Shown: positions 1 through 64,000 of the stretch, piece by piece | Layout: each line of letters opens with the position of its first letter | How positions within the stretch are numbered: position 1 is the first letter of the stretch | IMG/VR virus record: IMGVR_UViG_3300022589_000019 | Span: 5,169 to 69,168 of that record | Strand: one strand, 5' to 3' | DNA from: a virus | Taxonomy: Duplodnaviria > Caudoviricetes | DNA: 64,000 nt | Notes under the pieces: model-generated | Seen by the model: the letters and a program-made list of their open reading frames with translations, nothing else | Database searches by the model: none | What the model was told of the DNA's origin: nothing | Program-made: the position numbers and the translations under genes

Positions 1-285
1 TTTGCAACGCTTGGGGGCATCCCAATCCATTTTATCAAAATGTTTCTGCGCCTTTGCGGAGAATAGGAATTTACGACCGCAGTCCTTACATACTATGTAT
101 CTGTCCTTGTACTCGTTTTGTTGTGGAGCAACTGGCTCTTCCTTGATTTCAACGACTATGTTTGCAATTGGAAGAACTCCAGTGCAAACAACCTTGATTT
201 CAGTTTCCTGCCTGTAAGACTGCATCGCAGCCTTTCTTTCGTACATAATTTCCACGTTGTCTTCATAATACTTTGCCCAACCCAT
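1..285 (-). CDS. Partial zinc-ribbon (zf-trcl-like) protein running off the left edge
   Basis: Not in the ORF track. My translation from ATG at 285: MGWAKYYEDN...YIVCKDCGRKFLFSAKAQKHFDKMDWDAPKRCK, which fits the CxxC...PKRC pattern. RBS AAGGAG lies upstream. Confidence 0.7.
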   Translation of the reverse strand, partial: MGWAKYYEDNVEIMYERKAAMQSYRQETEIKVVCTGVLPIANIVVEIKEEPVAPQQNEYKDRYIVCKDCGRKFLFSAKAQKHFDKMDWDAPKRCK

Positions 286-339
286 ATCACACACTCCTTT
301 TTTGTTCTTGAGTATATGATACAGGATGGGCAGAGCAAA

Positions 340-364
340 GTGTTAGGACAACATTTGTCGTATT
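340..364. promoter_or_regulatory. Operator-like box A, copy 1 (GACA-N5-TGTC core)
   Basis: gtgttaggacaacatttgtcgtatt; 23/25 identical to 1846-1870; upstream of the left-edge gene. Confidence 0.6.
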
Positions 365-569
365 ATTCTTCCTTGAAGAACTCAAAGAAAGAGACATCAA
401 AATAGTCAGCGATTTCTTGTATTTTGTCTATGTCCTTGATGCCGTTGTTAATCCAACGATTGACATTACGCAAATCCGTATAGAAATCATCAGCGAAGGT
501 TTGCTGGGTAAGGCCGTGTTCCTTTATTAATCGGCGAAGGTTTTGTCCGGCAAGAAGTCGTTTATCCAT
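363..569 (-). CDS. XRE-family helix-turn-helix regulator
   Basis: NLRRLIKEHGLTQQTFADDFYTDLRNVNRWINN...IQEIADYFDVS; start reassigned to ATG 569 after GGAGG, coupled to the upstream stop. Confidence 0.85.
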   Translation of the reverse strand: MDKRLLAGQNLRRLIKEHGLTQQTFADDFYTDLRNVNRWINNGIKDIDKIQEIADYFDVSFFEFFKEE

Positions 570-1791
570 TTGTGCCACCTCCGTGTTTGGCGGCAATACG
601 TGCATTCACACGGTCGAGGGCATTTTGCTCATATAGAGTGAACGGCACACGCACGGGGGCAACAATGCCGCCTTTGGAGACGGGGCCATACACCTTCTTA
701 AGGGTCTTAATGTACGACCCCCAACCATAAATCTCGCTGCGATTTTTTTCTACAAAAATGTGGGTTCTTTCTTTTGCCCGTTCCTCAATGGGAGTATGTT
801 CCAAACCACAGATATCCTCAAAATCTTCCAGTTCCAATTCTTCCTCGTCAGAGAATGTAACCGGTTTAGCATCTGACCATTGGAAGTCGCAAGAAAACTT
901 GGTCAGCTCCATGCCAAACTGACGCATCTTGGACTTTGCCAAGGGATACACATCCACATACTCCTGAACAAGGGAAATGTCATCAAAAAACTCCTGGCAT
1001 CTCCAAGGGCAAGAATCAAAGAAAGGTGCTCGTATAACTACATAGTCATAGAAGCTTTCAAGATTTTCTTGGCGGTAGATTTCTCTAAATCGCAGGACGT
1101 TATCGTATGTGACAATAGTGGTGGTATCTACTCTGTCTTTAGCAATAAGCCAAGTGGCGAGGAAATTAAGCTCATTTGCCTCATTCTCACATAAATCCTG
1201 ATCGATAGCTTTGAAAAACAGTTCTTTAAGACGATTAACCATATCAATAAAAGAACGTAACATATCCGGGCATTGCGGGAATGAGAAAATCGTTTGGGTT
1301 GCAATCTTAAGGTCGGTAATTTCTGCACCCTCGTGGTACGTGCCAGGAAACAGCTTATCATACTCCTTGAGTTGTTGAATAAGGCGTTCCTTAACAGAGG
1401 CTAAGTTATATCTAATTCTAACTGGGATACCCTTGTTATCACCAAAAATCGCATTCAGTAAATACTCGGCAGCCGTGGGTTCGGGGTCCTTATACTGCTG
1501 ATTCCATCCCCAAAGGTGTCTATACTGATGATACAAGGAAAAGAATGGATATTTGTCCCAATACCTTGTAGCAGCGCTTTCATCGGTATTCTTGATTTCT
1601 TCTGTTGTAATACCGAAATGTACGCTTATTTTTTTCAGGGTTTCATCATCCACCTTGCCAGTACGGAACAAGGGTACATCGACCGTTGAGTCGGTATCCT
1701 CATCATAGTCGCTAAAGAAACCAAAAGAGTGCATACAATAGCGATCAAACAAATCTGAAACATAATCAGTTATTCTGTCAATCTTTTTCAT
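562..1791 (-). CDS. Hypothetical protein, 409 aa, possible degenerate HTH near the N-terminus
   Basis: Long ORF with RBS; segment DDETLKKISVHFGITTEEI resembles the C-terminal half of an XRE HTH. Confidence 0.7.
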   Translation of the reverse strand: MKKIDRITDYVSDLFDRYCMHSFGFFSDYDEDTDSTVDVPLFRTGKVDDETLKKISVHFGITTEEIKNTDESAATRYWDKYPFFSLYHQYRHLWGWNQQYKDPEPTAAEYLLNAIFGDNKGIPVRIRYNLASVKERLIQQLKEYDKLFPGTYHEGAEITDLKIATQTIFSFPQCPDMLRSFIDMVNRLKELFFKAIDQDLCENEANELNFLATWLIAKDRVDTTTIVTYDNVLRFREIYRQENLESFYDYVVIRAPFFDSCPWRCQEFFDDISLVQEYVDVYPLAKSKMRQFGMELTKFSCDFQWSDAKPVTFSDEEELELEDFEDICGLEHTPIEERAKERTHIFVEKNRSEIYGWGSYIKTLKKVYGPVSKGGIVAPVRVPFTLYEQNALDRVNARIAAKHGGGTNG

Positions 1792-1845
1792 ATCTGTGCT
1801 CCTTTTCTGTTGTGATGCTTTAATTATACCAACAGAAAATATAAT

Positions 1846-1870
1846 GTGTTAGGACAGCTTTTGTCGTATT
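1846..1870. promoter_or_regulatory. Operator-like box A, copy 2
   Basis: gtgttaggacagcttttgtcgtatt; minus-strand TATAAT (1823-1828) lies 17 nt downstream of the box end. Confidence 0.6.
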
Positions 1871-1872
1871 CT

Positions 1873-2301
1873 TTAATCAAAAAAGGAGGAAAAAACTGTT
1901 CCTTGGATATCGAGAATATCCTCAATTGGAATAATTACCTTGTCTGTGAAAATAACAGTTTTCTCAAAATCATCGATTCTCTTTACTACTCCGGCGTGGT
2001 CTATATAGGCTCCACCGGATTTTTTATTATCTGGCTTAAAATAGGTTACCGTAACTTCCGGCGCTATATCAAGGTTATCGAGGATGATTTGAATTTTATC
2101 ATTAAGAATAGCCAAGGTGCTTTCGTCCAATTCAATACGCTCGTCCGTAAGCCGTGCGGTTTCTTTTATTGCTTCATCGTGGCCAGTGAGAGCAGCAAAC
2201 GGTGCGAACTGCGCTGCACGGTCTATTCGACTCATTTGGGGTCTTTTGGTAGATACGTGATGAGGAAGGTTAATTATATCATCGTAGCTATTCATCATCA
2301 C
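1873..2301 (-). CDS. YolD-like protein (partner of Y-family polymerase)
   Basis: YDDIINLPHHVSTKRPQMSRIDRAAQFAPFAALTGH family signature; near a Y-family polymerase. Confidence 0.9.
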   Translation of the reverse strand: MMMNSYDDIINLPHHVSTKRPQMSRIDRAAQFAPFAALTGHDEAIKETARLTDERIELDESTLAILNDKIQIILDNLDIAPEVTVTYFKPDNKKSGGAYIDHAGVVKRIDDFEKTVIFTDKVIIPIEDILDIQGTVFSSFFD

Positions 2302-2308
2302 TGCCTCC

Positions 2309-2863
2309 TTAATTTTTATCTAACACAGTAAGCGAATCGATATGTGTATGCTCCCAGTCATATATATGGGTACTAACAGCCGGAACTAAAATGCGGTTCG
2401 GGTCTTCCATAATTTCAAAACATCGTTTGTGATAGAAGTAGCAATCGCTGCTCTCATCCATAACAAGAAGTAAACCTTCCTTGTCGTACCCAAGGACTTT
2501 ATATGTTTTTCCGTATTTCAGCTCAAGTATGTCGTTGTCATAATCATGAACAATACACTTAACAACAGCCTCATACTTGTTCAGCACTCCGTCTTCATCA
2601 GATACAACTTCAAAGTCATCAAACGGATTAAAATCATCTATTTTTCCGTCTTCGCCTTTGACATGAAGGCTATCACGTTCTCCTTGCCAGTATTCCAAGA
2701 AATAAGCATTGTATAGGTTTCCATTTATGAACTGATATTTTGGCACTTGCTTACAGCGTTCTTTTCTCGTACAGTCCCTGCAATACTTGTAGTCCGAGCG
2801 GGCGCAGGAAAATCGGTAATATTCAGAATCGCCTACAAATCGCACAATTGCCGATTTTTTCAT
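2309..2863 (-). CDS. Hypothetical protein (CxxCxxxxxC motif, SH3-like beta segments)
   Basis: Start reassigned to ATG 2863 after GAGGAGG; no family recognised. Confidence 0.65.
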   Translation of the reverse strand: MKKSAIVRFVGDSEYYRFSCARSDYKYCRDCTRKERCKQVPKYQFINGNLYNAYFLEYWQGERDSLHVKGEDGKIDDFNPFDDFEVVSDEDGVLNKYEAVVKCIVHDYDNDILELKYGKTYKVLGYDKEGLLLVMDESSDCYFYHKRCFEIMEDPNRILVPAVSTHIYDWEHTHIDSLTVLDKN

Positions 2864-2882
2864 TCCTGCACCTCCTCGACTA

Positions 2883-3128
2883 TTAATAGCTGATTTTTGA
2901 CTCATTCTCGTTAAGATACCCTTTTTCTTCAAGTTTCAATTCAAGCCAATAAACTGGAAGAGGAATTATCTCTTCAATAGGTTTGTTGTTATCCCATATA
3001 TCACATTGACGTGTTTTGCGGTTATACGAAAAAGAGCAAATTATATCGTCATCCCTGGATATGAATTCTCCTATAATTGTTTCTTCATCATATACAATTT
3101 TCTTAAAATAAAAGTTTATATAATGCAT
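2883..3128 (-). CDS. Hypothetical protein, 81 aa
   Basis: ORF fills the gap in a co-directional operon. Confidence 0.6.
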   Translation of the reverse strand: MHYINFYFKKIVYDEETIIGEFISRDDDIICSFSYNRKTRQCDIWDNNKPIEEIIPLPVYWLELKLEEKGYLNENESKISY

Positions 3129-3141
3129 ATCGTCCTATTTT

Positions 3142-4647
3142 TCACGCCTTATGACCGCCAATCTGGGAATTGCGGTCTTTGGCTGTTGCCCCTTCCTCAA
3201 GGTTCATACCTTTAAGGATTGCATTCTTTCCGAATTTCTTTTTTATATCAAGCATTGCCCGTTGCATTTTCTTTTCACGAGCAAGTGCCTCTTCCTCTTC
3301 TTTACGTTTAGGTTCCAGCTCTTCGTAGTCCGTGAACAATGTTAATTGTTCAGCCTGTTCTGTATTTTTGACTTCAGCCCCCGGTATCAGCTTACACGCA
3401 GCAAGCGTGATACGGCGGACAAGTAAATTCTTATCCACAATGCGGTCAAAAAGCTCCATAACGGCATCAACTATAAGACGAGTAGATGAGGTCTGTCTTT
3501 CAAGATTAGCCGTTCCGTGGGCGTGTTTTGGCACTTTACGACCGTAATGGTCAGTGGTAACTGGACCATTGTATTTTGCACTGATTTTTGGGTCTGTGAG
3601 GTTCTCTATATCATAACCTATGGTCAGCACCATTTGATTGGTCACAAGTTCCTTCTCGACAAGATCCAACACAAGCAGTTCCGTCATTTCACGGGTTACG
3701 AGTTTGGCTTTATCAAACGCATAGGGGCATTGGAGAATCTGCCCTGAACTTAGGCTATTGGTGCTTGGTTTGTATGCCTTAACCTCTGCGATGGTACAAG
3801 GTTCCCAACCCCAAGCGTGGTCGATGAGGAGTTCTGCGTTTACACCGAAGAGCTTATATAGCAAATCCTCATTATGCACAGAGCAACGTGCAACATCGCC
3901 CATCGTGTACATTCCGTTAGCCTCAAGTTTAGTCGCGTATCCTTTTCCAACCCGCCAGAAGTCCGTCAGCGGCTTGTGAGACCACAATTTCTCTCGATAT
4001 GACATTTCATCAAGTTCTGCGATACGAACACCATCTTTATCTGCGGGGATGTGCTTTGCGGTGATATCCATTGCAACCTTTGCAAGATACATATTTGTTC
4101 CGATTCCCGCTGTTGCGGTAATGCCGGTCGTTGTTAGGACATCCTTGATAAGCATCATAGCGAAGTCGTGTGCGGTGCCTTTGTAGCTGGAGAGGTAGTG
4201 GGTAATATCGATGAACACCTCATCAATGGAATATACATGAATATCCTCTGGAGCGATATATTTGAGATACACCTTGTAGATTTCGGTGCTGCGTTCCATA
4301 TACAACGCCATCTGCGGTGGTGCAACGATATAATCAAGTTCAAGGGAGGGGTTGCTCTGCAAATCTGGATTATGCGAAGATTGCCCCGTGAACTTTCGCC
4401 CCGGAGCTTTCCTCAAACGTTCTGCGTTTACTTCTTTTACTCGTTGTACGACTTCAAATAGCCTTGCTCTGCCGGAAACACCATACGATTTCAGTGATGG
4501 CGTAACCGCAAGGCATATTGTTTTTTCTGTTCGGCTCAAATCCGCAACCACAAGGTTTGTAGTCATTGGATCGAGACCGCGCTCCATGCATTCGACCGAA
4601 GCGTAAAATGACTTGAGGTCGATGCAAAGGTATGTGCGTTCAGCCAT
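3142..4647 (-). CDS. Y-family error-prone DNA polymerase (ImpB/MucB/SamB, UmuC/UvrX-like)
   Basis: YLCIDLKSFYASVE, YSIDEVFID, TATAGIGTNMYLAKVAMD, DFWRVGKG motifs; C-terminal KKFGKNAILKG. Confidence 0.95.
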   Translation of the reverse strand: MAERTYLCIDLKSFYASVECMERGLDPMTTNLVVADLSRTEKTICLAVTPSLKSYGVSGRARLFEVVQRVKEVNAERLRKAPGRKFTGQSSHNPDLQSNPSLELDYIVAPPQMALYMERSTEIYKVYLKYIAPEDIHVYSIDEVFIDITHYLSSYKGTAHDFAMMLIKDVLTTTGITATAGIGTNMYLAKVAMDITAKHIPADKDGVRIAELDEMSYREKLWSHKPLTDFWRVGKGYATKLEANGMYTMGDVARCSVHNEDLLYKLFGVNAELLIDHAWGWEPCTIAEVKAYKPSTNSLSSGQILQCPYAFDKAKLVTREMTELLVLDLVEKELVTNQMVLTIGYDIENLTDPKISAKYNGPVTTDHYGRKVPKHAHGTANLERQTSSTRLIVDAVMELFDRIVDKNLLVRRITLAACKLIPGAEVKNTEQAEQLTLFTDYEELEPKRKEEEEALAREKKMQRAMLDIKKKFGKNAILKGMNLEEGATAKDRNSQIGGHKA

Positions 4648-4687
4648 TACGCTTCCGTCCTTTCACTGAATGCTGATTAGATAACCT

Positions 4688-5032
4688 TTAATCCTTTTTA
4701 GTCATCACAATGTTGATCGTCTTTTTTGTATCTGTTTCTGTAACAGTTTGAGTTGCATTAATTTCAGCATTACGCAAGATGGATGCAGTAAGGGCATCGA
4801 GCATATAAGCATCACCATCCTCACACTCCATCCCGAGCGTTGCTGGTTCAGCTTCAGCTTCAAGCCACTTTGTGTCAAAGGGATTATCATCAAGAATTTT
4901 GTCGTCCCCGCCAGGTTGACGAGCAGCATACTGTCCGTTATTGAGACCTGCACAATAGACATCGTCCAGAAACGCCGATAATTGCTCCTTGGTCATCTTT
5001 ATTATTGCTTCGTAATTGTTCATATAAAACAC
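4688..5032 (-). CDS. Hypothetical protein, 114 aa
   Basis: ORF with RBS in the operon. Confidence 0.65.
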   Translation of the reverse strand: MFYMNNYEAIIKMTKEQLSAFLDDVYCAGLNNGQYAARQPGGDDKILDDNPFDTKWLEAEAEPATLGMECEDGDAYMLDALTASILRNAEINATQTVTETDTKKTINIVMTKKD

Positions 5033-5035
5033 TCC

Positions 5036-5482
5036 TTATTTGAGATATTCGGTTATACGCTTTAGTAGCAATTCGTATCTTTTCTGCGTATCGGGATTCT
5101 TGCCGCAGTACCTTCTATCCATTTGCTCGTTAGGCTCATAAGAAACGGGGATATTGTATAAATCGAACTGCTCAATAGTTAGGTCGATATAGTGACCATC
5201 AATCTTATTGAAGTAGTGTGTTCCGCCACCATCAACACGAATTCTGTGAATGGTGCCGCCGAACATATCATAAACAAGCATAGCTGTTATAGCACACTGA
5301 CCGTAGGATGGATCGTTTGGAACCCACTCAACCTGGCAAGAAGGATAGGCAGACTCTTTGCACCAGCAATTTCTCAAAAGAGCATATAAATCGTCCAATG
5401 TATTTAGCTTTGGATTGCCGGCTTTCTTACGGCTCAATGAACCGTATTCTTCACCATAATAACGTCGCATAGTTTCCTCCAA
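5036..5482 (-). CDS. YunG-like protein (putative Cys-His-Asp papain/transglutaminase fold)
   Basis: W...SAYP...GQCAITA...THYFN...YIDLT pattern. Confidence 0.7.
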   Translation of the reverse strand: MEETMRRYYGEEYGSLSRKKAGNPKLNTLDDLYALLRNCWCKESAYPSCQVEWVPNDPSYGQCAITAMLVYDMFGGTIHRIRVDGGGTHYFNKIDGHYIDLTIEQFDLYNIPVSYEPNEQMDRRYCGKNPDTQKRYELLLKRITEYLK

Positions 5483-5495
5483 AATGTCAAAAAAA

Positions 5496-5696
5496 TTATC
5501 TGTATTTTCTCATTATCCTATTAATTCTCTTGTTGTTATTTGCAAAGATTTCCTGCGTTCTTTTTTTGCTTCGTTCCTCTGATGTTCCTTCTAACGGAGG
5601 GACAGAGTCAGGATCTACGCCGTTTTGCCGGAGAACTTTATCGATTTTCTTTTGATTGAGGCGGATAACTTCCTCTGTAGATAATTTCTTATGCAT
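5496..5696 (-). CDS. Small basic hypothetical protein, 66 aa
   Basis: MHKKLSTEEV...; start at 5696 overlaps the upstream stop (ATGCATAA). Confidence 0.5.
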   Translation of the reverse strand: MHKKLSTEEVIRLNQKKIDKVLRQNGVDPDSVPPLEGTSEERSKKRTQEIFANNNKRINRIMRKYR

Positions 5697-7377
5697 CGTG
5701 GTATTTACACCTTTCGCAAATATTTTGTTTTGCTTCCATCTCATCCTCGGTAATAACACCGGGAATTTCCTTGGTAATTGGGTCGTACAGAATATCGAAG
5801 CAGTCATCTTCGCTGATTTCTTTTTCACACATTGGGCAGTAGAACATTTTGTATCCATCCTCGTTGGGTTGGGGCTGTGTGAATTTGCCGATTATACTTT
5901 TTACTTTTTCAATAGGCATCGGTACTTCTTCCGGTGCGAAATACTGAATTTTCACAACCTCAACAATGCGTTCTGTACCATCGTTGCCAACGGGAACAAC
6001 CACTTGATTGCCAACCTCAATGTTACTATCTTCTGTGAGGTAGTAATAGGTTTTTCCGTAATCACCGAAACGAACAGACAAGAAGATATAATCACCGTTC
6101 TTGCGATAGGTTCTGCCGTAATGCGATTCATCAAACATTTCACCGAAGCCATAGAAAGACATAAAGTTATAAAGGTTTTCAATAAATTCTGGCCAATCAA
6201 CCGGGAGTCCTTGCTTGTCGTAGCTGCCGGATATCAATCGTGATGGACTACGGTGAAATTCAACCGTTGCGGTGTATGTTGCTTCTTCGTTTTCAGGGAC
6301 GATAACATCGGTATCTTTTTCTTCAAACTTGATGAATAGGTCTTGGTAATCAAGCTCATCCAAGAAGTTTGATACTCCTTGTGCCACATGGTATTTTCTT
6401 GTCACATCACATTCAGAGCCGATTCTGTATGTGTACTCGATTGTTTCTGTCTCTCTGTCTATAACAATGTGATCGGTTGGATTCCAAGTGACAATCTGAC
6501 CATCCGCAGCCACAATGGTTTTTTTATGCTCGTGGTCTATGGTTATGCGCTCGATACGCTCGAATTCGTTATTATCGAAGGCAAACAGCGTTTGATCATC
6601 CAGCGTATCACGGAGCAGTTGGGATAGGTTATATCCATCCACCTCAAAATCACAAATCAAGGGGCCGATGAATACCGCCTTTTTGCCCTGATCGTCTGTA
6701 ATTTGCATTTCAAAGTCGCCAACATCGGTGGCAAACGCAATTTCATATTCATCTCTGAAATACTTGGTGTATTTATCTAACAGGAATTTCGCTTTATCTG
6801 CATCGATCTTGAACTGCTTTTGTTCCGTTTTGTTCAGTTTAGCGTAATTTAAGTCTTCTGCAAAAGCGTATCGGGTAATCCAAACACGACCGTCATCCGT
6901 CACGGTAACGTGCTGTTCAACCTCAAATCCTGCTCTTGGCAGCAGACCATATGCAATGCAATTGGAATTGATTCGTATCTTCTTTATGTTGCCGTAGAAG
7001 ATATAGGGAGGAACGCCGGCTTCAGAAGTGATCGCCACCAATCTTCCCAATGCGGTTATAAACCACGGACGGAACTCACTATCCAACGGATGGGAACAAT
7101 ATGACCAATGAGTTATGTATCTCCATTGAGATAATATAGCCGTTCCAAGAAAATACGGATCATCAATTTCCTCGATTATTTTGTCAAGTTCGTCAACGTT
7201 ATTAAACGCCTTGGGATACTTTGCACAGAAGGAGTCACCGCTATCCATCTTGAATTCAAGAGCAAAGCATTCTTCAGCGAAACCTTCTTCCACTTGGAAA
7301 TTTGTAGTTTTAGGGCTACGATACAAGTCAAAATATTTCTTTGCAAATTCGTGAATCATCAGCTTTTTCTGGTTCAT
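5689..7377 (-). CDS. Multidomain hypothetical protein with a PriA-3'BD-like small beta domain and C-terminal Cys motifs
   Basis: TYYYLTEDSNIEVGNQVVVPVG; C-terminal CPMC...CERC. Confidence 0.75.
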   Translation of the reverse strand: MNQKKLMIHEFAKKYFDLYRSPKTTNFQVEEGFAEECFALEFKMDSGDSFCAKYPKAFNNVDELDKIIEEIDDPYFLGTAILSQWRYITHWSYCSHPLDSEFRPWFITALGRLVAITSEAGVPPYIFYGNIKKIRINSNCIAYGLLPRAGFEVEQHVTVTDDGRVWITRYAFAEDLNYAKLNKTEQKQFKIDADKAKFLLDKYTKYFRDEYEIAFATDVGDFEMQITDDQGKKAVFIGPLICDFEVDGYNLSQLLRDTLDDQTLFAFDNNEFERIERITIDHEHKKTIVAADGQIVTWNPTDHIVIDRETETIEYTYRIGSECDVTRKYHVAQGVSNFLDELDYQDLFIKFEEKDTDVIVPENEEATYTATVEFHRSPSRLISGSYDKQGLPVDWPEFIENLYNFMSFYGFGEMFDESHYGRTYRKNGDYIFLSVRFGDYGKTYYYLTEDSNIEVGNQVVVPVGNDGTERIVEVVKIQYFAPEEVPMPIEKVKSIIGKFTQPQPNEDGYKMFYCPMCEKEISEDDCFDILYDPITKEIPGVITEDEMEAKQNICERCKYHDA

Positions 7378-7400
7378 TTCGGCATCTCCTTTCTTGATTG

Positions 7401-7916
7401 TTATGTTTTGGTTATATGGTAGGTGCGAATAAGTAATCTCTCAGCCTCACTCTTTGGTTCTTGCAGTAATCCACCGATTTTATCTACCAATGAAATACTT
7501 GCCTTGTTATTCGGCAATACCGTGTACCTAATGTACTGAAAATCTCTTGTTTCAAATATCCACTCTAATAATGTACGGAGGAATTCAAATCCATATCCCT
7601 TACCTTGAAACAGTGGGTCAATTTCTATCTGTAGTTCGGGTGTGCCGGATTCAGCATTGACAAGAGAAATAAATCCAATAAGTCTTTCTCCTTCCCAAGC
7701 ACCGTAGATTTCACTATCTCCGTTACCGATACTGTCGCTGAAACGGGTAATAAGAGCAGACACAGCATCCTTGTCTTGAAAAATAACGGCTATATCTTCC
7801 GTTGAGAGCGTACCAAGAAATTGGTCTACAGAGGCTCCATCATTTTCAGTGTTAATTTGTTTTGTTTTCTCACTGGTTGTTTTGCGGATAATAAGACGCT
7901 CCGTTTTTAGTTCCAT
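7401..7916 (-). CDS. GNAT N-acetyltransferase (RimJ/RimL-like)
   Basis: MELKTERLIIR, FQGKGYGFE (acetyl-CoA loop), NNKASISLVDKIG. Confidence 0.9.
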   Translation of the reverse strand: MELKTERLIIRKTTSEKTKQINTENDGASVDQFLGTLSTEDIAVIFQDKDAVSALITRFSDSIGNGDSEIYGAWEGERLIGFISLVNAESGTPELQIEIDPLFQGKGYGFEFLRTLLEWIFETRDFQYIRYTVLPNNKASISLVDKIGGLLQEPKSEAERLLIRTYHITKT

Positions 7917-7940
7917 CTTGTTTTGATTCCTCCGAAACAG

Positions 7941-8174
7941 TCAAATTCCTCTTACGCTGCCTCTTAATTCAACGAGCTCATCTTCTATATCAATACCCAA
8001 AGAGACATCGTCCGGTATAACCATCTCAAGGCTGCACTTGGGACAAGGGGTACTGAATAACTCCTCGTCAACACCGATTCTTCGGTATAAATAATAGCTG
8101 TTTCCGTGCGGTGCTACCATCCATACAAATTGATGTCCGCAGCGAGGACATTTTACCTCTCTGTATTTACTCAT
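7941..8174 (-). CDS. Small zinc-ribbon protein
   Basis: CPRCG...CPKCS. Confidence 0.7.
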   Translation of the reverse strand: MSKYREVKCPRCGHQFVWMVAPHGNSYYLYRRIGVDEELFSTPCPKCSLEMVIPDDVSLGIDIEDELVELRGSVRGI

Positions 8175-8186
8175 AATATCGTCTAA

Positions 8187-9005
8187 TTACTTGTCCTTAT
8201 TTTGTGTTAGAACACTGACATTGTCATTAAAATTCTTGTTTGTATCTATCTCATCGATTACAAACTGATATGTGCAATTGGCTCCTTTGTTGCGGTTCAC
8301 CTCTGTGTAAAACTCGATAGAAATATTATTGTAGGAATATTTATATATTGGTGGTGCAGTATACTCTTTTTCGCTCAACGAATTATATATGCTTTTTGCA
8401 ACGCTCTCGGCAGTCGCGTAAAAAGTGGCATCATCGACTTGTTCTGATATAACAAACACCATTTCATAGTATGGGTACTCACCGACTCCAATGCTATACT
8501 TAGTAAAGCACGAATCTGTCACAGCACTCTCTGCTGTCGTTTTTAGAAAATCATAGTATTCATCTGAGGAGATAAGGAGGCTTTCCTCAGTTATAACATC
8601 AGAAGGCTGGTCAGATCCGCCTATATTTGAAACACTCTCATCGAAACCAATCCATCCAATTTCAGCAAGCGATGCTAATGTAGATTGTGGAATATCCGCA
8701 TTGCTCCCATCGGCAGTTTTTACGCAAAGGTAGACAGTAACCTGCCCCGGATAGGATTCAGCTATCGCATTAGCGTGAATAAGCCATATTTTATCTCCAG
8801 AAGATAAGTCTTGAGGGAGGCCGAATGCCGTCCTGTCATTAAGAACTACAGGGTTTCCACCTTCGTCAATCCAAAGAACAGATCCGTTATCAGCAATTAG
8901 GCATCTTCCTATGGATATATCTTTGCCGTTCATAAACAGAATTCCAAAGACAGCAATGAGAACAACTATTACGCAAGGAATAACTATAGTAAGTTTCTTT
9001 TTCAT
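8187..9005 (-). CDS. Membrane-anchored extracellular protein (YobA-like OB segment)
   Basis: MKKK plus hydrophobic N-terminal helix; LSSGDKIWLIHANAIAESYPGQ resembles YobA/DUF3221; start taken at MKKKLT. Confidence 0.65.
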   Translation of the reverse strand: MKKKLTIVIPCVIVVLIAVFGILFMNGKDISIGRCLIADNGSVLWIDEGGNPVVLNDRTAFGLPQDLSSGDKIWLIHANAIAESYPGQVTVYLCVKTADGSNADIPQSTLASLAEIGWIGFDESVSNIGGSDQPSDVITEESLLISSDEYYDFLKTTAESAVTDSCFTKYSIGVGEYPYYEMVFVISEQVDDATFYATAESVAKSIYNSLSEKEYTAPPIYKYSYNNISIEFYTEVNRNKGANCTYQFVIDEIDTNKNFNDNVSVLTQNKDK

Positions 9006-9565
9006 TCCAGGATATCCTCCACATTCATATCGCACTCCATACAGTAACCGTCCTCGGTTTCGTGTCCCTCTTCAGAATGCAGAGAACCGTGGTCATAATC
9101 GGTGCTGTTGAGTACGCTGTTTCTTTTTTGTGGCGGTGGATCATTCATTTCGCTTAATTCACCAATCACGCCAATAGCACCGACAAAGTCCCAAAAGGCG
9201 TTTTTACGAGCTTTCCTTGCTAATCTGGCAGCTCGCATCTCCTCATATGTAGGAGGTGGCGGCTGATTTTTTCGTTTTTCCTCTGCACAATGTGGACAGC
9301 TAAAGAATTTTGCCTTTTCAAAGGTCGTGCCGCATTTCTTGCAAGTTTTCTGTCCCTCACGGAACAGATTCATAATCGGTTTCTTGCCCTTCAGTGATTG
9401 AATGATAGAGGTAACCACTATTCCAAAAAACACTGAAACCACAACACCTACAATGCCAACAGGCAGAAAAATAAACAATGCAGGAATGGTGCATATAACA
9501 AAGAAGATTTCACAAGGCAAAAAGAAACATAGTAATGCTATTTTTCCTCCTCGTTTCATATACAC
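9002..9565 (-). CDS. Membrane protein with zinc ribbon and His/Cys-rich tail
   Basis: Two hydrophobic helices, CKKC...CPHC, C-terminal HSEEGHETEDGYCMEC. Confidence 0.7.
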   Translation of the reverse strand: MYMKRGGKIALLCFFLPCEIFFVICTIPALFIFLPVGIVGVVVSVFFGIVVTSIIQSLKGKKPIMNLFREGQKTCKKCGTTFEKAKFFSCPHCAEEKRKNQPPPPTYEEMRAARLARKARKNAFWDFVGAIGVIGELSEMNDPPPQKRNSVLNSTDYDHGSLHSEEGHETEDGYCMECDMNVEDILE

Positions 9566-9577
9566 ACCTCCTTGATT

Positions 9578-11371
9578 TTAATCCTCTATTTTTTTAATTA
9601 CCTTACGTGCTTTATCTACGGGATACGGAGCGGTTATACGCATGTGTTGTGAAGTCGAAACAACTGTTGCTACAACTTCTTTTCCATCACTTCCAACAGG
9701 GACAAGAACTTTATCTCCGATTTTGATGTCGAGGTCACCGGTAAGATAGCTGTATGGCTGCCTTGTAGACTGGAAGAAAACAGAACAGAAATTATATACT
9801 GTTTTATCGGTTTCTGCTAAAGGGTCAGTACTAATGCTTGCCCGTTCACGGCGACGATCCTCTTGTTCTTTTCGACGAGCTTCTTGTTCTTCGGCCCTCT
9901 TTTGAGCAAGAGCTTCGGAATATTCAGCCTCCGTCTCATATGCATTTACATCAAGGCCGTATCGTTTGGCATCACTGTGCCATCTGCGCCATCGATACTT
10001 TTCCTCAAGTACCGCTTTGTTATATTCATCCTCGGTTTCATAATCCAAGGGATCTACATCATATTCGCTATTTGTATACTTTGTTCTCCAAGAAAAACGT
10101 CGAGTGTACTGATACTTTTCTTCCGAAGACTCCACAGAACGAATATAATGGTCAATTTCCTCAAGCATCTTCGGCAACACACGCTGGATGCGTTTATCGT
10201 TCATTTTCCTTACAATTGGAATGATGTAATGTTTGAAATTCTCCATTGTTTCGAGTTCTTCCCAATTGGAACAATCCGAAATAATGTAGTTGATGAAATT
10301 TTCTACATCCTTGCTCTTTAGCACAGGATTTAAAATAACCGCAGTGAAAATAACCTGCGCCTCTTTTGTCTTACCGGCTGAAAGAGCCGCAGTTATAAAC
10401 GAAACGATACCACAGGGCATTTCGGGATTTTGGCTTAAAAGACCTCTGCAGAAATCAATATCGTTTATAAGTTTTTCGGCAGCATATTCTCTAAATTCGG
10501 GCGGATACTCATCCACATCCGAAAGAAGGTGGTTATAAAGAATTCGGCCATTTTTCATGTACTTTTGATAGGGTCCAAATTCCTTGATACACCACGACCA
10601 TACATCAACCGCCAGTTTGGGATCTTCTTCTGCTAATTCCATAAAGACTTCCGGGAACCAAACCGTTGACTCCTCATCTTCATCCTCGAACGTAATCGGC
10701 AGATTAAAGTTCTCTTTAATAGCTTGTGCATACAAAAAGCCATCAAATGTGGTTAAGTATTTCGCAGCTATGCAACTGCCGGATAGTATGAAGTTAAAGC
10801 GCTCTGCTTCAGCCTCCGGTGATGATTCGGAAGGAATGTAGGGATTGCCGTGTTCCAATTCACATAGTCCATAAGCTGCCCTATATGACCGCTTGTTGAG
10901 GAAATCTGCCTCGTTAATAGCCTCAAGTTGCTCTTTGCCAGGATATGTAATTTCAAATGTCAGTTTCAACGGAATCGAGGCAACCGAAGCTTGAGATGAA
11001 TAAACCTCATCCTGCAAGTCATCATACGCCAACTTGGCTTCTTCAAGTGCTTCTAAATATTCTTCTTCGGTATCGTAGTCATCGGGGTCTATCCCATAAT
11101 CAGAACCATCTTCGCAGTAAAGTCTCCAATCGTGAACTGAAGATGCCTCATCATCGACAAATTCATCAAGGGTATCATCTTCCAAAGAATCATACAGAAG
11201 ACCGCTACCGCCGGAGAAGGAGTAGTCGTTGGAATTCTCTTTTTCTTCCTTCATGCACTCGTTGATAACCATATAGCCGAGCCATTCTTCGCCCAGGTCA
11301 GTTTTGCCATCACCGTTTACATCAAACATTCCGCCGAATGGTTGACCGAAAATATCATCGAAAAATCCCAT
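9578..11371 (-). CDS. Acidic repeat protein with N-terminal DxDGDG-like loop and C-terminal PriA-3'BD-like domain
   Basis: FDVNGDGKTD; three DPxxYETExEY repeats; YSYLTGDLDIKIGDKVLVPVG. Confidence 0.75.
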   Translation of the reverse strand: MGFFDDIFGQPFGGMFDVNGDGKTDLGEEWLGYMVINECMKEEKENSNDYSFSGGSGLLYDSLEDDTLDEFVDDEASSVHDWRLYCEDGSDYGIDPDDYDTEEEYLEALEEAKLAYDDLQDEVYSSQASVASIPLKLTFEITYPGKEQLEAINEADFLNKRSYRAAYGLCELEHGNPYIPSESSPEAEAERFNFILSGSCIAAKYLTTFDGFLYAQAIKENFNLPITFEDEDEESTVWFPEVFMELAEEDPKLAVDVWSWCIKEFGPYQKYMKNGRILYNHLLSDVDEYPPEFREYAAEKLINDIDFCRGLLSQNPEMPCGIVSFITAALSAGKTKEAQVIFTAVILNPVLKSKDVENFINYIISDCSNWEELETMENFKHYIIPIVRKMNDKRIQRVLPKMLEEIDHYIRSVESSEEKYQYTRRFSWRTKYTNSEYDVDPLDYETEDEYNKAVLEEKYRWRRWHSDAKRYGLDVNAYETEAEYSEALAQKRAEEQEARRKEQEDRRRERASISTDPLAETDKTVYNFCSVFFQSTRQPYSYLTGDLDIKIGDKVLVPVGSDGKEVVATVVSTSQHMRITAPYPVDKARKVIKKIED

Positions 11372-11402
11372 CGTAATACTCCTTTCTCAAGTTTTGCGAA
11401 AG

Positions 11403-12170
11403 TTAAAATCTTCTTCGTTTTCTAATTTCTTTGAACATAGTCAACATACTGTTGAATTTTGCGTCCATTGCGTGAAAGGTTAAGTCAAATTGGTCATCGT
11501 CGTCAAACACCTCTGACTTGATATATAGACGAATAATATAACTGCCATCGTATAACGAATTGTTTGTCATATCCTCAACAGTAATTCGGTTGAGGGCGGA
11601 AAATGGGTATATCTGTATGCAGCCAAATGTAGAGTAAAAGAATTTGCTCTGCATATCGCATCCCCAAAACACACCCTCGTGTTCATACTCATAAGTTGGG
11701 GTGATTGCGTGAACCGCCAGCTCGTTGTGAAGTTTTTTATGCAGAATCGGTAACATAACGTTTGCTATGGCTGTTACGGATGCCGTATCAAGCGGCAAGG
11801 AGCCTTCGACCATAGGACTTTTGCCAACAGACAGACTAACCGAATCCTGGTGCATAAAGGTAATGCAATCACGGAAGGTACCTACGGAGTGTAACCCCTC
11901 ATAGCTATATACTTTTCCGGTTTCATCCAGACCAAAGATGCGGCGTGTGTCATCAATGAAAAAGAAGTGTTGTCCGTTGTTGACGATGGCACGGGCATTG
12001 GGGCCAATGGTCTCCAAAAACTTCTGTCTGCGTTCAATATTCTCTTGGAAAACCTTGTTTCTTTTTTCAGTAGTAATGGCAAACACTACAACGAAGAACA
12101 GAACCACAATCAGAAGAACTATAAATATTTCCATACATTCACACCTTACTGCAAATAATTCTAACTTCAC
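11403..12170 (-). CDS. Hypothetical protein with N-terminal membrane anchor
   Basis: IFIVLLIVVLFFVVVFAI; the true start may be the second Met. Confidence 0.7.
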   Translation of the reverse strand: MKLELFAVRCECMEIFIVLLIVVLFFVVVFAITTEKRNKVFQENIERRQKFLETIGPNARAIVNNGQHFFFIDDTRRIFGLDETGKVYSYEGLHSVGTFRDCITFMHQDSVSLSVGKSPMVEGSLPLDTASVTAIANVMLPILHKKLHNELAVHAITPTYEYEHEGVFWGCDMQSKFFYSTFGCIQIYPFSALNRITVEDMTNNSLYDGSYIIRLYIKSEVFDDDDQFDLTFHAMDAKFNSMLTMFKEIRKRRRF

Positions 12171-12213
12171 TTTGGCAATTTAGGATATCACTACCTAAAT
12201 AATAACATGGTTA

Positions 12214-12233
12214 GTGTCCCATAAAACGGACTT
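12214..12233. promoter_or_regulatory. Operator-like box B, copy 1 (GTCC-N8-GGAC)
   Basis: gtgtcccataaaacggactt; minus-strand TATTAT exactly 9 nt downstream. Confidence 0.7.
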
Positions 12234-14019
12234 ACAGCGCATTTTTCTTCAAAATCTCAAATGCAGCTTTGATTTTTGAAGCCATTAGTTTTCTTCTCTC
12301 TACGAGGAAATCCTCATAGGACATATTTTCCCAGCCGTACGGAAGTGCGTTCTCTTCTTCCATAGCGCGAATCTGCTCATCTGTCATTCCGGCACAAACA
12401 ATTGGATAGTAAACCGAAGGAGCATCATCAAGGATGTCCATATTATCCTTCCAATCAATAAAGGCATAGTTTGCCATTTGATTGATTTTCGCATCGGTGT
12501 ATCCCTGGGACTTTAAATATGCCTTCGGGAAAAGATGGTGCTTTTCAAGAGATTTGCGGTTACCGTCCGTGCCAGGTTCAAACAGCTTGGAAGCCAGCAA
12601 ATTGCTCTTTGAGAAGAGAATCTTCGCATCCATAATGTTAAGTGATGCCACATAAGCATTCCAGGCATTATTACCGCGACCCGAAACCGCAAGTCCTTCA
12701 GAACCAACAAGAGTGATGTCAAAGTAGTCATTCGTCAAGCGTTCATTTACCCTGGACAGTATGAAATCTTTATACTCTTCCAATGTTGTGAAATTCTTGA
12801 TAATGTTCAGATGGTTCTCCACGGTAGATTCAAAGGAACCTGTGTACAGAGAAATCAGCGAAGCATAGAAGAACCACAGCGAGGTCAAATGCATATTCTC
12901 ATTGTAGGATGCATTGAAACGGTGCTTTGCAATCAAATACAATGCATACGAGAAGAATATGGCATTGCCAGAGAGAATGAGGTCGCCAGACAAATAACCC
13001 GCATTCATAATTGCCTTGATGAACTCGTGCCAACTATGTACATCGAGAACATCGGGCAATTTTTCTTTAAGGGTGTCAAAACGCTGAATACGGAGATTGT
13101 CATCCACAGCACCCTTCTTATCAAAGTCAGCACCACGAAGAAGTTTATATCCGTATTTCAAACGTGCTCTGTCAAAAGCGTATGCCATAACAACACGAAC
13201 TACATCCTGTGCCGTGATAGTTGTAAGCTGATTATAAGAGGTCGTTTTGCCCTTTGTGGGGAATGTAGACTCCTGGCTAAACTGCTCAATCTCACGGCGA
13301 CCTTCATCCCAATACAAAGATAAAAGCGTAAGGATAAAGTCATTCTGTTTCAAAGAAACACCGCCGGAGTTTACACGTACAAAAATCTCTGATACATCTT
13401 CCTCCTCGGCATTTGACTTGATATCAAATACCGGAAGCGTGTGGCTTTTAAGATTTACTACGCCATTGATGCGTTCAGCAATCAAACCTTGCTCCTCATC
13501 GGTGAGTGTAGAACCTTTGGATACTCTGTAATCACTCAAACGGGAAATAAAATCACCGATAAATTTGAAGGTGTTTGTCGAAGTGAAAAGATCACTGATA
13601 TTGTAGATCCATTCGGGGTCATTCTTGGTTGCCTGATAGCCAACCTCAAATTTATCCTGTAACGGACAATAGGAAATGATGATGCTCTTCTCATCAAACT
13701 TTGCGTTGATTACCTTTTTGCCCTTCATAACGGCATAAAGTGAGGTCAAACGCTGCTGACCATCAATGATTACCTCTTTCGGTGAATCGTAACTGTGAGC
13801 ATCAACACCGATGGATTTCTTTTTATCAAGAGCTGGACACTCCCATAGCATAAGGTATCCTATGGGGTATCCTCTCATCATTGAATCAAAAAGGTCACGA
13901 ACTTTAGAGTCCTTCCAAATGAAAGGACGCTGAAGTTCAGGCAAACCAAGTTCGCCCGTGTCGATTTTCTCAATAAGCTGATTAACAGTTAGAGTTGTAT
14001 TACTAAAAATTTCTTGCAT
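12232..14019 (-). CDS. GmrSD-family (DUF262 plus DUF1524-like HNH) modification-dependent restriction protein
   Basis: LPELQRPFIW, YPIGYLMLW, IIDGQQRLTSL, FVRVNSGG, C-terminal EKHHLFP...ANYAFI. Confidence 0.9.
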   Translation of the reverse strand: MQEIFSNTTLTVNQLIEKIDTGELGLPELQRPFIWKDSKVRDLFDSMMRGYPIGYLMLWECPALDKKKSIGVDAHSYDSPKEVIIDGQQRLTSLYAVMKGKKVINAKFDEKSIIISYCPLQDKFEVGYQATKNDPEWIYNISDLFTSTNTFKFIGDFISRLSDYRVSKGSTLTDEEQGLIAERINGVVNLKSHTLPVFDIKSNAEEEDVSEIFVRVNSGGVSLKQNDFILTLLSLYWDEGRREIEQFSQESTFPTKGKTTSYNQLTTITAQDVVRVVMAYAFDRARLKYGYKLLRGADFDKKGAVDDNLRIQRFDTLKEKLPDVLDVHSWHEFIKAIMNAGYLSGDLILSGNAIFFSYALYLIAKHRFNASYNENMHLTSLWFFYASLISLYTGSFESTVENHLNIIKNFTTLEEYKDFILSRVNERLTNDYFDITLVGSEGLAVSGRGNNAWNAYVASLNIMDAKILFSKSNLLASKLFEPGTDGNRKSLEKHHLFPKAYLKSQGYTDAKINQMANYAFIDWKDNMDILDDAPSVYYPIVCAGMTDEQIRAMEEENALPYGWENMSYEDFLVERRKLMASKIKAAFEILKKNAL

Positions 14020-14022
14020 TTA

Positions 14023-16950
14023 TTACTCTCCCTTCATCTTAAGGAAGCCCATCTTAAAGGCATCCGGGAAAATAAAGGTTTTTTCACCAACGGCAAAGGT
14101 AACACGGATGTGCTTCTGTGCCTTATCAATCTTGGTAACGGTGCCTTCACCAAAGGTCTTATGAACCACAACAGAGCCATCCTGAACGTCGGGAGCAACA
14201 AAGGCTTCTTCCTTCTTTTCTGCAGTAGCCTGTGTGGCGGGTTTTACACCATACTGTGCTGTAACCGAAGGAGTAATCGTTTTCGGTTTTGTAGTGGAGA
14301 TAGGTGTTGTATGCGAAGGAGTAGAAACAACGGTCTTCTTTGCAGGAACAGGAATGTCCTCAACAGCCGGAACCTCAAAAATAACAGGTGCTTCCATCGT
14401 TGCTTGTTGATTATAGAAGAGCTGGTCATACTCGGCACGTTTAATAACAGTATCCCAACCACCGATATCTTTGCCTTCGTGTTTATCAATTCCAGTATAA
14501 GAGAGGCTGGAATCCTCGTAACGCTTGAACTTAAAGATAGCATCGTTCATAAGGTTGGCATTGAAAACGCCCAACGAGCAAAGAAGCTCGAAGTCCTTAA
14601 CATCAAGACCTGTAACCTTCTTGAAAAGACCAGGTTCAAGCTGCGTAATAACATCCTTGAGGGAACGCTCACGATAATCGGTGAGGTACATAAATACCGG
14701 CACACGAGTAGCAAACTTAATGAGCTTCTCTTGGATCTTCTTACGCATAGATTTGTATTCTTTTTCTTCGTCGGAGAGTTCCTTCTTTTCCTTCGGAGTC
14801 TTTTCTCCGCCTTCCTTTTTCGCCTTCTTAACAGCTTCAGACTTGTTGATGATGGTCTGGATATCCTGGTTCAAGGAACGGAAGCCTTCAATACTCATCA
14901 AAGCATCCATAGCTTCTTTACTTGCCATAAGACGAGTAAGGGTGTCGTTATCAACATTAACGAGTAATGCAGACTCCCATCTCTTTGCGAGAAGAGTTGC
15001 GGAAGTGCCCGCCATCGCAATGTCAAGAACATCCTGGGCGCTGATTTGACGCATTGTACTACCGTCATAAGCAAGAACAGGCAGGAAGTTGATAAACTCG
15101 GCTACCTTCTTTTCAGGGTTAGCTTCGTTAACATCCAAACGACAGCTATAGTCGGAAATTTGGCGAAGAGCACGGTCAAGAGCAAAGTCAAAGACATAGC
15201 ACTCTTGTTTCATAATCTGTCTATTTCCGCCTTCATCGGTGATCTCCCACGGAGACTGTACACGGAATGCGGTCTGGAAGTAAGTTTCGGGAGACTTCAA
15301 ATTACGCAGCATAAATACACCCGTCCAAGGCTTAACGGTAACACCAGTGGTAAGTTTACCGCAAGAGAGCGTAATGGTCTGTGTCTTAAGAGGATCACCC
15401 ATAGAACGCTGCACGGGAGCAAGAGCATCAAGACCAATGCCCGCTTTGGTGCCGGCACAAACATTAATGACATAGCGTTCATTAAACCAAGCGTTCTGCT
15501 TTTGCATCATAAGGTTATACATAGCCTGGCAGGATGCAACATTCGGCAAGAACCACAAGGTATGAGAGAGTACATTGAGAAGTCGAGTATCAGAGTACGG
15601 CATAGGAGGACGCTTGTCCTGTCCCAATTTCATATCGTCAATATTGGAAGGAAGATAGGAACCACGGATAAGGTCAAGCCATTTCTGAACCTCGTTTTCA
15701 TATACGAATTTAGCTTCTTCGCCCTTACCTTTTGCAGAGAAGAACACATTGAGGTCAAACTCGTTAAATTCACCCTGCATTGCAATCTGTCGAATGCTGT
15801 CGGGGATACGATAAGTAAGCATAACCATACGAGGCAAAGCGAGATAAGGGTTGCCGGAGCCAATCCAGTTTTCCTTGGCTCTTTGCTCGTCGGAATATGT
15901 CCAGTTGTAAATTTGGTCTTCGATAAACTCACCGCTGTTAATAGCACGGAACGGTGTGCCGGAGAGGAACAAATAATGTCCTGTGGTAATGGGAAGGAAG
16001 GTTTCATTGTAGGCGTTGCCTGCTTCCTCCAATCCGTACTTCTCGGCATCGAAATCCGCTGCTTCTTCTTCATCGGGATTCTCGAACAGCTTCTTTGCAT
16101 TTTCGCGCCACGCACCAAAGTGGTACTCATCAAAAATAACGAGGTCCCAATTATCCGCATGGATGAATTCGTTCTTTGCTTTGATACCACCTGCATCATT
16201 AGTGCCAAGCAAATCCTGGAACGAACCAAACACAACGATGGGTTTGGATTTATCAGCGTGAGCATATTCGATATCAATGTTTACGTGGTCTCCGGCAGCA
16301 TCTTTGTTGGAGATAAACTGCCAACCATCAAAGTCCACATGGGTCATAAGATCCTCACGCCAAGCAGACTCAACAGCCGGCTTGAAGGTCAAAACAAGTA
16401 TGCGAGAAAATCCCATTTTCTTTGCAAGCTGATAAGATGCGAAGGTCTTGCCAAAACGCATCTTTGCATTCCAAAGAAACTTAGGCGCTCTATCCGGTTC
16501 TTCTTTTGCTGCGTAAGCAAAATACTCCATTGTGCGCTGAACCGCTTTGTGCTGTTCGGGACGCATCTTGAATGTTGCAGTGCGACTTGATTCGGTAATG
16601 ATACCCGTCTTAAGTTCTACAATAGCTGCCTTAACATCGTTAACAGTGCAGTTGTACCATTCGTTGTGGTCTTCGCCCTCGTTCATCTGCTTGAACCCTT
16701 TTCTGCGCAGGATTCTATGAACATCTTTATCTGTAAAGATAGATCCATCTGAACACATAGCAGATTCGGTGTACAAGATATTTGCCTTAAGACCACTTGT
16801 ATGCATCTGCTCGTTAATACGAGTTTCAGCATCACGGTCGGTATATCCCACCTTCACGAACCCGTTATGCGTAGTTACTTGAGGAAGGTTATATACATAA
16901 ATGGTCGGAGTTACAGAGGGACGTTGTGCGAAAAAATCAAAATTAGCCAT
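14023..16950 (-). CDS. Restriction-type GIY-YIG (T5orf172-like) nuclease-SF2 helicase with C-terminal Tudor-like domain
   Basis: N-terminal IYVY...VKVGYT...R...EWY; NAKMRFGKT, FDEYH, LSGTP, QTAFRVQ; C-terminal VVHKTFGEGTV. Confidence 0.85.
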   Translation of the reverse strand: MANFDFFAQRPSVTPTIYVYNLPQVTTHNGFVKVGYTDRDAETRINEQMHTSGLKANILYTESAMCSDGSIFTDKDVHRILRRKGFKQMNEGEDHNEWYNCTVNDVKAAIVELKTGIITESSRTATFKMRPEQHKAVQRTMEYFAYAAKEEPDRAPKFLWNAKMRFGKTFASYQLAKKMGFSRILVLTFKPAVESAWREDLMTHVDFDGWQFISNKDAAGDHVNIDIEYAHADKSKPIVVFGSFQDLLGTNDAGGIKAKNEFIHADNWDLVIFDEYHFGAWRENAKKLFENPDEEEAADFDAEKYGLEEAGNAYNETFLPITTGHYLFLSGTPFRAINSGEFIEDQIYNWTYSDEQRAKENWIGSGNPYLALPRMVMLTYRIPDSIRQIAMQGEFNEFDLNVFFSAKGKGEEAKFVYENEVQKWLDLIRGSYLPSNIDDMKLGQDKRPPMPYSDTRLLNVLSHTLWFLPNVASCQAMYNLMMQKQNAWFNERYVINVCAGTKAGIGLDALAPVQRSMGDPLKTQTITLSCGKLTTGVTVKPWTGVFMLRNLKSPETYFQTAFRVQSPWEITDEGGNRQIMKQECYVFDFALDRALRQISDYSCRLDVNEANPEKKVAEFINFLPVLAYDGSTMRQISAQDVLDIAMAGTSATLLAKRWESALLVNVDNDTLTRLMASKEAMDALMSIEGFRSLNQDIQTIINKSEAVKKAKKEGGEKTPKEKKELSDEEKEYKSMRKKIQEKLIKFATRVPVFMYLTDYRERSLKDVITQLEPGLFKKVTGLDVKDFELLCSLGVFNANLMNDAIFKFKRYEDSSLSYTGIDKHEGKDIGGWDTVIKRAEYDQLFYNQQATMEAPVIFEVPAVEDIPVPAKKTVVSTPSHTTPISTTKPKTITPSVTAQYGVKPATQATAEKKEEAFVAPDVQDGSVVVHKTFGEGTVTKIDKAQKHIRVTFAVGEKTFIFPDAFKMGFLKMKGE

Positions 16951-18504
16951 TTATATCTCCTCCCGCATTTTTTCTGCCCATACAGATGCCTCAATAAATG
17001 CAACTTCTTCCTTGGTGAATCCATATTTATCGTACAGTTCGGCATCTGTCCACGGTTTACTAAAGTCTTGCATAGGCACTAACTTATATACATGCTTGGC
17101 AGCAGCTTGTGTTATTTTCACAATAGATACAAGGAAATGGAAGAACTTCGTATTAACATAACTCATAACATTTTCAGCTTCTTCGAGGGTATCAAAGGGC
17201 CCAATTGCAGTATATGTTTCCGTACACACAGAATTTGGCTTACCAATAAAAGGATTCACCTTGTCTTTGTTTACGTTACCAACACCCCATGCCCTTGGAA
17301 CAAACACCTTATATTTGTCGATATATTCTTCACCCTTGCGAACAGTATCTCTTTTTGTATATCCAACACCCTTATCTCGCCAACCGAAATAATAGAACTC
17401 ACAAGAACCCTCAAACGGCTCCAGGGAGTATGTTGGGCGAACCCTAACGTAACTGTTCTCTACACGAACATCGTAACCAAACGGATCGTTCGCACTCATA
17501 ATTTCTCCAAAGAGCTTCTCTTCCTTTGCTTGCACTTTGTGAAGAATTTCTATTTGTCTACTGTCGCGAATAAAGATATTCATATCTTTTTCGAGCAGTT
17601 CTCGTTCAGATTCGAGAACGGAGTTATCGGGATAATGTGTGGATACTTTACAGCTGCCCTCGTTATCTCTATCCCAAAGGAAATAGCTGACACCGCCCTT
17701 TATCTCAACACCAGGGAAACACATTGATGCATCGGGATAATCGTGAATAACTCTTATACGTCTATCGTGGAGCATTTCGTCACGGAAATCATCCAATCCT
17801 CGTCCGCCTGTAAACCATCGTGAAGGAACAATCATTGTCAAATAGCGTGGAGAAAGTTTCTTTGCTTGACGAATAAATTTTTGATATATTGGCATTGCAC
17901 TTGCACCATGACCACCATCACTTAACTGATATGGCGGATTACTAATGATAACATCGAATTTCATTTTAAATATCTCCTCTGGTTTAGACATATGAATAAG
18001 CTCGTATGCGTGACTCTCTAAGTCATCAGCTCTATCATACTCTTTTTGATTTGCACCACAAAAAACACAGTTGCCATTGTTCCAGGTATGTTTGAGCTTT
18101 TTGAATCGAACATTTCCTTGCGCATCATCAAATAATGTTACAGAAAATTCGCTGTTTGGGTATTTAGAACAATACACACCGCGGCGAGAGAGAAGGCTTG
18201 TTAACTCCGTAATTGCAATGCCATAAAGTTGGTTGTGGAAGATGTGGTCAAGGCGCTCCTGTAAGTCAGGAAACTGTGGCTCAAGTCCAATAATCAAACG
18301 TTTTGCAATTTCTCGAAGAAAAACACCAGTCTTACAAGCAGGATCAAGGAATTTTGTATCAGGATTGCGGAATAATTCCTGCGGTAGTGAATCAAGCATT
18401 TGGTTCACTATTTCGGGAGGTGTAAACACCTCATCGTTAGAGAGGTTTGCTAAACAAGATAGTACATCCGGGTTATATACATTATCAAAAAGACCATTAG
18501 ACAT
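16951..18504 (-). CDS. Eco57I-like N6-adenine DNA methyltransferase (gamma class) with target recognition domain
   Basis: EVFTP, FLDPACKTGVFL, IISNPPY, C-terminal TRD-like region. Confidence 0.9.
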   Translation of the reverse strand: MSNGLFDNVYNPDVLSCLANLSNDEVFTPPEIVNQMLDSLPQELFRNPDTKFLDPACKTGVFLREIAKRLIIGLEPQFPDLQERLDHIFHNQLYGIAITELTSLLSRRGVYCSKYPNSEFSVTLFDDAQGNVRFKKLKHTWNNGNCVFCGANQKEYDRADDLESHAYELIHMSKPEEIFKMKFDVIISNPPYQLSDGGHGASAMPIYQKFIRQAKKLSPRYLTMIVPSRWFTGGRGLDDFRDEMLHDRRIRVIHDYPDASMCFPGVEIKGGVSYFLWDRDNEGSCKVSTHYPDNSVLESERELLEKDMNIFIRDSRQIEILHKVQAKEEKLFGEIMSANDPFGYDVRVENSYVRVRPTYSLEPFEGSCEFYYFGWRDKGVGYTKRDTVRKGEEYIDKYKVFVPRAWGVGNVNKDKVNPFIGKPNSVCTETYTAIGPFDTLEEAENVMSYVNTKFFHFLVSIVKITQAAAKHVYKLVPMQDFSKPWTDAELYDKYGFTKEEVAFIEASVWAEKMREEI

Positions 18505-19243
18505 TTTTCAAGTCCTCCTCAGTTATTGGTAAATGGAGATAGGCTTCTCTCCATCTGGTATCGTCTTCACTAATTCGTCTGTAGTGTGCGATGTATTGCT
18601 GTAGGAATTTTCCTTCATCGTCCGGCTCTTCCTCTTCGGGGTCAAAGAGAACAAGCTGTTCATCCTTTTTCTTTCTTTTCGGTTTCTCTTCCGTTGCGAG
18701 AAGTTCAGCAAAGGTGTAGTCTTTGCGTTGCATCCTCGCATCGTTGAACGGGAATGTCCATTCAGAGAAGATGATAGGAACATTCAGTTCGTGTCCCTCT
18801 CCGTCAACACAAAGAAGAGTTAATGCATTTCCGCATACGATGTTCAAACGAAGGATAAATCTTGCGGATTCTCTTGTTTGGTCATTGCATTCCTTTTTGC
18901 AAACCTTCTTGTATTCTTTATTCCAAATTTCAAACAAACGATCCTGGCAAGCGAGGACATTATCAAGCATAATGTCTACACCGTACATACTTCCCAGGGC
19001 AAGGAGAGAGTTTCTCTCCCAATCGTATGCACTTCGTCTGTATTTCTTTGTTACTATATCTAACTTGCGTTTGAGGATAACGGACAAGAAATTACCGTCA
19101 CCACACGCAGGCTCTAAAAATCGGCTGTCGATTCGTTCTGTTTCCTGTTTTACCAAATCGCACATAGCTTCAACTTCACGCTCGGCTGTAAACACCTCGC
19201 CGTGTTCCGCTACACGCTCTTTGGATTTTACCTGCTTTGTCAC
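18497..19243 (-). CDS. Short methyltransferase-like protein (SAM-binding half, no NPPY)
   Basis: KSKERVAEHGEVFT, FLEPACGDGNFL, YGVDI, NIVCGNAL; no N/D-PP-Y/F motif. Confidence 0.8.
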   Translation of the reverse strand: MTKQVKSKERVAEHGEVFTAEREVEAMCDLVKQETERIDSRFLEPACGDGNFLSVILKRKLDIVTKKYRRSAYDWERNSLLALGSMYGVDIMLDNVLACQDRLFEIWNKEYKKVCKKECNDQTRESARFILRLNIVCGNALTLLCVDGEGHELNVPIIFSEWTFPFNDARMQRKDYTFAELLATEEKPKRKKKDEQLVLFDPEEEEPDDEGKFLQQYIAHYRRISEDDTRWREAYLHLPITEEDLKNV

Positions 19244-19316
19244 AGTGCAATGCCACCTCTTTTCTCGAACTTCACTTTGTCAATTTTCATCGACCCATTA
19301 TATACTATCACACTAT

Positions 19317-19336
19317 GTGTCCCATAAACCGGACTT
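19317..19336. promoter_or_regulatory. Operator-like box B, copy 2
   Basis: gtgtcccataaaccggactt (19/20 match); minus-strand TAGTAT 9 nt downstream; upstream of the methyltransferase operon. Confidence 0.7.
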
Positions 19337-19554
19337 TAGTCGTCCACGGTCTCCATAATATCTTCGAGATGACAATGCATTGACTCGCAAATTTTAAGAA
19401 GAACGTCGGTGGTGATGTTTTCACCTTTACCGAGTTTGGAAATAGAAGCGGCACTTACACCACTGAGTTCTTTCAGATCCTGCTTATTCATATTTTTGTC
19501 GATAAGCATTTTCCAGAGTTTGTTATAACTGATACGCATCTTTATTGCCTCCAA
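19336..19554 (-). CDS. Cro/C1-type (HTH_26) regulator, candidate controller protein
   Basis: ISYNKLWKMLIDKNMNKQDL...SAASISKLGKGENITTDVLLKIC...CHLEDIME. Confidence 0.9.
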   Translation of the reverse strand: MEAIKMRISYNKLWKMLIDKNMNKQDLKELSGVSAASISKLGKGENITTDVLLKICESMHCHLEDIMETVDD

Positions 19555-19561
19555 TTAATTA

Positions 19562-22192
19562 TCATACAAAGTTCGCAAACCAATCGTTCGGGTCTTCCAG
19601 CTTACTTAACCGAGCGAATAGTCTGTCGGAGTATTGTCGCATAAGGTTATATTCTTTCTTTAAGGGGAACGCGTCGTTCTCCATATAAGCAATGAGCTGT
19701 TGATAGAAAGGAATGTCTGCGAGGATGCTGTCAACCTCGATTTCCCACATCTCACCACAGTAATCCGGCTCATAGTCTTCTTCCATCGATTTGAGGAAGA
19801 AGTCAAATTCATACGAATTTGTATCTACAACCTTTGATGTTTCTCTTTCTCCGTGTACGGTAGTCTCCTTGACCTGTATTCTTGCAAAATCCTTTTTAAA
19901 GTGTATCGCATTTGTCGGCCAGTCAAGGTCATCAAGCCGCCCGTTTTGACGAAGAAGATTTTCATTCACAACGAAATCGTAGAAGTAATCTGTGGGTGTA
20001 TTTTCATACCATTCCTCAACATCACCGCAGTGGCTATAAATTGTGGGATACATATATTGAAGGAATGTCCAATATCCATCCTTCTCATCACACTCATTCC
20101 ACAGTTTCTGCAAGTATGGCGCAAAGATATAGCGGTCGATACGATGCGGAATCATATCGTACAGCATGTCAAAGGTCTTGTCATGATAGCTCTTTTGCCG
20201 CATATCCTTAAACTGTTCTGCAATTATGGGCAGTTTGTCGTCCATTTGTGAAGAGAAGAACACCGCAGCAAAGTATTCCTGGAACGACCTATGGATGAAG
20301 TAATACTTATCTCCTTCTTCATACATAATGCAAAGGTTGTCCTTAAGATCAAGCAGGAAATCCCACGCTGTGCATGTCAAATTCTCATCTTTATTTTTTA
20401 GGACTCTATCCATATAATCGCAGAACGAGATAGAAGTAAATTCAAGTTCCTCATCACGATAGGTTCTGGCACAAAATTCCGCAAAGTATTTTGCAAATTC
20501 CTCTGGTTCAAGACCACAATACAAAGGTCTCACGTATGCACCTTTTGTTGCATCGTGTAATCGTGCCATAGTCTCAAACGCCTTTGCATAGAAAATGTGC
20601 ATCTTGCGAGGAATATCACCTATAGCAGAATACGTCATCAGCATTATGGTTAAGAGCAATGGATTACTTGCGAACTGTTTATGCGTTTGGAATAAACGCC
20701 CGTCCAAATCTGCTCTAAACTTTGCCTTTGCTTCTTTATCATAGAAATCCAGTTTATCAATAAGTGAAAGTGCCTGTGTTTTTGTAAACTCATTTATTCT
20801 GAATATAGTAAAGCGTTTGTATGAAAGGAACTGTGTGGTTGGGCGCGAAGAAATCACATATACGTTCTCCGGGCAGCTAATAGTTAAAAGCTCCAGTTCC
20901 TTCTCGAATTTATCACGCAGCCCGCTTGCGATTTCGTCAAGGCCATCAAGGAGGATTATACAATTGCCTTCATCCATTAAATCAAAAATCTCTTCCTTCG
21001 TAATGCTGATATCGATTGCCCTAAAGGATTGATAGATAAAGGTTTTTAAATCACAATCACTGCTATAGTTCTTAAGTGCGATGAAAACTGGCAACTTTCC
21101 ATAGGTATCAAAACGTGCTATCGAATCCAACAACAAGTGTCTCATCATCATCGTTTTGCCAATGCCACCAGTTCCGCTGATAATTGCAAAATTAGACAAA
21201 AGAGCAATCTGGTCGATTGTCATATCAGATAATGCCTCATTATCCATTATTGCTGCCTTTAATCCAGTACCGGTATTGCGATACACATTTAAGTCATTAC
21301 AGACATAAAAATCGTAGAAGTTGCGCGGCTTTTCAGAATAAAGAAGTGTTTTTATGTTGGAATAAAACTTTCTCGTTTTTTCAAGATATCTTTCATACGG
21401 ATTCTCCTTGTTTTTCACTAATGTAGAAACAAGGCTTGTAAATCCACCGGAGTGCGTATATTCAGGAAGTGAATCAATTCGTTTTGTTTTGCCATCACTT
21501 GGTTTCCCAAAAATAGCCATCGGAAATTTCGATATCGAACATTCAATACGTTGTACTATGTTTAACCCTATATCACTGTTGAATTTCCATTCAGCATACT
21601 GATTCGCACGAGTAAACCAAGACTCAAACGTTTCTATGCCGGGTTCGTTATCCGGTCGCTTTGTCAAAATAAAATGTAGAACACTCAATAGGAAATGAGG
21701 AAGGTCGATATATCCTTCTTTAATAAGCTCCGATTTGGGCAAAGAATGATTTTCAAATATCTCGAATAATTCATCATCCGGAATGGTTTCATCAAGCTTT
21801 ATCACTTCAAATAAAGCTTTGGAGAGCCATTCTCTTTTTTTGTCATTTATATAGGTGAAAACAAAGTCCGATATTCGCATTTCAACTTCTTCGCTGTGAT
21901 TCTTTACTGCATTATCAAATGCAGCGATAGTCACTACATCCTTAAAAGGAATGTAAGTGTTATCACTGATCTGGCAGCTTTTATATTGCGATGTTGCTTT
22001 TGCAAAGGTTTTGCCTGACACTTTGGTTTCATTGCCTGTAACAACATAGACAAGCGCCTTCATAACGTCGGCATCGGAGAGTCCATCACTGCCACCCTTC
22101 TGTTTATCTCTCGCTTTCGTGCGATTCTTTCTCGCCTGCAACAGCAGACCAAAGAAAATACCTCCGCACAGATAAGGAACTTTATTAGGCAT
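19562..22192 (-). CDS. NACHT/STAND NTPase (probable anti-phage bacterial NLR-like protein)
   Basis: Walker A GTGGIGKT, Walker B ILLDGLDE, ISSRP, NPLLL; start reassigned to ATG 22192 after AAGGAGG. Confidence 0.85.
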   Translation of the reverse strand: MPNKVPYLCGGIFFGLLLQARKNRTKARDKQKGGSDGLSDADVMKALVYVVTGNETKVSGKTFAKATSQYKSCQISDNTYIPFKDVVTIAAFDNAVKNHSEEVEMRISDFVFTYINDKKREWLSKALFEVIKLDETIPDDELFEIFENHSLPKSELIKEGYIDLPHFLLSVLHFILTKRPDNEPGIETFESWFTRANQYAEWKFNSDIGLNIVQRIECSISKFPMAIFGKPSDGKTKRIDSLPEYTHSGGFTSLVSTLVKNKENPYERYLEKTRKFYSNIKTLLYSEKPRNFYDFYVCNDLNVYRNTGTGLKAAIMDNEALSDMTIDQIALLSNFAIISGTGGIGKTMMMRHLLLDSIARFDTYGKLPVFIALKNYSSDCDLKTFIYQSFRAIDISITKEEIFDLMDEGNCIILLDGLDEIASGLRDKFEKELELLTISCPENVYVISSRPTTQFLSYKRFTIFRINEFTKTQALSLIDKLDFYDKEAKAKFRADLDGRLFQTHKQFASNPLLLTIMLMTYSAIGDIPRKMHIFYAKAFETMARLHDATKGAYVRPLYCGLEPEEFAKYFAEFCARTYRDEELEFTSISFCDYMDRVLKNKDENLTCTAWDFLLDLKDNLCIMYEEGDKYYFIHRSFQEYFAAVFFSSQMDDKLPIIAEQFKDMRQKSYHDKTFDMLYDMIPHRIDRYIFAPYLQKLWNECDEKDGYWTFLQYMYPTIYSHCGDVEEWYENTPTDYFYDFVVNENLLRQNGRLDDLDWPTNAIHFKKDFARIQVKETTVHGERETSKVVDTNSYEFDFFLKSMEEDYEPDYCGEMWEIEVDSILADIPFYQQLIAYMENDAFPLKKEYNLMRQYSDRLFARLSKLEDPNDWFANFV

Positions 22193-22451
22193 AGTAGACC
22201 TCCTTGAAAATAGTAACCATAGAAACCAAAGAAACCTTATCTCCAATTGACAGAAACCCTATCTACTATAGGCTGTAAATAGGATAAGGTATTCGACAGC
22301 ATTCGCAACGCTAATGCAGTATACTACATTATATCACAAATTTTGAATTAAGTCTATACCCACATCAGAATTTCTCGTAAAAGCGTAAAAATTTATGCGA
22401 ACGCAGAAATTTTATCCGCATAGCCTCTGCACTCTGTATCAACTGATCACT

Positions 22452-22608
22452 GGTAGCTCAACGGCGTGTAGCGGAAAACTGAATAATACAGCTGCCTTTT
22501 GAGCGGGTTTGCTGCAATCCGAAGCGGAGTTTTCCGTTAGGACTGCGGTTCTTTCTTCACGCCTTTGCAGCACCTAAAGCCTCCGTTTCGAGAAATCGAG
22601 AACGGAGG
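22452..22608 (+). ncRNA. Putative structured 5' leader of the sigma-like gene, ending in an RBS-sequestering hairpin
   Basis: cctccgtttcga-gaaa-tcgagaacggagg (22580-22608) contains the GGAGG RBS; further helices tgctgcaa/ttgcagca and ggcgtg/cacgcc. Confidence 0.5.
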
Positions 22609-22614
22609 TATTTT

Positions 22615-23100
22615 ATGTTAATTAAGTACGAATCAGTCACAGGAGAAATAACGGAGGTCGAGGTTTCGGAAGAAATCGGTGCCGTTATCATCGACTCTCG
22701 TCGCAAGGAAGAAAACCTTGCAAGAAAAGAACGCTATCACTGCTATTCGTTCGATGCCATCAAATATGGCGACAACGACAAGTTCGCTCCGACAACAGGA
22801 GAAACACCGCTCACGGAGTTGATTCGCAATGAGGATAACTCCTACATATATGAGGCATTTGCAAAACTATCAGATGTCCAACAGCGTCGCCTTCTCAAAC
22901 TTGCAACTGGGATGTCTATGCGTGAAATTGCAAGAGAAGAGTCAGTTGACCACCGGGCAGTTCGTGAGTGCATCGAATCGGCAAGAAAAAATTTTTTGAA
23001 GTTTTTTCAAAAAACACCTCCCCAAAACGACACCCTTTTCTCCGTAGATACGGAAGGGGCAAACAAAACCGCTTCTTCCGAAAGGAGTAAAAAGCAATGA
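22615..23100 (+). CDS. Sigma-70 region-4 (ECF-like) transcription regulator
   Basis: AFAKLSDVQQRRLLKLATGMSMREIAREESVDHRAVRECIESARK. Confidence 0.85.
   Translation: MLIKYESVTGEITEVEVSEEIGAVIIDSRRKEENLARKERYHCYSFDAIKYGDNDKFAPTTGETPLTELIRNEDNSYIYEAFAKLSDVQQRRLLKLATGMSMREIAREESVDHRAVRECIESARKNFLKFFQKTPPQNDTLFSVDTEGANKTASSERSKKQ
23016..23048 (+). promoter_or_regulatory. Putative promoter for the phage sigma-like factor, copy 1
   Basis: ACCTCCCCAAAAC-N10-TCTCCGTAGA; both blocks and the spacing are identical at 59280-59312. Confidence 0.65.
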
Positions 23101-23297
23101 AACATAATCTCACAATCCATGTTTCAAAGAAACACAAGGATGGCGGCATCGTCGCCTGCAAGACGGTAACCCTTCGTGAAAGACTTCTGCGTTTTCTTTT
23201 TGGAGACTTGAAGAAGGTAACGATTCTTGTTCCCGGAGACAGCGTTGACGAGGTTGCCATCAAAGAGAACCCCGGAGGTGACGATGGTGGCAACTAA
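23097..23297 (+). CDS. Small conserved phage protein
   Basis: RBS AAGGAG; first gene of the replication operon. Confidence 0.7.
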   Translation: MKHNLTIHVSKKHKDGGIVACKTVTLRERLLRFLFGDLKKVTILVPGDSVDEVAIKENPGGDDGGN

Positions 23298-24726
23298 CCC
23301 TATGATTCCAATGCCCGTTAAAGCAAGACCCTACGACCATCAGTACAAAGCATTCGATTTCGCTTGCGAAAAATTCGGTCTTCTGCCTTCCGGCTCACGC
23401 AGCAACGGTGTGGCTCTTCTTATGGAGATGGGTACCGGCAAGACGCTCACAAGCATTGCAATCCTCGGTGTCTTATATCAGTTCGGTTTGGTAAGCAAAG
23501 CATTAATCGTTTGCCCGGTATCCATCAAAGGAGTATGGGAGCAGGAAATTGCGAAGTTCGCAGCGTTCCCTTGCAACGTCACAGTGTTAACCGGAGCAAG
23601 CAAGGATAACAAAATACTCCTCAACGGCATCAGCCGTGACGGACTCCAGGTTGTCGTTGTGAACTACGAGAGTGCTCGAATCATCGAGAAGGAACTGCTT
23701 GCTTTCGATGCAGACCTTATCATCGCAGACGAGGCACACAAGATTAAGGAAGCACGAACCGCTCAATCCAAAACGATGCACCATCTCGGTGACAAGGCAC
23801 GGTACAAGCTCCTCTTAACAGGCACAGTTATTACTAACCGTGAGCTTGATGTGTTCTCGCAGTACCGCTTTCTCAATCGTAAAGTGTTCGGTGACAGTTT
23901 CTACGTGTTCCGTAACCGCTACTTTGATATGAAAGGCTACGGTAATCACATCCCTTGTTTTCGCAATTACATGCTCGATGATTTTCTTCAGCGAATGCAC
24001 TCCATTGCTTATCGTGTCACCAAAGCCGAGTGTTTGGATCTGCCGGACATAAGCGAAGAAGTCCGCTATGTACAGCTCGAACCCAAGGCAATGAAGATTT
24101 ACAAGGAACTCGAAAAAGAAAGTTACACCGAGCTTGGTGATTCCGAAGTATCTGCTGTAAATGTGCTAACCAAACTACTCCGCCTCTCCCAGGTAACGGG
24201 TGGACATCTCACCGATGATGAGGGCGACACCAATCTCGTCAGCACAGACAAGCTGAAAGCACTCTCCGATATCCTTGATTCTGCAATAGCGGAAGAAAAG
24301 AAACTCGTTGTAATGGCTCGGTTTGTTCCCGAACTGAACGACATTCAGGCATTGCTTGAAAAGAAAGGCATCGGTTATGCGGTTGTTCGAGGTGGAGTTA
24401 AAAATCGCGAAGAAGAAATCCGCAGATTCCAAGAGGATGCAGATTGCCGTGTGTTCGTAGGTCAGATAGCGGCAGCCGGACTTGGTATTACACTCACCGC
24501 AGCATCCACTATGGTGTTCTACTCTCTCGATTACAGTATGAGTAATTTCGAGCAGGCAAAAGCACGAATCCACCGTGTGTCTCAAAAAGACAACTGCCTC
24601 TACATCTACCTGGTTGCCAAAGGCACCGTTGACACTAAAGTATTACGCGCCTTGCGTCATAAGGTCGACCTCGCTAAAAGCCTGGTTGACGACTACCGCA
24701 AAGGCATCAACCCATTCAAAGAATAA
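23284..24726 (+). CDS. SNF2-family DEAD/DEAH helicase
   Basis: MEMGTGKT, IADEAH, LTGT, QAKARIHRVSQ; start reassigned to 23284 after GGAGG. Confidence 0.92.
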   Translation: MVATNPMIPMPVKARPYDHQYKAFDFACEKFGLLPSGSRSNGVALLMEMGTGKTLTSIAILGVLYQFGLVSKALIVCPVSIKGVWEQEIAKFAAFPCNVTVLTGASKDNKILLNGISRDGLQVVVVNYESARIIEKELLAFDADLIIADEAHKIKEARTAQSKTMHHLGDKARYKLLLTGTVITNRELDVFSQYRFLNRKVFGDSFYVFRNRYFDMKGYGNHIPCFRNYMLDDFLQRMHSIAYRVTKAECLDLPDISEEVRYVQLEPKAMKIYKELEKESYTELGDSEVSAVNVLTKLLRLSQVTGGHLTDDEGDTNLVSTDKLKALSDILDSAIAEEKKLVVMARFVPELNDIQALLEKKGIGYAVVRGGVKNREEEIRRFQEDADCRVFVGQIAAAGLGITLTAASTMVFYSLDYSMSNFEQAKARIHRVSQKDNCLYIYLVAKGTVDTKVLRALRHKVDLAKSLVDDYRKGINPFKE

Positions 24727-24740
24727 GGAGAACTGGATGT

Positions 24741-25148
24741 ATGGATAACTACATTTTTTTACTCGCCGATCAGCTGAAAGAGCTGAAAGACCGCAAGAAG
24801 GAACTGGATGCAGAGTCCAAGGCACTCGGTGCTGAGATTGACCGCCTGGACCTTGAACTTTCCGATGCGATGGCAGAAGCCGAATGCGAACGTTTCTCTC
24901 GCAACGGCAGCACCTTCTATCTCAACACCCGTCTCTTTGCATCCCCGGCGGCAGGCCGTAAAGAAGAGATGATTGAGGCTCTTAAAACCAATGGCTACGG
25001 TGACATCGTAACCGAAACCGTCAATGCCAATACTCTCGCTTCCTTCGTTAAGGAGCAGATGGCACTCAACTGTGATGAAGTCCCGGCGTGGCTGGCCGAT
25101 TGCGTAAGTACTTACGAAAAGGTGTCGGTCGGCATCCGCAAGGGCTGA
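24741..25148 (+). CDS. Phage replication-module protein (coiled-coil N-terminus)
   Basis: Position and RBS; typical of PolA-type siphovirus replication modules. Confidence 0.75.
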   Translation: MDNYIFLLADQLKELKDRKKELDAESKALGAEIDRLDLELSDAMAEAECERFSRNGSTFYLNTRLFASPAAGRKEEMIEALKTNGYGDIVTETVNANTLASFVKEQMALNCDEVPAWLADCVSTYEKVSVGIRKG

Positions 25149-25228
25149 CATAGAACAACGCTCATCGAAACACAGACTCAACGCTACATCGACAAAAAAC
25201 TAATCTCAATTTATAGGAGGACACGCAG

Positions 25229-25996
25229 ATGTCAAATCAGATTGTAAAGAAAGAAACCAACGCAATCGCCAATGTAGGCGGCTTTGCAACCCAGGCAGAT
25301 ATGCAGTGGCTCAACGAAGCTATGAACGAGGACTGTGCCGGTATTGAGCTTCAGCTCGACCGCATTAAGATTCCCGCCGGTGGCTCCACTGCATTCGAGA
25401 TTCCCTCGGCTGATGGTGATGACACCGAAATGGTCAAGGAAATCACAGGCGTAATCCTGTTCAACCATCCCGCCAACGCTTATTACAAGGATAAGTATAC
25501 CGGTGGCAGTAACCCTCCCGATTGCAGTTCCTTTGACGGTATGCACGGCACCGGCACTCCCGGTGGCAACTGCAAGACCTGTCCCTATAACAAGTTCGGC
25601 AGCGGTGATGGCAAGAGCAAGGCGTGCAAGAACCGCCGTATGATTTACATTCTCCGTGAGGGTCATCTTTTCCCGGTTATCCTCAATCTTCCTGTCGGCT
25701 CTTCGGCAGCCTACAAGAACTATGTAAAGCACCTGCTTACCCAGAGAAGCTCTCTCAGCCGTGTCGTGACAACTATCAGCCTCAAAAAGGCTATGTCCGA
25801 CAGCAACATTGCCTATTCCCAGGCAGCCTTTAAGTTCGTTCGCCCGCTCACCAACGAGGAGATTGAGTCCCTCGCGCCTATGGTCGAGCAGATGAAGACT
25901 TATGCCGCAAATCTCACTACTGCTGACCTTGTCGCAGATGAGGAAGCACCCTTCGTGGATGCGGAGACCGGCGAGGTTATCGAACCCTTGAAGTAA
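25229..25996 (+). CDS. Putative phage ssDNA-binding/annealing protein
   Basis: NPPDCSSFDG...CKTCPYNKFGSG...KACKN; acidic aromatic C-terminal tail; upstream of PolA. Confidence 0.65.
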   Translation: MSNQIVKKETNAIANVGGFATQADMQWLNEAMNEDCAGIELQLDRIKIPAGGSTAFEIPSADGDDTEMVKEITGVILFNHPANAYYKDKYTGGSNPPDCSSFDGMHGTGTPGGNCKTCPYNKFGSGDGKSKACKNRRMIYILREGHLFPVILNLPVGSSAAYKNYVKHLLTQRSSLSRVVTTISLKKAMSDSNIAYSQAAFKFVRPLTNEEIESLAPMVEQMKTYAANLTTADLVADEEAPFVDAETGEVIEPLK

Positions 25997-26057
25997 GTTA
26001 ATCGGTGTCCGGGGAGGGATCTCTCTCCCCGGATTACCCCTATAAGGAGACAACGCT

Positions 26058-27986
26058 ATGAACGCTAACTATAAATGCATCACCTCTGTCGAGGGCATTC
26101 GTGAATATATCGGTGATGCTAAAATCATCGCCTTCGACTATGAAACTGCCTCGGATGAGGCATACCGCAACGAGGATAAAGCTGCCCTCGATGCTCACAA
26201 GGCACATATCGTAGGTTGCTCCTTCTCTGTATCGGAGGGCACCGGCATCTATGTACCCGTTGCACACAAGGTCGGTAAGAACATCGAGCCGACCGATTTC
26301 TACAAATATCTCCGTGAATTTCTTGAAAATACCGCAATCGTAAAAATTGCTCATAACCTGGCTTTTGAATCTCAAATGTCCTATGCCCGTGGCATTGTCA
26401 TTATGCCTCCCGTATATGACACCATTGCTGCATCGCAGATGTCTCTCAAGAGCTGCACTGATTTCCGCAAACTTGCCGACAGCGGTCTCAAGAAACTGGC
26501 GGCAGAACTTTGCGGTGAACCGCTTCCGTCTTTTACCGATGTAACCGATGGCAGACACTTTGATGAGCTGAATGCCCAGGATGCAGAAACCGTCCGTTAC
26601 GGTGCTGCCGACTCCGATTACTCTCTCCGTTTGTATAACATCTTTAACAAGTGGTTTGACCGCTTCTTGCCAAAGCACCGCGCCATTGTTGAGGATATTG
26701 AATCGCCTACAGCCGTATATCTCGGCATTATGAAATACAACGGCGTTCCCATCAACTACCCGCTAATGCTTCAGCGTAAAGAGGAAGCCGAAGCTGAAAT
26801 GAACCGCATTCGCAAGGAAATCGCATTCATCATCGGTGATGTTGCTATCGGTGAAAACTGTAGCACAAAGGCGTTCAAGGATTATCTGTTCAAGGACCTG
26901 GGGTTGCCTATTCTCAAAACCACTGCTTCCGATAAGGAAGCCGCCGATGATATGACAATGATTCTGCTCAAAGAGTGGTGTGATGAGAATAAGCCTGAAC
27001 TTTCAACCCTCTTCACTTTGGTGCAGGAATATCGCAAGTGGGGCAAAATCAAGTCCACCTATATTGACGGTTACCTTAAGCACCGCAACTCTGCGACCGG
27101 CAATATTCACCCTGAACTTTTCGCACTTTCTACTGATACCGGCCGTATGAACTGCCGTAACCCTAACGCACAGAATATGCCGAGAAAGTCCAACGACCCT
27201 ATTGGTGTTCGTAACTTCATTAAGGCACCCGAAGGGCATCTCATTCTGTCCTTGGACTTCTCTCAAATCGAACTTCGTGTTGGTGCTTTCTACTGCCGTG
27301 ACAAGGTGATGATGGATACCTACAAGCGCGGTGGAGATATTCACGCAGCAACAACCTCTGTCATCTTTGGTGTTTCTTATGACGAGGCGCAGGATAAACA
27401 TTCTGCCGATTACAAGGAACACCGTACCATCGCAAAGAACGTAAACTTCGGCACTTTCTATGGTCTTTTCCCGAGAGGGTTACAGAAAACCTTGAAGTTC
27501 AAAGCGGGTGTCGAAAAAACCGAAGCCGAGTGTGCTGAAATCATCAATAACCTCAAAGCCGGTTACCGTGGTCTTACCGCTTGGCAGGAAGAAACAAAAG
27601 CCGATGCAGTTCGCAAGATGTACTCGGAAACCTGGGTCGGCAGACGCAGATATTTGCCCGGTGTCCGCAGTGATAATTGGGGCGTGAAGTCCTTTGCAGA
27701 ACGCTGTGCATTGAACACTCCGATTCAAGGCACCGCTGCCGATATTCTCAAACTTGCTATTAAGCGTATTATGTGTGGTGTGCCGGAGAGGGACTGGTTA
27801 AAGCCTATCTTGCAGATCCACGATGAACTGACTTTCATCATTCCCAAAGACAAGCTCTCCGAAGCTGTCCGTTTCATTAAGGAATGTATGGAAGAACAGC
27901 CTTTCCCTGAATTTGATTTACCCCTTGTCGCAGAAGCCTCCGCCGGTGAGACCTTCGGCACGATGGAAGAACTGGAGGATGTGTAA
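26058..27986 (+). CDS. Phage family-A DNA polymerase with 3'-5' exonuclease
   Basis: AFDYET, AHNLAFE; motif A LDFSQIELR, motif B AKNVNFGTFYG, motif C LQIHDEL. Confidence 0.95.
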   Translation: MNANYKCITSVEGIREYIGDAKIIAFDYETASDEAYRNEDKAALDAHKAHIVGCSFSVSEGTGIYVPVAHKVGKNIEPTDFYKYLREFLENTAIVKIAHNLAFESQMSYARGIVIMPPVYDTIAASQMSLKSCTDFRKLADSGLKKLAAELCGEPLPSFTDVTDGRHFDELNAQDAETVRYGAADSDYSLRLYNIFNKWFDRFLPKHRAIVEDIESPTAVYLGIMKYNGVPINYPLMLQRKEEAEAEMNRIRKEIAFIIGDVAIGENCSTKAFKDYLFKDLGLPILKTTASDKEAADDMTMILLKEWCDENKPELSTLFTLVQEYRKWGKIKSTYIDGYLKHRNSATGNIHPELFALSTDTGRMNCRNPNAQNMPRKSNDPIGVRNFIKAPEGHLILSLDFSQIELRVGAFYCRDKVMMDTYKRGGDIHAATTSVIFGVSYDEAQDKHSADYKEHRTIAKNVNFGTFYGLFPRGLQKTLKFKAGVEKTEAECAEIINNLKAGYRGLTAWQEETKADAVRKMYSETWVGRRRYLPGVRSDNWGVKSFAERCALNTPIQGTAADILKLAIKRIMCGVPERDWLKPILQIHDELTFIIPKDKLSEAVRFIKECMEEQPFPEFDLPLVAEASAGETFGTMEELEDV

Positions 27987-28423
27987 TGTATAGAAACAGC
28001 GAAGGATATGCCGACCCTACTGCAGGTGCAGCAATCGGCAAAGTAATGAAGGAATATCGTCTTGAGCGCCGTGAAATTTGGCGGCGCCAGACGGAACTCA
28101 AAGAGCGTCCCAAGGTATATATCGTATCTCGTTATGCCGGGGATGTTGAGAACAATGTCAAGGCGGCTATCCGTTATTGCCGTTTTGCTATTGATAAACA
28201 GAAGATGCCCATCGCAGCACATTTGCTCTATCCGCAGATTGTTGATGATAACGACCCCGTTGAAAGAGAAATCGGTACAATGTACGGTTTAGCATTGCTT
28301 GCTTTGTGCGATGAGATTTGGTGCTTTGGCAAAACCCTCTCTGTCGGTATGGAACAGGAAATCAAAGAAGCCAAGCGCCTCGGTAAACCCATAAAGTACT
28401 TTGATGAGGAGGCGGTCAAATGA
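27986..28423 (+). CDS. DUF4406-like (nucleoside deoxyribosyltransferase-like fold) protein
   Basis: KVYIVSRYAG...PIAAHL...CDEIW...SVGMEQEI. Confidence 0.75.
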   Translation: MYRNSEGYADPTAGAAIGKVMKEYRLERREIWRRQTELKERPKVYIVSRYAGDVENNVKAAIRYCRFAIDKQKMPIAAHLLYPQIVDDNDPVEREIGTMYGLALLALCDEIWCFGKTLSVGMEQEIKEAKRLGKPIKYFDEEAVK

Positions 28424-30900
28424 ATATCTCTGCCCAGGATGTATTGCTTGCTTTGTTCAACCCCGAAGATACGGTCTGCTTCCGTGTGTTCGATGATAAG
28501 AAGAAAGGTGTATTCTCCGGTGCGAAACTCGAAATGGAAGCGGGCAAATATTCCGCTATCGAAGGCACCCTGAAATCACATAACGAGAAGAATCGTGGCA
28601 TTTTTTTCGTTGTCAACTATGGTGGCCAGGAGGACAGTAGCATCAGCCGTATCAACGCACAGTTCGTTGAGATGGATGACCTCTCCTTCGAGGAACAGCA
28701 GAAAGCAATCGATGAGTTCCCGTTGCCTCCCTCTATGGTTATTAAGACCCGCAAATCTCTGCACGTTTACTGGCTGATGCGTAACGCAAAAGTCGAGCAG
28801 TTCCGCTTTGTGCAGAAACAGCTTGTATCGCATTTTCACGGCGACCCTATGTGCGTTAACGAGAGCCGTGTTATGCGTTTGCCCGGTTTCAATCACTGTA
28901 AGAAAGATCCCATTATGGTGGAATGTCTCTCTTATCACCCTGAACGCAAGTATACCCAGGAACAGCTTCTTGAAGTTTTGCCTCACGCAGAAGAACAACC
29001 GGTCGAGACAAGGGTTGGCACTGAAAGAGGTCTTGAACTTTTGCTTCACGGATGTGATTTCATTAAGCATTGCAGTGAAAAAGCAGCAACCCTCTCCGAA
29101 CACGACTGGTATGCGATGATTACGAACCTTGCACCCTTTGAAGGTGGTGTCAAGCTGATTCACGAGCTTTCAGCTCCGTATCCCGGATACAGCGAATCAA
29201 ACACGCAGCGTAAAATCAATCACTATCTCGATAGTGGCACGAAGCCTATGACCTGCAAGACCATCGCAGAAAAAGGATTCAAGTGTCCCAAGATGGAAAG
29301 CGGTGAATGCACGTGTAAAGCGCCCGCCGCTATGAGCTATCTTCCACTCAATGTAGACGGACTCCGTGAGATTGTAGCTTCGCTTGAGGTTACCGGTGAT
29401 GCGATGAAGGATATGCAGACCGCAAAAAGCTTCATTGAAACCTATCTGTATAACCAGGATGTTGTAACCGCTGAAACGGTCATCAACTTCGAGCTGAAGG
29501 AGCACTTCAAGTTCAAAAACACCTTCCTTCGTCCGCTTTCGCAGATCTACAAGGAGCATAGCCGCGAATACCAGGCAACAAAGTCTCGTGCCAACTCTAT
29601 GATGATGGAGCTTCCACCGTGGTACACCGTGAATACGCAGGGGTTAAAGTTTCTCCCCGGTGTGCTTGGTGAGCATATGGCATCTACTGAAAATGTCTTT
29701 TATGCAGCCGAGCAGTTCTTCCTTTATCAAGGCGGTGTATTCCGTGAAATCTCCGAAATGGAGGCACAGCGTCTTGTGCAGGATAAGATGATTGCTCGTG
29801 AAATGAAGATGAATCAGATTGTGGATGCAACGCAGCAGTGGAAACTTCGTGTACAGAAGGATATCCGTGAGTTAAATCCCAACCCTTATATCATCAATGT
29901 CAAAAACGGTCTTTACAATGTCCTTGAAGATACGCTGATCGAGCATACCCCGGAATACTACTCTACGGTTCAGCTCAATGTCACCTATGACAAGAAGGCA
30001 GATTGCCCTCGTTTCAAGAAGTTTCTCAAGGAATCTATGGGCGGTGATATGGAGCAAGTGGCTCTCATTCAGGAAATGCTCGGTTATTTCCTTATCCCCG
30101 TAAACTCTGCACAGAAATGCTTTGTTATTGTAGGCGTTGCCGGAGCGGGCAAATCCGTATTGCTCCGTGTACTTAACGACATTCTCCTCGGTAAGCAGAA
30201 TGTGTCCAACGTATCCTGGCAGGCTTTGAATGAACGCTTCAAGACCGCAGAACTCTTCGGCAAACTGGCGAATATCTTTGCTGACCTTCCTACGAAGTAC
30301 ATTGATGACAACGGCATCTTCAAAGCACTGGTCGGTGAAGACTATCTGACCGTTGAGAAGAAGAATAAGAACCCCTTCTCGTTCCAGTCTTGTGCAAGAC
30401 TTCTGTTCTCCTGCAACAGCATCCCCAAAAACTACGGTGACCGTTCTGAAGGCTTTTATCGTAGGCTCATTATTATGCGTTTTAATCACTCTGTACCCGC
30501 TGAAAAGCGCGACCCTGAACTTATCGACAAATTCCGCATGGAAGCAGACGGCATTTTCCTCTTTGCCCTCGAAGGACTCAAACGCCTTATGAAGAAGCAG
30601 TTTATGTTCTCCGAAACCGAGGTCAATAAGGCTGAACTTCAGCAGTATCGTGAGGATAGCGATTCTATGCTTTCGTTTGTAAAGGAATGCTGTACCGTCA
30701 GCTCTGATGTCTATGTTGGTAGTGCCGAAATCTTTAATGCGTACAAAGGATACTGTGAAGAATGTGGTCTTAAGCCGTATTCACAGAGGATGTTTGTTCA
30801 GCAGATCACTGCAACCTTTCCTGAAGTCACTCGGGGCAAGGATAATCTTGGTAACAGACGCATTCTCAAGGGAGTGTGTCTCCGCGATGACTTGAACTAA
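28420..30900 (+). CDS. Primase-helicase (RepB-like primase, D5_N and P4-family SF3 helicase)
   Basis: TRKSLHVYW, RVMRLPG, INVKNG, GVAGAGKS, KLLFSCN-like RLLFSCN, RRLIIMRF. Confidence 0.92.
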   Translation: MNISAQDVLLALFNPEDTVCFRVFDDKKKGVFSGAKLEMEAGKYSAIEGTLKSHNEKNRGIFFVVNYGGQEDSSISRINAQFVEMDDLSFEEQQKAIDEFPLPPSMVIKTRKSLHVYWLMRNAKVEQFRFVQKQLVSHFHGDPMCVNESRVMRLPGFNHCKKDPIMVECLSYHPERKYTQEQLLEVLPHAEEQPVETRVGTERGLELLLHGCDFIKHCSEKAATLSEHDWYAMITNLAPFEGGVKLIHELSAPYPGYSESNTQRKINHYLDSGTKPMTCKTIAEKGFKCPKMESGECTCKAPAAMSYLPLNVDGLREIVASLEVTGDAMKDMQTAKSFIETYLYNQDVVTAETVINFELKEHFKFKNTFLRPLSQIYKEHSREYQATKSRANSMMMELPPWYTVNTQGLKFLPGVLGEHMASTENVFYAAEQFFLYQGGVFREISEMEAQRLVQDKMIAREMKMNQIVDATQQWKLRVQKDIRELNPNPYIINVKNGLYNVLEDTLIEHTPEYYSTVQLNVTYDKKADCPRFKKFLKESMGGDMEQVALIQEMLGYFLIPVNSAQKCFVIVGVAGAGKSVLLRVLNDILLGKQNVSNVSWQALNERFKTAELFGKLANIFADLPTKYIDDNGIFKALVGEDYLTVEKKNKNPFSFQSCARLLFSCNSIPKNYGDRSEGFYRRLIIMRFNHSVPAEKRDPELIDKFRMEADGIFLFALEGLKRLMKKQFMFSETEVNKAELQQYREDSDSMLSFVKECCTVSSDVYVGSAEIFNAYKGYCEECGLKPYSQRMFVQQITATFPEVTRGKDNLGNRRILKGVCLRDDLN

Positions 30901-30920
30901 CACCAAAAATCTAAACTACT

Positions 30921-31112
30921 TGGACACATGGACACTATGGACACCAAAAAACCTATTTTTATATATTTATATTTTGAAAAAACACACCTTTCCAATATAT
31001 GCGAATATTTTCAAGATAAATTTCCGTGAAAATAAAAATTTTAGTGTCCAATGTGTCCAAGACCTTATAAATCAAGGGTTTTACCCGGACACATAAAGGA
31101 GTTTATGGACAC
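30921..31112. repeat. Putative replication origin: GGACAC iterons around an AT-rich tract
   Basis: TGGACAC at 30921, 30929, 30938; inverted GTGTCCA at 31044, 31053; GGACAC at 31087 and 31107; AT-rich 30945-31043; directly after the primase. Confidence 0.65.
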
Positions 31113-31532
31113 ATGAAGGAAAATGACATCGTTAAAGCCATATTGAAATACCTAAAAACCGTACCGCACTGTTTCTCTTGGAAAGAACACGGCGGTATGT
31201 ACGGCACAGCCGGAATACCCGATATTATTGCCTGTATTGATGGCGGGTTTTACGCTTTTGAAGTAAAAACCGATACTGGCAAAACCACAGGTCTCCAAGA
31301 TGCCACTATTCGCAAGATACTCGCTGCCGGAGGAACGGCTATGGTGGTTAGATCCGTGGATGAAGTCCGCAACATTATTGAGGGCAATATTCTCGGTTAC
31401 GGAATCTGCAAACATTGCGGACAATTCTTCGAGAAAACGGGTTCTCGGCAAATATACTGCCATAACGAAGAATGCCAACGCGCCAGAAACGCCAAAAATC
31501 AACGAAATCACCGCAAACAGAAAATCACTTAA
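31113..31532 (+). CDS. VRR-NUC domain nuclease with C-terminal zinc-finger extension
   Basis: GIPDIIAC...AFEVK...LQ...I..AGG..VVRS; extra CKHC...YCHNEEC. Confidence 0.88.
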   Translation: MKENDIVKAILKYLKTVPHCFSWKEHGGMYGTAGIPDIIACIDGGFYAFEVKTDTGKTTGLQDATIRKILAAGGTAMVVRSVDEVRNIIEGNILGYGICKHCGQFFEKTGSRQIYCHNEECQRARNAKNQRNHRKQKIT

Positions 31533-31599
31533 TGCAATGCTTTACAACGCACCAACGCTTCAATGCCTCACTGTGAATATCACGTTGGAGGTACTGAAT

Positions 31600-32019
31600 A
31601 TGACCGCTAAAGAATTCCTTTCACAAGCTCGTTACCTCGATATGAGGATCAACAGCAAAGTCGAACAAATCGACTCCCTTAATGACCTTGCAACAAAATG
31701 CACCTCGACTTTAACCGGGATGCCACACAACCCTTCTCCCAGCACCTCTCTTATGGCAGATGCAGTTTGCAAGATTGTCGACCTTCAAGAAGAACTCGGT
31801 AGAGATGTTCAGGAACTGGTGGAGCTTAAGCACCGCATTTCAACCCTTATTAAGTCTGTTCCTCATCACGAACTACAAACCCTTCTCGAAAAACGCTATC
31901 TGTGTTTCCAGTCCTGGGAGCAGATTGCGGTGGATATGTGTCACACCATACACCACCTATACAAACTCCATAACGAAGCACTGAATTTTTGTGATGAAAA
32001 ACTGAAATTGGATACCTAA
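31600..32019 (+). CDS. DUF1492/ArpU-like late transcriptional regulator
   Basis: MTAKEFLSQARYLD...LLEKRYLCFQSWEQIAVDM; start reassigned to 31600. Confidence 0.85.
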   Translation: MTAKEFLSQARYLDMRINSKVEQIDSLNDLATKCTSTLTGMPHNPSPSTSLMADAVCKIVDLQEELGRDVQELVELKHRISTLIKSVPHHELQTLLEKRYLCFQSWEQIAVDMCHTIHHLYKLHNEALNFCDEKLKLDT

Positions 32020-32115
32020 AGACATAGAATGATACCTACATCTTATGGTATTATTATAATGGACAAAGAGAATAAGGACAGCCTTCGTGGGGACCTCCCT
32101 GCGGAGGCTTTTCTT
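32020..32115 (+). promoter_or_regulatory. Putative late promoter with downstream terminator-like hairpin
   Basis: GATACCTA at 32012 and 32032, TATAAT 32055-32060 without a good -35; hairpin 32080-32109 followed by T-tract. Confidence 0.5.
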
Positions 32116-32139
32116 ATGCCCGGCGGAAGGAGGAGTTGT

Positions 32140-32223
32140 ATGGGTTACCGCAAGGTTGGCTATCTTGAACAGCTATGGTACATCCTCAAATACAAGTTGG
32201 GAGAACTGTTCCGTAGGAGGTGA
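32140..32223 (+). CDS. 27-aa small ORF
   Basis: Strong RBS AGGAGGAG; MGYRKVGYLEQLWYILKYKLGELFRRR. Confidence 0.5.
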   Translation: MGYRKVGYLEQLWYILKYKLGELFRRR

Positions 32224-32227
32224 AAGA

Positions 32228-32587
32228 ATGCCGAAGAAACCCAAGCGACCGTGTTCTTACCCCGGCTGCCCCAAGCTCACCGATGGAAGGTTCTGTGAAG
32301 AACACGCCAAGGTGGAAGCTAAACGCTACGAGATGTACGACCGAGACCCTGCCGTTCGTAAACGCTACGGCCGTGCCTGGAAGCGTATCCGTGACAGCTA
32401 TGTGGAACAGCACCCGCTGTGTGAACAGTGTGAAGCTAACGGCTTGCTCGTCCCGACCGCAGAGGTTCATCATAAAAAACCTTTATCGGAAGGTGGCACA
32501 CATAGTCGAGACAATTTGATTGCTCTGTGCAAAGCCTGTCACGCAAAGATACACGCAGACCGTGGCGACCGTTGGCACGACCGCTGA
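32228..32587 (+). CDS. HNH endonuclease (packaging-associated, HK97 gp74-like)
   Basis: PLCEQC...VHHKKP...NLIALCKACHAKIH. Confidence 0.93.
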   Translation: MPKKPKRPCSYPGCPKLTDGRFCEEHAKVEAKRYEMYDRDPAVRKRYGRAWKRIRDSYVEQHPLCEQCEANGLLVPTAEVHHKKPLSEGGTHSRDNLIALCKACHAKIHADRGDRWHDR

Positions 32588-32695
32588 CCCGGTGGGGGTA
32601 TCAAAATCTCTACGACTAAACAATCGTGCAACGGGCGTGGGGTATCGTGTTAAAAAACCGGAAATCAAACGGGGTATTAACCCCAGGAGGTGATT
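32588..32695. other. Candidate cos region
   Basis: Intergenic between HNH and terS, with cccggtggggg-tatcaaaatctct and G-rich blocks as seen in HK97-like cos phages; exact cut site unknown. Confidence 0.45.
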
Positions 32696-32697
32696 TT

Positions 32698-33237
32698 ATG
32701 GCTAAAGACGGAACTGCACGAGGCGGTTCCAGGGTTGGATCGGGTCGAAAACCCAAGGCACTTGCAGACAAAATTGCCGACGGAAGACTTGATGGTGCGA
32801 TGGTTTTACCTACACCTACAGAAATAGAAGGTGTAGAAGTTCCACCGATTAAGGAGTATTTGAAGGCAAAACAGAAAAGCGGCAAAGACCTTTGTGCCGA
32901 AGAGGTCTACCGAGACACCTATGCGTGGCTTAAAGCTCGTGGCTGCGAACGGTTAGTAAACAACCAGCTTATCGAGCAATACGCAATGAGTGTCAGCCGT
33001 TGGATTCAGTGTGAGGAATGCATCTCCGAGTACGGCTTCCTTGCAAAGCATCCGACCACAGGAAATGCCATCGCATCACCCTATGTTGCGATGAGCCAGA
33101 CCTATATGAAACAGGTCAACCAGGTTTGGTATCAAATCTACCAAATCGTAAAAGAAAACTGTGCTGTGGAGTATGGCGGCAACTCTCCGCAGGACGATCT
33201 CATGGAGCGGTTGCTCTCCGCTCGGAAAGGAAACTAA
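32698..33237 (+). CDS. terS: Terminase small subunit (P27 family)
   Basis: RGGSRVGSGRKPK, LIEQYAMSVSRW, ASPYVAM. Confidence 0.9.
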   Translation: MAKDGTARGGSRVGSGRKPKALADKIADGRLDGAMVLPTPTEIEGVEVPPIKEYLKAKQKSGKDLCAEEVYRDTYAWLKARGCERLVNNQLIEQYAMSVSRWIQCEECISEYGFLAKHPTTGNAIASPYVAMSQTYMKQVNQVWYQIYQIVKENCAVEYGGNSPQDDLMERLLSARKGN

Positions 33238-33238
33238 T

Positions 33239-34021
33239 ATGTTTGAAAAAGTAAACCCTGCCCACCCCGACAAGGTGGCAGACAGAATTGCCGGGGCCAT
33301 TGTTGACCTGGCATATGCTGTCGAAGAAAACCCGAAGGTAGCTGTCGAGGTTCTTATCGGCCACGGCACATGCCACGCAATCATTGAAACAACTGCTGCC
33401 ATCGATAAAGTGGATGTAGCAAAAGCTATCCACCGCATCGGTGGCAATCTTATGTGTAACATCGTTGTTGTTCCCCAGGATACGCACCTTGCCCGTAATC
33501 AGGAAGATGCCATTCGCTGTGGTGATAACGGCATCTTCAAGGGTGTGCCTATGACAAAGGAACAGATGACCCTCTCCGGCATTGCAAGAGATATCTATGC
33601 TGTGCATCCTTATGATGGTAAGTACATTATTAACGGAGACAACCTTGTTATCTGTCAGAGCAACGTTGATACAAACGAACTCAAACAGCTCTATCCCAAG
33701 GCACAGATTAACCCGCTCGGAGATTGGACCGGCGGAACAGACGTTGATACTGGTGCTACAAACAGAAAGCTCGGCAGTGATATGGCCGATTCTGTTACAG
33801 GTGGTGGACTTCACGGCAAAGACCTCTCCAAAGCAGATGTCAGCGTAAACATTTACGCTTGGCTTGAGGCACAGAGAACCGGCAAGACTGTCGAACTCTG
33901 CTGTGCTATTGGTGATGAGACCGTTGGGGGCATTCCTTATGAGAAGATTGTCGAAACGGCTCGAAAGTTTATCACCTCCGTAGGCGGCTTTGAGAAATTT
34001 GCGGAATGGGGGCTGGTTTAA
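33239..34021 (+). CDS. metK: Compact phage S-adenosylmethionine synthetase
   Basis: EKVNPAHPDKVADRI, GDNGIF, DTGATNRK, GGGLHGKDLSKADVS; about 260 aa, shorter than cellular MetK. Confidence 0.88.
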   Translation: MFEKVNPAHPDKVADRIAGAIVDLAYAVEENPKVAVEVLIGHGTCHAIIETTAAIDKVDVAKAIHRIGGNLMCNIVVVPQDTHLARNQEDAIRCGDNGIFKGVPMTKEQMTLSGIARDIYAVHPYDGKYIINGDNLVICQSNVDTNELKQLYPKAQINPLGDWTGGTDVDTGATNRKLGSDMADSVTGGGLHGKDLSKADVSVNIYAWLEAQRTGKTVELCCAIGDETVGGIPYEKIVETARKFITSVGGFEKFAEWGLV

Positions 34022-35256
34022 TGCTTATTGAAAACAAGAAACTGACCGACCTTATTCCTGCTGACTATAATCCCCGTAAGGACTTAAAACCCGGTGACGA
34101 CGAATATGAAAAGCTGAAACGCTCCATTGAGCAGTTCGGTATGGTTCAGCCGGTCATTTGGAATAAAACTACGGGACGTGTGGTTGGCGGTCATCAGCGT
34201 TTGAAGGTTCTCATTGATATGGGACACACCGAAACCGAGTGTGTTATAGTCGAAATGGATGAAGCACAGGAAAAGGCTCTCAACATCGCTCTTAACAAAA
34301 TCAGCGGTGATTGGGATAAGGATAAATTGGCACTGCTTATTTCCGACTTGCAGGGCGAAGACTTTGACGTAACCCTTACGGGTTTTGACCCTCGTGAAAT
34401 CGATGACATCTTCAAGGCAACACTCCAGGAAGGTGTCAAAGAAGATGACTTTGACGTTGAGGCAGAACTGCAAAAGCCTACCTTCTCCAAGGCGGGCGAT
34501 CTTTGGATGCTCGGCAGACACCGCCTGGTTTGCGGTGACAGCACCAAGGCTGACACATTTGAGCTTCTGATGAACGGTGTCAAGGCAAACCTTGTCATCA
34601 CCGACCCACCCTACAACGTCAACTATGAAGGTTCGGCAGGCAAAATTAAAAACGATAATATGGCAAAAGAAGCGTTTTATCAGCTCTTGCTTGATTCCTT
34701 CACTAACACCGAAAGAGCAATGGCTGATGACGCTTCTATTTATATTTTCCATGCGGACACCGAGGGTTTAAATTTCCGCAGAGCCTTTGAGGATGCCGGC
34801 TTCTATCTTTCCGGCACGTGCATTTGGAAAAAGCAATCCCTGGTGCTTGGCCGTTCTCCTTATCAGTGGCAGCACGAACCCGTCCTCTTCGGTTGGAAGA
34901 AGAAAGGCAAACATCAGTGGTACACCGGCCGTAAGGAATCCACCATTTGGGAGTTCGACAAACCCAAGAAGAACGGTGACCATCCTACGATGAAACCTAT
35001 CCCTCTGTTGGCGTACCCCATTATGAATTCCTCAATGAGCAACACGGTTGTGCTTGACCCCTTTGGCGGTTCCGGTAGCACCTTGATTGCTTGTGAACAG
35101 ACAGAACGCATTTGCCACACCATCGAGCTGGATGAGAAGTTCTGCGATGTAATCGTAAAGCGTTACATTGAGCAGGTCGGCTCTTCCAAGGATGTAAAGG
35201 TTCAGCGTGATGGTTTAACTTACAGCTTTGACGAAGTTGGAGGTACAAATGAATAA
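34021..35256 (+). CDS. ParB-N-terminal domain fused to beta-class N4/N6 DNA methyltransferase
   Basis: YNPRK...VVGGHQR; TDPPY; HPTMKP; VLDPFGGSGST. Confidence 0.93.
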   Translation: MLIENKKLTDLIPADYNPRKDLKPGDDEYEKLKRSIEQFGMVQPVIWNKTTGRVVGGHQRLKVLIDMGHTETECVIVEMDEAQEKALNIALNKISGDWDKDKLALLISDLQGEDFDVTLTGFDPREIDDIFKATLQEGVKEDDFDVEAELQKPTFSKAGDLWMLGRHRLVCGDSTKADTFELLMNGVKANLVITDPPYNVNYEGSAGKIKNDNMAKEAFYQLLLDSFTNTERAMADDASIYIFHADTEGLNFRRAFEDAGFYLSGTCIWKKQSLVLGRSPYQWQHEPVLFGWKKKGKHQWYTGRKESTIWEFDKPKKNGDHPTMKPIPLLAYPIMNSSMSNTVVLDPFGGSGSTLIACEQTERICHTIELDEKFCDVIVKRYIEQVGSSKDVKVQRDGLTYSFDEVGGTNE

Positions 35257-37552
35257 CTTAACGCTCGGCAGCTTGTTTGATGGCTCGGGCGGTTTTCCTT
35301 TAGGCGGCTTGCTTTCCGGTATCACCCCTGTGTGGGCATCGGAAATCGAGCCGTTTCCTATTAGGGTTACCACCAAGCGGCTGCCTTTTATGAAACACTA
35401 TGGTGATATCTCCACTATGGATGGCGGGAAAATTGAACCCGTGGATATTATCACCTTCGGCTCTCCTTGCACCGATATGTCAGTGGCAGGTAAACGAGCC
35501 GGACTGGAAGGACGACAATCTGTGCTGTTCTACCAAGCCATCCGCATCATTAAAGAAATGAGGAGTGCCACCAATGGTAAATACCCAAGATACATCGTGT
35601 GGGAGAATGTCCCCGGCGCCTTCTCCTCAAACGGCGGAGAAGATTTCAAAGCCGTCCTCGAAGCGGTCATCGACATCGCAGAGCCGGACACCGAGGTGCC
35701 TATGCCTGAAAAAGGCAGATGGCCTTATGCAGACAGCTACATGGGAGACAGATGGAGCGTTGCTTACCGAACTCTCGATGCTCAATACTGGGGAGTCCCC
35801 CAACGCAGACGCCGCATCTACCTTGTCGCAGATTTTGCAGGCAAAGGTGCCCCCGACATATTATTTAAGTCCGAGGGCGTGTCAGGGTATTCTGCGGAGA
35901 GCTTCCGTGCGTGGCAAAGAGCTGCCGGAAGTGCTCCGTGTTGCATTGGAGCGTCAGGCTTCGATGGATACAACGGAGACTTAACGGGAGAGGTTTCTTC
36001 CACTCTCGGTGTAAACTGTGGTATGTCCACTGGTCGCAACGGCATCGTGCTAAACGACCAGGGCGGCAATCGAATGGATATCACCGATGAGGTAACCGCA
36101 ACCCTTCGAGCCGAAGCACACCACCCTCCGTGCGTGTTGGAATCAGCCGGGTTCTGTACCGAGCATTCAGCTAAAAGCCGTAGCATTGGTTACGAAGAGG
36201 AAACTTCTCCGACGCTCCGTGCCGGTGTTGTCCCGGCAGCAGTTGCCTTGGAAAACCATCCTGCCGACAGCAGAGTAACCATTGCGGATGATGATAAGGT
36301 ACAAACCCTAACCTCCCGTATGGGTACAGGTGGTGGCAATGTACCTCTCGTTATGAAAATCCGCTCCGGCTGTGAAGGCGGTGGAAAAGGCGCTTTGATT
36401 CAGGAAAACAAGTCCGCAACACTTTCTTGCAATAACGACCAAACCTTGTTTGAACCGTGTAGTTGGGATGGCGGACAGACCGTTTCTACCTTGACCGCAC
36501 ACAACGCAGGCGGAAGCCAACGAATGCCAGACAAGAACCACTTCAACTGTGTTCTGCAGGCTTATGGAATCTGTTCCAAAGATAGCAACGCTATGAAATC
36601 TGCCAATCCTCACAGTGGTATTTATGAGGCTGATACCTCTCGTACTCTTGATGGCAACGGTGGAAACCCCGGTTGCAACCAGGGTGGCATTGCTGTGGTA
36701 TGTGTCGACCAAGGCGGAGGTAAAAGTTCTTGCAGTGTCAGTGAGGATGTTTCTCCCACGCTTGCTTGTACCCACGGCGGTGAACCTGCGGTTTGTGTTA
36801 AGGGCGGAACAATTGTAATCGAAGGCAACGGCACCCGCCCCTCTCACCAAGGAGATGGTTATAAGGAGTCCGATGTGATGTACACCCTTAACACCGTTGA
36901 CCGCCACGCTGTCTATGCAATGACAACGGGCAGTTTCACACAGGTGTCTCAAGATACCTCCCCAACGCTTATGGCGAGAGACTTTAAAGACCCAAATGCT
37001 GTATGTTACGGCATCGGCAGAGATGCATTTAACCAGGGCAAAAACGCACAGTTCACTCCTTCGGTCTCTGAAGAGACACAACCGACACTGGTTGCCAAAG
37101 GCCCCGGTGCTGTTGCGACTCCTTATGGTTTTGACCCTTCTGCAAGTCGTGATGTTGGGCAGTACTTCCTTGAAGATTGTGGCAACACACTTGTCAACGG
37201 ATCTTGCCCCGGACACCATAACGGTGTTGTCGAGCCGACCTATACGGTTCGTAGATTAACTCCTACCGAATGTGCAAGACTTCAGGGCTTCCCCGATTGG
37301 TGGTGTGATAACCTCGGCATCGAAGAACCCACTATGGATGACATCCGTTACTGGTACGATGTGTTTGAGACCCACCGCAGAATTGTCGGCGGGTCCACAA
37401 AACCCAAGACCCTCAAGCAGATAAAGAAGTGGCTCACCGACCCGCATTCCGATGCTGCGGAATATAAGATGTGGGGCAACGGTGTGGCACTGCCTTGCGT
37501 GTTCTTTGTGCTTTCGGGCATTGTTTACTATAACAGCCTCAACGAAGGCTGA
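35249..37552 (+). CDS. C5-cytosine DNA methyltransferase with greatly expanded repetitive variable region
   Basis: SLFDGSGG, FGSPCTD, VWENVPG, QRRRRIY, RRLTPTECARLQGFP, WGNGV; about 12 'TL' repeats. Confidence 0.93.
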   Translation: MNNLTLGSLFDGSGGFPLGGLLSGITPVWASEIEPFPIRVTTKRLPFMKHYGDISTMDGGKIEPVDIITFGSPCTDMSVAGKRAGLEGRQSVLFYQAIRIIKEMRSATNGKYPRYIVWENVPGAFSSNGGEDFKAVLEAVIDIAEPDTEVPMPEKGRWPYADSYMGDRWSVAYRTLDAQYWGVPQRRRRIYLVADFAGKGAPDILFKSEGVSGYSAESFRAWQRAAGSAPCCIGASGFDGYNGDLTGEVSSTLGVNCGMSTGRNGIVLNDQGGNRMDITDEVTATLRAEAHHPPCVLESAGFCTEHSAKSRSIGYEEETSPTLRAGVVPAAVALENHPADSRVTIADDDKVQTLTSRMGTGGGNVPLVMKIRSGCEGGGKGALIQENKSATLSCNNDQTLFEPCSWDGGQTVSTLTAHNAGGSQRMPDKNHFNCVLQAYGICSKDSNAMKSANPHSGIYEADTSRTLDGNGGNPGCNQGGIAVVCVDQGGGKSSCSVSEDVSPTLACTHGGEPAVCVKGGTIVIEGNGTRPSHQGDGYKESDVMYTLNTVDRHAVYAMTTGSFTQVSQDTSPTLMARDFKDPNAVCYGIGRDAFNQGKNAQFTPSVSEETQPTLVAKGPGAVATPYGFDPSASRDVGQYFLEDCGNTLVNGSCPGHHNGVVEPTYTVRRLTPTECARLQGFPDWWCDNLGIEEPTMDDIRYWYDVFETHRRIVGGSTKPKTLKQIKKWLTDPHSDAAEYKMWGNGVALPCVFFVLSGIVYYNSLNEG

Positions 37553-37838
37553 TAATATAGTCTTCCGAATCGGTTATGTACTTTTCGTAATCGATTCGGG
37601 TGACGGCGTTACTGCTGTGGTGGTAACACATTCTTCCTGCCCAACCCAGGAAGCAAATGGTGCCGTCCGGTTGGAGGGACATAATATCATCTACAGGGCG
37701 TTCGGTTGGTTTTGCTCCATCCCCGTAGGTGATACCCTCCAATTCCGCATCGCTCATAAAGCGAAAACGGATAGCGTTGGTTTTAAGAAGGATATAAACC
37801 TTCTTGTCGATTCCAATGAGTTCTTTGATTTTGCGCAT
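37539..37838 (-). CDS. Orphan 99-aa protein under SAM-riboswitch control
   Basis: RBS AAGGAG (37848-37853); immediately downstream of the riboswitch terminator; 14-bp convergent overlap with the C5 MTase. Confidence 0.75.
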   Translation of the reverse strand: MRKIKELIGIDKKVYILLKTNAIRFRFMSDAELEGITYGDGAKPTERPVDDIMSLQPDGTICFLGWAGRMCYHHSSNAVTRIDYEKYITDSEDYIISLR

Positions 37839-37878
37839 AATAAAACGCTCCTTTAAGTTTATTACCTAAAGAGAGCGT

Positions 37879-37911
37879 AAAAAAGCAATCCTATCGTCAC
37901 GACAGGATTGC
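37879..37911 (-). terminator. Riboswitch intrinsic terminator
   Basis: 12-bp stem gcaatcctgtcg-tga-cgataggattgc followed by U6 on the minus strand. Confidence 0.9.
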
Positions 37912-37925
37912 AGAGTATCTCATAT

Positions 37926-38012
37926 AACCCTATCGTTCAAGCTTTGGCACCTTACCTTTCGGCAGGTTGTCGGCGGTCACAGGGCTTGTCCCTCACGCAC
38001 TCTTTATAGGTT
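37926..38012 (-). ncRNA. SAM-I (S-box) riboswitch aptamer, P4-less variant
   Basis: AACCUAU-A-AAGAG-UGCG-UGAGGGACAAGCCC-UGUGA-CCGC-CGACAACC-UGCC-GAAA-GGUA-AGGUGCC-AAAG-CUUG-AAC-GAUAGGGUU; compensatory pseudoknot CAAG/CUUG. Confidence 0.88.
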
Positions 38013-38018
38013 GCATAT

Positions 38019-38047
38019 AGGATAGCACAAAAATCTCGATTTGTCAA
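38019..38047 (-). promoter_or_regulatory. Sigma-A promoter driving the riboswitch
   Basis: TTGACA (38042-38047), 17 bp spacer, TGc-TATCCT (38019-38024); predicted start at the first aptamer bases. Confidence 0.85.
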
Positions 38048-38183
38048 TGAGACGTGTACATTACACAAATAAAACTACAGAATAAGGCTACATATTCTAC
38101 ACCGAATAATGTGCGAATTAACTGGATATATCTCGTACTTGACGGTAATATGTGACTACCAAAAAACAAAGGAGGTCATAGTA

Positions 38184-38975
38184 ATGACAATCAAGTACAA
38201 TGTTCCCGGCAAGGAACGCAAACGAATGGTTCTCACCATTGCAAAGTGGCTCGGTGAAGAGGTCAAATACCTGGGTGCTCCCAGCTTTGCCTACGAGGTG
38301 GATTACTTCACCATCGACAAGGACGGCAACCTTATTTTTGACGACCGCGCTGACAGCGAGGTTATCGAGAGGTTGCTTGAGCACCTTTACGATGAAGGCT
38401 TTGAGAGTGACATGAGTGCCGATGAGCCAAAGGGCATCGCAATCCAAATCCCAATGGCTGACTTTACCGTAGCATCCCTTCAAAACCTTTTTGACCTGGT
38501 CGAATCCAAAGGCAATCTTATAAAGAAAGCCTTGGGAGTAGACGATCTTCCTATTAATCTCATCGGTGAGCGTTTAGATTTCCCTTGGTTCAAGGCGGAC
38601 AGCACTCCCGATGAAATCAAAACCTATATGGAGTTTGTTACAGCGTTATGCAATATGGCAAAGAATCAAAGGCGGATAAACGCAAAAGAGAAAGAAGTCG
38701 AAAACGAGAAATACGCATTCCGATGCTTTCTCCTTCGTCTCGGCTTTATCGGCAACGAATACAAATTGCAAAGAAAAATCCTCCTGCGAAACCTCGAAGG
38801 TTCTTCCGCTTTCAAGGGTAGCACACCAAAGACCTACAAGGTAGAACTCGATAACGATAACTTTAAGATTTTCACAGCAGAGAACGACCGCAAGGCACAT
38901 GAGATGGCACTTGCCATTGCAAAAGACCACGGCAGCGAATTCTGCGAAGTTTCAGAATACAAGGAGGAAGCATAA
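38184..38975 (+). CDS. Phage 'virulence-related'-type hypothetical protein
   Basis: YLGAPSFAYEVDYFTIDKDG, NEKYAFRCFLLRLGFIG...RKILLRNLEGSSAFK; start reassigned to 38184. Confidence 0.75.
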   Translation: MTIKYNVPGKERKRMVLTIAKWLGEEVKYLGAPSFAYEVDYFTIDKDGNLIFDDRADSEVIERLLEHLYDEGFESDMSADEPKGIAIQIPMADFTVASLQNLFDLVESKGNLIKKALGVDDLPINLIGERLDFPWFKADSTPDEIKTYMEFVTALCNMAKNQRRINAKEKEVENEKYAFRCFLLRLGFIGNEYKLQRKILLRNLEGSSAFKGSTPKTYKVELDNDNFKIFTAENDRKAHEMALAIAKDHGSEFCEVSEYKEEA

Positions 38976-39205
38976 TGTTTGGTATAAGCAAAGGAACACT
39001 CGAAATGCTCAAGGAGCGTTACCCTAAAGGCTGTCGTGTTGAGTTGGTTCATATGAATGATCCCTTCAACACAAAACTCGTCCCTGGCTGCAAAGGCACT
39101 GTAACAAGTGTCGATGACATTGGCACGATCCACGTGCAGTGGGATTGCGGTTCATCACTCGGCATTGCCTACGGTGAGGATGTATGCAGAAAGGTGGACG
39201 ATTAA
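38975..39205 (+). CDS. DUF4314-like protein
   Basis: YPKGCRVELVHMND...GTVTSVDDIGTIHVQWDCGSSL. Confidence 0.85.
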   Translation: MFGISKGTLEMLKERYPKGCRVELVHMNDPFNTKLVPGCKGTVTSVDDIGTIHVQWDCGSSLGIAYGEDVCRKVDD

Positions 39206-39206
39206 G

Positions 39207-39383
39207 ATGGATGATAAAGTTCGTGAGCAGATCCTCGCAGTACGAGACACGGGACTTACCAATATGTTTAATGTTAATACCGTTCAACGTATTGCCTTTG
39301 AAGCCGGATACTACGAACTGGTAAACTACCTGGAAGACCACCGTAAAGAGTATGTGCATTTCATTATGACGGGCGAAGCGTAA
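39207..39383 (+). CDS. DUF5049-like protein
   Basis: EQILAVRDTGLTNMF...YVHFIMTG; start reassigned. Confidence 0.8.
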   Translation: MDDKVREQILAVRDTGLTNMFNVNTVQRIAFEAGYYELVNYLEDHRKEYVHFIMTGEA

Positions 39384-39396
39384 AGGTGGTGTGCTT

Positions 39397-39624
39397 ATGT
39401 GGAAAGAAGGCAGTTTAAAGGTTTACAACAGCATTTTTCATTACTGGATTAAGGTTTACCCCGTGGGAAGCAAGTTCGGTATTGAGGGCGGCAAAATATC
39501 AAAGCTGATGCTCAAGCGCGATGGCAAGGTCGTATGTAACTACGACAGAGGTTGGGACATCAAACCCGTTGACAATGATACGCAAATGGCATACGAGATT
39601 TTGGTTCACACCGAAAACTACTAA
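39397..39624 (+). CDS. Small conserved phage protein
   Basis: MWKEG...KFGIEGGKISKL...YDRGWD. Confidence 0.75.
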   Translation: MWKEGSLKVYNSIFHYWIKVYPVGSKFGIEGGKISKLMLKRDGKVVCNYDRGWDIKPVDNDTQMAYEILVHTENY

Positions 39625-39669
39625 ACTCAATAATCCCTTGGGATAGAGCCGAGAGGCTCTGTTCCTCGT

Positions 39670-39693
39670 TACAGCCGATTGGCTGTATTTTTT
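39670..39693 (+). terminator. Intrinsic terminator upstream of terL
   Basis: tacagcc-gatt-ggctgta plus T-tract; preceded by GAGA-tetraloop hairpin 39640-39665. Confidence 0.7.
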
Positions 39694-39720
39694 ATACCCT
39701 TTTTAAGGAGGTGACCGTAT

Positions 39721-41322
39721 ATCAGAAAGTTAAAAAATTACAAGCCTACGAGGTTTATGGCAAAGGATTCTTACTACGATAAGGCTTCCGCTGACTATGC
39801 GGTCAACTTTATCGAGTGCCTTTGTCACACGAAGGGTATATGGGCAAGAAAACCTTTTGAACTTATAGACTGGCAAGAACAGATCATCCGTGATGTGTTC
39901 GGCATTCTAAAACCAAACGGATATAGACAGTTTAATTCTGTGTATGTAGAAATACCCAAAAAGCAAGGCAAGTCAGAACTTGCGGCAGCGGTCGCATTAT
40001 TCCTAACTTGCGGTGATGGAGAGGAACGTGCCGAGGTATACGGCTGTGCTTCTGACAGACAGCAAGCATCCATTGTTTTTAATGTTGCTGCTGATATGGT
40101 TCGCATGTGTCCGGCACTCGCCAAACGAGTAAAAATCCTCGACTCACAGAAACGATTGATTTACCTTCCTACGAACAGTGTGTATCAAGTGCTTTCTGCG
40201 GATGTCAATAACAAGCACGGTTTTAACACTCACGGGGTTGTCTTTGATGAACTGCATACACAGCCAAACCGCAATTTACACGATGTAATGAATATCGGCT
40301 CAGGTGACTCAAGAATGCAGCCGGTGTTCTGGGATATAACAACCGCTGGAACAAATACAAATTCTATCTGCTACGAAATTCATCAAAAGGCGGTTGATAT
40401 TATCGAAGGAAGAAAAATAGACCCTACTTTTTATCCTGTGATTTACGGTGCTGATGAAGATGATGATTGGACAGACCCAAAGGTGTGGGCAAAGGCAAAT
40501 CCTTCTCTTGGGGTTACAGTGGATATCGAAAAGGTTCGTGCAGCCTGCGAATCAGCAAAGCAAAACCCCGGTGAAGAAAACTCCTTCCGTCAGCTTCGTT
40601 TAAATCAATGGGTTAAACAAACGGTGCGTTGGATGCCAATGGATAAATGGGATAAATGTGCGTTTGTTGTTAACGAGGACGAATTGGAAGGCCGTGTCTG
40701 TTACGGTGGTCTTGACCTTTCATCCACAACGGATATCACGGCATTGGTATTGGTATTTCCACCTACCGATGAGGACGACAAATATGTTGTCCTACCGTAC
40801 TTTTGGATACCCGAGGATAACATTGACCTTCGTGTAAAGCGAGACCACGTCCCATATGACGTTTGGGAGCGGCAAGGCTTTATGCAAACCACCGAGGGTA
40901 ATGTTGTCCACTACGGCTATATCGAGAAGTTTATTGAACGGCTCGGTGAGCGTTTCAATATTCGTGAGATTGCATTCGACCGTTGGGGTGCTGTCCAGAT
41001 GGTACAGAACCTTGAAGGTATGGGTTTCACGGTCGTTCCTTTCGGACAGGGTTTCAAAGATATGTCCCCGCCTACGAAGGAGTTAATGAAACTGGTGCTC
41101 GAAGAGAAGATTGCCCACGGTGGACACCCCGTCCTTCGTTGGATGATGGACAACATCTTCATTCGCACCGACCCTGCCGGTAACATCAAACCGGATAAGG
41201 AAAAATCCACAGAGAAAATTGACGGTGCGGTTGCCACCATTATGGCTCTCGACCGTGCGATTCGCTGTGGCAACGATACTACTGCTTCGGTATATAACGA
41301 CCGAGGCATTTTGTTTATCTGA
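39721..41322 (+). CDS. terL: Terminase large subunit (probable ATC start; first ATG at 39757)
   Basis: EIPKKQGKS, VVFDELH, ITTAG, IAFDRW, KIDGAVA; AAGGAGGTG RBS lies 7 nt before the in-frame ATC. Confidence 0.93.
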   Translation: MRKLKNYKPTRFMAKDSYYDKASADYAVNFIECLCHTKGIWARKPFELIDWQEQIIRDVFGILKPNGYRQFNSVYVEIPKKQGKSELAAAVALFLTCGDGEERAEVYGCASDRQQASIVFNVAADMVRMCPALAKRVKILDSQKRLIYLPTNSVYQVLSADVNNKHGFNTHGVVFDELHTQPNRNLHDVMNIGSGDSRMQPVFWDITTAGTNTNSICYEIHQKAVDIIEGRKIDPTFYPVIYGADEDDDWTDPKVWAKANPSLGVTVDIEKVRAACESAKQNPGEENSFRQLRLNQWVKQTVRWMPMDKWDKCAFVVNEDELEGRVCYGGLDLSSTTDITALVLVFPPTDEDDKYVVLPYFWIPEDNIDLRVKRDHVPYDVWERQGFMQTTEGNVVHYGYIEKFIERLGERFNIREIAFDRWGAVQMVQNLEGMGFTVVPFGQGFKDMSPPTKELMKLVLEEKIAHGGHPVLRWMMDNIFIRTDPAGNIKPDKEKSTEKIDGAVATIMALDRAIRCGNDTTASVYNDRGILFI

Positions 41323-41336
41323 AAGGAGTGACTAAA

Positions 41337-42677
41337 ATGGGTATTTTTTCAGGATTGTTCCGATCCAGAGATAAGCCTCAAAACAGAACAGCCGGTAGTT
41401 CCTACGCCTTCTTTATGGGAGGTTCAACCTCCGGCAAACCCGTAAATGAACGCTCGGCTATGCAAATGACCGCCGTTTATTCCTGCGTGAGAATCCTTGC
41501 AGAGGCGGTAGCCGGACTTCCACTCCACCTTTACAGATATACCGAAACCGGTGGTAAAGAAAAGGCTGTTGATCATCCGCTTTACCTTCTGCTTCACGAT
41601 GAACCGAACCCAGAGATGAGTTCATTCGTGTTCCGCGAAACCTTAATGACGCATCTGCTTCTTTGGGGTAACGCCTACGCACAAATCATCCGTAATGGCA
41701 AAGGTGAAGTCGTGGCTCTTTATCCGCTGATGCCGAATAAGATGACCGTTGACCGTGATGAAAACGGACAGCTCTACTACACATATCAGCGTTCAAACGA
41801 GGAAGCACACACGATGGAGGGTTCGTCCGTAAAGCTCAAGCCTTCGGATGTCCTTCATATCCCCGGTCTTGGATTTGATGGTTTGGTCGGTTACAGTCCC
41901 ATTGCAATGGCAAAGAACGCTATCGGTATGGCAATAGCCTGCGAGGAGTTCGGTGCCAAGTTCTTTGCAAACGGTGCAGCACCTTCGGGTGTCCTGGAAC
42001 ATCCCGGCACAATTAAAGACCCAAGCAGAGTGCGTGAGGCTTGGCAAAGCCAGTTCGGTGGCGCTTCCAATTCCGGAAAGGTTGCGGTTTTGGAAGAAGG
42101 AATGAAGTACACACCGATTTCCATCTCTCCTGAACAGGCACAGTTCCTTGAAACACGCAAATTCCAAATCAATGAAATTGCTCGAATTTTCAGAGTCCCT
42201 CCGCATATGGTGGGCGACCTTGAAAAATCGAGCTTTTCTAATATTGAGCAGCAGTCCCTTGAGTTTGTGAAATACACCCTCGACCCCTGGATTATCCGTT
42301 GGGAGCAATCGATGATGAGAGTTTTGCTCTCTTTCGATGAAAAGAAGGAGTATTACATCAAGTTCAATTTGGAAGGTCTGCTCAGAGGTGACTATCAAAG
42401 CCGAATGAACGGCTATTCGATTGCAAGGCAGAACGGCTGGATGAGTGCAAACGACATCCGTGAGCTTGAAAACCTTGATCGAATCCCGACTGAACAAGGC
42501 GGAGATTTGTACCTCATCAATGGCAGTATGCTCCCGCTCGGTAGTGCGGGTGCTTATGCAGATATTAATCCTACAGAAACGGAGGTAACGGAAACCGATG
42601 AAGAACCCCACAGCGAAGAAGTTCTGGGCGTGGAAAAACCTGGCGGACGAAGGTCAACCCGAAGAACGAGTTCTTGA
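41337..42677 (+). CDS. Phage portal protein, HK97 family
   Basis: AVYSCVRILAEAVA, LLWGNAYA, VLHIPG...GYSPI, EIARIFRVPPHMVG. Confidence 0.95.
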   Translation: MGIFSGLFRSRDKPQNRTAGSSYAFFMGGSTSGKPVNERSAMQMTAVYSCVRILAEAVAGLPLHLYRYTETGGKEKAVDHPLYLLLHDEPNPEMSSFVFRETLMTHLLLWGNAYAQIIRNGKGEVVALYPLMPNKMTVDRDENGQLYYTYQRSNEEAHTMEGSSVKLKPSDVLHIPGLGFDGLVGYSPIAMAKNAIGMAIACEEFGAKFFANGAAPSGVLEHPGTIKDPSRVREAWQSQFGGASNSGKVAVLEEGMKYTPISISPEQAQFLETRKFQINEIARIFRVPPHMVGDLEKSSFSNIEQQSLEFVKYTLDPWIIRWEQSMMRVLLSFDEKKEYYIKFNLEGLLRGDYQSRMNGYSIARQNGWMSANDIRELENLDRIPTEQGGDLYLINGSMLPLGSAGAYADINPTETEVTETDEEPHSEEVLGVEKPGGRRSTRRTSS

Positions 42678-43365
42678 GCTGTACGGCACCATTGCTGAAG
42701 AGAGTTGGTTCGATGATGACATCACTCCCAGGATGTTCAAAGACGAACTGAACGCAGGCAGCGGTGATATTACAGTTTGGATCAACTCGCCCGGCGGAGA
42801 TTGCGTAGCCGCAAGCCAGATTTACTCTATGCTTATGGACTACAAAGGCAATGTCACGGTCAAGATTGACGGCATCGCAGCATCGGCGGCTTCTGTCATT
42901 GCGATGGCAGGAACCAAGGTGCTTATGGCACCTACCGCCCTTATGATGATTCACAATCCTATGACAGCGGCATTCGGTGACCATGAAGATATGCAGAAGG
43001 CCATCGAAATGCTGAATGAAGTCAAGGAAAGCATCATCAACGCATACGAAATCCGCACCAATCTCTCCCGTGCAAAGCTGTCTCATCTTATGAGCAGCGA
43101 AACCTGGATGAATGCAAAAAAGGCTATTGAACTCGGCTTTGCTGACGAGATCCTCACCGATGAAAAAACGGTGGCGGATGTGCCTGCATTTGCATTTTCC
43201 AGCAAAGCGGTGGAAATGGCACTCATCAATAAAATCACCGCAAAAGCAAAACCCGTGGTCAAGGATGAACCCAAGGCAGAGCCAAAGGAAGAACCCCAGA
43301 CCGAACCCACCCACGGTAGATCCGTCAGCGAACTGATGGAACGCCTCAACCTTATGAAATATTAA
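42598..43365 (+). CDS. ClpP-type head maturation protease
   Basis: WINSPGG, DGIAASAASVIAMAG, MMIHNP, ETWMNAKKAIELGFAD. Confidence 0.95.
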   Translation: MKNPTAKKFWAWKNLADEGQPEERVLELYGTIAEESWFDDDITPRMFKDELNAGSGDITVWINSPGGDCVAASQIYSMLMDYKGNVTVKIDGIAASAASVIAMAGTKVLMAPTALMMIHNPMTAAFGDHEDMQKAIEMLNEVKESIINAYEIRTNLSRAKLSHLMSSETWMNAKKAIELGFADEILTDEKTVADVPAFAFSSKAVEMALINKITAKAKPVVKDEPKAEPKEEPQTEPTHGRSVSELMERLNLMKY

Positions 43366-43380
43366 AAGGAGGATATCGCA

Positions 43381-44592
43381 ATGACGATTATCGCAATGCG
43401 TGCAAAACGCGCCAAGGCTATTGAAGCCGCAAAAGCTTTTTTAGAGTCTCACAGAGACGCTAATGGTTTCCTTTCTACTGAGGACGATGCTATCTACACC
43501 GGTATGGAAAACGATATCGGCAAGATGGGTGTTGAAATCGCCCGTATGGAAAGAATGGAAGCTATGGATGCAGAACTTGCAAAGCCTGTATCTGTTCCTA
43601 TCACTGAAAAACCCACAACCGCAAAGGTTGACACCAAAACCGGTACTGCATCCGACAGCTACAAGGAAGCCTTCTGGAATGCAACTCGCACCAAGAACGG
43701 CGTTTCCTATGAAGTTCGCAATGCTCTCCAGGAAGGTGTCGACAGTGAGGGCGGTTATCTCGTTCCCGACGAGTTCGAGAACACTCTCGTTCAGGCACTC
43801 CACGAGGAGCACATCTTCCGTGGCCACGCTCACGTCTTCCAGACCGAAGCCGGCAGCCGTAAGATTCCGGTTGTAACTACCAAGGGTACTGCATCCTGGA
43901 TTGACGAGGAAGGCACTATCCCCGAGGGCGATGATATCTTTGGTCAGCAGACCATCGATGCGCACAAGGTCGGCACTATCATCAAGGTTTCTGACGAGTT
44001 GCTCAACGACTCCGCCTTTGACCTTGAGAGTTATTTCGCTTCTGAATTTGCTCGCCGCATCGGTGACAAAGAAGAGGATGCTTTCTTCAACGGCAACGGT
44101 GAGAAGAAGCCTCTCGGTATTCTTGCTGATAAGGGCGGCGCTGAAGTTGGTGTTACCGCAGCCTCCGGTACTGCTATCACCGCTGATGAGATTATCAATC
44201 TCTTCTACAGCGTAAAGGCTCCTTACCGCAGAAAGGCCATCTGGATTTTCAACGATGACACTATGGCTGCCATCCGCAAGCTCAAGGGTAACGATGGTCA
44301 GTACCTCTGGCAGAAGGCTCTCCAGGAAGGCGGTCACGAGACTCTGCTCGGCAGACCCATCTTTACTTCTCCTTTCGTTCCTACCATCGCAGCCGGCAAC
44401 AAGGTAGCCGTGTTCGGTGACCTCCACTTCTACTGGATCGGTGACCGCCAGGGCATCACCTTCAAGCGCCTCAATGAGCGTTATGCTGATTCCGGTCAGG
44501 TTGGCTTCCTTGCCACCAAGCGTCTCGATGGTAAGCTCATTCTCCCTGAAGCCGTTAAGGTTCTTCAGATGAAGGGCACCGCTACTGCGTAA
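43381..44592 (+). CDS. Major capsid protein, HK97 fold
   Basis: N-terminal scaffold region, EGGYLVP, GNGEKKPLGI, GRPIFTS. Confidence 0.95.
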   Translation: MTIIAMRAKRAKAIEAAKAFLESHRDANGFLSTEDDAIYTGMENDIGKMGVEIARMERMEAMDAELAKPVSVPITEKPTTAKVDTKTGTASDSYKEAFWNATRTKNGVSYEVRNALQEGVDSEGGYLVPDEFENTLVQALHEEHIFRGHAHVFQTEAGSRKIPVVTTKGTASWIDEEGTIPEGDDIFGQQTIDAHKVGTIIKVSDELLNDSAFDLESYFASEFARRIGDKEEDAFFNGNGEKKPLGILADKGGAEVGVTAASGTAITADEIINLFYSVKAPYRRKAIWIFNDDTMAAIRKLKGNDGQYLWQKALQEGGHETLLGRPIFTSPFVPTIAAGNKVAVFGDLHFYWIGDRQGITFKRLNERYADSGQVGFLATKRLDGKLILPEAVKVLQMKGTATA

Positions 44593-44612
44593 CCGAAAGG
44601 CGGTGATGTAGA

Positions 44613-44924
44613 ATGGCAAATCTGCTCCAAAGAGTAAAGGACAACTTAATTCTCACGCATAGCGTGGATGACGGTCTGCTCGAAGGCTACATCACCGCCG
44701 CCACCGCTTATGCGGAGAGTTATCAGCACATCCCGGAAGGACATTATAAAGACCACCCGATGCCGCCCACAACCGAACAGGCAGTAATAATGCTGACATC
44801 TCATTTTTATGAGTCGAGGGACGGTAGCACGGGTGGTTTCTTCCAGGATAATCCGCAAGCCGCACAGCAAGTATGGAACACGGTCAATCTCCTCTTAAGG
44901 CTTGACCGAGATTGGAAGGTGTAA
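44613..44924 (+). CDS. Head-tail connector (gp6-like)
   Basis: VKDNL...DDGLL..YI.AA...QAVIML.SHFYE.R. Confidence 0.88.
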   Translation: MANLLQRVKDNLILTHSVDDGLLEGYITAATAYAESYQHIPEGHYKDHPMPPTTEQAVIMLTSHFYESRDGSTGGFFQDNPQAAQQVWNTVNLLLRLDRDWKV

Positions 44925-44926
44925 GT

Positions 44927-45268
44927 ATGAGCTTTGGCAAAATGAACACCTTCATCGAGATTGTATCCGTTGTAAAGGAAAAAGACAGCGAGGGTTTTGT
45001 GGTGAACTCCGAAAAAGTCCTTGCTTCTGTGCGCGCGTACAGAGAGGGTCGGCACGGCTCACAACGTTGGGCAAATCTTGCCGCCTTCTCCGAAGCCACA
45101 GACCTTTTCCGCTTTCGTAGCATTCCCGGCATTGACGTTACTACCGACCACATCCTTGTTTGCGAGGATGGCAGGTTCGACATCACTTCTGCCGAAGACG
45201 TCAAAAGCCGTGGAATGTACACGGAGGTGCTTGCAAAAAAGGTGGTGAGTTCCATTGGCAAAAGCTGA
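44927..45268 (+). CDS. Head closure / head-tail adaptor
   Basis: Position and MSFGKMN...FRFR..PG pattern. Confidence 0.82.
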   Translation: MSFGKMNTFIEIVSVVKEKDSEGFVVNSEKVLASVRAYREGRHGSQRWANLAAFSEATDLFRFRSIPGIDVTTDHILVCEDGRFDITSAEDVKSRGMYTEVLAKKVVSSIGKS

Positions 45269-45686
45269 AGTTAAGATGCCAGATGATTTCCTTGAAAAGC
45301 TCTCCCGCCTTGCCGACCGAACTGACGAGATTTCCGAGCGTGTTTTGGAAGCCGGTGGTGAGGTTGTCCTTTCCAAAGTAAAGAGCAACCTTTCATCCGT
45401 TATCGGCAAAGGAACACAGTTTGACTCTCGCAGCACCGGTGAGTTGGAACGCTCTCTGGGTCTTACCCCGGTGAAGCTCGACCGCAACGGCAATTACAAC
45501 ATCAAGATTGGCTTTTCCGAGCCTCGTTCAGATGGTGGAAGTAATGCAAAAATCGCAAACATTATCGAGTACGGTAGACACGGGCAACCTGCAAAGCCGT
45601 TCTTGAAACCTGCAAAATCCGCTACACAGACACCGTGCCAAGAGGCTATGAAGCGTAAGTTTCAGGAGGAGGTCGACAAATTATGA
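45255..45686 (+). CDS. HK97 gp10-family tail component
   Basis: STGELERSL, IEYG...QPAKPFLKPA. Confidence 0.88.
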   Translation: MAKAEVKMPDDFLEKLSRLADRTDEISERVLEAGGEVVLSKVKSNLSSVIGKGTQFDSRSTGELERSLGLTPVKLDRNGNYNIKIGFSEPRSDGGSNAKIANIIEYGRHGQPAKPFLKPAKSATQTPCQEAMKRKFQEEVDKL

Positions 45687-46024
45687 GTATTCTTGCAGAT
45701 ATGCAAAAGATCATCAAACCCCTGGGCATCCCCATTGAAACAGGTGTGTTCACGGATAAGGCACCCGACAAATACATCGTTGTTGTGCCTCTCACTGATA
45801 CCTTTGCCGTACACGCAGATAACCAACCCGAAATTGACGTGCAAGAAGCGCGTCTTTCCTTATACACCCAAGGCAGCTATACCAAGGAAAAGAACGCTCT
45901 TATTCGAGCCTTGCTTGCTGCCGACATTACCATAACCGGCAGACAGTATGTCGGTTATGAAACCGAGACCGGCTATCACCACTACAACGTGGATGTAGCT
46001 AACCACTATGAAATGGAGGAATGA
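45683..46024 (+). CDS. Tail terminator-like protein
   Basis: Position between gp10 and the major tail protein; YETETGYHH. Confidence 0.78.
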   Translation: MSILADMQKIIKPLGIPIETGVFTDKAPDKYIVVVPLTDTFAVHADNQPEIDVQEARLSLYTQGSYTKEKNALIRALLAADITITGRQYVGYETETGYHHYNVDVANHYEMEE

Positions 46025-46026
46025 AA

Positions 46027-46632
46027 ATGGCAACTATCGGTCTTGATAAACTCTACTATGCCAAAATCACCGAAGATGACCAGGGCAACGAAAGCTATGC
46101 TACTCCGGCACAGCTTGCCAAAGCTATGACCGCAGACCTTTCTGTCGAACTTGCCGAGGCAACTCTGTATGCCGATGACGGCGCTGCCGAAATCGTCAAG
46201 GAGTTCAAAAGCGGTACGCTGTCCCTTGGCGTTGATGACATTGGTGCAACGGTGGCGTCTGACCTTACCGGGTCTACCATCGATGCAAACGGTGTTGTAA
46301 TCGCCACTAACGCTGACGGTGGTTCTCCGGTAGCCATCGGCTTCCGTGCCAAGAAGTCCAACGGCAAGTATAAGTACTTCTGGCTGTACCGTGTAATCTT
46401 CGGTATTCCCGCATCCAGCCTCGCCACCAAGGGTGACAGCATCACCTTTAGCACACCTACTATCGAAGGTACTATTCTTTGCCGCAATAAGGCAGACAGT
46501 GCCGGCAAGCATCCCTGGAAGGCAGAAGCCACCGAAGGTGATGCTGCAATCGCAGCGGATGTAATCGCCAACTGGTATAAGCAGGTGTATGAACCGACAT
46601 ACAACTCTGCCACACCGGCAAAGGCTGAATAA
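46027..46632 (+). CDS. Major tail protein (phi13 family)
   Basis: IGLDKLYYA, LYADDG, WLYRVIF, TKGDSITFSTPTIEG. Confidence 0.92.
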   Translation: MATIGLDKLYYAKITEDDQGNESYATPAQLAKAMTADLSVELAEATLYADDGAAEIVKEFKSGTLSLGVDDIGATVASDLTGSTIDANGVVIATNADGGSPVAIGFRAKKSNGKYKYFWLYRVIFGIPASSLATKGDSITFSTPTIEGTILCRNKADSAGKHPWKAEATEGDAAIAADVIANWYKQVYEPTYNSATPAKAE

Positions 46633-46646
46633 GGAGGCTATGAAGT

Positions 46647-47030
46647 ATGGATAAAGAACGTACTGCTACCATCCTCATTGGCAATGAGGAACACACTCTC
46701 TTACTCTCTACCAAGGCAACCAAGGAGATAGCCGCTCGTTACGGTGGTCTTGAAAACCTCGGTGAAAAGCTGATGAAGAGTGAGAACTTTGAAATGGCCA
46801 TCGGTGAAATCGTATGGCTCATTACTTTGCTTGCGAATCAGACAATTTTGGTTCACAACATCCAGCACAAGGATGAACCCCGCGACCTGCTCACTGAAGA
46901 GTATGTGGAAATTCTCACTACTCCGGCTGACCTTGCAACCTATAAGGTAGCCATTACCGAGGCTATGTTTAAGGGCACCAAGCGTAACATCCAGAGCGAG
47001 GATGACCAAAAAAACGCGGCGGTCGAGTAA
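46647..47030 (+). CDS. Tail assembly chaperone (gpG-like)
   Basis: Position before the tape measure protein; slippery A AAA AAC at 47009-47015. Confidence 0.85.
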   Translation: MDKERTATILIGNEEHTLLLSTKATKEIAARYGGLENLGEKLMKSENFEMAIGEIVWLITLLANQTILVHNIQHKDEPRDLLTEEYVEILTTPADLATYKVAITEAMFKGTKRNIQSEDDQKNAAVE

Positions 47031-47218
47031 GTGACGAAGAGTTATTTACTCGACTTTTATATTACGGCATCGGTCAACTTCACCTGTCAATGGATGAGGT
47101 ATGGCTGATGCCGTTTGGCTTACTCCTTGACCTTTGGGAGTGCCACAAACAGTACACTGGCATCGCCAAGCCGAAACGGGAACGATTCATTGATGACATT
47201 ATCCCGGACGGTATCTGA
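47009..47218 (+). CDS. -1 frameshift extension of the chaperone (gpGT-like)
   Basis: -1 frame reads KKRGGRVSDEELFTRLLYYGIGQLHLSMDEVWLMPFGLLLDLWECHKQY...PDGI*; absent from the ORF track. Confidence 0.8.
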   Translation, partial: KKRGGRVSDEELFTRLLYYGIGQLHLSMDEVWLMPFGLLLDLWECHKQYTGIAKPKRERFIDDIIPDGI

Positions 47219-47235
47219 CGAAAGGTGGTGGTTAA

Positions 47236-49848
47236 ATGGCAGATAACTTCGGTCTTAAGATCGGGCTTGAGGGTGAAAAGGAATTCAAGAAGGCACTGGC
47301 GGATATCAACCAGAGCTTTAAGGTTCTCGGCTCGGAAATGAAGGTCGTTGAGTCCCAGTTTGGAAAGAACGATAATTCTGTCGAGGCCCTCACCGCCCGC
47401 AACCAGGTACTAAACAAAGAAATCGATGCTCAAAAGCAACGAATCGAAACGCTCCGTGCAGCTCTTGAGAACGCATCATCCTCCTTTGGAGAAAACGATA
47501 AGCGTACTCAAAACTGGCAAATTCAGCTTAATAACGCAACTGCCGCCCTTAACAATATGGAGCGTGAACTCAAGAATAACAACGATGCACTGGATGAAGC
47601 CGCAAAGGAATTTGATGATGCCGAAGACAAGGCAGACCAGTTTGGAGATGAAGTTGAAAACGCAGGTGAACAGAGTGATGATGCCAGTGGCAAATTCTCT
47701 GGACTCGGCACAGCTTGTAAGGCTGCCGCCGCTACCATAGCCGCCGCTTTTGCAGCCGTTTCCGCAGCAGCTATTGCCGGTGGCAAGGCACTTGTGGAAA
47801 TGGCAACCGAAGGTGCTGCTTATGCGGATGACGTCTTAACCACTGCAACGCAGACCGGTATCGCAACCGATAAACTGCAAGAGTATATGTATGCCGCAGA
47901 GCTTGTTGATGTTTCTACCGAAACACTCACAAAATCGATGGCAAAACAAATCAAGTCTATGAAGGCTGTGCAGGACGGTACCAAGATGTCGGTGGAAGCC
48001 TATGACAAACTTGGTGTTTCGGTTACAAATGCTGATGGTAGTTTGCGCGACTCAGATACAGTGTATTGGGAAGTTATCGATGCCCTTGGCAAGGTTGAAA
48101 ACGAAACCGAACGTAATGCTTTGGGTATGCAAATCCTCGGCAAGTCTGCTCAAGAACTGAACCCCCTAATTGAAGCTGGCGCCGCACGAATGAACGAACT
48201 TGGTGAACAAGCTCGTGCTGCCGGATATGTTGTCAGCGATGATATGCTCAATGCCTATGGTGCGTTGGACGACCAGTTGCAATATCTTAACGTTGGCGCA
48301 CAAGCAGCCAAGAACGCTCTTGGCACAGTTCTTCTCCCGGTGCTTACCGACCTTGCAACCGAAGGCAACGCTCTGCTTGGTGAGTTCACTAACGGCATCC
48401 TTGATGCCAACGGCGATATCAGTAAGATGTCTGACGTCATTGGTGATATCCTACCGAAAGTTCTCGATATGATTATGGAGTTCTTACCAGAACTCCTGGA
48501 AATCGTGTGTGAAATCGTAGGGTCCTTGGCGCAGGCTCTTATCGACAACTTACCGACCATCATAGACACTGCATCTGAGATTATTTTTGCTCTGCTTACG
48601 GGGTTAATTGAAGCCTTACCCCAAATAGCGGAGGGTGCCCTTCAACTGGTTATGGCTCTTGTGAGTGGTATCCTTGAGAACCTTCCGCTGTTATTGGATA
48701 CGGCACTACAGGCGGTCGTTACCCTTGCAACGGGTATCGCAAATGCACTGCCTACGCTTATACCCACCATCATCCAGGTTATCATTCAAATCGTAAACAC
48801 GCTCATCGAGAACTTGCCTATGATTTTGGATGCCGCCCTTCAGTTGATTATGGGACTTGCCCAGGGTATTTTGAATGCTCTACCTGTGCTGATCGCCGCA
48901 CTCCCGGAAATCATTATGGGTATCATCAACTTTCTCTTGGATGCTATACCGCAAATCATTGAAACGGGCATTCAGCTTATAACCTCGTTGGTGGCGGCTT
49001 TGCCTGAAATCATCACGGCAATCGTAGAGGCAATTCCGCAGATTATTTCCGGTATTATCAACGCTGTAATGAACGCTGTCCCGCTCATCATCCAAGCCGG
49101 TATTGACCTTTTGATTTCTCTCATCAAAGCTTTACCGCAGATAATCACGACCATCGTGAACGCCATTCCGCAAATTATATCCGGCATTATCAAAGCTGTG
49201 CTTGAAAACCTGCCACTCATCATCAAAGCAGGTGTCGACCTCTTTATTTCTCTTATAAAGAACCTTCCGACAATTATCGTGGAGATTGTCAAAGCCGTAC
49301 CGCAGATTATTGCGGGTATCGTTAAGGCATTCGGCTCTCTGTTCGGTGAAATGGCATCCATCGGTGGTAACATCGTAAAGGGTCTGTGGGAAGGTATCCA
49401 GGGACTTGCATCCTGGCTTTGGGATAAAGTTTCGGGATGGATTTCCGGCATTTGGGACGGCATTTGCGACTTCTTCGGTATTGCATCGCCCTCCAAAGAA
49501 ATGGGATGGGTCGGTGAAATGCTTGTTGACGGTCTTGCCGGAGCACTCGATTCTCACGGCAAGGAAGCTGTAAAGGCTGCCGAGGGAATGAGTTCTGACA
49601 TTTCCGATGTTATGCACGGTCTTGCAGAGGATATGGAAACCGCACTGCCTACCGATTTCAATATCGATGGCAATGTTCGTGCAAGCGTATCCGGCACGGC
49701 TATGGACAGTGTTAAATCCGGTTTGTCTTTGGTTCTCAATATCTCAAACTTCAACAACTATTCAAGCGAGGATATTCAGCAGCTCACCAATGAGGTGCTG
49801 GTAACCGCAGGACAATTTGCAAAGCGGAAAGGGGTGGTATTTGCGTGA
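47236..49848 (+). CDS. Tail tape measure protein
   Basis: KIGLEGEKEFK, long helical region with LPxII periodic repeats, GIASPSK. Confidence 0.95.
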   Translation: MADNFGLKIGLEGEKEFKKALADINQSFKVLGSEMKVVESQFGKNDNSVEALTARNQVLNKEIDAQKQRIETLRAALENASSSFGENDKRTQNWQIQLNNATAALNNMERELKNNNDALDEAAKEFDDAEDKADQFGDEVENAGEQSDDASGKFSGLGTACKAAAATIAAAFAAVSAAAIAGGKALVEMATEGAAYADDVLTTATQTGIATDKLQEYMYAAELVDVSTETLTKSMAKQIKSMKAVQDGTKMSVEAYDKLGVSVTNADGSLRDSDTVYWEVIDALGKVENETERNALGMQILGKSAQELNPLIEAGAARMNELGEQARAAGYVVSDDMLNAYGALDDQLQYLNVGAQAAKNALGTVLLPVLTDLATEGNALLGEFTNGILDANGDISKMSDVIGDILPKVLDMIMEFLPELLEIVCEIVGSLAQALIDNLPTIIDTASEIIFALLTGLIEALPQIAEGALQLVMALVSGILENLPLLLDTALQAVVTLATGIANALPTLIPTIIQVIIQIVNTLIENLPMILDAALQLIMGLAQGILNALPVLIAALPEIIMGIINFLLDAIPQIIETGIQLITSLVAALPEIITAIVEAIPQIISGIINAVMNAVPLIIQAGIDLLISLIKALPQIITTIVNAIPQIISGIIKAVLENLPLIIKAGVDLFISLIKNLPTIIVEIVKAVPQIIAGIVKAFGSLFGEMASIGGNIVKGLWEGIQGLASWLWDKVSGWISGIWDGICDFFGIASPSKEMGWVGEMLVDGLAGALDSHGKEAVKAAEGMSSDISDVMHGLAEDMETALPTDFNIDGNVRASVSGTAMDSVKSGLSLVLNISNFNNYSSEDIQQLTNEVLVTAGQFAKRKGVVFA

Positions 49849-50573
49849 ATTATTTTGTGTATAAAGGCATCAAGTCTTCGGATATGGGACTTCGTATCGA
49901 AAGCAAGGAAGTTTTCTCCGCTCCCGAATATGAAGTTGATTTCTTATCCGTCCCCGGCAGGCACGGTGATTTAATCGGTGACGGTGGCAGATTCCCTAAC
50001 GCCCAAATCACTTATTCCGTTTTCCTGCCTGCCAAAAGCATTACAGAATTATCGCAGAAAATCACCGCTGTTAAGGGTTGGCTATACTCCGGTCTTAACC
50101 AGTACCACACCCTTTCCGATACCTACGATACCGAGTTTACCCGTAAGGCTGTATATGCCGGGAAACTCGATATTGAGGATGAACTTAACCGCATTGGAGT
50201 ATTCACGATCAGCTTTTCCTGCGAGCCGTTCCGTTACTCCATTGCAGGAGAAAAGACACAGCTTATCGGTAACGGCAAAAGCCTAACCAACCCGTATCTG
50301 TTCTCAAGCTATCCCATCATTCGTGTTGTGGGTAGTGGCAAAGGTACGCTGACCATTCAGTCTGCTGACAACAATACCACGCTTACATTCACCGACATCG
50401 ATGAATACGTGGAAATCGACTCGAAGCAGATGGTCTGTTATAAAGGCAACGAACCAAAGAACGACACCGTTGAGGGTGATGGTTTTCCGCTGCTGTATCC
50501 CGGCGAGAATACTTTTTCTTTTGACGGGGACATCCAAGGATTGTCCGTTGCTCCAAGGTGGTGTTCGATATGA
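49845..50573 (+). CDS. Distal tail protein (Dit)
   Basis: VPGRHGDL, FSCEPFRYS, FPLLYPGEN; follows the tape measure protein. Confidence 0.88.
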   Translation: MNYFVYKGIKSSDMGLRIESKEVFSAPEYEVDFLSVPGRHGDLIGDGGRFPNAQITYSVFLPAKSITELSQKITAVKGWLYSGLNQYHTLSDTYDTEFTRKAVYAGKLDIEDELNRIGVFTISFSCEPFRYSIAGEKTQLIGNGKSLTNPYLFSSYPIIRVVGSGKGTLTIQSADNNTTLTFTDIDEYVEIDSKQMVCYKGNEPKNDTVEGDGFPLLYPGENTFSFDGDIQGLSVAPRWCSI

Positions 50574-52399
50574 TTCCGGTACTTTATAAAGCCAACGCTA
50601 CCAACTTCGCTTCCTTCGGCATTGGTGTTCTTAAAGATTGCACCTTCTGTGAGGTTACCGAGGAACGCAACGGTGCCTTTGAGTGCGAATTCAAGTATCC
50701 CATCAACGGTCCCCTTTACAAGGAGATAGCCGAAGAGAGGCTTGTGAAAGCCAAACCCAACGACACCGCTAAAGACCAGGTGTTTCGCATTTACCGCATT
50801 TCTACACCAATCAATGGTGAGATAACGGTATATGCACAGCATATTTCCTACGACCTATCTTCTATAGCAGCATTACAGTGGTCGGAAGAATCCATTTCTC
50901 CAAGCCTTGCGATGGAACGTGTGTTTCAGAACACCGCAACTCCTCACGGCTTTACTTGCCACACCGATTATTCCGCAGCAAAGCCGTTCTCGGTTGCAAG
51001 ACCGCAGAGCGTCCGTGCTTGTTTGGGCGGTGTGGCAGGTTCTTTTCTGGACTTGTGGGGTGGCGAATACGAGTGGGATAACTTCCGTGTTATTCATCAC
51101 CAAGGCAGAGGGCAAAAAACAGGTGTGGTTATCGAATACGGAAAAAACCTCACGGATCTGGAACACGAGAACGAGACCACCGATGTTTATACCGACCTCC
51201 TTCCGTATGCTGTGATAACCGCAGAGGACGGTACGGAAACGGTTGTCACACTCTCTGAAATTCTGTTGCCGATATCTAATACAACCCTGGTTCAGCGAAA
51301 GACCTATATTAAGGACTTCACAGAATACTTCGATGAAGATACTCCCGTTACCGAAGAAGGGCTCCGTGCCTACGCAAACAACTATCTTAAAAACAATCCG
51401 CTTGGCACGGCCGTGCCTACTTTGACCGTTGCCTTTGAACCGCTATGGAAACAGCCTGACTATGTGGCTGTGTTGGAGCGTGTGTCCCTTTGCGACACCG
51501 TAACCATTCGACACAGCGTTCTCGGCATCACGGCAAAAGCAAAGGTAATCACCACGGTTTATGACTCGCTTGCTGAAAAGTATGTGTCTATCACACTCGG
51601 CTCGGCAAAGGCAAACTTGCTTAACAATGTAAGTGCTGCCGAAGCCGCCGCAGAGGAAGCCTCGACAAAAATCGACAGATTTCCTGCGCTGATGAACTCT
51701 GCGATAAAAAATGCTACGGGACTAATTACCGGGCAGACCGGCGGCTATGTGGTTATTCATACTGACACCGATACAGGTAAACCTTATGAGCTTCTCATCT
51801 TGGATGCGCCTACAATCGGTGAAGCGGTCAATGTTTGGCGATGGAATGTTGGCGGTCTTGGGTTCTCCAAGAATGGTTACAACGGTCCCTATGAAACGGC
51901 AATCACCGCTGATGGTCAGATTGTTGCAGACTTCATTACTTCTGGCACTTTGGTGGCGAACATCATCAAGGCCGGTGTTCTTCAATCCCAGGATGGCTCT
52001 TCTTATTGGGATTTGGAGACCGGCGAGGTTGTCCTTCGTGCCTATGCTACTACGGAAACCGTGGAAAAGGTCGAAGACCGCATCTCCACCATTGAAGAGC
52101 AGAAAATGTACCGCCTGGTGATCAGCTCATCCAACGGTAACATCTTCAAAAATAACAATATCAGCACAACCCTTTATGCCACAGTTTTCTCCTGGGACGA
52201 AAACATCACTGATACCTTGGATGACAACCAGTTCATCTGGACCAGGGTTTCCGATGATGCAGAAGCCGATAAGCTGTGGAATGATGCACACTTCGGTGGC
52301 ACAAAGTCCATCGAAATCGACTCCGATGATGTCAAAGTAAGGGCAACATTCTTCTGTGACCTCATCGATACGACTACAAGAAACAGCCTACTCGGCTGA
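50570..52399 (+). CDS. Tail-associated/baseplate hub protein (Tal, phage tail spike family)
   Basis: VTEERNGAFE, QVFRIYRI, VYAQHISYD, IEYGKNL, VWRWNVGGLG, ITADGQIVADFITSG. Confidence 0.88.
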   Translation: MIPVLYKANATNFASFGIGVLKDCTFCEVTEERNGAFECEFKYPINGPLYKEIAEERLVKAKPNDTAKDQVFRIYRISTPINGEITVYAQHISYDLSSIAALQWSEESISPSLAMERVFQNTATPHGFTCHTDYSAAKPFSVARPQSVRACLGGVAGSFLDLWGGEYEWDNFRVIHHQGRGQKTGVVIEYGKNLTDLEHENETTDVYTDLLPYAVITAEDGTETVVTLSEILLPISNTTLVQRKTYIKDFTEYFDEDTPVTEEGLRAYANNYLKNNPLGTAVPTLTVAFEPLWKQPDYVAVLERVSLCDTVTIRHSVLGITAKAKVITTVYDSLAEKYVSITLGSAKANLLNNVSAAEAAAEEASTKIDRFPALMNSAIKNATGLITGQTGGYVVIHTDTDTGKPYELLILDAPTIGEAVNVWRWNVGGLGFSKNGYNGPYETAITADGQIVADFITSGTLVANIIKAGVLQSQDGSSYWDLETGEVVLRAYATTETVEKVEDRISTIEEQKMYRLVISSSNGNIFKNNNISTTLYATVFSWDENITDTLDDNQFIWTRVSDDAEADKLWNDAHFGGTKSIEIDSDDVKVRATFFCDLIDTTTRNSLLG

Positions 52400-52419
52400 A
52401 TTAAAAGGAGGAATCCCTA

Positions 52420-53499
52420 ATGAGCAAAGCTCAAGGCCAATTTACTATTATCGACTACAATGATGCATTAACCCTCACGGGTTACATCGGGTCGAATCTG
52501 CAGAAGTCGCAGATGTATAACCCCGATAATGCGACCTATACGCCCGACTGGTCGTCCACCAACCTGGTGTTGACCCCCAGCCTCTATGTTATCGGTACAA
52601 CTACCGACCAAATCACCACCGCTGCGGTGACTTCCGTTAAGTGGTATGTTGGCAGTTCTACCACGGCTCTTACCACTTCCGGCAACTACGCATTAAGCGG
52701 TGCAAAGAGCCACATTTTGACCGTTAAGGGTAACGTAATGGCTGGTCTGCCCGGCATTGACTACCGCTGCGTTATCACTTACAAGGATGCATCCACCGGC
52801 CTTTCTATTACGCATCCTTTGACCATCTCGTTCTCCCGCGTTGTAAACGGTGGCGGTATCGTTGATTTGCTGGTTACTACTCCCAAGGGCAACGTGTTTA
52901 AGAACGCAGAAGTAGCAACACTTACTGCCAAGGCTGAACTGTGGCGTGGATCTACTGTGGATACTACCAATGTTACCTACAAGTGGGCAATTATGGACAG
53001 TTCCGTAACCTCCACCTCTTCCAGTGGCTACGATGCCGCTTTTGGTGTAGGCTGGCGTAAGCTGTCTGACACCACGGGTATGTATTCCGGTGCTACTACA
53101 TCAACCATTACCATTTATGCTGCGGCTGTTGACAGCTACGCTGTATTTAAGTGCGTGGCAACCGACTCCGACTCCACTTCCAATACCTACAACAGCACCT
53201 TTACCGATGTCGCAACCTTCATTGATAACTCTGACCCCATCCAGGTGGTCATCACCTCCACGGGCGGAGATGTCTTTAAGAACGGTGTTGGCTCTACGGT
53301 TCTTACCGCAGTTGTTTACCAGGCGGGTGCTGAAATCGATGCCGATGGTAAGGGCACCTATACCTGGACTAAGTACAACAAAGACGGTGCTATCGACACC
53401 ACTTGGGGTACTTCCGGCAGCAAGACCGGCAAAACTCTGTCTGTGTCTTCTTCCGATGTTGCCACCAAGGCAACCTTTATGGTGGTAGTCACTCTGTAA
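52420..53499 (+). CDS. Tail-associated structural protein with Ig-like domains
   Basis: Thr/Ser-rich beta repeats (GNVFKN, GDVFKN). Confidence 0.7.
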   Translation: MSKAQGQFTIIDYNDALTLTGYIGSNLQKSQMYNPDNATYTPDWSSTNLVLTPSLYVIGTTTDQITTAAVTSVKWYVGSSTTALTTSGNYALSGAKSHILTVKGNVMAGLPGIDYRCVITYKDASTGLSITHPLTISFSRVVNGGGIVDLLVTTPKGNVFKNAEVATLTAKAELWRGSTVDTTNVTYKWAIMDSSVTSTSSSGYDAAFGVGWRKLSDTTGMYSGATTSTITIYAAAVDSYAVFKCVATDSDSTSNTYNSTFTDVATFIDNSDPIQVVITSTGGDVFKNGVGSTVLTAVVYQAGAEIDADGKGTYTWTKYNKDGAIDTTWGTSGSKTGKTLSVSSSDVATKATFMVVVTL

Positions 53500-53511
53500 G
53501 GAGGTGTTTCT

Positions 53512-54600
53512 ATGCGGGCGATTGCTCAATTTACCATCATCAATCTTTGCGATGTAATCTCTTCTGATGTCGCACCCGAAAATCCGTACATCGGTATGCT
53601 GTGGGTAAATACGGCAACTGTCCCGCCGGAAACAATGGTGTGGGATGGACTCGGTTGGGTTGTTCAAAACAATCTTGAAGAACTCCGCACCACCGTGTCC
53701 ACCCATACCACTCGCTTTGGTGAGTTTCAAACCTCCATTGATGGTTTGAACAGTTACGTTTCAAACCTTACAAAAACAGTGGAGACCGTCAGCGGTGAAG
53801 TTTCAGGGGAAAAAGAGACTGTGCTTGAAATGCAAGAGCAGATCTCCGAACTGGAACACACCGTTGACGGCTTATCACTCACTATGAGTGAGCAGTTTGC
53901 CGGAGGCATCAATTTTATAAAGAACTCTGCCGGACTTAACGGCATTACCGATGATTGGGCCATATCCGGCACGGTGGCAACAGATAGTTCTACCGATGTG
54001 CAGAACAACACTACTTCCGATTCCAGCTTTGTCCTTGGGGATACATCAACTCTCAAGCAAGTAATTACGGGTGTTGTTCCCGGCTCATCTTATGTCATTT
54101 CGCTCCGTGCAAAGAAAACGGGAGCGAGTTATACCTCTTATTTTCGTGTTCAGTACAACGGTAATAAGTACATCTATCTTTTCAACACCACATCGACCTT
54201 TGGATGGACGGAATACAACGCTATCATCCCCGATGTGCAGGATAGTACCATCACCGTTTACTGCTATAACCGAATCGCAAGTCTGTATGTTTCTGATATC
54301 ATCTTGGCTGAAGGAACGACCGTCCACAAATGGACACCTGCTCCTAACGAGATTTATACCACCGAGGTTAAAATTGACCGCCGTGGTATTGAAGTTTCCA
54401 ACGCAGACTCTGCTCAAAGGACGGTTATTAACAACACGGAATTTTCCGGCTATTACAACGAAGAAAAAATATTCACGCTAAACAAGGATGAAACCATCAC
54501 CAAGAAAACAACGGTGGATGGCGAACTCACGGTTGGCAGAACCAAATTCGTGCCAATGCCCACCGCTTCAGAAGGGTTAAACATCGTAATCCTTGATTAA
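53512..54600 (+). CDS. Tail fibre-associated protein with carbohydrate-binding-like domain
   Basis: Coiled coil followed by GGINFIKNSA...W...KWTPAPNE pattern. Confidence 0.7.
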   Translation: MRAIAQFTIINLCDVISSDVAPENPYIGMLWVNTATVPPETMVWDGLGWVVQNNLEELRTTVSTHTTRFGEFQTSIDGLNSYVSNLTKTVETVSGEVSGEKETVLEMQEQISELEHTVDGLSLTMSEQFAGGINFIKNSAGLNGITDDWAISGTVATDSSTDVQNNTTSDSSFVLGDTSTLKQVITGVVPGSSYVISLRAKKTGASYTSYFRVQYNGNKYIYLFNTTSTFGWTEYNAIIPDVQDSTITVYCYNRIASLYVSDIILAEGTTVHKWTPAPNEIYTTEVKIDRRGIEVSNADSAQRTVINNTEFSGYYNEEKIFTLNKDETITKKTTVDGELTVGRTKFVPMPTASEGLNIVILD

Positions 54601-54617
54601 GCGAGAAAGGAGATATT

Positions 54618-57140
54618 ATGGCTACAAGTGGTAGTTTTTCAAAATACCCAGTCAGCAACTTCGGTCTTTACTGTACTTGGTCAGCTTCACAGAGTGTCAC
54701 AGGCAACTACTCAGATGTAACGCTTAATGTGTATTTGAAATATTACACGCTGTCCGTTGGCTCTCGTTCTGACTCCACGGTATCCATTAACGGTGTATCT
54801 GAAACTTACACAGCACCCGCAATCAGCGATAGTGTGGCCGGTTATGACACCACTTTGCTGAAAACCTATACTGTCCGTGTTGCTCACAACAGCAACGGTA
54901 CAAAAACGGGAGTTGCTCTGTCAGCGTCCTGGCGTTTCAGCGGTACTTACAGTGGTACGAGCATCGGAACCATTACGGCATCGACCACCATTGATTTGGA
55001 TGCCCTTGATAGAACCGCGCCCACAGTTTCGTGCAGCACTTCAAACATTACGGCTAACGGATTTAAGATTAGCGCCACATCCTCCGCAACGGCAGATATT
55101 TGGCAGTACAGCACTGATGGTGGTACGAACTGGACACAGTTTTCGACCACGGCGGGAACGAGTGCAAACACAACGCTTTCTTCACTTACCCCGAACACAA
55201 CATACTCTGTTAAGGTTCGCGCAAGGAAAAAGTCTAACCAGGTGTACGGCACTTCAAGTGCGGTTTCCACCAAAACTCTGGGCGGTTCGACCATTGGAAG
55301 TGTATCCACTCTTACTGCGGATGCCGCAACAGTGAGTATTAGCATTAATACCACCGTGTATGATGCCGCATACACGCACACTCTCCAAATCAAAAACGGA
55401 TCTACCGTTTATTTATCCATCACGGGTCTGTCGTGGACAAAAGGCACGGCGGCAAGGACGATAACGCTGACAGCAGCACAAAGAACAACGCTACTCACTG
55501 CAATGGCGTCAGTAAAATCCTTCACTGCCACTTTTGCGTTGCTGACATACAGCGGTTCAACGCAGATCGGCTCCACTTCCACAAAGACCGCAACCGTTCA
55601 GACAACCTCTGCGAACTCTACACCCACAATGGGTGCTTTTACTTTTTATGATGGTCGTTCTGCCACTTCAACGGTAACCGGAAACGACCAGGTGTTCATC
55701 CAGGGTTATTCGTATTTGTATGTTACCCCCGGCACGGCAACGGCAAGAAATAACGCTACGATTTCTTCCTATTCCGCTACCTGCAACGGTGTGACCCTCT
55801 CCAATACAACGGGTGCGGTTATCAACCTTGGTGCGGTCGCCAAGTCCGGCACGTTGGATGTGGTGGTAACGGCCACGGACTCCCGTGGATACACAGTTAG
55901 CAACACGCAGCAAATTACGGTTATTGCATATGCCAAGCCAAAGGTCTCATCCTTAACGCTACGAAGAACCAATGACATCGAAGCGGAGATGCAGCTTGCA
56001 TTTAACGGTACGATTTCTGCTATTTCAGTTTCCGGCACTCAAAAGAACAGCCTCTTGTATGTGAGGTATCGATACAAGCTTACGAGTGCTACTTCCTATG
56101 GCTCATATACGTCAATCCTGTCATCGGTAACCAAAAGCGGAACCTCTTACTCGTTTTCTGATTTGGAACTGTGCAGCCTGGATGCAAACTCATCCTATGA
56201 CTTCCATCTCCAAATTCGAGATCAGTTGAACTCGCTGTCATCAGTTGACCTTTACTATGTTGTTCCCCAGGGAACGCCTCTTGTGGCGCTCCGCAAAAAG
56301 AAGGTCGGTATCAATACCCCTGACCCGGAAGTTGCTCTTCACGTGGTTGGTGATGCTAAAGTATCCGGTACGGTTACTGCGACCACCGTAACAGCCACAA
56401 CGCTCAACGGCTCACTTGCACCGTCCAAACTATCCGCTGCAGTTACCATCGCAAAGGGTGGTACGGGTGCAACTACAGCGGCAGCCGCTTGTACGAACCT
56501 TATCAGCGGACAGACCATTGCTCCGAAGGTAATCAATGTTACAGGCAACCAGTACAAGGTGGACGGTGTTTACGGCATCAATATGCAAAACTCTGACATC
56601 ATTGGATTGAATGCTCTATACTTCTTGGATGCCGTTGACTCTGCCGGCGAAGGAATAAACTTTTATCGCAGTTCTACCGCTTATGATAGGCTTTATTCCT
56701 ATGCTGGAACGCTCTATTATGCGCCTAACTGTGATGCGGCAACTCATCCCGGCACTCGTTACACTGTGTATCATTCCGGTGGTGCAACCATTCCTTTGGG
56801 TAAGGGCGGCACGGGTGGTACAACAGCAGCGGCAGCAAGAACCAACTTGGGTATTACCGCTACATCGTTATATAGCGGTACGCTCACAAGTGGAAGTATT
56901 ACCTTCAACTATGGTAGTTACAAAGCCTATGTCATTATTGGCAGACCTAAATCTTCTTCCGCTTTGGAATCCTTAACACTACCCAAGGGTATCATCACGA
57001 CTTCAGCGGTAACCTATCAGCTTGCCGATGAAGCAAACTATGTATCCTTTGACGTTAAGTACTCCGGCACCACTACAACATTAACCTGGAAAGCGAGTAG
57101 CTCCACCGGACAGATTACTCGTGTTTTCGGCATTAACTAA
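54618..57140 (+). CDS. Tail fibre / receptor-binding protein (DUF859-like, FN3)
   Basis: LTPNTTYSVKVRA (FN3); KKVGINTPDPEVALHVVG; two KGGTG.TTAAAA.TNL fibre motifs. Confidence 0.8.
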   Translation: MATSGSFSKYPVSNFGLYCTWSASQSVTGNYSDVTLNVYLKYYTLSVGSRSDSTVSINGVSETYTAPAISDSVAGYDTTLLKTYTVRVAHNSNGTKTGVALSASWRFSGTYSGTSIGTITASTTIDLDALDRTAPTVSCSTSNITANGFKISATSSATADIWQYSTDGGTNWTQFSTTAGTSANTTLSSLTPNTTYSVKVRARKKSNQVYGTSSAVSTKTLGGSTIGSVSTLTADAATVSISINTTVYDAAYTHTLQIKNGSTVYLSITGLSWTKGTAARTITLTAAQRTTLLTAMASVKSFTATFALLTYSGSTQIGSTSTKTATVQTTSANSTPTMGAFTFYDGRSATSTVTGNDQVFIQGYSYLYVTPGTATARNNATISSYSATCNGVTLSNTTGAVINLGAVAKSGTLDVVVTATDSRGYTVSNTQQITVIAYAKPKVSSLTLRRTNDIEAEMQLAFNGTISAISVSGTQKNSLLYVRYRYKLTSATSYGSYTSILSSVTKSGTSYSFSDLELCSLDANSSYDFHLQIRDQLNSLSSVDLYYVVPQGTPLVALRKKKVGINTPDPEVALHVVGDAKVSGTVTATTVTATTLNGSLAPSKLSAAVTIAKGGTGATTAAAACTNLISGQTIAPKVINVTGNQYKVDGVYGINMQNSDIIGLNALYFLDAVDSAGEGINFYRSSTAYDRLYSYAGTLYYAPNCDAATHPGTRYTVYHSGGATIPLGKGGTGGTTAAAARTNLGITATSLYSGTLTSGSITFNYGSYKAYVIIGRPKSSSALESLTLPKGIITTSAVTYQLADEANYVSFDVKYSGTTTTLTWKASSSTGQITRVFGIN

Positions 57141-57152
57141 GGGAGGATTGTT

Positions 57153-57521
57153 ATGCGAATAAAAACAAACAAAAACGGATTTGTTGAAAGCTATGCTGCC
57201 GTGGGAGAAATCCTTGAAAGCATCGAGGTTGGCAATCCCTCCGACCTTGAGCACTTTGAGCATAATTTCCGTGCTTACCGCATCAAGGATGGTATGTTGT
57301 TCTTTGATGAAGAGCAAGCCACCACCATTCAAACAGAGGAAGAAAACGAACAACTCCGTGTCGAGCGAGATGCAGAGTGCTTCTCGGTCATTAACCGAGG
57401 TTGGCTGTGGTATGACACTCTCACAGAGAAGCAAACCAAAGAACTGCGAAAGTGGTACAAGGATTGGCTCGATGTAACCGAAACAAAGAAAAAACCAGAC
57501 AAGCCGTCCTGGCTGAAATAA
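57153..57521 (+). CDS. Tail fibre-associated small protein
   Basis: Directly after the fibre gene; ECF.VINRG.LWYD...W..WLDVT...P.KPSWL. Confidence 0.7.
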   Translation: MRIKTNKNGFVESYAAVGEILESIEVGNPSDLEHFEHNFRAYRIKDGMLFFDEEQATTIQTEEENEQLRVERDAECFSVINRGWLWYDTLTEKQTKELRKWYKDWLDVTETKKKPDKPSWLK

Positions 57522-57529
57522 GGAATTAT

Positions 57530-57554
57530 GGCACTCCGCCCGGGGTGCCTTTTT
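57530..57554 (+). terminator. Intrinsic terminator before the lysis cassette
   Basis: ggcactcc-gcc-cggggtgcc plus T5. Confidence 0.6.
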
Positions 57555-57585
57555 CATACCCAAATCTTAAAAGGAGGTAACGGCT

Positions 57586-57846
57586 GTGGAAATCAACATC
57601 ACAACTGTTGCGGCTACTATTACCGCTTTGGGAGTCATTTTTGGTGCTGTGTTCGCCATTTACAAATGGTTCCTCAAGCAGGAAAAGCAAGACCGTGACA
57701 TCAAAGCCATTAAGGAAGAGCAGACCGTGCTTGTTCACGGTGTCCTTGCTTGCCTTATGGGTTTGAAGGAACAAGGGTGCAATGGCCCCGTCACAGAAGC
57801 CATTGAGCAGATCGAAAACCATATCAACAAACAGGCACACAAATAA
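57586..57846 (+). CDS. Small membrane/coiled-coil lysis-cassette protein
   Basis: GTG start after GGAGG; N-terminal hydrophobic helix. Confidence 0.75.
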   Translation: MEINITTVAATITALGVIFGAVFAIYKWFLKQEKQDRDIKAIKEEQTVLVHGVLACLMGLKEQGCNGPVTEAIEQIENHINKQAHK

Positions 57847-57858
57847 GGAGGTAGTGCT

Positions 57859-58155
57859 ATGACAACTTTTGAAATCGCAACCATCCCCGCATTGGCGGCA
57901 ATCGTGTACACCATCATCGACATCGTCAAAACCGCTATGGGCGGAGACGAGAAGTTCAAGAGGTTTATTCCTCTCATCGCCTGCGTACTTGGCGCAGTTT
58001 GCGGTGTCATCGCATTTTACTTCGTCCCCGGTGTAATGGGTACGGAGAACTTGCTCGTTGCTATTATCCTCGGCTCTGCAAGCGGTCTCTCTGCGACCGG
58101 CACGAACCAGGCTGTAAAGCAGCTCACCAAACCCACCACAAAGGAGGACAAGTAA
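57859..58155 (+). CDS. Holin
   Basis: Three hydrophobic helices, KRFIPLIA, GLSATGTNQ, basic C-terminus. Confidence 0.88.
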   Translation: MTTFEIATIPALAAIVYTIIDIVKTAMGGDEKFKRFIPLIACVLGAVCGVIAFYFVPGVMGTENLLVAIILGSASGLSATGTNQAVKQLTKPTTKEDK

Positions 58156-59202
58156 ATGACTCTTTATAAGCTGATTCTCACTGAAAACGCCTGCTACAAG
58201 GCGGGCAGAAAAATTGCCGTTAAAGGCATTATGGTTCACTCTACCGGAGCGAACAATCCCACCCTCAAGCGCTATGTCGGTCCCGATGACGGAAGACTCG
58301 GCAAGAACCAGTACAACAACCACTGGAACACCTATCATCCGGGTGGTCGTGAAGTTTGCGTTCACGCTTTCATCGGCAAACTGGCTGATGGCTCTGTTGC
58401 CACGTACCAAACACTTCCTTGGGATCATCGTGGTTGGCACGCCGGAGGCTCTGCTAATAACACGCACATCGGCTTTGAAATTTGCGAAGACGCTCTCACC
58501 GATGCGACCTACTTCAAGAAGGTCTATACCGAGGCTGTGGATCTGTGTGTTCATCTTTGTAAAGAATTCGGTCTCACCGAAAAGAACATCATCTGCCACA
58601 GCGAAGGTTACAAGCGCGGTGTTGCTTCTAACCACGGCGACGTTATGCATTGGTTTCCGAAACACGGCAAGTCTATGGATACCTTCCGTGCAGATGTTGC
58701 CATGAAGCTGAAGGCGGCCTCTACACCCACGACTACCGGAAAGCCTACTACTTCCACTACCACAACCGTTACCACCGCTATCAAGGAGGGTGATAAGGTG
58801 GAGTTCAAGGCTGAAGCTGAAACCTACAATCCTACCACCAAGACCATCCCTTCCTGGGTGAAGAACTACTATCACATCGTAACGCAGACCACCTACAAGG
58901 GTAAGCCTGTTGTGAAGGGTGGCAAGACTTGCGTTCTGCTCGGCAAGAAGGTCAAGAAGGACGGTGGTGAGATTGTTGCAGGTGTTAACACCTGGACAGC
59001 AATCGACAACCTTAAGGTTGTATCCGGTGCGGTAAAGGTTGAGGAGACCTACCGCATCCACACCGTAGTCCACGGAGACACGCTGTGGGCGATTGCCAAG
59101 AAGTATCTCGGTGATGGAAACCGCTATCCTGAAATCGTAAAGCTGAACGGTCTCAAGTCCAATGTGATCTACAGCGGTAACAAACTGAAAATCCCTAACT
59201 AA
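58156..59202 (+). CDS. Endolysin: N-acetylmuramoyl-L-alanine amidase plus SH3-like and LysM domains
   Basis: MVHSTGANN, CVHAFIG, WHAGG, IGFEICE, SNHGD; HTVVHGDTLWAIAKKY. Confidence 0.95.
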   Translation: MTLYKLILTENACYKAGRKIAVKGIMVHSTGANNPTLKRYVGPDDGRLGKNQYNNHWNTYHPGGREVCVHAFIGKLADGSVATYQTLPWDHRGWHAGGSANNTHIGFEICEDALTDATYFKKVYTEAVDLCVHLCKEFGLTEKNIICHSEGYKRGVASNHGDVMHWFPKHGKSMDTFRADVAMKLKAASTPTTTGKPTTSTTTTVTTAIKEGDKVEFKAEAETYNPTTKTIPSWVKNYYHIVTQTTYKGKPVVKGGKTCVLLGKKVKKDGGEIVAGVNTWTAIDNLKVVSGAVKVEETYRIHTVVHGDTLWAIAKKYLGDGNRYPEIVKLNGLKSNVIYSGNKLKIPN

Positions 59203-59208
59203 TACTTT

Positions 59209-59252
59209 GACGCCCATCGTTCCTTTTCAGGTTCGGTGGGCGTTATTTTTTT
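59209..59252 (+). terminator. Intrinsic terminator after the endolysin
   Basis: gacgcccatcg...cggtgggcgtt plus T7. Confidence 0.75.
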
Positions 59253-59279
59253 GCCCAAAATAAAAAAGTTATCTAAAAT

Positions 59280-59312
59280 ACCTCCCCAAAACAGCCTTGA
59301 AATCTCCGTAGA
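59280..59312 (+). promoter_or_regulatory. Putative promoter for the phage sigma-like factor, copy 2
   Basis: ACCTCCCCAAAAC-N10-TCTCCGTAGA immediately before the RBS of the recombinase module. Confidence 0.65.
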
Positions 59313-59331
59313 CATGAAGGAGGTGTTTTCT

Positions 59332-59748
59332 TTGACCAATGAACAGAAAAACATCATAACCTCTATGCGCGGAGAAGGATACGGTTATGCCGCCATTGCG
59401 AGTGTCTTGGATATCTCAAAAAACACAGTAAAAACCTTCTGTAACAGAAATGGTCTCGCCGGCAAACGGCAGGAAGAAAACAAACTGGTTCTTCCTGAAA
59501 ATGTTTGTAAATATTGTGGCGCATCTTTAATTCATACGGAGGGTCATAGAAAGAAGCAGTTCTGCAGCAAGAAGTGTAGTAACGCTTGGTGGAATGCCCA
59601 AGCAGCAAAAAACACAGCAAAGAACAAGGCACATACCTGTCCCGGCTGTGGAAAAGAGTTTTATTCAAGTGGTAAGAAAATCCGCAAATACTGCACCTTT
59701 GATTGCTACATCAATGACCGCTTTCATAAGGGCGGTGATGCCGTATGA
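59332..59748 (+). CDS. HTH plus double zinc-finger protein (candidate recombination directionality factor)
   Basis: GYGYAAIASVLDISKNTVKTFC; CKYC...FCSKKC; CPGC...YCTFDC; TTG start after AAGGAGG. Confidence 0.78.
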   Translation: MTNEQKNIITSMRGEGYGYAAIASVLDISKNTVKTFCNRNGLAGKRQEENKLVLPENVCKYCGASLIHTEGHRKKQFCSKKCSNAWWNAQAAKNTAKNKAHTCPGCGKEFYSSGKKIRKYCTFDCYINDRFHKGGDAV

Positions 59749-59975
59749 CAAAAGCACAATTTGAGCGTGAACGGCTATATCAACTTACAATGGCAACCTT
59801 CAAAACTCTCCTGGTTCGAGGCACGATAACAGCCGATGAATACGGCATAATTGATACAAAGATGCGGGCAAAATACTCTCCATTATTAGGTAGTTTATAC
59901 CCTCAAAATGACTTGATAAATCAAGGAAATGACGGTAATATGTGTAACACCGAAGATGTATCTGATGGTGACTAA
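59745..59975 (+). CDS. SHOCT-like small protein of the recombinase cassette
   Basis: LLVRGTITADEYGIIDTKMRAKY. Confidence 0.78.
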   Translation: MTKAQFERERLYQLTMATFKTLLVRGTITADEYGIIDTKMRAKYSPLLGSLYPQNDLINQGNDGNMCNTEDVSDGD

Positions 59976-59992
59976 TAAAGGAGGTGTTCCGT

Positions 59993-61306
59993 ATGAAAAA
60001 GACAATACGGGTTATTGAACCCACCATACCGCTTCTCAAAAAGAAAAAGCGTGTTGCTGCGTATGCTCGTGTTTCTTCCGGCAAGGACGCAATGTTAATG
60101 TCCTTGTCTGCACAGGTCAGTTACTATAGCGAACTGATTCAAAGAAACTCCGAATGGGAATACGCAGGGGTCTATGCCGATGAAGCAACGACCGGCACAA
60201 AAGAAGACCGTACTAATTTTCAGAAACTACTTAAGGCTTGCCGCAACGGTGAAATCGATATTATTCTTACGAAGTCAATTTCAAGATTTGCGAGAAATAC
60301 TGTTACATTGCTCGAGGCAGTTCGTGAACTAAAAAAGTACGGTGTGGATGTTTATTTTGAGCGTGAGAATATACACTCTTTAAGCGGGGATGGTGAGTTA
60401 ATGCTGACCATCCTCGCTTCTTTTGCCCAGGAAGAAAGCCTATCCGCAAGCGAGAATCAGAAGTGGCGCATCAAAAAGAACTTTGAGGAAGGTAAACCCT
60501 GGACCTATGGAATGTTGGGTTACCGCTACAACGGTGAGTATTATGAGTTAATCCCGGAAGAGGCAGAGGTGGTGCGTAAGATTTTCGCATACTACCTTGA
60601 GGGACTTGGATACAACGCAATCTGCAAACGACTGAACGCTGAAGGTATAGTGACCCGAAACAATAATAAATGGTCGCAGAACAGCGTTTCCAAAATTCTC
60701 AAGAACTACACCTACACGGGAAATCTGCTGTTGCAGAAAACATTTCGTGAAAACCACATCACTAAAAAGACCCGTGTGAATCGTGGCGAGCTGCCGAAGT
60801 ACCACGCAGAAGACACCCACGAGGCTATCGTTGACATTGATACCTTTATGGCGGTGCAGAACGAGATGGCACGAAGACTAAAGGGGTTTGAACATAAATC
60901 CCAGGTTCAAAAGACATATCCATTCACACACAAAATGGTCTGCGATTGCTGCGGAGCTTATTACCGCAGAAAAATCACAAAGACAAGAGTGGTTTGGATC
61001 TGCGCTACATTCAATCAAAAAGGCAAAGCCTTGTGCCAACAATCCAAGCAACTGCCGGAAGAAACGCTTATCGCACTTTGCAACGATGTTCTCGGTCTTG
61101 TGGAGTTCAACGAGCAGATTTTTATAAACAAGGTTTCCAAAATCCGCATACTTGATAACAACCGAGTGCAGTTCCTTCTTTCCAACGGCAAAACAGAGGA
61201 ACGAACCTGGAAAGACCGCTCAAGGTCGGATAGTTGGACGGACGAAATGAAGGAAACCGCACGGCAACGAACACTGCAACGCTACGCACCAAAGGAGGTG
61301 GAATAA
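59993..61306 (+). CDS. Large serine recombinase 1
   Basis: VAAYARVSS, YADEATTG, KSISRFARN, recombinase domain, Zn ribbon. Confidence 0.95.
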   Translation: MKKTIRVIEPTIPLLKKKKRVAAYARVSSGKDAMLMSLSAQVSYYSELIQRNSEWEYAGVYADEATTGTKEDRTNFQKLLKACRNGEIDIILTKSISRFARNTVTLLEAVRELKKYGVDVYFERENIHSLSGDGELMLTILASFAQEESLSASENQKWRIKKNFEEGKPWTYGMLGYRYNGEYYELIPEEAEVVRKIFAYYLEGLGYNAICKRLNAEGIVTRNNNKWSQNSVSKILKNYTYTGNLLLQKTFRENHITKKTRVNRGELPKYHAEDTHEAIVDIDTFMAVQNEMARRLKGFEHKSQVQKTYPFTHKMVCDCCGAYYRRKITKTRVVWICATFNQKGKALCQQSKQLPEETLIALCNDVLGLVEFNEQIFINKVSKIRILDNNRVQFLLSNGKTEERTWKDRSRSDSWTDEMKETARQRTLQRYAPKEVE

Positions 61307-62889
61307 TGGCAAGAGAAGTAAGAGTAATCCCTGCCAGTGTACACAAATTTACGACCGTTCCTTTCGGCTCTACGGTAAGGAAAAAGGTCGCAGGCTACGC
61401 TCGTGTGTCAACCGACCTTGAAGAACAGCTCACAAGCTACGAGGCGCAGGTGGATTACTACACCAAGTACATTCAGAATAATCCTGATTGGGACTTTGTT
61501 GAGGTGTACACAGATGAGGGCATTTCAGCCACCTCCACCAAACGCAGAGACGGCTTCAACCGAATGATTCAAGATGCCTTGGATGGCAAAATCGATTTGA
61601 TTATAACCAAGTCGGTCAGTCGTTTTGCCCGAAACACAGTTGATACCTTGACCACTGTTCGTCAGCTCAAGGAAAAAGGCATCGAGGTATACTTTGAAAA
61701 AGAGAATATTCACACCTTGGATAGCAAGGGCGAATTGCTTATAACCATTATGTCAAGCCTTGCCCAGGAAGAGAGCCGTTCCATTTCCGAGAACGTAACT
61801 TGGGGACAGCGTAAACGCTTCGCTGACGGTAAGGTCAGTATGCCGTATAAACAGTTCCTTGGCTATGACAAAGGCCCCGGCAAACACGGTACACCAGTGA
61901 TAAATGAGAAACAAGCCGAGATTGTGCGCCTTATCTACAGGCTTTTCCTTGAAGGCAAAACACCGAGCGGAATCGCACGATACCTTACCGAACAGCAGAT
62001 ACCGACTCCCGGTGGTAAAACCAAATGGCAATCCGGCACGGTATTCAGCATTCTCACGAACGAGAAATACAAGGGCGATGCCATCTTGCAAAAGTGCTTC
62101 ACAGTGGATTTCCTAACCAAAAAGCAAAAGGTCAACGAGGGCGAAGTTCCGCAATATTATGTTGAGAACAGCCATCCGGCAATTATTGCTCCCGAGGTGT
62201 TTGATATGGTTCAAGCCGAGGTGGAACGCAGACGCACGTTGCCTACAAGGCACAGCGGTGTTGGGTTGTTTGCAAGCCGAATTTTCTGTGGAGATTGTGG
62301 TGCAGCCTTTGGTGCAAAGGTGTGGCATTCCAACGACAAATACCGCAAGGTTATCTACCAATGCAATCATAAGTTCAAGGGCAAAGAAAAATGCTCCACT
62401 CCCAAGTTGGAAGAAGAGCAGATAAAGGAGCTGTTCGTAAAAGCGGTGAACCTTCTGATTGCCGATGCAAAAGAGATAGTCCGAAACTACGAAGAAGTAC
62501 GCCCCTTAATATTTGGCACTGCTTGCTTCGATGCGGAGATTACCGAACTTCAGGAAGAAATGACCGTAACAGCAGAGCTTATTCAAAAGTGTGTGGATGA
62601 GAATGCACACACTGCCATCAACCAAGACAAGTATAAAAAGAAGTATGACGCTTTGGTTAGAAGGTTCGAGAAAGCAAAGCAACGCCTCCAAGAAATTCAC
62701 GACACCAAGCGAGACCGAGAAGCACGGCGCTTACAAACCGACCACTTTATGCGTGAACTCAAAAAGCAAGAAAGCATTATTACAGAGTTCGATGAGGTCT
62801 TGTGGTACACCTTGGTTGACCGCATCACGGTTTACAACGAAACCGACATCCGTTTCACCTTCAAGGATGGAACAGAATACAAAGTATAA
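61306..62889 (+). CDS. Large serine recombinase 2
   Basis: VAGYARVST, YTDEGISA, KSVSRFARN, NEKYKGD, Zn ribbon, coiled coil. Confidence 0.95.
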   Translation: MAREVRVIPASVHKFTTVPFGSTVRKKVAGYARVSTDLEEQLTSYEAQVDYYTKYIQNNPDWDFVEVYTDEGISATSTKRRDGFNRMIQDALDGKIDLIITKSVSRFARNTVDTLTTVRQLKEKGIEVYFEKENIHTLDSKGELLITIMSSLAQEESRSISENVTWGQRKRFADGKVSMPYKQFLGYDKGPGKHGTPVINEKQAEIVRLIYRLFLEGKTPSGIARYLTEQQIPTPGGKTKWQSGTVFSILTNEKYKGDAILQKCFTVDFLTKKQKVNEGEVPQYYVENSHPAIIAPEVFDMVQAEVERRRTLPTRHSGVGLFASRIFCGDCGAAFGAKVWHSNDKYRKVIYQCNHKFKGKEKCSTPKLEEEQIKELFVKAVNLLIADAKEIVRNYEEVRPLIFGTACFDAEITELQEEMTVTAELIQKCVDENAHTAINQDKYKKKYDALVRRFEKAKQRLQEIHDTKRDREARRLQTDHFMRELKKQESIITEFDEVLWYTLVDRITVYNETDIRFTFKDGTEYKV

Positions 62890-62901
62890 GAGCATAAAAC
62901 G

Positions 62902-62943
62902 AACTCCTCACTACCATTATGGCGGTGAGGAGTTTTTCTTTTC
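62902..62943 (+). terminator. Terminator after the recombinases
   Basis: aactcctcac...gtgaggagtt plus T-tract. Confidence 0.8.
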
Positions 62944-62959
62944 TATCTGTTGGTCTGTT

Positions 62960-63178
62960 TTATCTGAATAAGGATCGAGCAATTAAAAAAGCTATAAATC
63001 CCAACCCCAAAAGTGTGTCTATCGCATCCCAACTTGCACCATCAGCAATGAAGAATATTAGCATTATAACTACAATGACTATAACAACCCAGCCACAACC
63101 AAAACCACTGCCGCCGCTACCTCCACCGGAACCACCAGATGTGCTTTTGAAAGCGTGGAAATCGTTCATATCAGGCAT
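62960..63178 (-). CDS. Small Gly/Ser-rich membrane protein
   Basis: SGGSGGGSGGSG followed by two hydrophobic helices; RBS GAGGAG. Confidence 0.7.
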   Translation of the reverse strand: MPDMNDFHAFKSTSGGSGGGSGGSGFGCGWVVIVIVVIMLIFFIADGASWDAIDTLLGLGFIAFLIARSLFR

Positions 63179-63193
63179 ACATTTCTCCTCACT

Positions 63194-63823
63194 TTAACAG
63201 ACAGCCATTGCCGGCATCTGTGTGGATGGTATACTAAGCGACTCTATGAGGTTAAGCACGTTTTTAATTGCTTTCTTTCGCTCGTACTTCTCCATTCTAC
63301 GTTGAGCGCTCTTATACCTTTTCGTACCTTTTCTTGGTGGAGGAGACTCTTTTTTCTTTTGAGGAATATACACTGGGTTAAGCATGCGGAAATAATCGTG
63401 ATCGACTATGTATTGAAGGTAATCAACAATGCTATTCCTTCGGGCATCGCCTTGCAGATGGTATCCACTAATTTCGCTCAAATGGTCTTTGTTTGTTGTG
63501 AAATCGTTTTTATGGTAAAGAACAATTCTGTTCTTTTTATCCAAGGCGATTTTCCATTTGCTTCGGGTTGAGCAGATTGAAATGCACTTGTTTCCCAAGT
63601 AAACAATCAAACCGTTCTTACGACAGAATTCGGTTATTTCGTTATCCTCACGTTTATAGTGTTTAACAAGAGGACTACAGTGCTTACAGAGTCTATATCC
63701 TTGTTCGTAAGCTTCGGTAAGCGTTTCAAACCACCCGATATTATCAATATCGATGTTGTGAACATGGAAGCATTCCATAGAATGGATGATTTTCCTTCTG
63801 CTGTTTTTGCAGTAATAATACAT
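63194..63823 (-). CDS. Hypothetical protein with N-terminal Ada-like metal-binding motif
   Basis: IIH..EC.HV...EA..QGYRLCKHC. Confidence 0.7.
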   Translation of the reverse strand: MYYYCKNSRRKIIHSMECFHVHNIDIDNIGWFETLTEAYEQGYRLCKHCSPLVKHYKREDNEITEFCRKNGLIVYLGNKCISICSTRSKWKIALDKKNRIVLYHKNDFTTNKDHLSEISGYHLQGDARRNSIVDYLQYIVDHDYFRMLNPVYIPQKKKESPPPRKGTKRYKSAQRRMEKYERKKAIKNVLNLIESLSIPSTQMPAMAVC

Positions 63824-63871
63824 TTGTGAACCTTCTTTCTTTTATTTGATACTATCATTATAAAGAAAGAT

Positions 63872-63891
63872 GTGTCCCATAAAACGGACTT
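63872..63891. promoter_or_regulatory. Operator-like box B, copy 3
   Basis: gtgtcccataaaacggactt, identical to 12214-12233; minus-strand TATAAT 9 nt downstream. Confidence 0.7.
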
Positions 63892-64000
63892 TACCTCAAA
63901 AAAGCTTAGTATATTTAAAATTGAAACCCCCATCGGTTTGTTTTCTGTAATTTGAAACCCGCAAGATACCCGTGCAAGACTTTACACCCCATTTTCAGGG

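Follow-up and report, generated by a model that had tools for sequence, protein, structure and literature searches.

A conserved small-protein gene under a SAM-I riboswitch lies tail to tail with a phage C5 DNA methyltransferase

Riboswitches that act through antisense transcription include the S-box system that follows ubiG-mccBA in Clostridium acetobutylicum, for which regulation in cis has been demonstrated experimentally (Andre et al. 2008, PMC2566862). A later survey of predicted antisense-acting riboswitches applied a 500-nt rule, listed 56 SAM cases without finding enrichment (P = 1.0), and regarded any short ORF in between that lacks orthologues as probably mis-annotated (Serrano-Gutierrez and Merino 2023, PMC9943018). 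Here we describe a related arrangement in the window, a 64,000-nucleotide stretch of the genome of a gut Caudoviricetes phage (IMG/VR record IMGVR_UViG_3300022589_000019), where a reverse-oriented cassette carrying a SAM-I riboswitch and a small gene, ORF99, converges on the 3′ end of a C5 cytosine DNA methyltransferase (MTase) and parts it from the following late gene (Table 1). As at ubiG, a SAM-I aptamer with a terminator platform is convergent with a SAM-dependent methyltransferase operon at its 3′ end. Unlike ubiG, whose read-through RNAs are non-coding, a conserved 99-aa gene stands between switch and target; units of this type occur mostly away from MTases, and antisense control is a prediction here.

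Table 1. Features of the cassette and its surroundings (positions in the window)
Feature	Position	Strand	Basis or remark
Short MetK-like SAM synthetase	33161-34021	+	Same operon as C5 MTase; overlaps neighbour
ParB-N6/N4 DNA methyltransferase	34006-35256	+	Same operon as C5 MTase; overlaps neighbours
C5 cytosine DNA methyltransferase, 774 aa from TTG 35228; likely start ATG 35249	35228..37552	+	PF00145, E 8e-38
Weak 6-7-bp hairpin of the earlier note	37534..37551	both	-9 to -10 kcal/mol, z -3 to -4
Tail-to-tail overlap of ORF99 and MTase 3′ ends, 14 bp	37539..37552	both	ORF coordinates
ORF99 (P0001), conserved 96-100-aa family, function unassigned	37539..37838	-	ORF call; 99 aa here
Predicted hairpin burying the Shine-Dalgarno sequence	37845..37878	-	Folds; duplex energies vs shuffles; compensatory case L079
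Expression platform: 12-bp intrinsic terminator stem-loop (37911..37885), then U6 (37884..37879)	37879..37911	-	Terminator scan and folds
SAM-I (S-box) aptamer, short form without P4	37927..38012	-	RF00162, 53.1 bits; same aptamer 5′ of every ORF99 homologue scanned
Sigma-70-type cassette promoter, TTGACA-17-TATCCT, TG upstream of -10	38019..38047	-	Promoter scan
Amidoligase-like late gene	38109..38975	+	Parted from C5 MTase by the cassette here

The element is a genuine SAM-I riboswitch that controls its own small protein. The Rfam covariance match (E 2e-9) covers the full RF00162 model, positions 1-108, and exceeds the gathering score of 44.4 bits, with the aptamers of relatives scoring 49-65 bits. 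Compared with the consensus, P1, the J1/2 AAGAG, the P2 GA/UGA kink-turn, the P3 CAACC/GGUGC pairing, and J3/4 are all retained, and these core positions are invariant in an alignment of 8 relatives; P4 is deleted relative to the model. The -35 hexamer of the promoter is likewise unchanged in 8 aligned relatives. The terminator's 5′ arm can alternatively pair with the P1 3′ strand, to which it is complementary, forming an antiterminator that is mutually exclusive with the terminator; the terminator stem has acquired compensatory changes in two relatives (L007 and L012). SAM is the predicted ligand; SAM-I variants that sense spermidine exist (PMC10853860).

The leader resembles the classical S-box leaders of met and cys genes in Bacillota: it has the same kind of promoter and aptamer core, an antiterminator that competes with the terminator, and the logic of an OFF switch. 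It departs from them in missing P4, in serving an uncharacterised small-protein gene that is not a met/cys gene, in being phage-borne, and in carrying an additional hairpin that sequesters the Shine-Dalgarno sequence. The 5′ arm of this hairpin shows complementarity to the P1 5′ strand together with J1/2 as well, and pairing with the former is predicted to free the Shine-Dalgarno sequence. Such folds and complementarities suggest a second, translational layer of control, and the leader probably gates translation in addition to termination. A single aptamer appears to combine both kinds of gating.

Downstream of ORF99, the convergent transcript would meet the MTase with little to stop it. The earlier note had described a convergent overlap of 14 bp with the MTase 3′ end and, as the only intervening structure, a weak hairpin with no good U-tract; both descriptions hold. 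The U-tract is poor because the minus-strand tail reads UUAUAGUAAAC, and the hairpin is not conserved in relatives. Between 34500 and 39500, minus-strand terminator-like sites are no more numerous than chance predicts, no convincing intrinsic terminator occurs within about 450 nt 3′ of the ORF99 stop even in a more permissive scan, and base composition downstream of ORF99 gives no C-over-G skew of the kind that would mark a Rho-type signal. A strong 15-bp hairpin on the plus strand at 37565-37599, considered as a 3′-end structure of the MTase mRNA, is not conserved. With no terminator ahead of the MTase, an ON-state transcript in this lineage would inevitably run antisense into the gene, its exact 3′ ends being predictions.

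The absence of such a stop, together with the overlap itself, lends some credence to the reading proposed by the earlier note, in which a riboswitch opened by low SAM lets a run-on transcript shut down the C5 MTase, and perhaps the late genes that follow the cassette, as a SAM checkpoint comparable to that at ubiG. Repression would act through head-on transcriptional interference or RNA duplex formation. We regard this reading as unlikely. The geometry is favourable, in that the aptamer end at 37927 and the MTase stop at 37552 lie 375 nt apart on opposite strands, within the 500-nt criterion, and the convergent gene encodes an enzyme that requires the sensed cofactor, as in the surveyed class (PMC9943018). 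The same phage operon moreover encodes MetK and two MTases. The antisense RNAs of ubiG also end without classical terminators (PMC2566862), and low SAM should raise antisense transcription here as well. However, the interval between switch and target is filled entirely (37838-37539) by a conserved coding gene with its own strong RBS, AAAGGAG, a point that the earlier note leaves unstressed, and in contrast to the intervening ORFs dismissed in the survey, ORF99 has hundreds of orthologues. The promoter, furthermore, would fire in both SAM states, so that only the length of the convergent transcript differs between them.

The distribution of the cassette across about 120 related loci bears on what the switch is conserved for. 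A riboswitch lies directly 5′ of the ORF99 homologue in 49 of 49 loci scanned with Rfam (L001, 15 of 15 IMG/VR loci, 31 of 31 bacterial genome loci, L020, and L034), and pattern matching recovers the same leader in L037 and L047. This linkage is independent of the presence of an MTase: 23 of the 31 copies in bacterial genomes have none within 3 kb, nor do the copies in L020 and L037 have one nearby, and several MTase-free copies sit among genes that look like housekeeping genes from their ORF translations. The pairing of switch and antisense target is therefore not kept wherever the switch occurs. Conversely, among the 76 MTase loci of IMG/VR nearest to that of the window, scored by ORF99 only, the cassette is present in 6. 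In the remaining 70 a late gene on the same strand follows the MTase without ORF99, usually 45-110 nt downstream; this is mostly the amidoligase-like gene directly, and in a few loci the amidoligase-like gene after other insertions. MTases 84-88% identical to that of the window lack ORF99, and the amidoligase-like gene, in the same orientation, begins 45-110 nt beyond them. The cassette is present in one of about 22 phage records in GenBank, and a literature search found no mention of a riboswitch in Heliusvirales.

The cassette is thus an accessory element. Because the spacer between MTase and amidoligase-like gene also holds other insertions, it is a hot spot; Rfam searches of those insertions and of the sRNA-like element of L034 returned no match. 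In the ORF99 tree, copies that face an MTase are intermingled with MTase-free ones, and its well-supported branches require at least two changes of context. The unit resembles phage morons as a reverse-oriented accessory insertion with an autonomous promoter, patchily present at an intergenic site of a late operon in a minority of related phages. Typical phage morons carry their own terminator. The cassette has none here or in any other overlapping copy; many MTase-free copies have one.

Given the invariant linkage to ORF99 and the location of most bacterial-genome copies away from any MTase, the comparison suggests that the switch is under selection for its control of ORF99; MTase control is not what keeps the arrangement conserved. 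The earlier proposal of SAM-gated antisense transcription into the MTase finds only partial support, namely, the missing stop ahead of that gene and a real precedent at ubiG (PMC2566862). We consider it probable that the cassette is a mobile S-box unit selected for SAM-dependent production of ORF99, with antisense run-on resulting from compaction where it was inserted. The unit comprises a sigma-A-type promoter, a P4-less SAM-I aptamer, competing terminator and antiterminator, a hairpin sequestering the Shine-Dalgarno sequence, and a gene of about 99 codons. At high SAM, transcription would end at 37885-37879, whereas at low SAM the antiterminator would form and ORF99 would be transcribed, and probably also freed for translation. 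In a Ca. Heliusvirales-like lineage, the unit would have entered, in reverse orientation, the short spacer that separates the C5 MTase from the late gene after it, and the ON transcript would continue antisense into the MTase 3′ end until it met Rho, an oncoming polymerase, or weak pause sites.

Several observations are nonetheless compatible with selection for the run-on itself and sit less easily with its being a side effect. A strong terminator of -18 to -27 kcal/mol lies 30-70 nt past the stop in 13-16 of about 26 MTase-free copies of ORF99, while no strong terminator occurs in the first 100 nt after the stop in any of about 30 MTase-facing copies, of which those from one lineage are not independent. 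The junction has also been remodelled several times, with ORF99 and MTase overlapping by 11, 14, 20, or 34 bp in related phages, and a spacer has been gained only in the L034/L047 lineage. That same MTase-facing lineage speaks against antisense control, as a strong terminator between ORF99 and MTase shields the latter.

The cassette has the SAM-consuming enzymes on one side and the packaging genes on the other, a position that also fits the logic of a checkpoint. In its most developed form, this idea holds that the cassette was co-opted in this lineage, such that at low SAM head-on run-on cuts MTase and late-gene expression until SAM recovers; the phage MetK, encoded upstream of the collision zone, would help to restore SAM, and genomes would not be packaged unmethylated. 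We view such co-option as doubtful. Regulation of the MTase or late genes by the antisense transcript is possible, and any effect on the MTase is deduced here from gene arrangement. Excludons, with which the locus shares a transcript predicted to overlap the neighbouring gene, are defined by transcript maps and opposing gene functions. An antisense effect, if real, would bring the number of antisense-acting riboswitches with experimental support to only three and give phages their first. It would connect a host metabolite directly with the methylation of phage DNA and the expression of late genes, and a true checkpoint would be the first riboswitch-gated checkpoint based on transcriptional interference to be described in a phage.

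Interference could equally run in the opposite direction. From 22.6 to 57 kb nearly all genes lie on the plus strand, and a late transcript through TerS, MetK, the MTases, the amidoligase-like gene, and TerL would cross the cassette and silence ORF99 during lytic growth, restricting production of the protein to low-SAM conditions in lysogeny or early infection. Scanning of 34500-39500 detected no terminator-like or promoter-like site on the plus strand; read in that direction, the hairpin of the riboswitch terminator is followed by AGAGTATC rather than a T-tract; and cassette-free relatives display no visible terminator in the 45-110 nt between the MTase and the next gene. Late promoters may, however, be of a non-sigma-70 type and could lie just upstream of 38109; the phage encodes a sigma-like gene and a DUF2800 RNA. 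On balance, we hold this silencing to be somewhat unlikely as the main explanation, but as an effect it is at least as likely as antisense control of the MTase. It is compatible with the other two models.

A further alternative places the connection at the level of protein. ORF99 could partner with or modulate either the MTase or the phage MetK, its tail-to-tail position reflecting that functional link and not an RNA mechanism. The recurrence of the cassette beside an MTase in several ORF99 subclades and the tie between ORF99 expression and SAM agree with this suggestion, yet no MTase lies within 3 kb of most bacterial-genome copies of ORF99, and neither domain nor fold provides a clue to function; we judge it improbable. 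The family is sizeable, with 237 close homologues and 259 clusters at 50% identity, and searches of Pfam, PHROGs, PADLOC, PDB sequence profiles, and the ESM Atlas gave no usable match. An AF2 model reached pLDDT 89 with a deeper alignment (58 with a shallow one). Foldseek searches of the PDB and BFVD and a wide VIA-align comparison produced no clear fold match, the best VIA Z-score being 3.2, and the best structural matches in BFVD are uncharacterised phage proteins (E ~6e-3). The Atlas weakly suggested the T4 RegA family, at a score of 0.84 that falls below the reliable range; fusions of ORF99 to an FGase (P0156) and a 2-hydroxyacid dehydrogenase (P0216) offer no coherent functional hint; and a small ORF behind a similar riboswitch in L002 proved unrelated to ORF99.

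Even without an antisense effect, the self-contained ORF99 unit is a mobile S-box device common to gut Oscillospiraceae and their phages, predicted to yield a conserved protein of about 99 aa only at low SAM. That such a shared unit encodes a structurally unassigned protein implies that the SAM regulon of abundant human gut bacteria is partly still uncharted. ORF99 is not the only gene found in this setting: L043 carries an unrelated ORF, likewise under riboswitch control, that faces another MTase, of the Dcm type, a recurrence that is again compatible with selection for the run-on.

In this phage, the riboswitch belongs to an S-box cassette that overlaps a convergent gene with no terminator found in between. 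The window covers 64 kb of a 69-kb IMG/VR virus record rated complete by CheckV, and the closest GenBank relative of its phage is Ruminococcus phage NatCom_28274 of the Ca. Heliusvirales, which are mostly temperate and carry Dcm in 67% and MetK in 59% of members (PMC11283538); no report of a riboswitch in Heliusvirales was found in the literature. From 22.6 to 57 kb, the plus strand holds almost all genes. A DUF2800 RNA motif (RF02960, 127 bits; 22424-22577, plus strand), also present in the IMG/VR contig L043, lies upstream of a 161-aa gene at 22615. Between the C5 cytosine DNA methyltransferase (C5 MTase) and an amidoligase-like gene, a minus-strand island accommodates the entire cassette, from its promoter to a 99-aa ORF, ORF99.

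Features of the cassette and the genes around it (window coordinates)
Feature	Position	Strand	Remarks
HNH endonuclease		plus	first in gene order around cassette
TerS		plus	after HNH endonuclease, before MetK-like gene
Short MetK-like protein	33161-34021	plus	
ParB-N6/N4 MTase	34006-35256	plus	
C5 MTase	35228/35249-37552	plus	
ORF99 (P0001), 99 aa	37838..37539	minus	
Second hairpin	37878..37845	minus	buries AAAGGAG ribosome-binding site
12-bp terminator, then U6	37911..37885	minus	
SAM-I aptamer	38012..37927	minus	RF00162, 53.1 bits, E 2e-9; P4 positions of the model deleted
Promoter TTGACA-17-TATCCT	38047..38019	minus	
SD hairpin and its aptamer partner strand	37845-37878 and 38000-38012	minus	same feature in L020-L079
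Amidoligase-like gene	38109-38975	plus	
TerL	39757-41322	plus	

As the earlier note claimed, the 3′ ends of ORF99 and the MTase share 14 bp (37539-37552), and the hairpin that it placed at 37534-37551 does exist (-9 to -10 kcal/mol); this hairpin has a U-poor tail and is not common to relatives. Between 34500 and 39500, a consensus scan found no terminator on the plus strand and only as many minus-strand terminator-like sites as expected by chance, and a looser scan past the ORF99 stop yielded nothing convincing over the first ~450 nt. Because overlap and weak hairpin are confirmed and no terminator was found by these scans, the observation stands; too little weight was given to the real gene that fills the interval between switch and MTase. 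A separate 15-bp hairpin (37565-37599, plus strand; -24.8 kcal/mol, z -5.5) starts 13 nt past the MTase stop, is stronger on the plus strand owing to G-U pairs, and lacks a U-tract; the related locus L003 shares it, and since it is missing from L004, L008, and other relatives, it is probably incidental.

Close homologues of ORF99 number 237 (96-100 aa), and clusters at 50% identity number 259; the family exhibits strongly conserved motifs and a variable C-terminal tail, which is where the overlap with the MTase falls. Scanning with Rfam placed a SAM riboswitch directly 5′ of an ORF99 homologue in 49 of 49 loci; it lies upstream in the GenBank phage L001, in all 15 IMG/VR loci, and in all 31 bacterial-genome loci (from Oscillospiraceae, Acutalibacteraceae, Ruminococcus, Faecalibacterium, and Lachnospiraceae), and also precedes the distant homologues in L020 (28% identity) and L034 (42%). 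The same leader was recognized by pattern match in L037 (33% identity) and L047. By these comparisons, ORF99 is a genuine gene and, judged by conservation, the target of the riboswitch. Its confident AF2 model (pLDDT 89) shows a small alpha/beta domain for which neither PDB nor BFVD gave a significant match, and none of the sequence libraries searched for its function gave a match. ORF99-like domains are fused to N-formylglutamate amidohydrolase and D-2-hydroxyacid dehydrogenase domains in the proteins P0156 (359 aa) and P0216 (430 aa), respectively; these fusions may be genuine or may be artefacts of gene calling.

Among the copies compared, the MTase-facing position of ORF99 is not general. 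In each of the 16 phage loci that were examined first, ORF99 converges on the large C5 MTase, the two overlapping by 11-34 bp, and such an MTase adjoins it in only 8 of the 31 bacterial-genome copies, the remainder occupying varied contexts, several chromosomal-looking as judged from neighbouring ORF translations. The L020 cassette resides in a tail module, co-directional with the genes that follow. In the ORF99 tree, whose backbone is weakly resolved for so short a protein, MTase-facing and MTase-free copies are interleaved, and well-supported branches force at least two context changes. ORF99 is present in only 6 of the 76 closest IMG/VR MTase loci whose downstream sequence spans at least 600 nt; MTases 84-88% identical to that of the window lack it and are followed, after 45-110 nt, by the co-directional amidoligase-like gene. 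Other insertions occupy the same MTase-amidoligase spacer in relatives (L118, L105, L134, L145/L019), which on this comparison is an insertion hot spot. L118 (2088-2830) carries a minus-strand 58-aa ORF, ribbon-helix-helix-repressor-like by inspection, and a plus-strand 113-aa gene, with a bidirectional terminator adjoining the MTase stop; in L145/L019, a terminator in this spacer is oriented for the minus strand.

Of ~26 MTase-free copies, 13-16 have a strong intrinsic terminator (-18 to -27 kcal/mol) 30-70 nt past the stop codon, and none was found within 100 nt of the ORF99 stop in ~30 MTase-facing copies. Among MTase-facing loci, only L034/L047 departs from this pattern: a strong terminator there abuts the MTase stop and is predicted to shield the MTase from antisense read-through. 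The ORF99-MTase interval in these two loci (L034:4098-4290 and L047) holds a perfect TTGACA-17-TATAAT promoter, a ~115-nt structured RNA matching no Rfam family, and the strong terminator, apparently an independent small-RNA unit.

The locus probably represents a mobile S-box cassette, selected for SAM-dependent ORF99 production, that was inserted in reverse into the MTase-amidoligase spacer of this phage lineage. Because the spacer offers no terminator to the reversed cassette, it follows from the sequence that the ON-state transcript must run antisense into the MTase, an overlap that is probably a by-product of the insertion. The earlier note had instead proposed that the SAM-gated antisense transcript regulates the MTase. 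In keeping with such control, the missing terminator is specific to MTase-facing ORF99 copies, the ORF99-MTase junction has repeatedly been remodelled and gained a spacer only in L034/L047, an unrelated riboswitch-controlled ORF in L043 also faces a Dcm-type MTase, and a checkpoint would fit the position of the cassette, with SAM consumers on one side and packaging genes on the other. Nevertheless, we judge it unlikely: the riboswitch-ORF99 linkage is independent of any MTase, most close MTase relatives lack the cassette, the MTase is shielded in L034/L047, and only transcript length would change with SAM, as the cassette promoter fires in both SAM states. The reverse interference, whereby late plus-strand transcription silences ORF99 in lytic growth, is a tentative possibility, at least as plausible as antisense control, given that the late transcript apparently crosses the entire cassette. 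By-product, antisense control, and reverse interference are not mutually exclusive.

The ubiG operon of Clostridium acetobutylicum is a precedent as previously stated: a downstream S-box promoter drives non-coding antisense RNAs of 200-1000 nt without classical terminators at their ends, sulfur-dependent control is lost on deletion of this promoter and is not regained when the antisense RNA is provided in trans (PMC2566862). A computational survey of antisense-acting riboswitches counted 56 antisense-oriented SAM riboswitches, without enrichment, under a 500-nt distance rule (PMC9943018). At 375 nt, the window aptamer satisfies this rule; contrary to the class, however, its read-through RNA is coding and its pairing with the target is not conserved across occurrences. 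The observation that motivated the antisense reading is confirmed and its interpretation partly supported. The best description of the locus is that of an S-box moron whose overlap is excludon-like.

A hairpin sequestering the Shine-Dalgarno (SD) sequence follows the U-tract in every leader of the riboswitch clade, those of unrelated small ORFs (L022, L027, L032, and L043) included, and displays compensatory changes between lineages. Its 5′ arm (CUCUUUAGG and variants) is complementary to the P1 5′ strand and J1/2 of the aptamer (CCUAUAAAGAG), in a duplex of -12 to -24 kcal/mol (z -2.5 to -4.2 vs shuffles). L079 contributes a compensatory pair (aptamer CCAUAGAGAG, arm CUCUUUAUGG), covariation for this pairing being limited by a nearly invariant aptamer strand. 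When SAM is low, the freed P1 5′ strand would capture the anti-SD arm and release the SD; the complementarity suggests that transcription termination and translation initiation are both under the control of one SAM-I aptamer. In the IMG/VR contigs L022, L027, L032, and L043, four unrelated small ORFs of 106-150 aa lie behind this P4-less SAM-I leader, complete with its promoter, terminator, and SD hairpin. The L043 ORF is convergent with another MTase, a Dcm-type enzyme of 322 aa encoded beside a 469-aa ORF, perhaps as a restriction-modification system. A similar P4-less SAM-I riboswitch precedes an unrelated small ORF in L002 (MT835503.1, 3728-4172, 'Bacteriophage sp.'); its neighbours, judged from ORF translations, are of bacterial housekeeping types (tryptophan-synthase-beta-like, aldo-keto reductase, HAD hydrolase), and the record may therefore not be viral.

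Follow-up and report, generated by a model that had tools for sequence, protein, structure and literature searches.

An unnamed protein family tied to a predicted SAM-I riboswitch in Ca. Heliusvirales-type gut phages

Background

In the S-box regulon of the Firmicutes (RF00162; the yitJ, metI and metK leaders of B. subtilis) a SAM-I aptamer is joined to a promoter-proximal terminator/antiterminator OFF switch, and expression takes place at low SAM. The locus described here lies in a 64,000-nt stretch of viral DNA (the window; positions 5,169 to 69,168 of IMG/VR record IMGVR_UViG_3300022589_000019). It resembles these leaders in having an aptamer that scores above the gathering cut-off and a switch that is predicted to act in the same way. 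It differs from them in three ways: its cargo, borne by phages and mobile elements, is the gene of a small unnamed protein and not one of methionine, cysteine or SAM biosynthesis or transport; its aptamer has no P4 stem; and the switch and the gene move together as a unit of about 537 nt.

The morons of lambdoid phages are autonomous promoter-gene-terminator units inserted between phage genes. Like them, the present unit has its own promoter, is oriented opposite to the flanking late-region genes and is precisely present or absent among collinear relatives. Unlike them, it is apparently gated by a metabolite riboswitch, it also occurs outside phages and alternative alleles of it occupy one site.

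Two further systems invite comparison. An antisense-acting S-box riboswitch has been described for the ubiG-mccBA operon of C. acetobutylicum (PMC2566862; survey in PMC9943018). There, as in the window, a SAM riboswitch faces the gene of a SAM-dependent enzyme, being placed convergently at its 3' end, and low SAM permits antisense transcription; our locus is alike in this last respect by layout only. It differs in that a conserved protein ORF fills the read-through transcript and in that the cassette mostly occurs without a convergent methylase. In cyanobacteria a glutamine riboswitch controls gifB, the gene of a small glutamine synthetase inhibitor, IF17 (PMC6212724). In both cases a metabolite riboswitch would control a small non-enzymatic protein in place of an enzyme or transporter, and gifB may serve as a model for the action of the present protein. 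This is an analogy only: gifB is under an ON switch and has a known target, whereas the present switch is of the OFF type, and the two proteins have no sequence or fold relationship.

Among the carriers of the cassette are temperate phages of the Ca. Heliusvirales type, whose lineage is highly prevalent in the gut. C5 methylases have been reported in 67% and SAM synthetases in 58.9% of Ca. Heliusvirales genomes (PMC11283538), and with such frequencies a SAM-sensing cargo in this lineage bears on methyl-donor supply, DNA protection and lysogen fitness. The word riboswitch occurs nowhere in that description. A homologue with 67% identity to the window protein is encoded by the Ca. Heliusvirales Ruminococcus phage NatCom_28274 (PV036439.1), where it is annotated as a hypothetical protein (XTK83981.1). 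Its position is the same as in the window, convergent with a methylase-type gene (742 aa), with a DNA methyltransferase gene adjacent and the large terminase gene close by. What is new here is, as judged from sequence, a riboswitch-tied protein family in phages of this type.

The riboswitch and its expression platform

The unit is encoded on the minus strand and begins with a sigma-70-like promoter (38019..38047) made up of TTGACA, a spacing of 17 nt and an extended -10 element, TG-TATCCT (10/12 matches, TG present). Both the -35 and the -10 boxes are kept across cassettes, in an alignment (A2) in which the entire leader is homologous in 20 of them. The promoter is followed by a SAM-I (S-box) aptamer of 86 nt (37927..38012), matched to RF00162 by cmscan at 38012..37927 with 53.1 bits against a gathering cut-off of 44.4 (E 2.1e-9). 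The match covers positions 1-108 of the model except for those of P4, which are deleted, and the canonical four-way junction with P4 is not found in the window aptamer. This short form is common to all cassettes, and the 'long' matches read the antiterminator/terminator as P4.

The expression platform (37879..37937) consists of a terminator and a competing antiterminator and is conserved in A2. The terminator is a 12-bp hairpin (37911..37885) followed by U6, with a predicted stability of -18.3 kcal/mol against -15.7 kcal/mol for the alternative antiterminator hairpin, in which the 3' strand of P1 is predicted to pair with the 5' arm of the terminator. This is, by its predicted folds, a classical terminator/antiterminator OFF switch. 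In the L037-L039 leader the U-tract is degenerate, which counts against the explanation that we favour below. The same applies to a second predicted hairpin (37845..37878), part of the minimum-energy fold, which pairs a CUCUUU tract with the AAAGGAG ribosome binding site and suggests an extra layer of control through sequestration of that site. Its pyrimidine tract is conserved, and 76.5% of its cells are paired, close to the 73.3% in shuffled alignments.

The stretch that separates the riboswitch from the convergent C5 methylase has a single ORF, that of the 99-aa protein (37539..37838), an intact frame of 99 codons read from 37838 to 37539, with AAAGGAG placed 9 nt ahead of its ATG. A sequence-only reading of this DNA had noted a good ribosome binding site and a single gene downstream of the riboswitch, and both observations hold.

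The same reading proposed that the protein is tied to SAM and made only when SAM is scarce, and suggested looking for SAM riboswitches upstream of its homologues. A SAM-I riboswitch was found just upstream in 46 of the 49 loci that could be tested (GTDB 19/21, IMG/VR 15/15, metagenomes 6/6, extra paralogues 2/3, fused forms 4/4), and the members that lack it are L014, L050/L021 and L053. The link is kept in proteins as little as 38% identical, whether the setting is a phage, an island or a chromosome. As the family nearly always travels with its own SAM-sensing switch, the protein would be expected only when SAM is scarce; the conserved association and the predicted OFF platform support the proposal.

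The cassette as a mobile unit

Promoter, riboswitch, terminator, ribosome binding site and ORF together make up an insertable cassette of about 537 nt (37525..38061) that is missing as one block in close phage relatives. In the empty sites L065 and L067 homology to the window ends at 37524 and restarts at 38062, with 6 nt between. Joints skipping from 37524 to 38140 were also seen in two runs, with sides of only 25 nt, and are superseded by these empty-site loci. Among 73 contigs sharing a related methylase the cassette is present in seven and absent from 66, while L081/L082 have an allele of 42% identity at the same site, 220 nt from the methylase.

With its own promoter and its precise presence or absence among collinear relatives, the cassette is a moron. 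It is best read as a self-contained and optional one, belonging to temperate Ca. Heliusvirales-type phages with gut Oscillospiraceae and Ruminococcus as hosts, and found also, on the same best reading, on islands and in further mobile settings in Clostridia.

The 99-aa protein and its family

The protein had been described as an orphan, which proved wrong. Its homologues form 237 clusters at 90% identity (E<=0.01) and 259 representatives at 50% identity, and family loci were located in GTDB genomes (21) and in IMG/VR (15). Judging by these sequences the family is widespread, and unnamed, among phages and mobile elements of gut Clostridia. It was present in one of 401 sampled genomes of the phylum, that one being the centre genome itself, and no homologue is encoded by the PLSDB plasmids. 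The neighbourhoods are diverse and resemble mobile elements (integrase, Y-family polymerase, UvrD-like helicases, RNase T, Macro, LemA), and one metagenome locus with 38% identity is chromosomal and non-phage. Purifying selection is clear from the dN/dS values of about 0.05-0.2 (median 0.19, close pairs 0.04-0.1), and intact frames are retained at 38-45% protein identity.

Members measure about 96-100 aa and share near-invariant residues (F27/A31/E34/G35...D83/Y87). The window protein (pI 6.1) contains 15 acidic residues and 14 basic ones, the median net charge of the family is 0 and no transmembrane segment was found in the protein, which is predicted to be cytoplasmic and near neutral, with a single alpha/beta domain. 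The near-invariant E34, D83 and Y87 could equally well form a catalytic site, and no fold or profile match was found that would favour binding over catalysis; both observations count against a binding module.

The earlier statement that the protein belongs to no recognised family was borne out, as Pfam, PHROGs, NCBIfam and PADLOC gave no family match. Pfam, PHROGs and NCBIfam searches with the protein, and Pfam and PHROGs searches with all 113 aligned members, returned scattered sub-threshold matches only, and SH3_15, RraB and NifT were rejected as such. Membership in a family of methionine, cysteine or SAM synthesis, salvage or transport was likewise not found with Pfam, NCBIfam, PHROGs and PADLOC or by sequence match to the PDB, where the best profile match, endoglucanase D (E 0.057), is not meaningful.

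The structural comparison that had been proposed was carried out with an AlphaFold model of good confidence (pLDDT 89, pTM 0.79), which shows a small alpha/beta domain and has no convincing match among solved structures (best Foldseek E against the PDB 0.66; best VIA-align Z 3.1 against 48,161 chains). BFVD gave weak matches only, to uncharacterised phage proteins. The ESM Atlas returned unnamed clusters of its own and a lead to RegA at 0.84, below the level that the tool regards as meaningful.

Some members are fused to a 2-hydroxyacid dehydrogenase, an FGase-type amidohydrolase, a rubrerythrin or a recurrent C-terminal domain without known match, and the riboswitch is retained in all four fused forms examined. 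The partners are too varied to give a function and were rejected as Rosetta stones. The N-terminal fusions keep the start methionine of the partner, which suggests loss of a stop codon, and the rubrerythrin, dehydrogenase and amidohydrolase fusions could be uninformative accidents of this kind. In the two-domain forms P0149, P0180 and P0239 the second domain has the same order of secondary-structure elements in a low-confidence model (that of P0180 is poor, pLDDT 64), and a search for relatives of the second domain of P0180 returned only that domain.

Proposed role of the protein

The explanation that we favour, at about even odds, is that a mobile SAM-switched cassette has the 99-aa gene as its cargo and that the product of the gene serves in SAM shortage as a stand-alone, probably non-catalytic binding module. 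With SAM bound, P1 would form and with it the terminator, and transcription would halt ahead of the ORF; with SAM scarce, the 3' strand of P1 would pair with the 5' arm of the terminator and the ORF would be transcribed. The constant companion of the gene appears to be the switch rather than any neighbouring gene, and the domain seems to act alone, although now and then another recurrent domain follows it or it is joined to an unrelated enzyme; it is for these reasons that the protein is read as such a module. Its target would be a widely conserved host component or a small molecule of the SAM economy, and it may act by sparing SAM, by boosting SAM or by coping with under-methylation, so helping the element or the lysogen through the shortage. 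In the phage lineage there may in addition be read-through that enters the methylase gene in antisense.

More tentatively, the family could be a new class of SAM-shortage effector, spread by phages and mobile elements, that directly binds and retunes a core component of the methyl-donor economy; candidates are MetK, one of the major consumers of SAM, and an enzyme of SAM-dependent restriction or modification. If true, it would be the SAM counterpart of the riboswitch-controlled factor that inactivates glutamine synthetase, and no auxiliary gene gated by a riboswitch would have been described before it in a major order of gut phages. The sequence-only reading had also considered a new SAM-metabolism factor and an inhibitor of SAM-dependent restriction or methylation, and the results favour neither of these over the other.

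Alternative explanations

The convergent neighbour of the cassette is a C5 cytosine DNA methyltransferase of 774 aa (35228..37552, plus strand; PF00145, E 8.4e-38), whose stop at 37552 overlaps the 3' end of the 99-aa ORF by 14 nt and whose last nine or so codons fall within the cassette. The main output might then be the RNA itself, with read-through at low SAM running antisense to the methylase and lowering a SAM-consuming enzyme. The overlap speaks for this, as do the conservation of the convergent layout in phages whose methylases are only 54-62% identical and the precedent and logic of PMC2566862 and PMC9943018. No intrinsic terminator was found in the 200 nt past the ORF stop in the window or in most phage loci, which is weak evidence of absence because the scan was crude. 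However, the methylase is absent near most non-phage loci, and there are at least 20 loci in which the cassette has no methylase downstream. Since the ORF is in addition under strong purifying selection, with frames that survive deep divergence, and the L081/L082 allele is separated from its methylase, antisense action is at most a lineage-specific extra and is unlikely as the main function.

A similarly low probability is given to a back-up anti-restriction or restriction-alleviation factor, made when low SAM leaves the element's own methylases unable to protect its DNA. Insertion next to a DNA methylase has happened repeatedly (in the window type, in the L081 allele and in L044, which has a ParB-methylase downstream on the same strand), carrier phages invest in methylases and MetK (PMC11283538) and some non-phage loci resemble defence islands. 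Nevertheless, many loci have no methylase nearby, no PADLOC model matched, and the pI of the window protein and the median charge of the family do not show the strong acidity of a DNA mimic of the Ocr/ArdA type, which was rejected.

It is rather improbable that the protein is a DNA- or RNA-binding regulator that links the SAM status of the host to induction, replication or late-gene translation. The protein is small and phage-borne, it may dimerise, the two-domain forms repeat its order of secondary-structure elements in a low-confidence model, and the language-model lead points weakly to translational regulators of the T4 RegA type. Against this, no HTH, RHH or RegA profile matched (PF01818 had no Pfam hit in the 113 members), RegA is not among the fold matches listed, the Atlas score is under the meaningful level, and the gene is also found in a chromosomal, non-phage setting.

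We regard as improbable a guard function, in which phage SAM lyases flip the switch and the protein then aborts the infection. Some phages are known to encode SAM-degrading enzymes with which SAM-dependent defences are overcome (bioRxiv 10.1101/2023.02.27.530186), and prophages and islands are carriers of the cassette, in some cases beside UvrD/NERD-like and PDC-S48-like genes. The protein lacks toxin-like features, though, its stable in-frame fusion to housekeeping-type enzymes would be unexpected for a toxin, and plain methionine starvation would trigger the switch too.

The sequence-only reading also suggested a partner of the compact phage MetK, and that the protein is dedicated to this role is now very improbable: MetK lies 3.5 kb from the cassette in the window, and the two closest phage relatives tested have it too, but no MetK homologue was found in the 100%-complete proviruses G407 and G408, which both have the cassette, nor near most non-phage loci, where the methylase is lacking as well. 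The C5 methylase and the phage MetK are, by this distribution, apparently neighbours and not obligate partners.

Implications and RNA-library data

Few pointers to gaps in metabolite biology are as reliable as riboswitch-controlled genes without known function, and this pointer is unusually clean, as a single ORF stays with a single SAM switch through deep divergence and in phages, islands and chromosomes alike. The question is also directly testable, since nature provides isogenic variants that have or lack the cassette. The P4-less aptamer and its compact platform would moreover offer a ready-made, portable SAM-responsive expression module.

The trace of the gene in RNA libraries is too thin to establish transcription, the runs searched being almost all DNA metagenomes from animal faeces: it is one 166-nt contig over 37689-37845 (depth 2.3) in a single RNA-seq run, in which another contig covers the methylase.

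A predicted SAM-responsive cassette

On the minus strand of the window a sigma-70-like promoter (38047..38019, TTGACA-17-TATCCT with a TG upstream) is followed by a SAM-I aptamer (38012..37927; 53.1 bits against the Rfam cut-off of 44.4, lacking the P4 positions), a 12-bp terminator that contains GC and is followed by U6 (37911..37879), the ribosome-binding site AAAGGAG 9 nt 5' of the ATG, and a 99-codon ORF (37838..37539). The source is a 69 kb IMG/VR virus record with a completeness rating of 100%. The ORF lies tail-to-tail with the gene encoding a 774-aa C5 cytosine methylase (PF00145, E 8.4e-38), which it overlaps by 14 nt.

Folding of the leader is consistent with the usual S-box logic. 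The 3' strand of P1 has two possible partners, the P1 5' strand and the 5' arm of the terminator, so transcription of the ORF is expected only at low SAM; the alternative hairpin is predicted at -15.7 kcal/mol and the terminator at -18.3 kcal/mol. SAM binding would favour the terminator, whereas scarcity would allow read-through into the small gene. The sequence-only reading had the protein made only when SAM is scarce, and folding and comparison now predict an S-box terminator switch of that kind. In an alignment of 20 leaders the promoter, aptamer, terminator and ribosome-binding site were homologous in every one and showed stronger conservation than the protein. The P4-less aptamer was common to all 20, and the longer Rfam matches are explained by the antiterminator/terminator being taken for P4. 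From these comparisons it is near-certain that transcription of a single conserved protein gene is under the control of a SAM-OFF switch.

After the terminator U-tract and ahead of the start codon (37845-37878, minus strand), a CGCUCUCUUU tract and the AAAGGAGCG ribosome-binding site form a predicted hairpin in the minimum-energy fold. It suggests translational control as a second layer; its pyrimidine tract is conserved, and in the covariation check 76.5% of cells were paired against 73.3% in shuffles.

Protein family and riboswitch association

The sequence-only reading had described an orphan 99-aa ORF with a good ribosome-binding site downstream of a SAM riboswitch, which stands except for the word orphan. 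A word-indexed search gave 237 clusters at 90% identity, nearly all of them 96-100 aa long and all lacking a Pfam domain, and HMMER, run exhaustively over 1.84 billion representatives, gave 259 at E<=0.001. Loci were confirmed by tblastn in 21 GTDB genomes (Oscillospiraceae, Ruminococcus, Caproiciproducens and others) and on 15 IMG/VR contigs, and some genomes hold two or three copies. The reading frames are intact and pairwise dN/dS has a median of 0.19 (0.04-0.1 for close pairs); judged from these sequences, the ORF codes for a real protein and is kept by purifying selection. The family has no name in any library searched. Among annotated GenBank phages a homologue occurs only in Ruminococcus phage NatCom_28274 (Ca. 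Heliusvirales), where the gene order is that of the window and the product is labelled hypothetical.

Upstream SAM riboswitches, proposed earlier as something to look for in homologues, were found at 46 of 49 testable loci. The RF00162 matches lie 90-175 nt upstream on the strand of the small gene, in 19/21 GTDB loci, 15/15 IMG/VR loci, 6/6 further metagenome loci, 2/3 additional paralogues and 4/4 fused forms examined. One of the six metagenome loci is chromosomal (38% protein identity, beside sigE/spoIIGA-type genes and a tRNA). The exceptions are locus L014 (57% identity, different upstream region) and two copies of ~30% identity in Lachnospiraceae bacterium P6A3. Across the loci compared, the SAM riboswitch is the constant companion of the family. 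In the P6A3 bacterium, L053 (1177-1815, ~30% identity, no riboswitch) is a distant two-domain member whose neighbours in a gene run include an HD_4 phosphohydrolase and a NERD-domain protein; the domain may have here an ancestral setting or an alternative one.

Mobility of the unit

Eighty IMG/VR contigs were fetched with the C-terminal 250 residues of the methylase. Of these, 73 extend 600 nt or more downstream, and the small gene with its leader is present in only 7 of the 73. In two close relatives lacking it (L065 and L067; 86% identity over the methylase C-terminus) the sequence matches the window as far as 37524 and again from 38062, with 6 nt in between; therefore 37525-38061 is a discrete insertion. 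The unit also provides the last codons of the methylase. Relatives without the cassette have a different methylase end, and therefore the insertion has remodelled the C-terminus of the enzyme; the last ~9 codons and the stop (37525-37552, plus strand) lie inside the inserted cassette.

Two further contigs (L081 and L082) have a leader 70% identical and a protein allele 42% identical to those of the window, with the same left boundary. Their cassette (3472-3975) is 220 nt from a methylase whose C-terminus is 76% identical, and looks like the result of an allele exchange or of a further acquisition at a hot spot. Elsewhere the cassette is found with integrase, Y-family polymerase, GIY-YIG, RNase T-type, Macro, LemA and UvrD-like genes. 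Among 401 sampled genomes of the phylum the family occurs in the centre genome only, and no PLSDB plasmid carries the cassette. Movement of the whole unit between elements is near-certain.

The SAM-I riboswitch class and the moron concept are already known. No publication connecting such a phage gene with a SAM riboswitch turned up in literature searches, and the description of the Heliusvirales, with a C5 methylase in 67% and a SAM synthetase in 58.9% of genomes, makes no mention of a riboswitch (PMC11283538).

Structure and fused forms

AlphaFold2 (113-sequence alignment) modelled a beta-alpha-beta-beta-beta-alpha-beta-alpha domain (pLDDT 89, pTM 0.79), and F27, A31, E34, G35, D83 and Y87 are almost invariant in the family alignment. 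No convincing match was obtained with Foldseek against the PDB (best E 0.66), VIA-align against 48,161 chains (best Z 3.1) or a profile against PDB sequences (best E 0.057), and BFVD gave only weak matches to uncharacterised phage proteins; this does not prove a new fold. With a pI of 6.1, close to neutral, and without a hydrophobic segment, the protein is neither a DNA mimic nor a membrane protein.

In-frame N-terminal fusions have as partners a 2-hydroxyacid dehydrogenase (L055 4001-5293) and a rubrerythrin (L060 3001-3939), both keeping the partner's own start Met, and a C-terminal fusion has an FGase-type amidohydrolase (L056 4001-5080). All three loci are chromosomal or tmRNA-adjacent, each fusion being downstream of the same SAM-I riboswitch, and the cassette may be a portable promoter that makes the genes downstream of it SAM-responsive. 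Another fusion carries a recurrent second domain of no recognised family, with a similar order of secondary-structure elements in a low-confidence model.

Possible function

No conserved operon partner was found 3' of the ORF among the loci compared. The small protein would act alone, on a target common to many Clostridia. This target is probably part of the SAM economy or of what follows from it, methylation and restriction, because the one invariant associate of the family is the SAM sensor. We give an even chance to the overall reading of a SAM-gated mobile unit with a stand-alone protein acting there, its functional part being a guess. The riboswitch-controlled IF17, a small inhibitor of glutamine synthetase (PMC6212724), is a working analogy, not a relative.

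Competing with this reading, the protein could be a back-up anti-restriction factor or a life-cycle regulator, or the cassette could be a guard against SAM-degrading phages. An antisense effect of the cassette transcript on the methylase has precedent for a SAM riboswitch (PMC2566862, PMC9943018); the cassette-methylase adjacency is limited to one phage lineage, and such an effect can at most be a lineage-specific extra. The MetK partner proposed from the sequence alone is now unlikely, as two complete related proviruses carry the cassette without a MetK homologue.

The compact MetK-like protein of the window (33239-34021, 260 aa) matches only PF00438, the S-adenosylmethionine synthetase N-terminal domain (E 5.7e-10), and has copies 77-82% identical in the two closest related phage contigs. 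The window also holds, at 22424-22577 on the plus strand, a strong match (127 bits) to RF02960, the DUF2800 RNA motif, which is cis-regulatory and has no assigned function.

Follow-up and report, generated by a model that had tools for sequence, protein, structure and literature searches.

Does a short element on the minus strand of a phage genome, read in a preliminary description as a SAM-I riboswitch without helix P4, belong to that family, and if so, what would it control and how? We present here an analysis of this element within a window of 64,000 nucleotides (the whole stretch of DNA analysed), taken from an IMG/VR virus contig of 69,168 bases (~69 kb) with a CheckV completeness of 100%. 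It very probably belongs to a self-contained minus-strand unit of a Ca. Heliusvirales-type temperate phage from the gut, in which a P4-less SAM-I leader would terminate transcription when SAM is bound; a second tier of control may follow. The features are listed in Table 1.

Table 1. Window coordinates of the riboswitch unit and neighbouring genes
Feature	Position	Strand	Remarks
D5-type primase-helicase	28420-30900	+	
terS	32626-33237	+	
MetK-N-domain-like ORF	33161-34021	+	
ParB-N6 methyltransferase	34006-35256	+	
C5 methyltransferase, 774 aa	35228-37552	+	PHROG profiles end to end
Putatively regulated gene, 99-aa protein P0001	37539..37838	-	Conserved family
Segment C, CUUAAAGGAGCGU, with Shine-Dalgarno GGAG (37851-37848)	37845..37857	-	Pairs with B
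Segment B, ACGCUCUCUUUAGG, anti-Shine-Dalgarno arm	37865..37878	-	Pairs with C; complementary to A
Intrinsic terminator: 12-bp stem 37911-37900/37896-37885, 3-nt UGA loop, U6 37884-37879	37879..37911	-	Terminator scan
Antiterminator 5' arm, also P1 3' strand	37926..37935	-	10 pairs with 37909-37900
SAM-I-type aptamer without P4	37927..38012	-	RF00162, 53.1 bits; R1, 100 bits
P1	38012-38006 with 37933-37927	-	AACCUAU/AUAGGGU
Segment A: P1 5' strand, J1/2, P2a 5' strand	38010-37995	-	Complementary to B
P2a/K-turn nucleotides/P2b	38000-37972	-	
L2 loop CAAG, 5' half of pseudoknot PK-1	37985..37988	-	Pairs with 37941-37938
P3	37971-37946	-	
One-pair P4 remnant after J3/4	G37942-C37935	-	
J3/4 CUUG, 3' half of pseudoknot PK-1	37938..37941	-	
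Sigma-70-type promoter: TTGACA (38047-38042), 17-nt spacer with TG, TATCCT (38024-38019)	38019..38047	-	
Amidoligase-like ORF	38109-38975	+	
terL	39757-41322	+	

Identity and conservation of the aptamer

Rfam cmscan matched RF00162 (SAM) to the minus strand of the window at 38012-37927 with 53.1 bits (gathering score, 44.4; E value, 2.1e-9), which answers the covariance-model check proposed in the preliminary description. The alignment spans model positions 1-108 with positions 81-97, corresponding to P4, deleted, and so bears out the absence of P4. Only three non-canonical marks appear in it, namely, the A.G atop P1 and the A.C in P3 that had already been noticed and a missing A opposite a U of P2a. 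P1 is short, with five solid pairs and one mismatch. The two halves of the pseudoknot CAAG/CUUG (37988-37985 and 37941-37938) are fully complementary. The leader folds more stably than its shuffles (z = -3.4), none of 200 of which folded as well. With R1, a covariance model constructed on the P4-less aptamer, the window scores 100 bits.

Relatives were collected by two routes. A DNA pattern derived from the aptamer matched 30 viral contigs, and a search with the 99-aa protein encoded downstream found 26 viral and 57 bacterial-genome loci. R1 matches 70 loci (61 distinct sequences; 81 to 110 bits) in gut phages, prophages, and chromosomes of Clostridia, so that the search of relatives suggested earlier did recover the same P4-less element elsewhere. 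The 10 relatives tested with Rfam all exceed the RF00162 gathering score (47.1 to 59.9 bits), and the curated threshold is therefore passed both in the window and in every relative tested. Among the loci found by protein alone, the aptamer is present in 25 of 26 viral and 49 of 57 bacterial-genome loci, and the R1 match lies ~170 nt upstream of the protein match even at 35 to 45% protein identity. Four of the nine protein-found loci without an aptamer are cut by a contig end or hold a partial gene; a few distant family members (L090, L110, and L113) lack the aptamer. Isolates carrying the cassette include Caproiciproducens galactitolivorans BS-1 and Ruminococcus sp. zg-924.

All copies lack P4 and carry CAAG in L2 and GCUUG in J3/4. 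The P4 closing pair is G-C in 55 and G.U in 6 of the 61 distinct sequences. In the alignment of these sequences, 94.4% of the cells are paired, compared with 25 to 40% when the partners are slid. Eleven pairs show two-sided changes. The pairing and change values were not reached in any of 500 shuffles, although such shuffle statistics overstate independence because the sequences are related. By helix, the paired cells amount to 83.6% (P1), 100% (P2a), 100% (P2b), and 94.9% (P3); within P3, G.U alternates with A.C, an isosteric wobble. The core is nearly invariant: J1/2 AGAG, P3 CAACC/GGUG, the P1 UAU/AUA pairs next to the junction, and the J3/4 AA are maintained, with core junction and pocket positions changed in at most 5 of 61 distinct sequences. 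The K-turn consensus nucleotides (GA ... UGA) are likewise present and almost invariant in sequence. The P3 loop varies in both sequence and length.

Five host genomes that carry the cassette each have one canonical short-P4 SAM-I riboswitch before metK (66 to 84 bits), while their P4-less copies score 55 to 65 bits. Since a canonical, P4-bearing SAM-I stands before metK in the same genomes, the P4-less form is a separate lineage and not a copy of a host leader. The pseudoknots differ in the same comparison: the phage form has CAAG/CUUG, and the hosts' metK riboswitches have the (A)CAGG/CCUG type. The CAAG/CUUG pairing had been described as a compensatory change, and against the hosts' ACAGG/CCUG-type pairing it qualifies as one, being complementary in all 61 distinct sequences; within the clade it is invariant and shows no internal covariation.

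Taken on its covariance-model scores and conserved core, the element is a genuine member of the SAM-I (S-box) family with P4 cut to a single base pair. It shares with SAM-I riboswitches (RF00162), such as the Bacillus subtilis yitJ/metI and Clostridia metK leaders, the P1-P2-P3 core with the K-turn consensus nucleotides, J1/2 AGAG, and P3 CAACC/GGUG, the L2-J3/4 pseudoknot, and an antiterminator/terminator platform that would be off with SAM. It differs from them in a P4 of one G-C or G.U pair, in its carriage by phages and prophages, in a second hairpin that masks the Shine-Dalgarno (SD) sequence, and in probably controlling an orphan 100-aa protein instead of methionine, cysteine, or SAM genes. 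Natural SAM-I riboswitches with very short or no P4 have been reported in Actinomycetota, and P4-less SAM-I aptamers, natural and designed, reportedly can still switch with SAM (PMC12714719). Passages of the same paper state that SAM aptamers work without P4 (PMC12714719, citing Trausch 2014) and that P4 shortening lowers SAM affinity (PMC12714719, citing Heppell 2011). Compared by description, the Actinomycetota aptamers keep the SAM-I core, as here, and serve chromosomal actinobacterial genes; no phage association or dual platform is described for the Actinomycetota or the designed forms (PMC12714719). Because P4 is variable in the family and natural P4-less members exist (PMC12714719), its absence is no bar to SAM-I membership. 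With a precedent for P4 loss, and with Rfam already detecting the element, it is less exotic than the preliminary description had supposed.

Two other assignments were considered. SAM-IV (RF00634) and SAM-I/IV (RF01725), of clan CL00012, share the SAM-I-like binding core, and SAM-IV has no P4 in the SAM-I position. An additional pseudoknot, PK-2, with a 3' hairpin is described for both classes, and neither the K-turn nor PK-1 is present in SAM-I/IV (PMC6890682). In contrast, the phage form has the K-turn nucleotides, PK-1, and a variable P3 loop, which makes a conserved PK-2 partner unlikely. Clan competition retained RF00162 in every locus tested, and the SAM-IV and SAM-I/IV identities were rejected. 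A drift of the aptamer to another ligand (SAH or a SAM-related compound), with P4 loss and the rewritten pseudoknot marking a specificity variant, would fit the variant subclasses with changed ligands known in other riboswitch families (PMC6847200). It would also suit a clade that stands well apart from the SAM-I riboswitches of the hosts and has no gene of methionine or SAM metabolism under its control. However, the junction and P1/P3 positions conserved in Rfam are all unchanged. In solved SAM-I structures, moreover, P4 and the pseudoknot make no contact with the ligand. As P4-less SAM-I aptamers of both natural and designed origin also respond to SAM (PMC12714719), we regard a change of ligand as highly improbable and retain SAM.

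Expression platform and the second hairpin

The TTGACA-17-TATCCT promoter proposed earlier was found at 38047-38019 on the minus strand; a consensus scan gave 10 of 12 matches and an extended -10 TG. A strict regular expression (TTGAnn-N16-19-TAnnnT) matched at the same distance in 35 of 62 homologous leaders. The transcript would be expected to start at or just before P1.

The 10-bp antiterminator and the 12-bp terminator with its U6 tract also lie where the preliminary description had placed them. Folding of the nascent RNA follows their expected order: for positions 1-116, before the terminator 3' arm is made, the minimum free energy (MFE) structure is the antiterminator, and for positions 1-135, which reach the U-tract, the fold is the terminator. 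Leaders were aligned with a whole-leader model, R2 (70 leaders, 65 distinct). In 63 homologues, 95.8% of the terminator cells are paired and 6 of 12 pairs are changed on both sides. The corresponding values for the antiterminator are 92.3% and 6 of 10 pairs, obtained from an alignment (A5) that was not fitted to this helix. Conserved and compensatory pairs in both helices thus uphold the termination platform. As these helices have it, the platform follows classical S-box logic, with P1 competing with the antiterminator of an intrinsic terminator.

From this conserved, covarying structure we infer the core mechanism, that is, SAM binding and SAM-dependent termination of the phage leader. Bound SAM would lock P1 (AACCUAU/AUAGGGU) and make 37935-37926 unavailable to 37909-37900; the 12-bp terminator would then form, and transcription would end at the U6 tract with the gene off. 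When SAM is scarce, the 10-bp antiterminator would form first, and RNA polymerase would read into the 99-aa gene.

A hairpin after the terminator, and its match to the aptamer, were not part of the preliminary description. In nearly all leaders, the segment from the U-tract to the start codon contains a hairpin that carries the SD sequence in its 3' arm. In the window this hairpin, formed by segments B and C, has 13 pairs, and the folded post-terminator segment reaches -16.9 kcal/mol. The SD is masked in the MFE structures of 57 of 62 homologous leaders. Pairing in the B:C helices amounts to 88.7% and 73.3%, and two-sided changes occur in 12 of 13 pairs.

Segment B is also matched to segment A within the aptamer. 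The A:B duplex has a mean energy of -16.7 kcal/mol, compared with -6.1 for shuffled B and -9.4 when the anti-SD core is kept and the flanks are shuffled. A leader's own A beats non-cognate A for pairing with B in 93% of leaders, and the cognate A:B energy sum was reached by 0 of 2,000 permutations. In a fixed register, A:B is 74.6% paired, an imperfect value to be set against 38 to 51% when slid. In L057, where J1/2 and P2a are divergent, B matches that leader's own variant in an uninterrupted run of 13 pairs, including two G.U pairs, and in L016 the A:B complementarity likewise tracks its own aptamer variant. The terminator is absent and B:C is kept in L115 and probably in L114, which look like translation-only versions.

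An added translational tier relayed by A:B and B:C is suggested by these patterns, with about even odds. In read-through RNA, B:C would hide the ribosome-binding site. Alternatively, B would be captured by the free 5' part of the aptamer (P1 5' strand, J1/2, and P2a 5' strand), so that the ribosome-binding site would be exposed only while the aptamer is unfolded. A SAM-bound aptamer would leave B to mask the SD, so that SAM would silence the gene at the level of translation as well as transcription. Nearest-neighbour energies in the window favour B:C (-37.1 kcal/mol) over A:B (-30.3 kcal/mol), so that A:B would have to arise during transcription, ahead of the synthesis of C.

The leader has one further fold. 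Because the terminator 3' arm almost duplicates the P1 3' strand, a canonical four-helix SAM-I structure is also open to the full leader; in it, the antiterminator occupies the P4 position and the terminator arm closes P1 (P1'). All 63 leaders with a terminator can adopt this fold; pairing is 81.9% in P1' and 83.7% in P1, and the junction-closing G-C is present in 63 of 63 sequences. In L001, L124, and L125, cmscan chose the four-helix alignment at higher scores (59.9, 62.7, and 60.1 bits, respectively). The "P4" of its L001 alignment consists of the antiterminator helix together with the terminator arm and was rejected as a true P4.

The preferred four-helix alignments in these three leaders, the nearly equal pairing of P1' and P1, and the universal closing pair would suit an ON switch, in which SAM binds the four-helix form, stabilises the antiterminator, and promotes read-through. 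The fold is partly automatic, however, because one antiterminator arm is the partner of both the terminator arm and the P1 3' strand. As transcription proceeds, ~40 nt must be added to the finished three-helix aptamer before the four-helix form becomes available, and L115, which has no terminator, still has a P4-less aptamer. The second hairpin also argues against such a switch, since SAM holding the 5' part of the aptamer would leave B:C masking the ribosome-binding site, with the gene off in both states, and the A:B covariation needs a read-through transcript together with an unfolded aptamer. An ON switch is thus very unlikely, and SAM-off termination by the three-helix aptamer is the preferred reading.

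The four-helix fold could matter after transcription. A two-stage sensor can be drawn in which the nascent three-helix aptamer would make a fast termination decision and, in escaped transcripts, the antiterminator would replace P4 and the terminator 3' arm would replace the P1 3' strand, with translation then controlled through A:B and B:C. The cassette would in that case be a portable SAM-depletion alarm, used by prophages and their hosts, that drives a family of small effectors with a new fold, its cue being, for example, methionine starvation or the SAM-degrading enzymes of superinfecting phages. We hold this extended scheme to be fairly unlikely.

The putative target gene and its surroundings

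The genes on either side of the riboswitch unit are read from the plus strand, making it a minus-strand island in a plus-strand block. Two large serine recombinases at 59984-62889 of the window indicate a temperate lifestyle. Among named relatives, the closest are phages of Ruminococcus and Oscillospirales within Ca. Heliusvirales, a lineage described as almost wholly temperate and in which C5 methyltransferase and SAM synthetase genes are common (PMC11283538); the paper on these phages does not mention a riboswitch (PMC11283538). The element had been placed inside a prophage. The record itself is a virus contig and not a prophage observed within a host chromosome; it does carry the recombinases, and relatives are integrated in bacterial genomes.

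The claim that metK and two methyltransferases are neighbours holds for the ParB-N6 and C5 methyltransferases and only in part for metK. The "MetK" ORF matches over ~70 N-terminal residues (PF00438; E value, 5.5e-10) and scores 47 bits against TIGR01034, for which the cut-off is 309. A minus-strand ORF of 303 aa (36308-37219) lies inside the C5 methyltransferase ORF, belongs to no family, and was set aside as a shadow ORF.

The 99-aa ORF (37838-37539) represents a family of ~100-residue proteins with 237 cluster representatives at E values of 1e-3 or below, distributed across Ruminococcus, Oscillospiraceae, Acutalibacteraceae, Lachnospiraceae, and their phages. Near-invariant residues include C62, W66, G68, Y72, and H73. 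The protein has no match in Pfam, PHROGs, NCBIfam, or PADLOC, and its profile matched nothing among PDB sequences. Its AlphaFold model (pLDDT, 88) gave no convincing fold match by Foldseek against the PDB (E values of 0.4 or above) or by VIA-align wide (Z scores of 3.1 or below), and searches of BFVD returned only uncharacterised phage proteins (E values of 0.015 or above). The ESM Atlas returned unnamed clusters and a weak lead (0.84) to RegA-like translational regulators. Two longer or fused forms were found, both without domains.

Other genes behind the same riboswitch are one ORF of 732 aa and at least three small ORFs for which no relationship to the ~100-aa family could be detected. No family was found for the ORFs behind the riboswitch in L002, L006/L016, L011, L027, and L032; among them, only the L027 ORF gave a profile match, a marginal one, to the ~100-aa family.

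The convergent C5 methyltransferase gene accompanies the cassette in 28 of the 75 cassette loci compared, a Heliusvirales-like group. These comprise all 21 viral loci with at least 58% protein identity and 7 genome loci (L061, L064, L066, L073, L074, L079, and L081). It is absent from the 3- to 4-kb flanks, some of them short, of the other 47. The Caproiciproducens cassette adjoins ImmA/XRE genes, and in other genomes the cassette lies between housekeeping genes (pyruvate phosphate dikinase and an ACT/PaaK-like gene) or beside HtpG; no methyltransferase occurs within 4 kb of these loci. The link to methyltransferase and MetK-like genes is therefore specific to one lineage, the Heliusvirales-like one, and is not general. 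Given such varying neighbours, the constant unit is the promoter, the riboswitch, and the small ORF. It would act as a mobile module in which low SAM switches on a small protein.

The arrangement in the window raises the question of whether, in this phage lineage, the main output is instead SAM-gated antisense transcription entering the late operon and the C5 methyltransferase gene that converges on the unit. The last 14 nt of the 99-aa ORF overlap those of the methyltransferase ORF, no terminator-like minus-strand site follows, and the convergent arrangement is kept in the 28 loci above. An S-box-controlled antisense RNA acts on the ubiG-mccBA operon of Clostridium acetobutylicum. Nonetheless, the same cassette stands at the ImmA/XRE, dikinase-ACT/PaaK-like, and HtpG loci with no methyltransferase at hand, and the ORF is kept as a protein down to 30 to 40% identity and has both an SD of its own and a hairpin dedicated to masking it. 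The conservation of the protein and the methyltransferase-free loci make antisense at most an added, lineage-specific effect; as the main output it is improbable, and control of the 99-aa gene remains the preferred reading.

Related systems and significance

The lysC riboswitch of Escherichia coli acts at two levels, namely, translation and RNase E cleavage. One aptamer has two outputs in both systems; here, however, they would be a tandem of intrinsic termination and SD masking, and the putative relay would be a long-range pairing to the 5' half of the aptamer. Among viruses, glutamine riboswitches are found in marine myophages, and riboswitches have been called rare in phages (PMC9004378). 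The glutamine riboswitches are virus-borne, as is the present element, but the ligand class, the hosts (gut Clostridia here), and the regulated genes differ. A literature search for SAM-I riboswitches in gut phages or in Heliusvirales yielded no report of any.

The element represents a clade of P4-less SAM-I riboswitches, associated with phages and prophages, in which the pseudoknot is rewritten, the targets are orphan genes, and transcription and translation may be controlled in tandem. Its breadth, its second tier, and its SAM-linked protein family of no known function raise it above the routine. The clade offers a natural and populous set of minimal three-helix SAM-I aptamers, useful for studies of what P4 contributes, and the built-in four-helix alternative and possible tandem platform add to its value for RNA biology. 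The ~100-aa family and several unrelated small ORFs are marked as SAM-linked, which provides an entry to their function, and the existence of cassette-bearing isolates makes these proposals testable. SAM fuels phage DNA methylation, and both sides of the phage-host conflict target it; direct sensing of SAM by a phage RNA would mean that temperate gut phages keep watch on this metabolite themselves.

Variation among the P4-less aptamers and their hairpins

One base pair of helix P3, formed by columns 53 and 102 of A4, the alignment of P4-less SAM-I-type aptamer homologues (window positions 37963 and 37954), is G.U (n = 36), G-C (n = 8), or non-standard (n = 16), the last being A.C in every row read. 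Because G.U and protonated A.C are isosteric, what is conserved here looks, from the alignment, like wobble geometry. The P3 loop of one homologous locus, L057:2806-2925 (+), carries an insertion of ~31 nt; the length of P3 is therefore free to vary, with P4 still absent.

Two relatives, L115:201-333 (+) and probably also L114:3860-3986 (+), lack the terminator, the aptamer being followed directly by the hairpin that masks the Shine-Dalgarno sequence, and L114 has ACG in place of the family's usual ATG start. In the family member L090:2660-2760 (+), the aptamer is absent and a hairpin of this type (B:C in the window) is kept around the ribosome-binding site of the gene, with arms ACACUCCUUUUGG and CAAAGGAGUGA.

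Solitary cassettes in bacterial chromosomes

The riboswitch and its small open reading frame (ORF) stand alone among ordinary chromosomal genes at L084:3827-4300 (flanked by pyruvate phosphate dikinase and ACT/PaaK-like genes) and L112:3836-4306 (flanked by GNAT and HtpG genes). No phage genes were seen in the six flanking ORFs scanned around these copies, and their solitary setting suggests that the cassette moves as a unit.

Other phage features and the antisense frame

Further genes of the window are listed below. The recombinase pair is consistent with a temperate lifestyle. The window also contains a strong match to the DUF2800 RNA motif (RF02960), a phage-associated structured RNA, at 22424-22577 (+); its score of 127 bits exceeds the model's gathering score, 60.2.

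Further genes and open frames in the window
Feature	Position	Strand	Remarks
Y-family (ImpB/MucB/SamB) DNA polymerase gene	3142-4647	-	In phage record
C5 methyltransferase	35228-37552	+	774 aa, unusual length
303-aa open frame	36308-37219	-	Antisense, within C5 methyltransferase gene
Two adjacent large serine recombinases	59984-62889	+	Resolvase, Recombinase, and zinc ribbon; near record end

The Pfam C5 domain of the methyltransferase is broken into three stretches. In the C-terminal part of the protein there are hits to phrog_38038 (unknown function) and to several methyltransferase PHROGs. The frame antisense to this gene matches no family, and a shadow ORF is its likeliest explanation. Should read-through of the riboswitch continue, the frame would be transcribed.
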